DNA of 32,000 nucleotides, taken from assembly GCF_023256255.1 (NCBI RefSeq), contig NZ_JAGDXD010000055.1:37500-69499 (forward strand), written 5' to 3'. The translations under genes and the position numbers were made by a program. The notes beneath the pieces are model-generated. The model saw only the letters and a program-made list of their open reading frames with translations, searched no databases and was not told where the DNA came from. Source of the stretch: Caldivirga sp. GTDB lineage: Archaea > Thermoproteota > Thermoprotei > Thermoproteales > Thermocladiaceae. Each line of letters opens with the position of its first letter. Position 1 is the first letter of the stretch. Of this stretch, positions 1 to 32,000 are shown in pieces.

Positions 1-398
1 CCATTAATTATCCCAAACACATATATTGTATCATTCAATATGGTTAAGGCGTAGGGCTGTAGACTGGCTGGTAGATAACTTGATAAGTTTGCTACTTCCG
101 TTACATAGTTATTCCCAAGCCTAAGTCGAACCAGTAATGGACCACTACTACTGAAGCCCAGTAAATACAATTCGTCACCATACTGATACGTATTGGTTAC
201 CAATACTCCACGTCCATCATTAGGTATTGCATTAACATTAAACCAACCTGAATTATTAACTAAGTAAACTTGCGAGTACTGGCTTGTTGAAGTAAAGTTC
301 ACTACGACCGCTAATAGGTAGTTACCCCCACTGTATAAGTAGATTACAGGCGCCTTTAGTAATCCTAAAGTCAATATTATTAATGCTAGATTCAGCAT
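1..398 (-). CDS. hypothetical secreted/cell-surface protein, N-terminal fragment (ORF continues past window start)
   Basis: Absent from the supplied ORF track because no stop lies inside the window. Hand translation of the minus strand from ATG 398..396 gives 132 uninterrupted codons to position 1: MLNLALIILTLGLLKAPVIYLYSGGNYLLAVVVNFTSTSQYSQVYLVNNSGWFNVNAIPNDGRGVLVTNTYQYGDELYLLGFSSSGPLLVRLRLGNNYVTEVANLSSYLPASLQPYALTILNDTIYVFGIING. Hydrophobic signal/anchor-like N-terminus, several N-x-S/T sequons, GGTGA Shine-Dalgarno-like motif a few nt upstream. Repeated Y-[LV]-[LF]-G strands weakly recall beta-propeller blades. Confidence 0.45.
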   Translation of the reverse strand, partial: MLNLALIILTLGLLKAPVIYLYSGGNYLLAVVVNFTSTSQYSQVYLVNNSGWFNVNAIPNDGRGVLVTNTYQYGDELYLLGFSSSGPLLVRLRLGNNYVTEVANLSSYLPASLQPYALTILNDTIYVFGIIN

Positions 399-483
399 TA
401 AACTCACCAGTATTACTGGATATTAAACCTTTCTACGTTAAGGCTACTGAAGGGCTTAGGGTTATAGTCACCTTGCACCTTAA

Positions 484-984
484 TTAAGCACCAATGGCTA
501 CTAGTGCTAAGCCTATGAAAATTAAAACTAGACCAGTTATGAATAAGTATAATGATTCAGGCAGCGCCCCAATTTGAACCTCCCATATGAGGCCATTACC
601 ATAGTACTGGCATACACCATAATTAATTATTGTTACCTTACTGCTACTAATAATTGATGGGGATGATTGACCCCCATTAAGTACTGGTGGTACGTATGAA
701 CCATATGAGAATACTAAGGTTCCATTTAAGGCATACGCGCTTACCCTCATTGATACATGATACATCTTAGTGTAGTTCCTAACCATGCTAACTATAGTTG
801 ATTCATTGGCTTGGCTAACTCCAGTTAAATTATTTATGAACTCTAGACACAATGTTGTTGCATTATGCCTGTTAGATAATGATAGGTACATGTGAGATAA
901 ATATAGTAATACTCCTGCAGTTATAATGGCTACTACACCCATTATTATCATAATTCTCTTAACACGGGCAGGTAACCTAGGCAT
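484..984 (-). CDS. hypothetical membrane protein (N- and C-terminal TM helices, sequon-rich middle)
   Basis: 166-aa ORF. Hydrophobic segments IMIIMGVVAIITAGVLLYL near the N-terminus and LYLFITGLVLIFIGLALVAIGA at the C-terminus. Central ~100 aa carry NAT, NLT, NES, NYT and NGT sequons. No family recognised. Confidence 0.55.
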   Translation of the reverse strand: MPRLPARVKRIMIIMGVVAIITAGVLLYLSHMYLSLSNRHNATTLCLEFINNLTGVSQANESTIVSMVRNYTKMYHVSMRVSAYALNGTLVFSYGSYVPPVLNGGQSSPSIISSSKVTIINYGVCQYYGNGLIWEVQIGALPESLYLFITGLVLIFIGLALVAIGA

Positions 985-1159
985 TGTGAATCCAACTACT
1001 ACACGTTTAAAACCGTTATTCCATATGGCATGAATTATTATAATGAATCACCTCACGTAAGATAACCAATGATTAATAAACACTGTTCCTGCTTTATTTC
1101 TTATAGAATATAGAATACTCGCTGATTCATGCAGTTGATGCCGCCTCATAGTAGTTTAC

Positions 1160-1723
1160 TTAGCTACTTAAACGCGCTACGTAGAGTATGTGGGATACTT
1201 GATCAATAATTAGGTTAAGCCCAGTTTCAACAGCATCAGGTGATCCAGGTAGGCAGACAACCAGTTTATTGTTGATTATTCCTGCTGTTGCCCTACTTAA
1301 CATGGCTGATGCCCCTATTTTCTGGTAACTAATGAATCTAAATAATTCCCCGAAACCCTCAATCTCCTTACTGAATAATGGCCTAACAGTCTCAATAGTT
1401 ACATCACTCTTAGCCAAGCCTGTACCACCTATTAAAACTACAACATCTACATCATCCCTATGAAGTAACTCATTTAATGAACCCTTAATCATGCGTTCAT
1501 CATCACTAACTAGTAGCCTCCCTACAACTGAGTGACCAGAGTTAGTTATCTTTAATGAAGCTAAGTCGCCTGACTCATCCTTATACTGCTTGCCAGCCTT
1601 CATTAACTCATACCTTGACGTACTTACAGTAATTATAAAGAAGTTAACCTTACTTGGCCCCTTCTTTTCATGCTCCATATGAGGTGATGCCGCATTATCC
1701 TTACCCATACTCATAACTTTCAT
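1160..1723 (-). CDS. moaB: molybdenum cofactor biosynthesis protein B (MoaB/MogA family)
   Basis: By eye, close colinear resemblance to E. coli MoaB, e.g. VVLIGGTGLAKSDVTIETVRPLFSKEIEGFGELFRFISYQKIGASAMLSRATAGIINNKLVVCLPGSP against the MoaB GGTG...EGFGE...SRA.AG...PGS pattern. Exact start among several N-terminal Met codons is uncertain. Confidence 0.8.
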   Translation of the reverse strand: MKVMSMGKDNAASPHMEHEKKGPSKVNFFIITVSTSRYELMKAGKQYKDESGDLASLKITNSGHSVVGRLLVSDDERMIKGSLNELLHRDDVDVVVLIGGTGLAKSDVTIETVRPLFSKEIEGFGELFRFISYQKIGASAMLSRATAGIINNKLVVCLPGSPDAVETGLNLIIDQVSHILYVARLSS

Positions 1724-1793
1724 TATCCGTTAGTACTTAATTTTAAGTATTACTGATTCATGTAGTTCAAGAGAACAATAATGAGCACAATCA

Positions 1794-1871
1794 TCAGCGC
1801 TATGGACCATCATCAATTAGGTCCTCAGCCTAGGTAAGGCCCACCAATAGGCCTTATCCGTTGCTCATCAC
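1794..1871 (-). ncRNA. candidate non-canonical C/D box sRNA in the spacer between the giant ORF and moaB
   Basis: Minus strand reads GUGAUGA (1871..1865, consensus C box), 36 nt, CUGA (1828..1825), 8 nt GGACCUAA, UUGAUGA (1816..1810), exactly 12 nt UGGUCCAUAGCG, CUGA (1797..1794). The second half fits the archaeal D'-spacer-C'-12nt-D rule. The first half is too long and contains a 7-bp hairpin (UAAGGCC/GGCCUUA). No terminal stem. UGAUGA-like strings are common in this AT-rich sequence, so chance is a real alternative. Confidence 0.25.
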
Positions 1872-1875
1872 CAGT

Positions 1876-4800
1876 TTAACTACGCTTAATACCTCTTAAA
1901 TACTTACCCCTAGTGAAACTGATGCTTCTCCTAATCCTAATAGTACTTAACAGTATTGAATAAGCAGACTTATCACTAATGCTTAACTTCATTATATCCC
2001 TCACCGCGTTAGCCTTGCTTAGCCTTAAAGCCATCTTGAAATTTGCATTACCAATACTTTTCTTAATATACAAGTCAATAAACAATGTAGTCATGTAATC
2101 AAGTTGATTCATTAAGCCGCTTAACCATGCTTCATCATTAGTGTTAGCGATACCCGAGTAGAATCTACTCATTCTTATTAAGTAACGTTCATAGAGTCTC
2201 CTATATGGTGAGGAATTGGGATTAAGCGTTATAGCTACTGTTAGTTCCCTCCTTAGGTTCTCATCCAAGATCCCTCGCTTAATGGTATTATTAACAGCGT
2301 TAGTAGCTGTTGATGGGTCAAGGATCATCAGCATTTCCTTAATTAAAGTTGCAGGATGCAGCCCTAGGCTTGCGGCAACTAAAGCTAAGTCTACGTTACC
2401 CCTACTAAATGCATACTCTACAATAATATTCATTAATATGCTTCTGCGTTTAACATTAATCGTCCCTGCACTTAGATTCCTTAGATAATTCATGAATACT
2501 GAGGATACGTTCGTTGAATCTCTTAATAGGTAGACCGCCAGGTTGCTTATGTTCCTAGCATTAACTAAACCTCTCAGTGGAGTTGATCCATTTAAGTTAC
2601 CGTACTTAAGCCTTATTTTCTCGGCACTTAATCTTACGTATTGCTTAGTTAAATTCTCTTGCTCAATAAGCATTTTCCTTAATTTCCCCATTATTATTCT
2701 ATAGGTTTCCGTAGATACTTTCAATTTCTGCAAAGAATTAACAATGCTCTTAACATGATTGATAACCCATGGCGATGTTAATTCCCTATAAAAACTCATT
2801 AATGCTACTAACCTACTCTTATCAACGCTTACTAACCCAGACTTAACCAACGCCACTATTGCTTCAGCGTCAGGATTCATGGCTAATGACAATAGGGTAA
2901 ACACCATTAAATTATCACTCTTATTAACCCTAAGTCCACTACCTAATTTTACTTCACCACTCACTTTCAATAATCTAGGTATAATATTCTTAGAATGACC
3001 ATGAGTTAAGTAAGTTAGTGCCGTAAGTGCATTCCCCATACTGCTAATCATCCTTAACCTACCCCGGTACTCCACTATACTCCTAAAGAACCAGTACCTA
3101 ACCCTCCTCTGCACTTCCCTTCGGCTTAATAATCCCCTCTCGTAAAGCTCAAAGGTAAGTATTTCATTTCTAATAAGTCTTCTCACCAAGAATTCCCTCA
3201 CCTCAACCCATTGGCTCCACTTATCCCCAAGCAGTATGCCTTCGACTAATTGAATTGAACCAAGGGGCCTAGCTAACAAGTATCTTATTCTAACCCTACT
3301 TATTAACCCTAGACCACGCCTATTACCTGATACTTCCCTCAGCAAGCCTGATACGTAAGGATTACTTCTTGCCTTGAGGTAAATGCCGAATAAGCCATGG
3401 TTACTTAAGTAGTTTAGGTACCTTGGCTTACTGTAGAAGGATAATAACCTACGCATCCCCTGTCTATTAGTTAGATAATTGTGGTAATTCTCATTAATGA
3501 TGCCACGTAAGTCTAGGGTCTGATTCTTGCCTCGCCTAACCCTAATTAAATTAGACATCAGTGATCTTGGGGATTGATTACTGACTAGAAATATGAGGTT
3601 CCTCAGCTCACTAATTAGTCTCATTATAGGAATATTGAGCGGGGTTGATTCACCTACAAGCATTAACAGTGCTTCAAGTAACCCCACTACTGATAGTGGG
3701 TACATTAGCCATGCTAATGCGCTTGGAATTACCGTGAATTTCCTTAATAATGAACCATGAAGCTCATTATACATGCTTTTAAAGTATGCATATAGGTTAC
3801 CTGTATACGCTATTAGATTACCCTCATAGCCCCATGTGCTTAATTTGGAGCCAATAATAGTAATATTACCTCTTACTGTTCCATTACCAATACAGGTCAC
3901 GTTAACTAAGTATTGTCTTAAATCACTTGGTGGATTAGGGCTTATGGGGTTGAATAAACTTTTATTCCTTAACCAAACCTCATCATAGACAAGTGATGAG
4001 TTATAGTAGTCTAATGTATACTTCTCAAACTCATTAAACCTCATGATTAATTCACTGCTAATAACGTTACCATTAATGCTTAACACTTCCTCACTACAGT
4101 TACTTGGCTCCTCTAAGTGAATTCTAACATTACTTGCATACGCCCAGAGTATCATCATTGATTTATTGGTAATTGTTTGGTTAAAACACAGTGTTAAGGC
4201 ATCATCATTCTTAGTGATTAACCAAGACGACGGCTTCTTTACCCAATGCCAAAGTGCCCTTACCTCACCGTTAACAATTAACTCATTAACCATTGGATAC
4301 ACGTTAATGTATATTACTGGAATTGCTGACTCATTACTAATACTCACTGAACTTACTGCAGGAACCTTAATCCAATCTACATACGTAGAGTTCAAGATTA
4401 TTGAACATCCCAACTGATTCCCAATTATTATTGATTCACCATACGATATGAAACCTACGCCGCATATGCTCCCTGTAGTTAAGGTATATGGAGAATTAAT
4501 CAAGTATACGTGAATGACATTACTGTAGTTCACTAAATTAAGGGTTCTATTTATGAATGTAATTAGGTTAATTATATTCACGTTACTGTAACTTAAGTGA
4601 GTTGAAGCATATACTGGTACCATCATTAGGGATAAGCCTACTGCTATTAACGGTACTATTAATGGTCTAGTGCTCTTAATCATTACGAGTGGCGCAAGTA
4701 ATATGATCACTGGTTCATACACCTTAGCGATGATCCATATAACATGAACCATGTGATACATTATATACATTAGTTGAGAATATGAGAACGTAATGTATAG

Positions 4801-5163
4801 TACTTCTGAGGCTAAGTCAATCAACCTTCCAAAAACTAGGTTTAACCCAATATTGCTTAAAATGTAGCCAATGCCAACATTATATATGAATAGGCCTAAA
4901 ATATTCAAAACCATTAATGCAATACTCCTAACGATCATAACTTCGGCTACTGCATTAATAACTGAATTCCAATACTCCTCTAGCCTAATTATGGTATTTA
5001 GGTTACTTCTATTAAATAAATCAATAATCGCAAGGGATAATGATACTATACCTATGAATAAAATTATGTCATTAAAAATAAGCTTATACCCTATTCTCCG
5101 TATTCTATAGGTTATTATTAATGATGCTTCAATAGGCATCATTAGTAGAATTACATTAATCAT
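1876..5163 (-). CDS. giant polytopic membrane protein of unknown function (TM bundle + sequon-rich ectodomain + TM + ~580 aa basic cytoplasmic domain)
   Basis: The track ORF starts at TTG 5181. The first ATG (5163..5161) overlaps the TGA of the upstream gene as ATGA, so 5163 is preferred. Residues ~10-195 hold several long hydrophobic segments. Residues ~196-485 are hydrophilic with 12 N-x-S/T sequons by hand count. One more hydrophobic helix follows (FTVIPSALAWLMYPLSVVGLLEALLMLVG). Residues ~520-1101 are Arg/Leu/Ser/Asn-rich with no hydrophobic helices. No Walker A or catalytic motif recognised. Confidence 0.75.
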   Translation of the reverse strand: MINVILLMMPIEASLIITYRIRRIGYKLIFNDIILFIGIVSLSLAIIDLFNRSNLNTIIRLEEYWNSVINAVAEVMIVRSIALMVLNILGLFIYNVGIGYILSNIGLNLVFGRLIDLASEVLYITFSYSQLMYIMYHMVHVIWIIAKVYEPVIILLAPLVMIKSTRPLIVPLIAVGLSLMMVPVYASTHLSYSNVNIINLITFINRTLNLVNYSNVIHVYLINSPYTLTTGSICGVGFISYGESIIIGNQLGCSIILNSTYVDWIKVPAVSSVSISNESAIPVIYINVYPMVNELIVNGEVRALWHWVKKPSSWLITKNDDALTLCFNQTITNKSMMILWAYASNVRIHLEEPSNCSEEVLSINGNVISSELIMRFNEFEKYTLDYYNSSLVYDEVWLRNKSLFNPISPNPPSDLRQYLVNVTCIGNGTVRGNITIIGSKLSTWGYEGNLIAYTGNLYAYFKSMYNELHGSLLRKFTVIPSALAWLMYPLSVVGLLEALLMLVGESTPLNIPIMRLISELRNLIFLVSNQSPRSLMSNLIRVRRGKNQTLDLRGIINENYHNYLTNRQGMRRLLSFYSKPRYLNYLSNHGLFGIYLKARSNPYVSGLLREVSGNRRGLGLISRVRIRYLLARPLGSIQLVEGILLGDKWSQWVEVREFLVRRLIRNEILTFELYERGLLSRREVQRRVRYWFFRSIVEYRGRLRMISSMGNALTALTYLTHGHSKNIIPRLLKVSGEVKLGSGLRVNKSDNLMVFTLLSLAMNPDAEAIVALVKSGLVSVDKSRLVALMSFYRELTSPWVINHVKSIVNSLQKLKVSTETYRIIMGKLRKMLIEQENLTKQYVRLSAEKIRLKYGNLNGSTPLRGLVNARNISNLAVYLLRDSTNVSSVFMNYLRNLSAGTINVKRRSILMNIIVEYAFSRGNVDLALVAASLGLHPATLIKEMLMILDPSTATNAVNNTIKRGILDENLRRELTVAITLNPNSSPYRRLYERYLIRMSRFYSGIANTNDEAWLSGLMNQLDYMTTLFIDLYIKKSIGNANFKMALRLSKANAVRDIMKLSISDKSAYSILLSTIRIRRSISFTRGKYLRGIKRS

Positions 5164-5543
5164 GGTGCTATGCTTTTCCAAATTTCAATAAATGGACTGA
5201 AGAATACCTTATAGAGTAATTCACTTGCAAAGCTAGCTGGATTAACTATACTTGATCCACTCACGTAATTAGCTATCAATGCAAGTGAGTAAACTGTTAC
5301 ATACAAGCCTACTATGGTTACTATGAACCATTTGAAATTACTGAATAAATCCCATAATGCAGCTGCCCTAGCCCACCCTGTTGGGCCTAGTTTACTCTCA
5401 ATAGCCTTAATCAACACACTTACTACCATTAGCCATAGCGCCAAGCCCCCAATGACGCTTATAACTTTGAAAACATCGCTCATTATAGGTATCACTAATT
5501 CATTTTCAATTTCACTAACTATATCGTAAATCAACTCAATCAT
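5160..5543 (-). CDS. small two-TM membrane protein, translationally coupled to the giant ORF
   Basis: 127-aa ORF with an acidic N-terminus (MIELIYDIVSEIENE). Hydrophobic helices VISVIGGLALWLMVVSVLI and WFIVTIVGLYVTVYSLALIA. Its stop TGA (5162..5160) overlaps ATG 5163..5161 of the downstream gene. Confidence 0.6.
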   Translation of the reverse strand: MIELIYDIVSEIENELVIPIMSDVFKVISVIGGLALWLMVVSVLIKAIESKLGPTGWARAAALWDLFSNFKWFIVTIVGLYVTVYSLALIANYVSGSSIVNPASFASELLYKVFFSPFIEIWKSIAP

Positions 5544-5653
5544 TAAAGAGTAGTTATTCTACATTGCTTATTCCTAAACTATGTAGGGTAATGCTACTAA
5601 ATAATGTACCCTATATTAAATAAATGTTATAAACATATAAGTGTGGAGTAACT
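5544..5653. promoter_or_regulatory. divergent promoter region with 7-bp inverted repeat
   Basis: 110-bp AT-rich spacer between divergent genes. TAGGGTA (5584..5590) and TACCCTA (5607..5613) are separated by 16 nt. The right arm abuts a TATA-like TATATTAAATAAAT about 30-40 nt upstream of ATG 5654. GGAG lies 6 nt before the ATG. Confidence 0.35.
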
Positions 5654-6682
5654 ATGGGGAGTGACAATCCTTCACAGGTAACGTTATATATGCACGCTCC
5701 ATCACTATTCCTTGACTTATACATAGGTTCAAGTCTACTAGCTAATCGTTACATCAATTCTTCAATATCATTAGCATCATTGATTAATGATGAACCCTTC
5801 AAGAAAGCACTCATTAATAATCTGCTTAACGCTATAAGTGAGGAGGAAGTGGGCAATATTATTGGTGATTTAAGGCGTGTTTCCTTAATTTCAATAATAA
5901 ATCCAGTCTATGTGGTTAAGAAGGCTGAAAACACAGTTAATTTGATTAAGAATTATGAGTATACGTATAAGGATGATATTGCCGAATGGTATAGTAGGGT
6001 CACTAACCATAGTAACTTACCCTACAGTAAAATGATCTATTCATTGAAACATACCATAAAGATAACTAGGGGGATGGTTAGGCATTACTTATACAAGAGG
6101 GCGCAGGGCTTGATAAGGAGAAGTACTATTAATTCGCTAATGCTTTACATGTCCGCATTACCCAATGCACTTGTAGAGTATTTGAATATAACCAGTAAAA
6201 GCGACGCAATGGCTGTAATCTTCATTAGTTCCCTTATTAATAGATATAAGGTTAATTACCCCATACACCTAGTATTTAATGTATCAAGGAGAGTACTGGC
6301 TATGAACCCTCAGCTACTGAAGAATGCACTAAGTAACATAATAACTAGTTTACCATCTAAGTCTAGTTACTATAATGCAGTGTTGGCTGAACTGGCGAGA
6401 ATCTACATTTACGACCATGGCTTTCTCGATGATGCTCAAGTTAACTATCTGGCATTTAACCCAGCGATATCTGATGATATATTAAGTGGTCACAGTATTG
6501 AACTCATTAAGGCACTAGGTCCCCTGATTTACGACTACATGTATAAGCTAAGTTTATTATACATAAACAATGACTTGAATTCGCTTCATGAATTATCTAA
6601 GATACTTGGTAATATTAAGGAGAATTTAATTGCAGTGATTTTAAACGAGTGGAGTAGGTTAAGTGATGAATTAACTGTTTAA
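5654..6682 (+). CDS. hypothetical soluble helix-rich protein, divergent from the membrane gene pair
   Basis: 342-aa ORF with no hydrophobic helices. Asn/Leu/Ile/Ser/Tyr-rich, similar in composition to the cytoplasmic domain of the giant protein. No motif recognised. Confidence 0.6.
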   Translation: MGSDNPSQVTLYMHAPSLFLDLYIGSSLLANRYINSSISLASLINDEPFKKALINNLLNAISEEEVGNIIGDLRRVSLISIINPVYVVKKAENTVNLIKNYEYTYKDDIAEWYSRVTNHSNLPYSKMIYSLKHTIKITRGMVRHYLYKRAQGLIRRSTINSLMLYMSALPNALVEYLNITSKSDAMAVIFISSLINRYKVNYPIHLVFNVSRRVLAMNPQLLKNALSNIITSLPSKSSYYNAVLAELARIYIYDHGFLDDAQVNYLAFNPAISDDILSGHSIELIKALGPLIYDYMYKLSLLYINNDLNSLHELSKILGNIKENLIAVILNEWSRLSDELTV

Positions 6683-6725
6683 ATCATGTAATTGTAATTA
6701 AATTTAATTTTAACCTATCAACAAG

Positions 6726-6747
6726 AGTAGGATTAATAGTGCCTACT
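6726..6747 (-). terminator. hairpin overlapping the icd stop codon (possible 3'-end structure for the convergent gene pair)
   Basis: AGTAGG (6726..6731) and CCTACT (6742..6747) form a 6-bp stem with a 10-nt loop in the 60-bp convergent spacer. AT/T-rich sequence follows on both strands. Confidence 0.2.
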
Positions 6748-7993
6748 TAATGGTTTCCATGATCTCCATTAATGCCTTTCCATACTCCTTAGTGCCAAGT
6801 GGTGTAACACCCATGTACCTGGCTATATCTTGTGTAACCTTTTTCTGCCTTATAGCCTCAGTAATAGCCTTATCAAGTAAGTTAGCTGCTTCACTCCAAT
6901 TCATGAACCTTAGGAGAAGTTCAATAGCCCTGATTTCACTGGTTGGGTTAGCAACATTCTTACCCGCGTACTTGGGTGCTGTTCCATGCATTGCCTCAAC
7001 CATTACTGCTGTGTCACCGACATTAGCAGCCCCAATCATACCAACATTACCCATTAATGATGCTGCTAGTTCACTTATGTAATCACCATTAACGTTTGGG
7101 GCTAGGACCACGTCATAGGATTCAGGTCTAGTGACAAGTTGGGCAAACATGTTATCAGCCATCCTATCATTCACAAGTATCTTTCCAGCTGGTACCTTAC
7201 CACCGTAAAGCTTATTGGCCTCATCCTCAGTTATAATGTAATCTCTGAACTCCTTTAAGGCGACTTCATAGGCCCATTCCCTGAAAGCACCCTCCGTGTA
7301 CTTCATTACATTACCCTTATGCATTATGGTTACTGACCTCCTCTTATTATTTAACGCAAACCTAAAGGCAAACCTGGCAACCCTCTGGGTCCTCCAACGG
7401 CTTATCGGCTTAATACCAATTCCGCAGTCCTCATCAACCTCAACCTTAAGTTCCTCCCTAAGGAACTTCCTTAACTTAGCCGCTTCAGGGCTATCCCAAG
7501 TCCACTCAAGCCCCTTATATAAGTCATCAGTGTTCTCCCTGACTATAACCCAATCAATCCTCTCAGGATTCTTCAATGGTGATTCAATACCCTGAACATA
7601 CTTAATAGGCCTAACATTGGCGTAGGTATCCAGTAGGAGCCTAATCGCCACGTTTATAGACCTCCAACCACCGCCAACTGGGGTTTCCAGCGGGCCCTTT
7701 AACACTACCCTATACTTCTGAAGGGCATCAATGGTCTCTTGAGGTAACCTACTACCGGTAAGCTTCTCAGCCTTCTCACCGGCGTAAACCTCCATCCACT
7801 TTATTTGTCTTGATGAACCGTAGGCTAGTTCAACCGCCTTATTAGCAACCTCCATGGCTACACTAACTATCTCTGGTCCTATTCCATCACCAAGTATGTA
7901 GAGGACTATAGGCTTATTTGGAACCTTTTCAAACACGGCATTCCTTATCACTATTGGTTCCCCATCCTCAGGTGGTTTATACTGAATAGGCAT
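6743..7993 (-). CDS. icd: isocitrate dehydrogenase (NADP-type, prokaryotic homodimeric family)
   Basis: ~416 aa with beta-decarboxylating dehydrogenase hallmarks: GDGIGPEI near the N-terminus, VLKGPLETPVGGGWRSINVAIR, IVRENTDDLY, NVNGDYISELAA, EAMHGTAPKYAGKNVANP. The track start is TTG at 7996; ATG at 7993 is preferred. Confidence 0.9.
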   Translation of the reverse strand: MPIQYKPPEDGEPIVIRNAVFEKVPNKPIVLYILGDGIGPEIVSVAMEVANKAVELAYGSSRQIKWMEVYAGEKAEKLTGSRLPQETIDALQKYRVVLKGPLETPVGGGWRSINVAIRLLLDTYANVRPIKYVQGIESPLKNPERIDWVIVRENTDDLYKGLEWTWDSPEAAKLRKFLREELKVEVDEDCGIGIKPISRWRTQRVARFAFRFALNNKRRSVTIMHKGNVMKYTEGAFREWAYEVALKEFRDYIITEDEANKLYGGKVPAGKILVNDRMADNMFAQLVTRPESYDVVLAPNVNGDYISELAASLMGNVGMIGAANVGDTAVMVEAMHGTAPKYAGKNVANPTSEIRAIELLLRFMNWSEAANLLDKAITEAIRQKKVTQDIARYMGVTPLGTKEYGKALMEIMETIK

Positions 7994-8076
7994 CAACCCT
8001 AGCTCTAAGTCTAATGTTTTAAGTCTTACTCTGGATTAGGGCATGTTTAAAATCATTAAATGAAATAGCACCTAGG

Positions 8077-8808
8077 TTACTTAACCACTAGAAGAATTGG
8101 ATAATGGTCGGAGCCCTCAATATTGAGGATATCCGCATCAATAACCCTCTCAATTAATTCACTTGAAACAAAACAGTAATCTATCCTCATTGCCATACTT
8201 TTATTCCTATAACTCCTCCACGAGTACTTAACCTCATTAGGGTGGATTAACCTAAATGTATCAATGAATCCCTTCCTAATGAATTCACTTAACCACTGTC
8301 TCTCTGGTGGTGATAAGCCTGGTTGATTCTCATTCCAGAAGCTTGAGTCCTGCCTAGCATATACTGCGTTAAAGTCACCGCAAATGATTACTGGTTTCCT
8401 TTGTCTTAAGTTTAATACGAAACTCTCAATACTCCTATTGAAAGCTAACTTAAATGGGAGCCTATTAAGGTTATCACCAGCCCTTGGGAAGTATGCGTTA
8501 ATTAAGTAGAAGTCAGAGAGCTCAATTGATATAACCCTACCCTCATCATCAAAGTCCCTTACCCCAATTCCCTTAATCACATTAATAGGCTTAACTCTAC
8601 TTAATGTTAACACTCCACTGTATCCTTTCCTCACCGCTGGGAATCCATAAATCTCGAAACCCATAGATAGTAAGTCTAAAGGTAAGTCGCTTGATTTGAT
8701 TTCCTGAAGTAAGGCAACGTCGAAGTCGTTAATCACCCTTAACGCACCCTTCCTTGATAGGCTCCTAACACCATTAACATTCCATGATATTAACTTCACA
8801 TGAAACAC
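8077..8808 (-). CDS. xth: exodeoxyribonuclease III / AP endonuclease (EEP superfamily)
   Basis: N-terminal ISWNVNGVRS, LLQEIK, internal ICGDFN and C-terminal GSDHYPILLVV match the ExoIII/APE1 pattern. Length 243 aa. Confidence 0.85.
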   Translation of the reverse strand: MFHVKLISWNVNGVRSLSRKGALRVINDFDVALLQEIKSSDLPLDLLSMGFEIYGFPAVRKGYSGVLTLSRVKPINVIKGIGVRDFDDEGRVISIELSDFYLINAYFPRAGDNLNRLPFKLAFNRSIESFVLNLRQRKPVIICGDFNAVYARQDSSFWNENQPGLSPPERQWLSEFIRKGFIDTFRLIHPNEVKYSWRSYRNKSMAMRIDYCFVSSELIERVIDADILNIEGSDHYPILLVVK

Positions 8809-8975
8809 CCCGGAATATTAAGTTAAGGCTCTTTTTGTGCACTACTGTTGAAATTAAACAATGTAATTGAGGAATTAATTCCACTTAGGGGCATACTCTT
8901 TGTAATTGATGGTAAAGCAGATGGAGATCCTTAAGTGAAAAAGGTATTTATCCCAGGGCTCAGTCCCATGACTTA

Positions 8976-10016
8976 ATGTACTATAGGTTCCCAACTACAA
9001 GACCAAGGAGGCTTAGGAGTAGTAGAATTATTAGGAACATGGTTTCTGAGACCTCATTATCCTCCAGTAATCTTGTTTGGCCATTGTTCATTAAGGATGA
9101 GGGACCTATTGAGCAGATAAACTCAATGCCTGGGCAGTACAGGTATCCTATTGGGGACGAGCTAATTAAGGCAGTTGACGATGCTGTGGAATCTGGGGTT
9201 AGGGCATTTTTACTATTTGGTGTAACTAAGCATAAGGATGCCGTAGGCTCCTTAGCATACGATAAGAAGGGACCAGTACCCATGGCGTTAAAAATGCTTA
9301 AGGATACCTTTGGCGACTCAATAATACTCATGACTGATGTATGCCTATGCGACTATACTGAGCATGGGCACTGTGGTGTAGTTGAATTTAAGGATCCGCC
9401 TGAACTTCAATACGCTAAGCAGCCTAAATACGTTGTTGATAATGATGCTACAATAGGCATTTACGCTAAGATTGCAGTCAACTACGCTGAAGCTGGGGCT
9501 GATGTAGTAGCCCCTTCAGGTATGATGGACGGGCAGGTTAAGGCTATAAGGGAGGCACTTGACAATAATGGGTTCAGTGACGTAGTGATAATGAGCTATA
9601 GCTCCAAGTACGCAAGCACGTTCTATGGCCCCTTCAGGGAGGCTGCTGATAGTGCACCTAAGTTTGGTGATAGACGCAGTTACCAGATGGATCCCAGGAA
9701 CGCTTATGAGGCTATTAAGGAGGTTTCAATGGATCTTGAGGAGGGGGCTGACATAGTTATGGTTAAGCCAGCAATGCCTTACCTTGACGTAATCAGGCTA
9801 GTTAAGCAAAACTTTCCTGAAGTACCCTTAGCCGCCTATCAAGTGAGTGGTGAATACTCAATGATTAAGGCCGCTGCATTAAATGGTTGGCTTAATGAGA
9901 AGATGGCTGTGCTAGAGTCATTAATAGCTATTAGGAGGGCTGGCGCCAACGTGATAATAACCTACTACGCTAAGGACGCTTCAAGGTGGATTACTGAAAT
10001 TGAGAACAACTTCTAG
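8976..10016 (+). CDS. hemB: porphobilinogen synthase (delta-aminolevulinic acid dehydratase), Zn/Cys-rich type
   Basis: RPRRLR near the N-terminus, Cys-rich metal site DVCLCDYTEHGHCG, PSGMMDGQV, VMVKPA and SGEYSMIKAA, all typical of HemB. 346 aa. Confidence 0.9.
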   Translation: MYYRFPTTRPRRLRSSRIIRNMVSETSLSSSNLVWPLFIKDEGPIEQINSMPGQYRYPIGDELIKAVDDAVESGVRAFLLFGVTKHKDAVGSLAYDKKGPVPMALKMLKDTFGDSIILMTDVCLCDYTEHGHCGVVEFKDPPELQYAKQPKYVVDNDATIGIYAKIAVNYAEAGADVVAPSGMMDGQVKAIREALDNNGFSDVVIMSYSSKYASTFYGPFREAADSAPKFGDRRSYQMDPRNAYEAIKEVSMDLEEGADIVMVKPAMPYLDVIRLVKQNFPEVPLAAYQVSGEYSMIKAAALNGWLNEKMAVLESLIAIRRAGANVIITYYAKDASRWITEIENNF

Positions 10017-10029
10017 CTATTATACTTAA

Positions 10030-10863
10030 CTATAAGGTAATAGTATCAGTAACCTTCTTACTATTAACATCAATTACCTTAAGTATGTTCCCTGATAGTA
10101 ACATTACCTTCGGTTTACTTAAACTATAAGGGCCTGATGATGATGTGAATAATGAGATTACTTTGCCATCATGGAACTTCCAGTATCCCTCAGTTATGTA
10201 ACTATGGCCCCTCACTATGAGGTTAATGTTATTCCTTTTAATGAAATCCCTTGTAACATCAGGACCAAATAGGTAGGCGCCAATTCCCCTAGGGCTATCT
10301 ACAAATCCCTTAACCTCATCACTTGGGTCATTCCAAAGAATTTGAAAGGCCATTGGGTTACTTGGCTCATCATCATGTTTACTTAACTTAAGTATATCAT
10401 TAATGGTTTCTAGGCCCTTAGCTAAACCACCATGTAGGAGAAGTATCTTATCATTCAATAAAGCCGCGTAAGGTAATGCTGGGAATAATTCATGCATTAT
10501 CGTATTCAATAAGCCTTGGCCAAGTAGTGGTAATGCTTCATCCATGAAACCATAGACCTCATTCATAACATATGATTCATGATTACCCCTTAACGGTATC
10601 ATGCTTCCCTGCAGGAATAACTTGAGGACACCCTCAAGGGTCTCAACCTGATATTCCCCCCTATCAACATAATCCCCTAAACCTATGTAGAACCAGTCGC
10701 CGGGTGGGTAATCGTTAATCACCTTCTCTAGGGAATCTAAGTCACCGTGTAGGTCACCCAATATCACCACCTTATCTGAATTAATCTTAACTAAGGTATC
10801 TAATTCACTTAACCTATCTAATGCCTTATCCACTAGTTCTTTAAAATGACTCCTATTAGTCAT
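10030..10863 (-). CDS. PPP-family Ser/Thr protein phosphatase (archaeal PP1-like metallophosphoesterase)
   Basis: Contains the three PPP signature motifs in order: GDLHGD (GDxHG), GDYVDRG (GDxVDRG), RGNHE (GNHE). 277 aa. Confidence 0.8.
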   Translation of the reverse strand: MTNRSHFKELVDKALDRLSELDTLVKINSDKVVILGDLHGDLDSLEKVINDYPPGDWFYIGLGDYVDRGEYQVETLEGVLKLFLQGSMIPLRGNHESYVMNEVYGFMDEALPLLGQGLLNTIMHELFPALPYAALLNDKILLLHGGLAKGLETINDILKLSKHDDEPSNPMAFQILWNDPSDEVKGFVDSPRGIGAYLFGPDVTRDFIKRNNINLIVRGHSYITEGYWKFHDGKVISLFTSSSGPYSLSKPKVMLLSGNILKVIDVNSKKVTDTITL

Positions 10864-10900
10864 TGTTACTTAGCCTTAATTCCTAATTACTTTAATAAGA

Positions 10901-11647
10901 TTACGCGCTTGGTCTCTGAGGCAGCCCCTCGTTCTTAGCCTCCTCAATTAACTTCTTCAGTTCCTCAGCGGTTAGTTTCCTGAAGGACTTGGTCTTAGCA
11001 TCAATAACTCCAATTTCAAATCTGTCAGACTCAAGGCTCTCTGCCACTAGGCTTAGTGACTTAATGGTTAACTTAACGCATGAATTAATATCCATCTCAT
11101 ATTTATAGTTCTTCTCAAGGTATTCAAGTATTAAAGATGAGCCACTTCCTAATGCTGTTGCGTAGTAGCCAAAGTATATTCCACTTGGGTCTGTTTGGTA
11201 AAGCCTTGGACCATTCTTATCAACACCCCCTATTATTAATGCTATACCGAAGGGTCTAACACCACCATGTTGAGTGTAGGCTTGCTCCAGGTCACTAATC
11301 CTCTTAGTTATGTACTCGACATCAGCCTGCTCATCATAGAGAAGCCTATATACTTGGGCCTGTTCCCTAGCGTAATCTATCAGGATCCTAGCGTCTGAGA
11401 GTAATCCTGCTGAAGCAGCACCAATATGGGTATCAATCATATACACCTTCTCTATTGAATTAAGATCTATTAATGGCCCCAGTTTCCTTTTTTCAGCAGC
11501 AAGTACAACACCATCAGAACATTTTAAGCCAACAGTAGCCCACCCCCTCTTAACTGCCTCACCAGCATACCTAACCTGGTATAATTCACCCTCTGGGCTA
11601 AATATCGTTATAGCCCGATCATATCCAGCCATCTGTGGACTAAACAT
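10901..11647 (-). CDS. psmA: proteasome subunit alpha
   Basis: N-terminus YDRAITIFSPEGELYQVRYAGEAVKRG is the canonical alpha-subunit signature. 248 aa. Confidence 0.9.
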   Translation of the reverse strand: MFSPQMAGYDRAITIFSPEGELYQVRYAGEAVKRGWATVGLKCSDGVVLAAEKRKLGPLIDLNSIEKVYMIDTHIGAASAGLLSDARILIDYAREQAQVYRLLYDEQADVEYITKRISDLEQAYTQHGGVRPFGIALIIGGVDKNGPRLYQTDPSGIYFGYYATALGSGSSLILEYLEKNYKYEMDINSCVKLTIKSLSLVAESLESDRFEIGVIDAKTKSFRKLTAEELKKLIEEAKNEGLPQRPSA

Positions 11648-11841
11648 ACTGAAAACCTAGTTGCCCTGTGTTTTTAACCTTTAACTAATAGTTCACAGCT
11701 ATCCTAATCTAGGTCACCATCAGTAAGCCCATTAGTATGGATTAATATGCCTTAGAATGGCTTAGATAGTAACTTTAATGGGCTTATGAACATTAATGAA
11801 TAATGAACGCTAAGCACAAATGATAAAGTTAATTAGGTAGC

Positions 11842-12576
11842 TTACTTTCTAACTATTAAATATCTAGTAAGTACAAGCAGTGCAGCTGCCGTTAGAATCA
11901 GTGATACTATTGATAAAATCAGTGATAGGTTAATTAACTCTGCATTATAGCCTACAATGCTAACTTTATTGACTGTAACCGTTGCCGTAACTGTGGTTAA
12001 TAGGGTGCTATACGATGTTGAGTAAATGACACTACTCACTGTACTAACCGTGGTTACTGTTTCAGTTATAATTGAGGTTTCAGTTACGGTGATTGTCTTG
12101 TTAATTAGTCTTGGGATTAATGACGACGTATTCGATACCGTTACGGTATATGAACTAGTACGTAACTGAGGCTCAACAGTTATGTTCACAGTCCTTTCAT
12201 CAACAAGTACCCAGGATCCATTAAGTAGATAGTAAAGGCTTACGTTCAACCTATTAACACCAACATGGGGTAAGGATACAAGAAACGTGAACCTAAGTAT
12301 ACCTGGTGCAGTACTTATTGGTAAACTTCCAAGCGTTAAGGATCCATTACTTAATACTACCATTATTGTTGACATGCATGAGTTAGGGCTTGTTATAAGG
12401 CATGGAGGAGCATACTCAACTATCACCGTTATATTAGTGGGTTGCCCTACCTCCACTGGGCTAGTGTAGTTAACTTCAATTATCTTAGTATAATTCTCAT
12501 AGTTACCCTGAGCCAATACGCATACTGATACAGCCAATACTGCAATCACCACACCCACTAGCACTCTCTCATCCAT
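11842..12576 (-). CDS. cell-surface glycoprotein-like protein with Thr/Ser/Val-rich stalk and C-terminal TM anchor
   Basis: N-terminal hydrophobic signal (VLVGVVIAVLAVSVCVLA). Sequons NYT, NIT, NGS, NVS, NIT, NTS and NKT. Low-complexity TVTETSIITETVTTVSTVSSVIYSTSYSTLLTTVTATVTV. C-terminal helix LSLILSIVSLILTAAALLVL followed by basic residues. Confidence 0.6.
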   Translation of the reverse strand: MDERVLVGVVIAVLAVSVCVLAQGNYENYTKIIEVNYTSPVEVGQPTNITVIVEYAPPCLITSPNSCMSTIMVVLSNGSLTLGSLPISTAPGILRFTFLVSLPHVGVNRLNVSLYYLLNGSWVLVDERTVNITVEPQLRTSSYTVTVSNTSSLIPRLINKTITVTETSIITETVTTVSTVSSVIYSTSYSTLLTTVTATVTVNKVSIVGYNAELINLSLILSIVSLILTAAALLVLTRYLIVRK

Positions 12577-12654
12577 AACCTAAGCCCAGTTAAGCTAATT
12601 ATTATGCGTTTCGAGGACACTAAATTAATTAAGGTTTAAGTAAGGGGCTAAAGT

Positions 12655-13710
12655 ATGAAGTACGTTAGGTTCGGTAACAGTGGAATAAAGGTGTCTGAAA
12701 TATGCCTTGGTTTATGGCATCTCCCTCCTTCTAGGGTTAAGGATGAGTATGGTGTCTATAAGGTTGATGAGGAGGAGGCTATTAGGATAATTAAGAGGGC
12801 TATTGACTTAGGAATCAACTTCATAGACACAGCCAATATATATCATGGAACTATGCAGGGACCGGACCCTATCCATGCTGGTAATGCTGAGAGAATACTG
12901 GGTAAGGCAATAAGAGGTTATGATAGGGAATCATTAGTTATAACTACTAAGGTTAGGGGACGGATGGCTCCTTGGCCTAATGGGGAGGGGTTGTCTAGGA
13001 AGCACATTAGGTGGCAGATTAAGGAATCATTAAGGAGACTAGGGACAAGCTACGTAGACTTATACTTAATGCATAGGCCTGATCCATCTACACCAATTGA
13101 GGAAACCTTGGACACATTAAAGGACTTAGTTAGCCAGGGCCTTGTTCACTATGTTGGGGAAAGTTACTTCCACCCTGATGACATACGGTATATTGTTGAG
13201 TACTCTAGGAGCATTCACTTACCTTTCATAGCCATGCAGGAGCCTTATAACTTAATTGAACGCGACATAGAGAAGGATAAAGTACCGTTGGCCAGTAAGT
13301 ACGGTTTAGGCATAATGGCCTATATACCTCTTGCTCAGGGGGTGTTAACAGGCAAGTATCTTAACGGCATACCTGAGATGTCTAGGGCAAGTTACGTTGA
13401 TGAAATACGGTGGAGGTACTTAACTCCAGAGACGCTGAAAGCAATGAGGGAGTTCCATGAAATAGCAAAGGAATTAGGGGTCACTGACGCTCAATTAGCA
13501 TTAGCGTGGATTTTGAAGAAATCAGAGGAGATGGGGGTTACCATAGTACCAATAATAGGTGCCACAAGTATAACTCAACTTGAGGATAATGTAGGGAGCG
13601 TTAATGTTACATTAAGTAGCGATGTGATGAAAAGATTAGATGAAATCTCCAAGATGGCTAGGGTTAATTGGGAAATCAAGTATGATAGGATAATTAAATT
13701 AACCCAGTAG
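12655..13710 (+). CDS. aldo/keto reductase family oxidoreductase
   Basis: N-terminal GNSGIKVSEICLG, INFIDTANIY, LGKAI, VITTK, YVDLYLMHRPD and C-terminal IIGATSITQLEDN follow the AKR family pattern. 351 aa. Confidence 0.85.
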   Translation: MKYVRFGNSGIKVSEICLGLWHLPPSRVKDEYGVYKVDEEEAIRIIKRAIDLGINFIDTANIYHGTMQGPDPIHAGNAERILGKAIRGYDRESLVITTKVRGRMAPWPNGEGLSRKHIRWQIKESLRRLGTSYVDLYLMHRPDPSTPIEETLDTLKDLVSQGLVHYVGESYFHPDDIRYIVEYSRSIHLPFIAMQEPYNLIERDIEKDKVPLASKYGLGIMAYIPLAQGVLTGKYLNGIPEMSRASYVDEIRWRYLTPETLKAMREFHEIAKELGVTDAQLALAWILKKSEEMGVTIVPIIGATSITQLEDNVGSVNVTLSSDVMKRLDEISKMARVNWEIKYDRIIKLTQ

Positions 13711-13915
13711 TTAAATTCATTGTCACTTAGTAGTTAAAACATACTTTACAGTAAGGGTCATGCCGGGTTCAATTCATCACACTCTCAGAAGCACCCCTAC
13801 TCACTAATCACCAGCTGGTGTTAAATACCTGTATTTTTATAGTTACCCATTTATGATGACTATAATTAATCTAGGCATGGGAAAGTTAGAAGTCATAATT
13901 TAAGTTATTTAATTT

Positions 13916-13921
13916 AAAAAA
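13916..13921 (-). terminator. oligo-T tract downstream of EF-1alpha
   Basis: The minus strand reads TTTTTT about 27 nt after the TAA stop (13950..13948). Oligo-T tracts are the usual archaeal termination signal. Confidence 0.35.
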
Positions 13922-13947
13922 CACCCTACAATAATGAATACTACTCA

Positions 13948-15282
13948 TTACCTCTTTATCTCAACTTTAGCAGGCTTAATCTCTATTATTTGCCCAGCCG
14001 CCACAGTCCTGCCCATGTCTCTAAGTGAGAATCTACCTAAGGCAGGTAGGTCTGAGAACCTTTCAACAACCACCGGCTTAAGCGGCTTAAGCCTAACCAT
14101 TGCTACATCACCCCTCTTTATGAATTGAGGCTTCTGCTCAACTGTTTGCCCAGTGGCTGGATCTAACCTTGATATTAATTCGATTATTTGGGTTGGCACG
14201 GTAGCAGTGTGCACATGCATGACTGGGGTGTACCCTATGCCTATTGTGGTTGGGTGCTCTAAGACAGCTATTCTGGCCACTATCTCCTCGGCAACGGTTG
14301 GTGGATTACTTAAATGACCGACTACGTCACCTCTCTTTAAATCCTGCCTCTCGAAACCCCTAACGTTAATACCCACGTTATCGCCTGCCTTAGCCTCCTC
14401 AAGCTTCATATGGTGGGTCTCAATACTCCTCACATCACCGACCTTGGCTGGTGGTAATGCTACAATTGTGTCGCCTACCTTAACTACGCCTGATTCAACC
14501 CTACCAGTTATTACAGTGCCAGCACCAGTTATCGAGAACACATCCTGTATAGGTAACCTAAGTGGCTTATCAATTGGCCTCTGCGGTGGTTCAATTGAGT
14601 CAAGGGCCTCTAATAGAACTGGGCCATTATACCAAGGCATGTTACTGCTCTTAGCCTTAATGTTATCACCCCTAACTGCACTCACCGGTATGAAGGGTAC
14701 CTTATTAACATCATACCTAAGTATCTTAAGTATCTTAGTTAACTCACCTCTTATTTGCTCGTACCTCTTTTGATCATAGTTAACAACATCCATCTTATTA
14801 ACAGCAACTATTAAATTCCTTATACCAAGTGTCCAAGCCAGAAACAGATGCTCCCTTGTCTGCCCCTGTGGACCAACACCAGACTCAAACTCACCTGGCC
14901 TTGCTGAGACAACTAGTAGAGCGGCATCAGCCTGGCTTGCACCTACGATCATATTCTTCACGAAGTCCCTATGACCAGGTAGGTCTATTATTGTGAAGAA
15001 GTACTTGGGGGTCTCGAAACCCACATGCATGGCCTCAATGGTGACACCCCTCTCCCTCTCCTCCTTAAGCCTATCCATTATCCAAGCATACTTGAAGTCC
15101 TCCTTGCCTAACTTCTTAGCCTCAGCCTCAAGTTCAGCGAAGGCCTTCTCATCAACATATCCTGTTTCAAGCAGCAACCTACCTGTTAATGTTGACTTAC
15201 CATGATCCACATGCCCTATTATAGCTAGGTTTAGGTGAGGCTTCTTCAATGCACTCTCAGTAGGGTTCTTTATTATGCTCAT
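13948..15282 (-). CDS. tuf: translation elongation factor 1-alpha (aEF-1A)
   Basis: GTPase motifs GHVDHGKST (G1), DLPGHRDF (G3) and NKMD (G4), with overall EF-1alpha colinearity. The track start is TTG at 15285; ATG at 15282 is preferred. Confidence 0.95.
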   Translation of the reverse strand: MSIIKNPTESALKKPHLNLAIIGHVDHGKSTLTGRLLLETGYVDEKAFAELEAEAKKLGKEDFKYAWIMDRLKEERERGVTIEAMHVGFETPKYFFTIIDLPGHRDFVKNMIVGASQADAALLVVSARPGEFESGVGPQGQTREHLFLAWTLGIRNLIVAVNKMDVVNYDQKRYEQIRGELTKILKILRYDVNKVPFIPVSAVRGDNIKAKSSNMPWYNGPVLLEALDSIEPPQRPIDKPLRLPIQDVFSITGAGTVITGRVESGVVKVGDTIVALPPAKVGDVRSIETHHMKLEEAKAGDNVGINVRGFERQDLKRGDVVGHLSNPPTVAEEIVARIAVLEHPTTIGIGYTPVMHVHTATVPTQIIELISRLDPATGQTVEQKPQFIKRGDVAMVRLKPLKPVVVERFSDLPALGRFSLRDMGRTVAAGQIIEIKPAKVEIKR

Positions 15283-15491
15283 CAATAGAAGCCATTAATC
15301 TACTCTTTAAAAATTTAACTGAACGGATCCTTAATACGTATGCTTAAACCGCAAACCCTTACTCGTAATCCTAATAATACCTCGCTGAAGGCTAACTCAC
15401 TCCTCATTTCCCAAATAGAGTGAATTATTAATCCTTAAAGTACCTTACAGCTTGCCTATTGTGATTAAGAGGGTAATCATCAGGACTTAGG

Positions 15492-16532
15492 TTAAATTAA
15501 TGACTTAACGTAGCTTATTAGCCTACTTTTAAATGCCTTATAGGTGAATAATACTGAATGCTCCCTAACCCTCATACTGTAGGCATTAAACAACTCCTCA
15601 TTACTCAGCAGCCTAATTATTGATTCAACAGCCTCATTACTGCTTAAGTACCCTAACCCAAATTCACCGTACTCAACTATGTCACTCCATAAGCCACCCG
15701 ACTTATGCACAACAGGCACTACCCCAGCATACTGGGCCTCAGCTGCAACAAGGCCGAAATGCTCATTAAATGCAGTGTGGAGTAATACCTTGGCTCTACA
15801 TAAGTAATCCCACTTAGTTTCCTCACTGGCATCAAGTATGAATTCGATATGCTTAGCCTGCTTCCTAATGCACCTAAAGTATTCTTGATTGTAAGGTAGT
15901 CCAATGATGTAGAACGTAGCCTTAGGATAATGTGCATAGACAGCTTCCATTATTTTAACGGCGTCTGTAATTCTCTTATCAGTAGCTATCCTACCTACGG
16001 TAATCACCATGTCCTCTTTACGCACTGAACCACATTCATGCGGTATTACTGGAGGATAAAGCACGCCACTTAGCTTTGGCCTATAGGGTAATTGATTAAG
16101 GGTCCACTTTGAATTAGCTAGAAGTAACCTAGGCCCTAGGATAGGTAATGTGATTCTGTTAAATTCTAGGAAAATCCTCCTCCTGAGCCTATAGGGTGGC
16201 ATGTATGTTCCTGGATTATTCAAGTAACCTATATCAAATGGCCAAAACATAACGTGGTAAACAGTGTTTATTGTTAGATCATATCCTAAGCTCATTAGAC
16301 CTGTTATAATATTCCTAGTTAATCCACGTACGGGTAAATTAGGATCATGCTCAAACACGCTTACTATCCTACGTGCTGGTATATCGCTAATCCTACGGTC
16401 TATTCCCCCATTGAAAAGTAGAACAATATCTACTGTAAATCCACTTTCATGAAGAGCCTTAGCCATTGCATATGTTACTAGCTCCTGACCACCCCATCTA
16501 CTTAAGGTATCGTAAACTATGGCCACATTCAT
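15492..16532 (-). CDS. glycosyltransferase, GT-B fold (GT4-like)
   Basis: C-terminal domain carries the E-x7-E motif region EHFGLVAAEAQYAGVVPVV typical of GT4 retaining glycosyltransferases. N-terminus MNVAIVYDTLSRWGGQE. 346 aa. Confidence 0.8.
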   Translation of the reverse strand: MNVAIVYDTLSRWGGQELVTYAMAKALHESGFTVDIVLLFNGGIDRRISDIPARRIVSVFEHDPNLPVRGLTRNIITGLMSLGYDLTINTVYHVMFWPFDIGYLNNPGTYMPPYRLRRRIFLEFNRITLPILGPRLLLANSKWTLNQLPYRPKLSGVLYPPVIPHECGSVRKEDMVITVGRIATDKRITDAVKIMEAVYAHYPKATFYIIGLPYNQEYFRCIRKQAKHIEFILDASEETKWDYLCRAKVLLHTAFNEHFGLVAAEAQYAGVVPVVHKSGGLWSDIVEYGEFGLGYLSSNEAVESIIRLLSNEELFNAYSMRVREHSVLFTYKAFKSRLISYVKSLI

Positions 16533-16577
16533 TAGTCACTCACCGCATTAGCTGGTATTAAGCATTAATGAATCAAG

Positions 16578-16722
16578 AGGAGATACTGCTTAAGGTATCC
16601 TCCTTGTCTTAGAGGGCGTGGATTCCCCTTCAGGGGTCGCTGGTTCCTACACTTGGTCGCGGCATCATTGTGTTAGGTAATTTACCTCCATCTTAGGGAA
16701 TGCGGTAAAACGCACTCCATAT
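16578..16722. ncRNA. candidate structured RNA (unclassified) in a GC-rich intergenic island
   Basis: Hand count gives ~57% G+C over 16601..16670 versus ~34% over 16741..16810. Several hairpins: GGAGAUAC..GUAUCCUCC (bulged), CCCC-UUCA-GGGG, GGAAUGCG-GUAAAA-CGCACUCC. The TATA-like elements I assign to the flanking genes lie outside the island on either side, so it is not obviously a 5' UTR. Strand and class undetermined. Confidence 0.3.
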
Positions 16723-16815
16723 TAAGCCATTAACCATAAATAATGGAACTTTCAATTACAAATTAACAATGCCTACCCTTAGACAATTTATACTGGGTTT
16801 CGCTGACCATTAAAA

Positions 16816-17409
16816 ATGTTTTTAACCGGCTTAATAGATAGCCTACTGCTTGCAATGAAGAGCGTTAAGATTCTTAAGGTCAAGAGCGTGGGGGATTTTT
16901 ACGCTATAGAGGATGACTTATCTAGGTTACTGTTAAGTGATAAGAAGCCTCTTGACCCAGATAAAATAGACCCAATAGAGTTAGCTTACTTAATATACGT
17001 TGGTGACTTTAAGGTTTACGTTGATGGGAAGCAAGCCTCAATAACTGACGTGCTTCACTCAGGTGACTTAGAGAGATTCGTGGTTTACCTGGATTTAAGG
17101 AATAGGGGCTTATACGTTAAGCCTGTTAGGGATGGTAAAATAGATATGCTTGTTTGGGATAAGAAAAAGAACGCACTCTCATCTAACCCCCAGTACATGA
17201 TTAAAATCCTTGATGAAGGTAAAGGAATTAAGACTACTGAATTACTTGAATTAACTGATTACGCGGAGAAGAATAGGATGAGGCTAATCCTAGCACTATT
17301 AAGCTCAGAGGGGACGTTAACTTACTATAGGGCATTCACAATAGAGCCTACCCAGAGGGATGCAGGGTGGCTGAAGGTGAGGCAGGGTGGTGAACCTAAG
17401 GGATCTTGA
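16816..17409 (+). CDS. tRNA-splicing endonuclease, probable non-catalytic structural subunit
   Basis: EndA-like segments FVVYLDLRNRGLYVKP and the C-terminal ...RLILALLSSEGTLTYYRAF. By-eye alignment to the M. jannaschii catalytic Tyr/His/Lys places W (MLVW), N (NPQYMI) and M (EKNRMRLILA) at those positions. That pattern is expected for the beta subunit of crenarchaeal alpha2beta2 enzymes. Confidence 0.6.
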   Translation: MFLTGLIDSLLLAMKSVKILKVKSVGDFYAIEDDLSRLLLSDKKPLDPDKIDPIELAYLIYVGDFKVYVDGKQASITDVLHSGDLERFVVYLDLRNRGLYVKPVRDGKIDMLVWDKKKNALSSNPQYMIKILDEGKGIKTTELLELTDYAEKNRMRLILALLSSEGTLTYYRAFTIEPTQRDAGWLKVRQGGEPKGS

Positions 17410-17680
17410 ACAAGTGATAGACGCCTCAAGAACTAAGGGAATTAAGGTACTAGTGAGGTTTAAGGGTATTAAGAACCTCATAATGATTGATGGAGAAATT
17501 AAGGCAATTAATGTTGAAGGATTAAAGATACCGTGGAGTAGGGCATTCCAGAAGCCACCACAAGTGGTAATTGATACATACCCAGTGGAGAGGATAGAAG
17601 TAATATGTGGTGATGAAGTGGTTGCATCATACAGCAGTTTCAATGAATTGGTTAAATCATTGAGCATGCTTGAGTGTTAG
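17387..17680 (+). CDS. hypothetical small protein (GTG start, overlaps the endonuclease subunit gene by 23 nt)
   Basis: 97-codon ORF starting at GTG 17387, preceded by GGTGAGG. No ATG until codon 33. Beta-strand-prone sequence (KVLVRFKGIKNLIMIDGEIKAINVEG). No family recognised. Confidence 0.45.
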   Translation: MVNLRDLEQVIDASRTKGIKVLVRFKGIKNLIMIDGEIKAINVEGLKIPWSRAFQKPPQVVIDTYPVERIEVICGDEVVASYSSFNELVKSLSMLEC

Positions 17681-17747
17681 GCAATGGGGGTTTAAGTCGA
17701 ATGTATAGTACGGAAACGCTTATATAGAGGGCTAGGGCTGAGGATCT

Positions 17748-18140
17748 ATGGTCATGCTAGATGTCTTATCTAACGCACTAATGAGCATAAAGAACGCGGA
17801 GTCAAGGGGTGATAGGCAGGTTATTATTTGGCCATCATCAAAGCTGATCGGTAATGTACTAAGAGTCATGCAGAGGTATGGTTACGTTGGTGAATTTGAA
17901 TACGTCTACGATGGTAGGGGTGGGAAGTATGTTGTTCAATTACTGGGTAAGATAAATGATATTAGTGCCATTAAGCCCAGATTCCACGTTAAGGTTAATG
18001 AATTACAGAAATGGGAGGAGAAGTACCTACCAGCTAGGCAAGTAGGCATATTAATACTGTCAACATCTAAAGGCGTTATATCCCACTTGGAGGCTAGGGA
18101 AAACAGAGTTGGAGGCATTTTAGTGGCGTATGTCTACTGA
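17748..18140 (+). CDS. rps8: 30S ribosomal protein S8 (uS8)
   Basis: [15 protein letters not shown] at the N-terminus and [26 protein letters not shown] at the C-terminus are classical uS8 signatures. 130 aa. Confidence 0.9.
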
Positions 18141-18427
18141 TTGCTCAAAGTCTCCTTACCGATGCCTACTATCATTAAGTTTGACCCATCATTAGGGCAC
18201 TTCTCCTCTTCGACCTTACCAACGTAGTCACCAGGTCTAAACTCCCTAACTTTAATGTAACCGCATGTTGGGCATCTAAGAGTAGTGTACTCACTCATTC
18301 TTCGAGCAACCACTGCTGACGTAATGTTCCTTAAGTCCCTTGCCACAACGTAAAACAACGCCACTGCAAGCGCAACGGTTACTAGTATGGGGATTATTAT
18401 AGTGTATAAGTCAATGTTAACCAACAT
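18134..18427 (-). CDS. small membrane-anchored zinc-ribbon-like protein
   Basis: 97 aa. N-terminal TM helix ([22 protein letters not shown]), then CPTCG ... 20 aa ... CPNDG (three Cys plus Asp, so metal binding is unproven). ATG lies 6 nt after the stop of the upstream gene. Its 3' end overlaps rps8 by 7 nt, convergently. Confidence 0.55.
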
Positions 18428-18433
18428 TAATGG

Positions 18434-19609
18434 TCACTGAGCAACCCCAATTGTGTTACCAACACCCACTATTATGACCTCATCATTAGGCTCTGAGTAG
18501 GAGTCAATCACCTTACCCAGCCTCTCAACAACCTTATTAACGGCCTCATCTATGACCTTCGTCATTGCGTTAAGTGCCTCAGGCATGCTCATTTTCACTA
18601 AAATTGCGTAAATAGGTGTATCGTACTTGGTTGCAATCGACTCTATGTTAAACTTCTCAACCCCAATACCACCCATTGCTACACCAAGCCCCTCCGCTAT
18701 TGAACCACTTTCCTCGCCTTCCAGCTTTAAGGCAGCATCAATGGTTATCATTAACCTTGGCCTAGCATTAATGTTCTCGTAAATATACCTTATCGCATCA
18801 TCTAAATGCCCCACTGTTCCACCAGGTCCCTCGGCCTTAACCAAGTATATTTTCCTACCCTTAAAGTTGCATGATGCTATGTAAGTGTCCTTAACTGAAT
18901 CACTTACTGGCTTCAAATCACTGCATAGGTTCTTAAATCTGAAGACTGTTAATGGGCCCGCTGAATCCCCAATTGGCTGCCCCTTTAGGAAAACTGGTAC
19001 TGAACCATTTAATGCATCAATCTCCTCCTTCAGTAATGGTAATATCGCAGCCAATTGAATAAGCAGGTAGTAACTCTTGTACTTCATGGCTAACCTATAA
19101 TAATGGTCAATGACCTTATATATGAAGTTCAACTCCCTTAATACATCAACAACATTAGTGAAGTTCTGAATAATAGGCTTGCTACTACTTATAGCAGGTA
19201 TGAGCCTTGAGACATCCTTCTCAAGTCTATCATTATAGGAGTTAATAAGTGCCTTATACTTCCTAACTAAGCCCTCAGGCTCCATACTGGTTGGTTCTAT
19301 TATAACCATTTCCATCAAGTCCCTTATCCTACCCTCTATTAGCCGTTTATCCTCATTAACCTTACTTGATATGAAGTCTAATACCTGCGTAATATTATTA
19401 TTCATTGAGAGTCTTAGCTTATTTAGGAAACTACTGACCTGTGATTGATACCTCCATAGTTGGAATGTCTCGTAAAACCATGGAAAGACCCCGAACCAAA
19501 GTATTAGAAGAATAATATTATATAGTAGATATTGTTGAGTACTTTGACTACCCATGGGGCTTACTTGAAGCGCTTGAAGTATGCCTAAGGCGACCAACGT
19601 ATACACCAC
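18434..19609 (-). CDS. membrane-anchored protein of unknown function (helical N-domain + Gly-rich alpha/beta C-domain)
   Basis: 391-codon ORF from GTG 19609; the first ATG is at 19555. N-terminal TM helix (YLLYNIILLILWFGVFPWFY), then a helical region to ~200. The C-terminal part carries glycine-rich loops GQPIGDSAGP, AEGPGGTVGH and GVAMGGIGVEK. Size and architecture recall an archaea-specific DUF (I think DUF1512), but I cannot verify membership. Confidence 0.65.
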   Translation of the reverse strand: MVYTLVALGILQALQVSPMGSQSTQQYLLYNIILLILWFGVFPWFYETFQLWRYQSQVSSFLNKLRLSMNNNITQVLDFISSKVNEDKRLIEGRIRDLMEMVIIEPTSMEPEGLVRKYKALINSYNDRLEKDVSRLIPAISSSKPIIQNFTNVVDVLRELNFIYKVIDHYYRLAMKYKSYYLLIQLAAILPLLKEEIDALNGSVPVFLKGQPIGDSAGPLTVFRFKNLCSDLKPVSDSVKDTYIASCNFKGRKIYLVKAEGPGGTVGHLDDAIRYIYENINARPRLMITIDAALKLEGEESGSIAEGLGVAMGGIGVEKFNIESIATKYDTPIYAILVKMSMPEALNAMTKVIDEAVNKVVERLGKVIDSYSEPNDEVIIVGVGNTIGVAQ

Positions 19610-19712
19610 ACCCGAAAGACGTAGTGGGGTAATTAAACGTTTTCACAGTATTTAATCAAGTAACCCACATCCTCATTAATCAGTGCAATATCATAATGCA
19701 TAATCATCATGC

Positions 19713-19790
19713 ATAGGGCGCTTTTTAAGATTTAGGGTGTTTTCTACTTAGGTTAAAAACTTAGGGCATTATTTTTATAGGGTATAAAAT
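19713..19790 (+). promoter_or_regulatory. promoter of the DtxR-family gene with repeated TAGG(G/T) half-site-like motifs
   Basis: Five copies of TAGGK begin at 19714, 19733, 19748 (as TTAGGTTA), 19762 and 19779. They are interleaved with TATA-like ATTTTTATAG/GTATAAAAT about 15-30 nt upstream of ATG 19803. Confidence 0.35.
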
Positions 19791-19802
19791 TAAGCTACCG
19801 TG

Positions 19803-20447
19803 ATGGAGGGTATTAGGGAGAGCAGGAGCACTAAGGTGGCTATGGAAGATTACTTAATGGCAATTAAAGTATTCAATGACTTCCATGGGGAAGCAACATT
19901 AACATTAATAGCTAATGAACTTGGCGTAACCCCTGCGACCGCGCATAAGGTAATAGAGCACTTAGAGAATGAGGGTTATGTTGTTAAATTAAGCAGAGGT
20001 ATATATTCACTCACCGATAGTGGTAATGAAATTGCTAGTAAAATGCTTAGTAAACACAGGATTCTCGAAATATTCCTAGGTGTATTGGGCTTCAACATAC
20101 TTGAGATCCACGTATACGCTCATGAACTGGAGCATGTTAATGACGCAGTGATTGACCGTATATACACTATGCTTGGTAAACCCACAACATGCCCACATGG
20201 TAACCCAATAACTGGTAAACCTGAGGGAGTGAGGTTATCTAGGTCCTATCCAGGTAATGTGATTATAACTAATGTGGCTGAGTCAAAAAATGTATTAAGT
20301 TTCCTAATTCAACACAAGTTAAACATTAATGATAGGTTAACGGTTATAAGGAGAAGGAAGGGAAACGTAACCATTAAGATTAATGACAAGCAAATAACTG
20401 TTGATGAATCCATAGCTTCAGGAATAATGGTAGCTGAGGTGAAGTAA
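19803..20447 (+). CDS. DtxR/MntR-family metal-dependent transcriptional regulator with C-terminal FeoA/SH3-like domain
   Basis: N-terminal wHTH (IANELGVTPATAHKVIEHLENEGYV). Dimerisation/metal region KHRILEIFL...AHELEHV...CPHGNPI. A C-terminal ~70 aa beta-rich domain. The track start is GTG at 19800; ATG at 19803 is preferred. Confidence 0.85.
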   Translation: MEGIRESRSTKVAMEDYLMAIKVFNDFHGEATLTLIANELGVTPATAHKVIEHLENEGYVVKLSRGIYSLTDSGNEIASKMLSKHRILEIFLGVLGFNILEIHVYAHELEHVNDAVIDRIYTMLGKPTTCPHGNPITGKPEGVRLSRSYPGNVIITNVAESKNVLSFLIQHKLNINDRLTVIRRRKGNVTIKINDKQITVDESIASGIMVAEVK

Positions 20448-20512
20448 CCATTAGCTAACTCAAACTTAATAAATTGTAGGTAATCTTTAAATTAAGCATC
20501 AGAAGCATACAA

Positions 20513-20965
20513 GTGCAGTGCAGTAATGAACTATTCAATGTCTTGGAAAGCTTACTTAATTTAATGTGCAATGGCGTTGAGGTTAATGAAGCACTGAAGA
20601 CAGCATTATCCAGTATTGGTAATAAGCAATGTGGCAGCATAGTAAGCGATACTGTAAACCGAATACTAAGGGGTGAGGTTGATGCATTAAATGAGCCATT
20701 ATTGAACAATTACCTACTTTACTTAAGGCCAAGAATAAGTAGGGAACTTAAGGGAACCTTAACTATAATCCTTAATATGGTTAATGAAGATAATATTAAT
20801 GAGGCCTTAAGCTACTTGATGAGCAATGCATGCAACTTAGTGGATTATGATAGAGTGTATGCGATTGATTTAGCTAGGTTAATGACGCTAGCTAAATACG
20901 ATAAGAATATTATTAATGCAATTAAATGTAGAATTAACCTGATACTACATGCGTCATTTGCTTAA
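20513..20965 (+). CDS. hypothetical all-alpha protein
   Basis: 150-aa ORF 65 nt downstream of the regulator on the same strand. Helix-prone, Asn/Leu-rich, several Cys. Its 3' end overlaps the P0 gene by 12 nt, convergently. No family recognised, and coding status is less certain. Confidence 0.4.
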   Translation: MQCSNELFNVLESLLNLMCNGVEVNEALKTALSSIGNKQCGSIVSDTVNRILRGEVDALNEPLLNNYLLYLRPRISRELKGTLTIILNMVNEDNINEALSYLMSNACNLVDYDRVYAIDLARLMTLAKYDKNIINAIKCRINLILHASFA

Positions 20966-21865
20966 TTCAGGCGCCTTATTTGTTAGAACTGCTGCCAGCG
21001 CATTAGCCTGGGATTGAGCCTTAGCTAGTATTAGGCCTATTGATTCAGCAGTAGGTATGTTGGCGTTTACTGCTAGGTTACGTGCCTCAATCACAGCCCT
21101 ACTGATTAATATGCTTATAGTCTCCGGTATTAATAGTGTGGAATTGACGGCGAGGTTAAGCGCCCATGATGCTGCCTGCTTAAACATATCCTCGTAGGTC
21201 TTAACATCTATCGCCAATTCTTCACCCTTAATAATGTATTTAGCGTTTAATAATGCTGCCTTAACCCTAAGTGACTCATAAACAGGCTTAACATTAATTA
21301 GCCTAAGTAGATCAGCTAACTCAGGGGTAACTGTATCACCAGGTTTAGCAACTTGAGTGTCCCTTGCAACCCATATTTTACCATCCCTGATCTGGGTCGG
21401 TATCTTAAGCTTACTGAACCTACTTAATACAGGACCTGGATTAATACCAGTATTACCAGCTGGAACTATAATATCAGTCTGAAGCACATCACCAGGCTTA
21501 GCGTATCTTCTAACTGAGTTATCTACAATAATTCTATAAAGATCAAATGGATTCTCATTAGTGAATATGAAGCCGTTCTCGCCACTTAAGTACTTTTCAA
21601 TATCAGGGTTAATTGAATCACCATAAACCCTCCTTAAGGCTATCAAAAGCAGTTTATTCCTAAAAACCTTAACAACACCATGCCCCCTTAAAACCCTCCT
21701 ATATTGATGAAGCATTGATGCTGACAAACCCTTTAACTCAAATACCAGTATTACACTATGTTTCTTTATTAATTCCTCAAGCTCCTCAAGCGCCTTAACT
21801 TTCCACTCTGGATATGGCTTAACCCTAACATACTTCTGCTGCCCAACTGAACTACTAGCCATCAT
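20954..21865 (-). CDS. rplP0: 50S ribosomal stalk protein P0 (uL10)
   Basis: Colinear by eye with archaeal P0, e.g. KPYPEWKVKALEELEELIKKH, FIFTNENPFDLY, RYAKPGDVLQTDIIVPAGNTGINPGPVLSRFSKLKIPTQIRDGKIWV and VKPVYESL. Ends ...ALAAVLTNKAPELSK without an acidic tail. TATA-like TTTTAATAATAA and GGTGA lie upstream. Confidence 0.85.
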   Translation of the reverse strand: MMASSSVGQQKYVRVKPYPEWKVKALEELEELIKKHSVILVFELKGLSASMLHQYRRVLRGHGVVKVFRNKLLLIALRRVYGDSINPDIEKYLSGENGFIFTNENPFDLYRIIVDNSVRRYAKPGDVLQTDIIVPAGNTGINPGPVLSRFSKLKIPTQIRDGKIWVARDTQVAKPGDTVTPELADLLRLINVKPVYESLRVKAALLNAKYIIKGEELAIDVKTYEDMFKQAASWALNLAVNSTLLIPETISILISRAVIEARNLAVNANIPTAESIGLILAKAQSQANALAAVLTNKAPELSK

Positions 21866-22159
21866 TCACCGTCCGAAGGATTATTATTAAAACTTTACTG
21901 CAACCCGCTTAATCTAACCCAATATGCTTAATGCTACACCACTTATGCGGCAATACTGCGTCTTAATGAACATTCATGGTTTAAACATACGTAATAATCA
22001 GTATTACTAATGATGAACAGGGAGCATAACCAAGTGCGAATTATGATGCAACTTAAAACCTCAATCCCCAGAATTAAGGTAAATTAAGATCTCGCAACGA
22101 AGTTAATCATAATAGGAGCAGGAAAACACTGCGGGAACTAAGTAGAAGTGAACCCTCCT

Positions 22160-22840
22160 TCATGAACTCTGCTGTTGCTGCTGAGTAACCTCTTGAGCCA
22201 CCTTAATAGCCTCCATTGGAGGCTTCGCTTCAGGTTTCTTCGGATATTCAAGCACCTTAATCTTAACAACTTCAACCTTCCTAAGTGGGTACACTTTCTT
22301 AGCTACATTAAATAAATCCACCTGCACCTTACCCATTATTGAATCCCTAATTAGTGAATCAAAGTCAGTCTCCTGGCTTATCCTATCTAACCTATCCATT
22401 ATTGATTTCCTTATTAAGTGCTTATGAGTCCTAGTGCACCTGTATGTGGTTATAGCTAAAACCTCCATTCTTAATTTACCACCATCTTTAGTGGTTACAT
22501 CCTTAATAACCATCACCTTACTTGAGCCTCTCCTGACAAGATTCCTAACGTAGTCCCTCGTTAATTCCATTCCATTGAACTGAGTAAAGGCTCTATCACC
22601 ATCAACACCACTAACCCTAAACCTCAACTTAACGTTAATGTGAGATAAATCCTTCGTTAAATCATACAGCGTCGTCTCAACATTCCTGCCTATGGCCCTA
22701 GAAGGTTCATCAACCGGAATCTCAACTATAGCCTGACCCCCTAGGAAAGCCGGCGCATAAACAGTTAGCCACTTCTTAAAGGCCCACTTCCCTAATGGTA
22801 TCCTCTGCTGTGCAGCAGCCTGTTGAGCCTGAGCCATCAT
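22160..22840 (-). CDS. rps3ae: 30S ribosomal protein S3Ae (eS1)
   Basis: GRNVETTLYDLTKD, TRDYVRNLVRRGSSKV and KKVYPLRKVEVVKIKVL match the archaeal S3Ae pattern as I recall it from Sulfolobus. 226 aa. Confidence 0.9.
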   Translation of the reverse strand: MMAQAQQAAAQQRIPLGKWAFKKWLTVYAPAFLGGQAIVEIPVDEPSRAIGRNVETTLYDLTKDLSHINVKLRFRVSGVDGDRAFTQFNGMELTRDYVRNLVRRGSSKVMVIKDVTTKDGGKLRMEVLAITTYRCTRTHKHLIRKSIMDRLDRISQETDFDSLIRDSIMGKVQVDLFNVAKKVYPLRKVEVVKIKVLEYPKKPEAKPPMEAIKVAQEVTQQQQQSS

Positions 22841-22883
22841 TAAACCTACATACTATTAGTTTAAAAACTTTACCATAAGGGCA

Positions 22884-23231
22884 TTACTGCTCCTTCTCAA
22901 TTGATATTTTCCCGCCCTGTATCTTAACGTAAACGTACTCACCGACATCCATCTTCCCACCTAACTCATCCATCTCCTCTTCAGTTAGCATTAACGTTAC
23001 CCTAGGTATTGGCACCTTTCCACCAAGCATTTGACTCAACATTGGTATTGATCTAAAGACGTTCTGCATCATTTCCAGCATGTCCCTACTTAAGGCTGAT
23101 GATTCACCTGAACTCGCCGCCACTAATCCAGGATTCTCCCTCTCCTCAACAATATCAATTTTAAACATCTTTCCACCAAAGGGATCCATTACCAGAGTCT
23201 TACTGACCACATAGCCCTTGAATCCAGCCAT
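22884..23231 (-). CDS. hypothetical small soluble protein
   Basis: 115-aa ORF, co-directional between the SDR and S3Ae genes (55- and 43-nt gaps). Beta-rich ends flank a Met/Ser-rich middle (SRDMLEMMQNVFRSIPMLSQMLGG). No family recognised. Confidence 0.5.
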   Translation of the reverse strand: MAGFKGYVVSKTLVMDPFGGKMFKIDIVEERENPGLVAASSGESSALSRDMLEMMQNVFRSIPMLSQMLGGKVPIPRVTLMLTEEEMDELGGKMDVGEYVYVKIQGGKISIEKEQ

Positions 23232-23286
23232 AGTTAAGCAACATTAATTCACTTAATATACTTTCCGCCGGTAAATCAATCCTTGA

Positions 23287-24198
23287 CTATGAACTAAGTA
23301 ATGCCTTAATCATCCTCTTCAATTCCATTAACTTACCTTCACCACTCATTAGTGCCTTCATTATTAATTCGCCTAATTCAGGGTCCTGAACCATGGTTCC
23401 TATTGAATTTCCTATTACATCAGGGTCCATGTAAATCATCTTCACAGTCATTCCTCCGTCGATCGTGAAGTTTACTCCAGTTATCCATGATGCGTCATCT
23501 GATACTAGGAAGGCTATGAGGTTAGCCACATCCATTGGGTTACCAACCCTACCTGCTGGGTGTTGTGCATGATCAAGGGGGTTTAATGATGGCTTCCTTG
23601 GTGGATACTGCCACTCTGAGGTATCTATCCAACCTGGCGCTATTGAAACTACCCTAATCTTATACTTCGATAGGCTAATGGCTAGAGAGTGAGTTAACGC
23701 GACTATCCCACCCTTTGATGCTGAGTATGGTTCAGTGTTAGGTTCTGATTGGAAAGCCCTAGTGGATGCAACATTAACTATGACTCCACCACCACGCTTC
23801 GCCATTTCCTGCCCAGCATACTTAGAACATAACCATACACCAGTTAGGTTAGTTGATATTACCTTATTCCACTCATCCAATGTTTGCTCAAATATTGACT
23901 TACCACCGAAGCCTATTCCAGCATTATTAATTAACACGTCAATTCCACCAAACCTCCTGACGGCTTCATTAACCATGTTCTTAACATCACCTTCAACAGA
24001 TACATCAGCCTTAACAAACACTGCATCCACACCATTACTCCTAAGCCATCCTTCCCTCCATTTACCTGCCTCCTCATGAACATCAACAATCACCACCTTA
24101 GCACCCTCCAACCCTAACTTATAGGCTACAGCAGCCCCAATACCCCTAGCTCCCCCTGTTACTATAGCTACCTTGCCACTTAGCTTACCGTTACCCAT
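23287..24198 (-). CDS. short-chain dehydrogenase/reductase (classical SDR) with ~50 aa C-terminal extension
   Basis: TGGARGIG cofactor motif, NNAG, and catalytic YSASK (YxxxK). The core ends near DGGMTVKM and is followed by an extra helix-prone tail. Confidence 0.85.
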   Translation of the reverse strand: MGNGKLSGKVAIVTGGARGIGAAVAYKLGLEGAKVVIVDVHEEAGKWREGWLRSNGVDAVFVKADVSVEGDVKNMVNEAVRRFGGIDVLINNAGIGFGGKSIFEQTLDEWNKVISTNLTGVWLCSKYAGQEMAKRGGGVIVNVASTRAFQSEPNTEPYSASKGGIVALTHSLAISLSKYKIRVVSIAPGWIDTSEWQYPPRKPSLNPLDHAQHPAGRVGNPMDVANLIAFLVSDDASWITGVNFTIDGGMTVKMIYMDPDVIGNSIGTMVQDPELGELIMKALMSGEGKLMELKRMIKALLSS

Positions 24199-24241
24199 AA
24201 TTAATAACCCTACTATACGCCTTTTAAATTATTCAATAACA

Positions 24242-25936
24242 TTATTGAATCCTAGGTAACGTTACTGCACCCATTGATGCTGATGATACTAGTGAGGCGT
24301 ACTTAGCCAGTAACCCACTGTTGTACCTTGGCGTCGGAGGCTGCCACCTGCTTAGTCTCCTCTTAATTTCTTCCTCAGGGAGCTTCAAGTCAAGTCTCCC
24401 ATTCTCAACATCTATTAGTACCGTGTCACCCTCCTCAACAATGGCTATTGGGCCACCTACAGCTGCCTCTGGAGCAACATGCCCAATCATTAATCCCCTA
24501 GTTGCCCCACTGAACCTCCCATCAGTAACTAGTGCAACATCCTGCCCTAATCCTGCTCCAACTATTGCCGCAGTAACCCTCAACATTTCAGGCATACCAG
24601 GTCCACCCTTAGGTCCCTCATACCTTATTATTACGACGTCACCAGGCTTAATCTCACCCCTCCTTATCGCCTGGAATGCTTCAACTTCACCATTGAATGG
24701 CTTAGCCTTACCCTCAAACTTCATTATGTTAGTTGCAGCAACCTTAACGACTGCACCCTCAGGGGCTAGTGAACCTTTAAGTATCCTTATGCCACCCCAC
24801 GGCTTAATGGGTGTTGACGGATCCTTAACTATATGACTATGCTCAACGTTAGGTAACTTGAAGCTCTTCAAATTCTCCTCAAGGGTTTTACCAGTCACTG
24901 TAATTACTTTACCATTAAGTAAACCAGCCTTCAGTAGCTTACTCATAATTAATGGTAACCCACCCACTTGATCCAACTCAGCCGGCACATAATCGCCACC
25001 AGGCCTGAGTGCGGCTATGTAGGGTACCTTCCTAGATATCCTATCGAAGTCATCTAGTGTTAACTTTACTCCAGCTTCATAAGCTATCGCCAACAGGTGA
25101 AGTATGGCGTTAGTTGACCCTCCTACCGCCATTAAGACTGTTATGGCGTTCTCAAAGGCTTCATAAGTCATTATATCCCTTGGCTTAATCCCCAACTCAG
25201 CAACCTTCATTAGTGCTAAGCCAGTTTCACGGGCGTAAATAATCCTCCTAGCTGAGGTTGCAGGGGGAGTTGCGCTCCCCGGTAAGGCAACACCCAGAGC
25301 CTCCGTTAATGCCGCCATTGTGTTGGCGGTGAACATGCCTGCACATGTACCGTAGGTTGGATGCGCATTTAACTCAATACTATATAACTCATCCTCAGTG
25401 ATCTTACCGGCTATGAAGGCACCCACAGCCTCATGAACGTCCTCAATTGTTAATTTCCTACCACCGTAGAAGCCTGGTTCAGCGGATCCACCGTAAAGGT
25501 ATACTGAGGGTAGGTTTAACCTAGCCATAGCCATCAATATCCCAGGAGTCGTCTTATCACACCCCCCAATGCCAACAAACCCATCAAAGGCATGAGCATT
25601 AACCTGAGCTTCAATCGTATCAGCTATGACATCCCTACTGACTAGGCTATACCTCATGCCTTCTGTACCCATCCCAATGTTATCATTAACCACTATTGTT
25701 GGTACAGTCAACGGTGCACCACCACCAGCCTTAACACCTTCCTTAACATATGATGCCAATTGAAGAGTATGTATATTACATGGGCCAGCCTCACTCCAAG
25801 CTACTGCTACAGCCATTAAGGGCTTAGCAATATCCTCATCCGTTAAGCCAATTGACCTTAGAAAAGCCCTATGGGGAGCATTTAAGACACCATCATACCT
25901 GTCGCTACTCCTAATCTTAACCTTAATGGACACCAT
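24242..25936 (-). CDS. ilvD: IlvD/Edd-family dehydratase (dihydroxy-acid dehydratase or sugar-acid dehydratase)
   Basis: 564 aa. Family hallmarks include CNIH.., GGCDKTTPG (Fe-S cluster Cys region), [24 protein letters not shown] and GHVAPEA. Confidence 0.85.
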
Positions 25937-26153
25937 ATATTTAACCCTAATGGGTTGTGGTTTTTATGTATTAAGGTAGTATATTTAAGCCCTATGATAT
26001 GTAAAGGTAATCCCTCATGATTGTTCTTCGTTAAATTAAACCATGATTATTTACAATATGTTGGTTAACTTAAATAAGAATTAAGAATACTGATTTTAAC
26101 TGATTAAAAATTCATGGGTAATGTGGTAAAATCTTGGTGGAAGCCCTTGCAAG

Positions 26154-26513
26154 TCATGGTTTCCAGGTTAAAGCCATTATTGAGCCTATAAGCAGAAGAA
26201 GGAACCCTATTATGAAGCCACCCATTAGGGCTGTGAAGAAGCTTATTATTGATATGATTAAGAGGACTGCACCTATTGCGTGAACCATGCTCTCATTCGT
26301 TAATCCTCCCAGCTTAGCGGATAAAACTAGGGCTACCACACCAATTATGATTCCTATGATGGATAATATGACTATGGGTATGCCTAGTAAACCAATAAAT
26401 GGTATGAAGGTAAACACCGCTGAGAACACGAATTCAATAATCGCACTGACTAGGATTATTACACTACCCGCCAATGAGAATACGTACGCTCCTCGTGGTG
26501 TCTTAGACTGCAT
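26154..26513 (-). CDS. small polytopic membrane protein
   Basis: 119-aa ORF, almost entirely hydrophobic, with about four helix-length segments. No family recognised. Confidence 0.55.
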   Translation of the reverse strand: MQSKTPRGAYVFSLAGSVIILVSAIIEFVFSAVFTFIPFIGLLGIPIVILSIIGIIIGVVALVLSAKLGGLTNESMVHAIGAVLLIISIISFFTALMGGFIIGFLLLLIGSIMALTWKP

Positions 26514-26653
26514 TAAGTCTCTCTTTCAGCGTCTATTTAATAAATATTCGCATACAAATATTAGTCATTTTATATTCACTTAATTCAATATTCAATGCTT
26601 CTCGTTCACTTGCTTAGATTCATTCATTATTTTAGAAGAATTCAATAGGAATC

Positions 26654-27010
26654 TTATCTTATACTGACCGCTGACTGAAGGTAAAGTACATTGTATACGT
26701 CTCTTCTCTTAACCACAGCGAAGGTGAATATGTGGTCTACTTGCCCATCATTAGCCACAGCCCTCACGTACTTAACCTCATCAGGGTTATTGGACTCAAC
26801 ACCATCAATGTTAAGTAACTTAACGTCATTAACACTTAAACCCACGTTACTCAACTGCCCCTTCACGCAGTTTATTATTGAGTCAAAAGCCACACCCTCA
26901 CAGGCACCACTCATGAAGGCCTCCATCACCTTACCGTGAATTAACTGAACCCTCCTACGTAATTTCTCATCTATTTCAGTACCCATAATCTGAACTTTAG
27001 GTAGCCCCAT
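26654..27010 (-). CDS. hypothetical small soluble protein
   Basis: 118-aa ORF 41 nt downstream of the GNAT gene on the same strand. Mixed alpha/beta character. No family recognised. Confidence 0.5.
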   Translation of the reverse strand: MGLPKVQIMGTEIDEKLRRRVQLIHGKVMEAFMSGACEGVAFDSIINCVKGQLSNVGLSVNDVKLLNIDGVESNNPDEVKYVRAVANDGQVDHIFTFAVVKRRDVYNVLYLQSAVSIR

Positions 27011-27051
27011 TTTATGCTTAACTAGGCTTCAAATTAATGCCAATATGGGGA

Positions 27052-28020
27052 TCACCATTGATCAACCCTGTATATGTATGGTCTCTTAATTTCCCCGTAA
27101 TCAATGCCCCCTAGGTTCATCATCATGTACGTGTTTGGTACCTTAAAGACTTGGGCATTAAGGCATTTAAGCTCGTTGGGTTTTGCGTAGATTCTCAGGC
27201 TTTTAGCCCCATTTACCTTAATAATATGGTTAAGCAGAGTTAACGCTGATTCACAATTAATTGACGCGATTTCCTCAACATTAACTACGCCATCATCGAT
27301 ACCGGTTATTAGAGCGTAGGCTACAGTATCAGTACCATTAGTTAACTTAAGCGTGTTTACATTAACACCCCTAGTTAACCTTAACCAAGTAGCCTCAATC
27401 ACTTGATCCCTGACGTAGTCACTATCCCTAACTAACACCCCATCAAGATCATAAGTCTCACTATTGTAGATGCGCAATAAGGCATCTGCATCAGACTCGC
27501 TGGCACTACTAATACTCCATTCCTTATTATTAATCTCCCGTAGATCAATGGCTGGTACTATACCGTACTCTCTAAGGTAAATATCCCTGAACCCAATCTT
27601 CCTGTATATTGAGTAGGCTATGCTACCGTATGTTGTGAATAGGGCTAAGGCGTCGTAATCACCCTTCAACTCATCAACAGCATATTCAAGCAGCTTGGTT
27701 GCATAACCCTTACCCCTGTATTTACTACTGGTGCACACTCCAGCAACACCACCAACCTTAATGATTTCACCATTAAGCCTGATTAAACGATTAAGAATGT
27801 AGAGTATTGATGCAACTTCACTACCATCCTTCACGATGAAGATCCAAGCAGGCTTATAGTAAGGGTACTTGGTGAACAATTCCATTAAACCTCCATTGCA
27901 TGCGTACTTAACGAGACTACACGCATCGTTGAAGCATTCACAGAGTAATTTAAGTGCGAGACATTGTTCATCACTTGAAGCATCCTTAGGTGAAATCTTA
28001 AGTATCATTGGTTTCACCAT
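27052..28020 (-). CDS. GNAT-family N-acetyltransferase with an additional C-terminal domain
   Basis: Acetyl-CoA binding motif A region GVCTSSKYRGKGYATKLLEYAV (R/Q-x-x-G-x-G/A). About 170 further residues form a second domain, an architecture reminiscent of Eis-like two/three-domain acetyltransferases (unverified). Confidence 0.7.
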   Translation of the reverse strand: MVKPMILKISPKDASSDEQCLALKLLCECFNDACSLVKYACNGGLMELFTKYPYYKPAWIFIVKDGSEVASILYILNRLIRLNGEIIKVGGVAGVCTSSKYRGKGYATKLLEYAVDELKGDYDALALFTTYGSIAYSIYRKIGFRDIYLREYGIVPAIDLREINNKEWSISSASESDADALLRIYNSETYDLDGVLVRDSDYVRDQVIEATWLRLTRGVNVNTLKLTNGTDTVAYALITGIDDGVVNVEEIASINCESALTLLNHIIKVNGAKSLRIYAKPNELKCLNAQVFKVPNTYMMMNLGGIDYGEIKRPYIYRVDQW

Positions 28021-28079
28021 TCACTAGTTAGCGTAAAAGCGTTGCTACATGTGCATTAACCAATAGAACCTACTAATGA

Positions 28080-29516
28080 TTAAGGCTTATTCACTATTTC
28101 CCTACGCTGAGTCATGGGTACCCTTGTCCTACTCCATGAGGTTACAATAGCTATAATTATTAATGCTAAGGATGCCCTAAAGGCTATGTGGAGACTATTA
28201 ATGAAAGGATCCATTAGGCTTGGGGTTAATTCTGATGCACCAACGAATATTTGAAAGGCAATACTCCTCGGTATTGCTGATGACGACACAATTATTGCAA
28301 TTATGAAGCTAAGCATCATCCCAATGTTACCTATAGTCCTATTAGTCCCTGAGGCTATACCATACATGCTGGATGGCACGTCTAACATAACCATTTTGCC
28401 GTTAGATGCGAAGAACATAGCGGCCCCAACGCCGCTTATTGATGATATTAAGACTACGTAGTATAGGGGTGTTGTTAACGTGAGGAGTGTGTCATATAGT
28501 ACGTAGGCTATGGCCTGGAGCGTTAAACCTATGGAGGCCACAACCCTTGTATCGAATCTATCAGCTAACCTACCACCCAAGGCCGCTGATAGTGAACCCA
28601 GTAGGTAGCCTGGTATTAGCCATAGAGAAGCCTCGAATGGGTTAAGCCCCCTCACGCCCTGCAGATACATTATTACCAGGAATAACACGGCGTAATTAGC
28701 CATGAATTGGAAGAAGTAGGATAGGCTTGATAGCGTGAACATTCTTATCCTAAATAGGTTTAAACCAATTAATGGGTACTTAGCCCTGGACTCTATAAGT
28801 AGGAATGAGGCTAAGAACACTGAGGCAATGGTTAACATTAAGCCCACGGTACTGTTATAACCAACTCCAGCATAAGTTATTCCAGCCATTGAGTAAAGCC
28901 CGAGGGATAGGCCTAGGGTTACTGAGCCGGGAATATCGAAGCCTTGCTGTGTTTTAATGCCCTTATCCTTAAGGTATATTAAACCCATTATAAAGGCGAT
29001 TACAGCTATGGGTACATTAATGTAAAATATCCATCTCCAACCTATGAAGGTAGTTATCACGCCACCGATTAATATACCAGCAACTGCCCCGAAATTCCAA
29101 CCCATACTAGTCGTACCGAATACAAACCCCCTCTTATTCGCTGGGAAGTAATCACTGGCTATAGCCATAGTGTTACTTGTCATTAGTGAACCACCGAGGG
29201 CTTGAATAGTCCTAAACCCTATTAATTCTACTGCATTTTGTGATAATCCGCATAATGCACTGCCAACACCGAATAGAATTATACCTAGGTTAAACATTAT
29301 TGCCCTACCCTTTATGTCACCCAACTTACCTAGTTGCGTTGAGAATATTGTTACGGCTAATATGTATATTAAGATGATCCATATTAATGTGGATAAGTTA
29401 GTATGCAGAGCCGTGAGCATTACAGGTAATGCCAACACTACTATGGTACTATCTAGGGCTACCATGAATGAGGCTAACGTTAATAGAAGCAGTGCAATAA
29501 ATTGAACCTTATCCAT
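28080..29516 (-). CDS. MFS transporter, 14-TM drug:H+ antiporter-like (EmrB/QacA-type)
   Basis: 478 aa with about 14 hydrophobic segments. MFS motif-A-like GKLGDIKGR after TM2 and LGGRLADRFDTR in the second half. N-terminal LDSTIVVLALP is typical of DHA2-type transporters. Confidence 0.85.
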   Translation of the reverse strand: MDKVQFIALLLLTLASFMVALDSTIVVLALPVMLTALHTNLSTLIWIILIYILAVTIFSTQLGKLGDIKGRAIMFNLGIILFGVGSALCGLSQNAVELIGFRTIQALGGSLMTSNTMAIASDYFPANKRGFVFGTTSMGWNFGAVAGILIGGVITTFIGWRWIFYINVPIAVIAFIMGLIYLKDKGIKTQQGFDIPGSVTLGLSLGLYSMAGITYAGVGYNSTVGLMLTIASVFLASFLLIESRAKYPLIGLNLFRIRMFTLSSLSYFFQFMANYAVLFLVIMYLQGVRGLNPFEASLWLIPGYLLGSLSAALGGRLADRFDTRVVASIGLTLQAIAYVLYDTLLTLTTPLYYVVLISSISGVGAAMFFASNGKMVMLDVPSSMYGIASGTNRTIGNIGMMLSFIIAIIVSSSAIPRSIAFQIFVGASELTPSLMDPFINSLHIAFRASLALIIIAIVTSWSRTRVPMTQRREIVNKP

Positions 29517-29574
29517 ATTGATTCAGCATAGGTTAGTCTTTTAAAGGTTACTCAGTTACCTCATTAAAATTAAC

Positions 29575-30288
29575 CTATACGTAATAATAGTCCCATGGTT
29601 CCTCATCACTCCTGAAGACTAAGCAACCATAATTATCGCACTGTATTGAGGCGTAGGGGTTACCTGTTGTCTTATCCCTCACGTCACTCATTGCTGGTAA
29701 TTTAACACCTATAATGGATTCAATCTCCTTAGTAATCTCATCAACATAATCATCATTAATTACTAAGTCACTCAATCTAAGATTATGGAGCCTTACGAGT
29801 AGGGTGGATAATTTACCGTTTACCTTTTTGGCTAAGTCTAAGTCATCCAGGGTTGGCGCATCAATGGCCTTATACACTGCAGTTAACTTAACAGCATGGT
29901 AAGCGTTATTAAGGGCCCATGTTAAGTTACCGAGCAGTGTATTCTCGTACAGTAGCGCTATGTTGTTGAGTATTAGTTGCCTAAGTGTATCAATGGTCCA
30001 TGTTGTTATATTGAACTTAAGCTCCAGCGGTGAGCCGCAAACAGTCTTGGAATCCCTTATTAACCATATGCATAATGGGTCACCGTAGTAGCATCTATTG
30101 GTTAATGTGTCTACATCAGTTTGAATTAATGAAATGAAGCCGTTAATTTCACTAATCCTTGAACCACCTAGCGCTAGAACATTAACATCACTGAGGTATC
30201 TGGAGAAATCCCTAGGCCTATTTACTGATCCAAATAGTAAAACCGTAGCGCCACTACTACATAATTCATTAATTATGCTACTTAACAT
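29575..30288 (-). CDS. nucleotidyltransferase-fold (Pol-beta/MNT-like) protein with helical C-terminal region, variant active-site motif
   Basis: N-terminus VLLFGSVNRPRDFSRYLSDVNVLAL matches the minimal nucleotidyltransferase pattern hhhFGS-x(9-12)-SD-h-D-h, except the second Asp is Asn (D-V-N). The following ~120 aa are helix-prone, like KNTase/HEPN-type partner domains, but carry no R-x(4-6)-H motif. 237 aa. Confidence 0.6.
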   Translation of the reverse strand: MLSSIINELCSSGATVLLFGSVNRPRDFSRYLSDVNVLALGGSRISEINGFISLIQTDVDTLTNRCYYGDPLCIWLIRDSKTVCGSPLELKFNITTWTIDTLRQLILNNIALLYENTLLGNLTWALNNAYHAVKLTAVYKAIDAPTLDDLDLAKKVNGKLSTLLVRLHNLRLSDLVINDDYVDEITKEIESIIGVKLPAMSDVRDKTTGNPYASIQCDNYGCLVFRSDEEPWDYYYV

Positions 30289-30438
30289 GGGTTATTGCCC
30301 CTAATGGGTGCTAATTAAATTTACCTTAATGATGCCTACGGCTGAGCCTATTGAGTAGTTTTTAATGATGCAGTTATTTTAACGTATTATTATTTAAGTA
30401 TTCAGTTTTGCTTTAAAAGATAAGGAGGTGACTCATTC
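30289..30438. promoter_or_regulatory. divergent promoter region with a 10-nt direct repeat
   Basis: TTAATGATGC at 30326..30335 and 30362..30371. TATA-like AAATTTAATTA serves the minus gene and TATTATTTAAGTA/CTTTAAAAGA the plus gene. Strong GGAGGTGA lies 6-13 nt before ATG 30439. Confidence 0.3.
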
Positions 30439-31161
30439 ATGAGGTTAACTGTCCAGAGGAGTATACCGTTTCCCCGCATAAGCCTAAGTAGGCTCATTAA
30501 TTATTTAATGTACATTAAGGATAATGGAATGGCCAATGTTAATGACTTGAAGGGCTCCGGCCTAGACTTCGGTAAGGGTAAGGGGGACATAACTAGGTTC
30601 TTCGAGAAGCTTGGGATAGTGAACGTGCAGGATAATACTGTTTCGCTAACAAGCCGTGGGGAGGAATTGGTAAATAGCATTAGGGAACATGGAATCATAG
30701 CTTTCCACGAGTACTTGGCAAGCGAACTACCACAGTATAGGCTGCTGATTGAGGTTTTAAGGGATTTAGGCAAGGCCAAGGAAGATGATGTTTTAGTGGA
30801 GTTAAACAAGAGAATTACCTCAGAGTCGCCGGCGGCGTGGGTTAATAAGGTTGCATTAAGGTCTATGCTGGGTTTACTGCAAGACCTTGGAGTTTTAATC
30901 AGGGTTAATGGGGCAATAGCCTACGTAAATGATGGTTTCACAGACCCCTTAGAATGCTTAAGTAGGGTTTCGGTGCAGGTTAATGGGCAATACTTAGTTG
31001 GCGTTAGGGAATTAGGCAACTGCCTAGGTAAGATTATTAACCCATCATCATTAGCCGAATGTGGAACATTAATAACCGCCCCAGATAATACCTTACTCAG
31101 GTTCAGTAGCATGGAGTGCGTAGCTAGGTTACTGAGGACATATCAGGTTAACATTATTTAG
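30439..31161 (+). CDS. hypothetical protein with two tandem winged-helix-like segments
   Basis: 240 aa. Two stretches have a wHTH-like helix-turn-helix-plus-hairpin pattern: LSRLINYLMYIKDNG..ANVNDL...ITRFFEKLGIVNVQDNTVSLTSRG and YRLLIEVLRDLGKAKEDDVLVELN...RSMLGLLQDLGVLIRVNGAIAYV. Assigned by eye only. Confidence 0.55.
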   Translation: MRLTVQRSIPFPRISLSRLINYLMYIKDNGMANVNDLKGSGLDFGKGKGDITRFFEKLGIVNVQDNTVSLTSRGEELVNSIREHGIIAFHEYLASELPQYRLLIEVLRDLGKAKEDDVLVELNKRITSESPAAWVNKVALRSMLGLLQDLGVLIRVNGAIAYVNDGFTDPLECLSRVSVQVNGQYLVGVRELGNCLGKIINPSSLAECGTLITAPDNTLLRFSSMECVARLLRTYQVNII

Positions 31162-32000
31162 GGTGTAGTGCAGTCCATTAATGCTAATAACAACCTTCCC
31201 GTCACTGCACGATACTGAATAATCCTTAACTTGACTTAACTTAGCCTGCATTAACTTACCATACTTAATGCTCACTAATGAACCATCACTCAACTTAATT
31301 AAATCCAAGTGATCCCTGTGAAGGGACTTAACCAAGTAGTTAACGCCACTAATGTTAACTACATCCCCCTTACTTAACCCAATTAAGTGTATTGAGATTG
31401 ACCTCTTCTCAATTCTCTTATCCCCTCTATAACCCACTACCTTACTGGTTTCCTGCATGAAACTCGGTAATTCCCTATGCACGTTAAGAGCTATGGATCT
31501 TGCTAGTCTCTGATTAGTAACCTTTATGTCGAAACCACCGTTAACGTCCTCAACCTTGATAACCCTACCCCTATCCTCACCCTTAGCAAGCGTCATCCTG
31601 ACTATGTCCATTACCTTTACTTTGAATTCCCCTACATCACCACCAATAAGCCTCAGTTGAATAATCGCCTCCTCCTTCTCCATTAGTTCAGCTCTGCAGG
31701 ATGGGCATAGGTCTTTCTTAAACGTTAACTTAACGGTGTACTCCTCATCGTAACTACCGGGTATTAATTCGCTTGCCTTACCCTTAACCTTGATTTTAGC
31801 CTCATCTCTGAAAACCCTAATGTTCATTTCATCAACAATACCCTTAACTCTTATTTTCGATGATATTAACCTTTCAAGACCCTTAATACCCTTACTCCAT
31901 CTACCGTTAATGAAGTATGCACCACATCCATAGCACATGAGTACGTTGACCTCATTTGGTGCTTCAATTATTCTATGGGTTAACCTATAGCAGTCTGGGC
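31129..32000 (-). CDS. NMD3-family protein (archaeal homologue of the 60S export adaptor), N-terminus outside the window
   Basis: The track ORF starts at ATG 31938, but hand translation shows the frame stays open to the window end (…PDCYRLTHRIIEAPNEVNVL-MCYGCGAYFINGRW). This gives the Cys-x2-Cys ... Cys-x2-Cys-G-x-[YF]-x-x-G-x-W arrangement typical of NMD3 N-terminal zinc modules. Confidence 0.6.
   Translation of the reverse strand, partial: PDCYRLTHRIIEAPNEVNVLMCYGCGAYFINGRWSKGIKGLERLISSKIRVKGIVDEMNIRVFRDEAKIKVKGKASELIPGSYDEEYTVKLTFKKDLCPSCRAELMEKEEAIIQLRLIGGDVGEFKVKVMDIVRMTLAKGEDRGRVIKVEDVNGGFDIKVTNQRLARSIALNVHRELPSFMQETSKVVGYRGDKRIEKRSISIHLIGLSKGDVVNISGVNYLVKSLHRDHLDLIKLSDGSLVSIKYGKLMQAKLSQVKDYSVSCSDGKVVISINGLHYTLNNVNLICPQ

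Follow-up and report, generated by a model that had tools for sequence, protein, structure and literature searches.

The window analysed here is a 32-kb stretch of Caldivirga DNA, in which a block of three genes lies between a MoCF_biosynth (moaB-like) gene and an Iso_dh (icd) gene. The block has the following features:

1876-5181, minus strand: open reading frame of the giant protein, opening at TTG
1876..5163, minus strand: gene for the giant, a 1095-aa polytopic membrane protein, in the position of tedA and ATGA-coupled to the pilin gene
4594..5163, minus strand: giant aa 1-190, N-terminal bundle of about six hydrophobic helices (hydropathy and alignment)
3733..4593, minus strand: giant aa ~191-477, sequon-rich, Cys-containing, beta-rich domain (sequons and AF2)
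3652..3732, minus strand: giant aa ~478-504, last transmembrane (TM) helix (hydropathy)
1879..3651, minus strand: giant aa ~505-1095, strongly basic all-helical domain (charge count and AF2)
5160..5543, minus strand: tedC-like gene for a 127-aa three-helix membrane protein, very probably a TedC homologue, with no Sec signal peptide
5544..5653, no strand: 110-bp divergent promoter spacer with a conserved palindrome, a candidate shared operator
5654..6682, plus strand: gene for a 342-aa soluble helical protein, co-conserved and divergently transcribed

The true start of the giant gene is the ATG at 5163, which yields a protein of 1095 aa and matches the orthologues. The 127-aa reading frame ends in ...CCATGA, and its TGA overlaps this ATG. 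Upstream extension of the 127-aa frame is not possible, as a stop lies 5 codons ahead of the Met. The overlap, the housekeeping flanks moaB and icd, the divergent orientation of the 342-aa gene across a spacer with an inverted repeat, and the anatomy of the giant (N-terminal helices, a ~290-aa sequon-rich domain, a further TM helix, and a basic C-terminal domain) had been described in the initial annotation of this DNA. All of them were confirmed, in the case of the giant by hydropathy, sequons, and charge.

The three genes are real and under purifying selection. In comparison with Caldivirga sp. UBA161, dN/dS was 0.16 for the giant, 0.14 for the 342-aa gene, and 0.04 for the 127-aa gene, with 0.11 for moaB. 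Full-length orthologues reach down to 49% identity for the giant, 55% for the 342-aa protein, and 80% for the 127-aa protein, which makes the tedC-like gene by far the most constrained. Such constraint fits the subunit of a polymer. The linkage of the three genes in relatives, which had been left as a point to check, was found to be strict: the orthologues always occur together, and the trio is a conserved unit in Caldivirga-like genomes.

The G+C content of the three genes (35-37%) is lower than that of the window (40.2%) and of icd and EF-1alpha (45-46%). The difference noticed earlier is thus real, but smaller than the spot counts of ~30% against ~45% had suggested. Conjugative elements typically carry VirB2/VirB6-like genes, and a foreign AT-rich island with a plasmid-type pilin and a mating-pore gene, left by an integrated conjugative plasmid or virus, would agree with both observations. 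We consider this origin highly improbable and the least probable of the readings weighed here. The low G+C content is explained by a composition rich in Ile, Leu, Asn, and Tyr, and the block adjoins moaB across Caldivirga species, and icd in part of them. The window lacks tRNA, integrase, and other mobile-element genes, the trio had no match in 72,556 plasmids or in viral contigs, and the genes are under purifying selection comparable to that on moaB.

Ted and Ced are domesticated type IV secretion-like apparatuses, by which Thermoproteota are thought to swap chromosomal DNA. The Ced system of Sulfolobales/Desulfurococcales consists of CedA, CedA1, CedA2, and CedB (PDB 8DFU), and the DNA-import function of Ted itself is an extrapolation from Ced. 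The Ted system of Thermoproteales, the order of the present host, includes the pilin TedC, the channel TedA, and the ATPases TedB and TedD (Beltran et al. 2023, PMC9905601; PDB 8DFT). The 8DFT entry is TedC of Pyrobaculum calidifontis (PMC9905601 data availability, Table S1; PMC11823120). TedC homologues have been reported in Caldivirga, with a seven-TM CedA/VirB6-like gene immediately downstream (PMC9905601).

None of the three proteins had a family match in Pfam, NCBIfam, PHROG, or PADLOC, and none contains an ATPase, nuclease, or glycosyltransferase motif, as the initial annotation had correctly stated. Its view that no family was recognisable does not hold for the 127-aa protein. Profile and structure searches, which it had proposed, placed this protein confidently with TedC and gave no family for the giant or the 342-aa protein. 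Among 177,635 PDB sequences, the sole match of the 127-aa protein was TedC (8dft_A); the HMMER E-value went from 0.13 to 0.07 and 0.019 with growing profile diversity, values that are marginal if taken alone. A divergent family member, P0019, matched TedC in the PDB independently. The SW score against TedC was 84, compared with 35±6 for block shuffles (z 7.4-8.9, with 0/3000 shuffles reaching the score), and against a second TedC orthologue, from the Pyrobaculum-type Ted locus L016, it was 103 (z 9.8). The shuffle controls preserved composition and blocks, and the similarity to both orthologues was full-length and collinear. The family HMM also selected the TedC ORF from a six-frame translation of locus L016 with 29 bits. 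The AF2 model of the 127-aa protein (pLDDT 70) gave 8dft_A as its top Foldseek match, with probability 1.00, TM 0.63/0.69, and rmsd 2.8 Å. The second-best match had a probability of 0.16, and 8dft_A was the sole confident one among 350,542 chains.

These data make homology of the 127-aa protein to TedC, a VirB2-like conjugative-type pilin, very likely. A helical hairpin is a simple fold, and the small protein could be a generic hairpin, convergent with TedC, in an orphan envelope-anchoring or signalling complex. The lack of curated family matches and the marginal E-values would agree with this. Nevertheless, shuffles that keep blocks intact do not reproduce the similarity to two TedC orthologues (z 7-10, 0/3000), TedC was the only match in the whole PDB for several independent queries and the only confident one by Foldseek, and the published Ted system has the same gene order and belongs to the same taxonomic order (PMC9905601). 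The orphan-complex explanation is therefore largely refuted, and we rate it as very unlikely. An anchoring or signalling role, as proposed in the initial annotation, may still apply to the extra domains of the giant, but it no longer describes the block best.

The giant has about seven hydrophobic segments in total. Hydropathy of aa 1-190 showed hydrophobic blocks at 1-19, 24-53, 67-103, and 138-190, and an alignment of seven diverse members revealed the conserved motifs G-[RK]-x-[IY]-D, S-Q-L, and R-P-L in this region. The ~290-aa domain (aa ~200-485) contains 12 N-x-S/T sequons and 5 Cys, and AF2 predicted beta strands in it, with a pLDDT of 70-80 at aa ~310-370 and ~420-445 only. Based on the sequons and the positive-inside rule, it is presumed to be extracellular. 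The C-terminal ~590 aa, presumed to be cytoplasmic, include 64 Arg and 29 Lys (net charge about +54), are all-helical according to AF2 secondary structure, and carry invariant blocks such as LYERG-LS-R-AQRR-RYWF-RS-EYR-RLR. Isolated segments of this domain had no Pfam match either, and the AF2 model of the giant was unusable overall (pLDDT 37). The family is small, with 4 representative clusters only among 1.84 billion proteins. In Caldivirga-like loci, the giant gene is always directly downstream of the tedC-like gene. The pair is kept down to a pilin identity of 39%, at locus L006, where the next gene encodes a large protein of unchanged architecture (hhalign E 0.0024 over 364 collinear columns). 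No clear tedC-like gene precedes the giant's most distant homologue, at locus L009.

The giant showed no similarity to VirB6/TrbL, to other Pfam families, or to any PDB sequence. Its comparison with 219 N-terminal residues of a Pyrobaculum-type TedA was negative as well (pairwise z about 0, hhalign E 0.67), a test of little power because one partial TedA was used. A pilin-like N-terminus, as reported for CedA/CedA1, was unsupported (hhalign E 0.021, pairwise z about 0). The assignment of the giant as TedA, a VirB6/CedA-like channel, comes from position and topology, not from sequence similarity; on balance, we lean towards true homology with TedA/VirB6.

The 342-aa gene adjoins the pilin-giant pair in every Caldivirga-like locus. 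Its product had no family or PDB match, and no counterpart was found at locus L016 or L006. Within the best explanation presented below, it is most likely a lineage-specific accessory. The spacer contains the inverted repeat ATGTAGGGTA/TACCCTATAT (TAGGGTA-N16-TACCCTA, arms 5581-5590 and 5607-5616), located between two TATA-like boxes. Six orthologous spacers share ACCCTAC without exception but differ in the stretch between the arms, and the L001/MU80 palindrome carries a symmetric double change from T..A to C..G. This palindrome is a candidate shared operator.

The initial annotation had judged the block unlike pilus, secretion, or Ced-type conjugation systems. This judgement does not hold. 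A pilin gene whose product resembles TedC in sequence and predicted fold directly precedes a polytopic gene with about seven TM segments, as in the published tedC-tedA arrangement, in a host of the same taxonomic order. We conclude that the block is a Ted/Ced-type pilin-platform module, with a probability of about 0.68, and most likely the known Ted system in a diverged Caldivirga form rather than a new kind of machine. The Caldivirga block nevertheless differs from Ted in several respects. Unlike TedC, its pilin carries no Sec signal peptide, the protein in the tedA position has the sequon-rich ectodomain and the highly basic domain, and a conserved divergent gene and palindrome are present. 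In addition, no VirB4/HerA/ParA/Rad50 gene, and no ATPase, was found in the 32-kb window. The absence of a signal peptide resembles CedA1, and in Ced, too, small unprocessed helical-hairpin pilins share an operon with a polytopic membrane protein, while the ATPase is encoded elsewhere in the genome. On the other hand, the 127-aa protein never matched CedA1 (8DFU) in PDB sequence or Foldseek searches, the block has no second small pilin-like gene (CedA2), and the giant far exceeds CedA in size. CedA/VirB6-type proteins are roughly three to four times smaller than the giant. The logic of a VirB2 pilin with a polytopic inner-membrane platform (VirB6) is shared with bacterial type IV secretion, and 'extended VirB6' proteins such as F-plasmid TraG also bear large hydrophilic C-terminal domains. 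In contrast to those systems, the block has no TrbL/VirB6 sequence or Pfam signal and no VirB3/4/7-11 or relaxase genes, and it is chromosomal, housekeeping-flanked, and off mobile elements.

Several of these differences would suit a conjugative-type pilus machine distinct from Ted, with a TedC-related pilin and a giant that is not a TedA/VirB6 homologue. The giant would then be specific to its lineage and unite a whole platform in one protein, with a channel, an ectodomain spanning the S-layer, and a cytoplasmic domain for docking or DNA binding, and the pilus might serve adhesion or cell-cell contact instead of DNA import, perhaps with another ATPase. The size of the giant and its lack of detectable relatives, the pilin without a signal peptide, the 342-aa partner, and the missing VirB4-type gene agree with this, as does the L006 operon, which is divergent from a PF00437 (VirB11/PilB/FlaI-family) ATPase gene rather than a VirB4-type one. 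However, the PF00437 adjacency is limited to one lineage, gene order and TM count match tedC-tedA, and the negative similarity test was weak. Moreover, TedA and CedA share 13% identity, and Ced/Ted components diverge beyond BLAST recognition (PMC9905601). We regard a machine distinct from Ted as unlikely.

In the Ted/Ced-type module, the 127-aa pilin would enter the membrane as a helical hairpin with no cleavage of a signal peptide, as reported for CedA1. It would subsequently leave the membrane together with lipids and assemble into a narrow conjugative-type pilus. The giant could act as the membrane platform or channel via its roughly seven-helix bundle, and its two extra domains may add functions given by separate proteins in bacterial systems: a glycosylated ectodomain supporting the pilus base across the pseudo-periplasm and S-layer, and a very basic cytoplasmic domain docking the motor ATPases and/or binding incoming DNA. 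The 342-aa protein may be a cytoplasmic accessory co-regulated with the operon via the palindromic operator. The chances that the module's output is DNA exchange are about even. The motor ATPases (TedB/TedD-like, VirB4/HerA type) would have to be encoded beyond the window. Ted components are found at distal loci in some Thermoproteales (PMC9905601), and in Caldivirga sp. UBA161 a DUF87 (HerA/VirB4-type) gene is located about 9.5 kb from the block.

An ORF listing of the window returned all three open reading frames exactly as the initial annotation had given them. They encode a giant protein, a small pilin-like protein, and a divergently transcribed partner, and they are flanked by a MoCF_biosynth (moaB-like) gene and icd. 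The features are as follows:

1876-5163, minus strand: giant gene; the ORF listing starts it at TTG 5181, and the ATG at 5163 gives 1095 aa, with orthologues beginning at the matching Met
5160-5543, minus strand: 127-aa ORF ending in ...CCATGA, its stop overlapping the giant ATG at 5160-5163
5544-5653: 110-bp spacer with an inverted repeat
5581-5616: palindrome ATGTAGGGTA...TACCCTATAT (TAGGGTA-N16-TACCCTA) within the spacer
5654-6682, plus strand: 342-aa gene, divergent from the other two

The G+C content of the trio is 35-37%, below the 40% of the window as a whole and the 45-46% of icd and EF-1alpha. The closest protein matches come from a Caldivirga sp. MAG (95-98% identity), which places the window in a species of Caldivirga. 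Searches of Pfam, NCBIfam, PHROGs, and PADLOC returned no curated family for any of the three proteins, which are all 'hypothetical' in public databases; the link to the Ted and Ced systems gives them a testable role.

The trio was found together in every Caldivirga-like contig examined (L001, L005, L002-L004 from Caldivirga sp. UBA161, L008, L010, L012, and L013 from Caldivirga sp. MU80), always with an overlap between the small and giant genes and with the 342-aa gene in divergent orientation, which confirmed the conserved linkage proposed as a check in the initial annotation. The adjacency of the pilin and giant genes is kept in L001, L002, L006, L008, L010, and L013. A comparison of the L001, UBA161, and MU80 contigs revealed that the moaB side is retained across lineages and the opposite flank varies. 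Relative to UBA161, the giant has a dN/dS of 0.16, the 127-aa protein 0.04, and the 342-aa protein 0.14, compared with 0.11 for moaB. Conservation is by far the highest in the 127-aa protein (80% identity where the giant shows 49%), and all three genes are genuine and constrained. The block could be regarded as the remnant of a mobile element, but this is scarcely credible: the chromosomal flank is conserved in Caldivirga, no plasmid or viral contig matched, the window contains no tRNA or integrase genes, and purifying selection is normal. The giant family is extremely narrow, with five relatives found by a word-indexed search and four clusters among 1.84 billion representative proteins in an exhaustive HMMER scan.

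The 127-aa protein was compared with all PDB sequences using phmmer. The sole match was 8dft_A 'Pilin protein', full-length and collinear, with an E-value of 0.13 that dropped to 0.07 and then to 0.019 with family profiles of growing diversity. A family member with 37% identity (P0019) independently gave the same single PDB match. The 8DFT entry is the cryo-EM structure of the Pyrobaculum calidifontis conjugative-type pilus built of TedC, as given in Table S1 and the data availability statement of PMC9905601 and in PMC11823120; TedC is the pilin of Ted, the putative DNA-exchange system of Thermoproteales. In Smith-Waterman alignments with 8DFT, the 127-aa protein scored 84 against 35±6 in block-preserving shuffles (z 7.4-8.9, 0/3000), and further members of the pilin family were independently significant in the same test. 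A second TedC, from the Pyrobaculum-type locus L016, gave a score of 103 (z 9.8, 0/3000 shuffles), and the Caldivirga family HMM picked out the TedC ORF in the six-frame translation of that locus at 29 bits. The 127-aa protein is thus homologous in sequence to TedC, which in P. calidifontis is Pcal_0765. A scan of a genome collection with the TedC sequence returned no match.

The AlphaFold2 model of the 127-aa protein (pLDDT 70) has helices at residues 2-52, 56-95, and 102-125, forming the hydrophobic helix-turn-helix (three-helix) pilin fold. A Foldseek search of 350,542 chains returned 8dft_A as the sole confident match (probability 1.00, TM 0.63/0.69, rmsd 2.8 Å over 103 columns), and the runner-up had a probability of 0.16. 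We conclude from these alignments and the model that the 127-aa protein is a VirB2-like pilin homologue of the TedC family. It is very unlikely that the trio is a true orphan complex whose resemblance to TedC arose by convergence. The initial annotation had recognised no family for any of the three proteins and proposed profile and structure searches; these placed the small protein with TedC and found no family for the giant and the 342-aa protein. An archaeal type IV pilus (TFF) pilin was also considered and rejected for the 127-aa protein, whose N-terminus is acidic and lacks a class III signal motif. For a type IV pilus/TFF system as a whole, which would call for a PilB/FlaI ATPase and a FlaJ/TadC platform protein, neither the trio nor the rest of the window gave a T2SSE or T2SSF Pfam match.

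The 127-aa protein has no Sec signal peptide of the kind cleaved by signal peptidase I, because its N-terminus (MIELIYDIVSEIENE...) is acidic and an upstream extension of the ORF is made impossible by a stop five codons before the Met. Its alignment to the L016 TedC precursor begins at residue 35 of the latter, past the ...LALA|QA cleavage site, and the 8DFT chain begins at precursor residue 38 (Ser64 of the paper is chain residue S27). Judging from these two starting points, the 127-aa protein is the counterpart of mature TedC. In this respect the window pilin differs from the pilins of Ted and from bacterial VirB2, which have a Sec signal peptide, and is similar to CedA1 of Ced, the Sulfolobales/Desulfurococcales counterpart of Ted, which lacks one. 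A TedC relative without a signal peptide blurs the reported difference in pilin processing between Ted and Ced.

The giant gene lies directly downstream of the pilin gene and is translationally coupled to it by the ATGA overlap. In all five Thermoproteales genera, including Caldivirga, the gene downstream of tedC encodes the seven-TM CedA/VirB6-like channel TedA (PMC9905601). Hydropathy analysis of the giant revealed hydrophobic blocks at residues 1-19, 24-53, 67-103, and 138-190 (at least two helices) and a further TM helix at ~478-504, and the secondary structure in the AlphaFold2 model shows seven N-terminal helices and one more. The protein is polytopic with about seven hydrophobic segments, the exact number of TM helices and their topology being predictions. 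Residues ~200-485 contain 12 sequons and five cysteines. The C-terminal ~590 residues contain 64 Arg and 29 Lys, with a net charge of about +54. On grounds of position and topology, we assign the giant to TedA with a probability of roughly 0.55-0.6.

The giant was compared, by pairwise alignment and with a shallow profile, with a single partial TedA sequence of 219 residues from L016, and no significant similarity was detected (pairwise z from -0.7 to 2.2, hhalign E 0.67). This negative result carries little weight, since the comparison was limited to that fragment and the identity between TedA and CedA is only 13%, so that HHpred was needed for detection (PMC9905601). Seven diverse members of the giant family had no Pfam match of any kind at E≤10, TrbL/VirB6 included, and the giant had none among PDB sequences. 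The channel N-terminus is reported to be homologous to the cognate pilin in the case of CedA/CedA1 and VirB6/VirB2. Residues 38-125 of the giant align with pilin residues 26-123 at an hhalign E-value of 0.021 and a probability of 2%, a weak signal that pairwise Smith-Waterman alignment did not bear out (z -0.2). A distinct machine that has only the pilin in common with Ted is an unlikely reading of these data. The AlphaFold2 model of the giant (pLDDT 37) was unusable, and in Foldseek it gave only meaningless matches to beta-sandwich or glycosidase structures. An invariant segment, DLALVAASLGLHPATLIKEML, at residues ~925-945 resembles a helix-turn-helix signature; it falls where the C-terminal domain (window 1879-3651) is modelled best (pLDDT 65-75). 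The helix-turn-helix reading was not supported, as no Pfam match was obtained at E≤10 even for isolated C-terminal segments, the one with this motif included.

A Pfam search of the window's 24 other large ORFs revealed no VirB4-, HerA-, ParA-, or Rad50-type ATPase. These ORFs encode housekeeping functions, including proteasome alpha, ALAD, an exo/endonuclease-phosphatase family protein, EF-1alpha, ribosomal proteins, IlvD, and an MFS transporter. ATPases at distal loci are documented for Ced and some Ted systems (PMC9905601). In UBA161, a DUF87 (HerA/VirB4-type) gene lies ~9.5 kb beyond the giant gene (L002 20321-20845; contig DAXS01000068.1), in a region outside the window. The C-terminal 174 residues of its product share 27% identity with the DUF87 ATPase of L016 (E 8e-5), a generic superfamily similarity only; it could be one of the Ted ATPases, TedB or TedD, or an unrelated HerA.

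Among relatives whose pilin can still be recognised, the most distant is L006, from an uncultured 'Thermoproteaceae' MAG (GCA_964575955.1), with a pilin that is 39% identical. Its region 7743-12864 holds an operon of overlapping genes for proteins of 235, 129 (TedC-like), and 825 aa. The 825-aa protein has the architecture of the giant, with a TM bundle, a sequon- and Cys-rich domain of ~280 aa, one TM helix, and a basic helical tail, and hhalign aligns it with the giant family across 364 collinear columns (E 0.0024). In this one lineage, the operon is adjacent to and divergent from a gene for a 464-aa PF00437 (T2SSE; VirB11/PilB/FlaI-family) ATPase. There is no mention of a VirB11-like component for Ced or Ted in PMC9905601 or PMC11823120. 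The giant might be a new self-contained platform and not a diverged TedA, combining a channel, a glycosylated ectodomain spanning the S-layer, and a basic domain that binds DNA or ATPases; with the pilin and the 342-aa protein it would make up a minimal conjugative-type pilus machine not described before, which in one lineage may be served by an ATPase of the VirB11/PilB family and not the VirB4 family. We consider this improbable. Since a system of the Ted kind is already published and Caldivirga is among the genera reported (PMC9905601), the locus is most likely of a known kind and not a new class. The pilin without a signal peptide, the expanded protein in the TedA position, the 342-aa partner, the putative operator, and the lack of a linked ATPase appear to be undescribed in PMC9905601 (Fig. 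1g aside) and PMC11823120.

Relatives of the 342-aa protein were detected only within the Caldivirga-like clade, and no counterpart was found in L016, L006, or L009, the last being another distant relative. The best PDB match of its family, a FliS helix pair, was rejected as insignificant (E 0.08). Six orthologous divergent-promoter spacers have kept the palindrome, with ACCCTAC invariant and the centre variable, and in L001/MU80 it carries one symmetric double change (T..A to C..G). It sits between the TATA-like elements of both transcription units, and one arm overlaps the TATA-like box ~30 nt upstream of the 342-aa ATG. The position of this box suggests a leaderless 342-aa mRNA. The palindrome may be a shared operator and is a candidate site for a dimeric regulator. 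It provides a way into the regulation of the locus, such as a possible induction by DNA damage.

In the proposed mechanism, the pilin would enter the membrane unprocessed. The TM bundle of the giant would form the platform on which the pilin, once extracted, is polymerised together with lipid. The glycosylated ectodomain may support or guide the pilus through the envelope, and the basic cytoplasmic domain may dock distal VirB4/HerA-type motors and/or bind DNA, with the 342-aa protein as a putative co-regulated cytoplasmic accessory. By analogy with Ced and Ted, the output would be intercellular DNA exchange. The giant, with its large ectodomain and its highly charged domain, is a candidate for the functions of S-layer crossing, DNA binding, and ATPase recruitment in the archaeal apparatus, and the 342-aa partner is another.

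Several minor observations were made in the distant loci. The most distant giant homologue is P0022 of L009 (1211 aa), on a contig of 56% G+C, and no clear tedC-like gene was found upstream of it. The upstream ORF (5012-5287, minus strand) would encode two TM helices and a soluble domain if translation begins before the called start. At the contig end, a partial ORF in convergent orientation (626-1330, plus strand) contains ...GGAFDLGKALQEF... and has a marginal likeness to TedC (z 2.3-3.7). L016, the sole Pyrobaculum-type Ted locus retrieved in a metagenome scan, encodes a DUF87/HerA/TrwB-like ATPase and a TedC precursor that has the published ...LALA|QA signal-peptide site; its TedA is limited to the first 219 residues. 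Between its DUF87 ATPase and tedC genes lie two tandem genes (3380-5415) for polytopic HExxH proteins, one of them M48-peptidase-like by Pfam. These proteins could be candidates for pilin processing, and nothing similar adjoins the Caldivirga pilin without a signal peptide.

In the window, a 166-aa ORF downstream of moaB (484-984, minus strand) encodes hydrophobic helices at the N- and C-terminus and five N-glycosylation sequons. It has no family match and is conserved at the corresponding place in UBA161 and MU80; the next gene in UBA161 encodes a conserved 402-aa protein without a Pfam match. Two conserved families of unknown function are also represented, DUF1512 by a full-length protein of 391 aa (18434-19609, minus strand) and DUF6114 by a membrane protein of 119 aa (26154-26513, minus strand).
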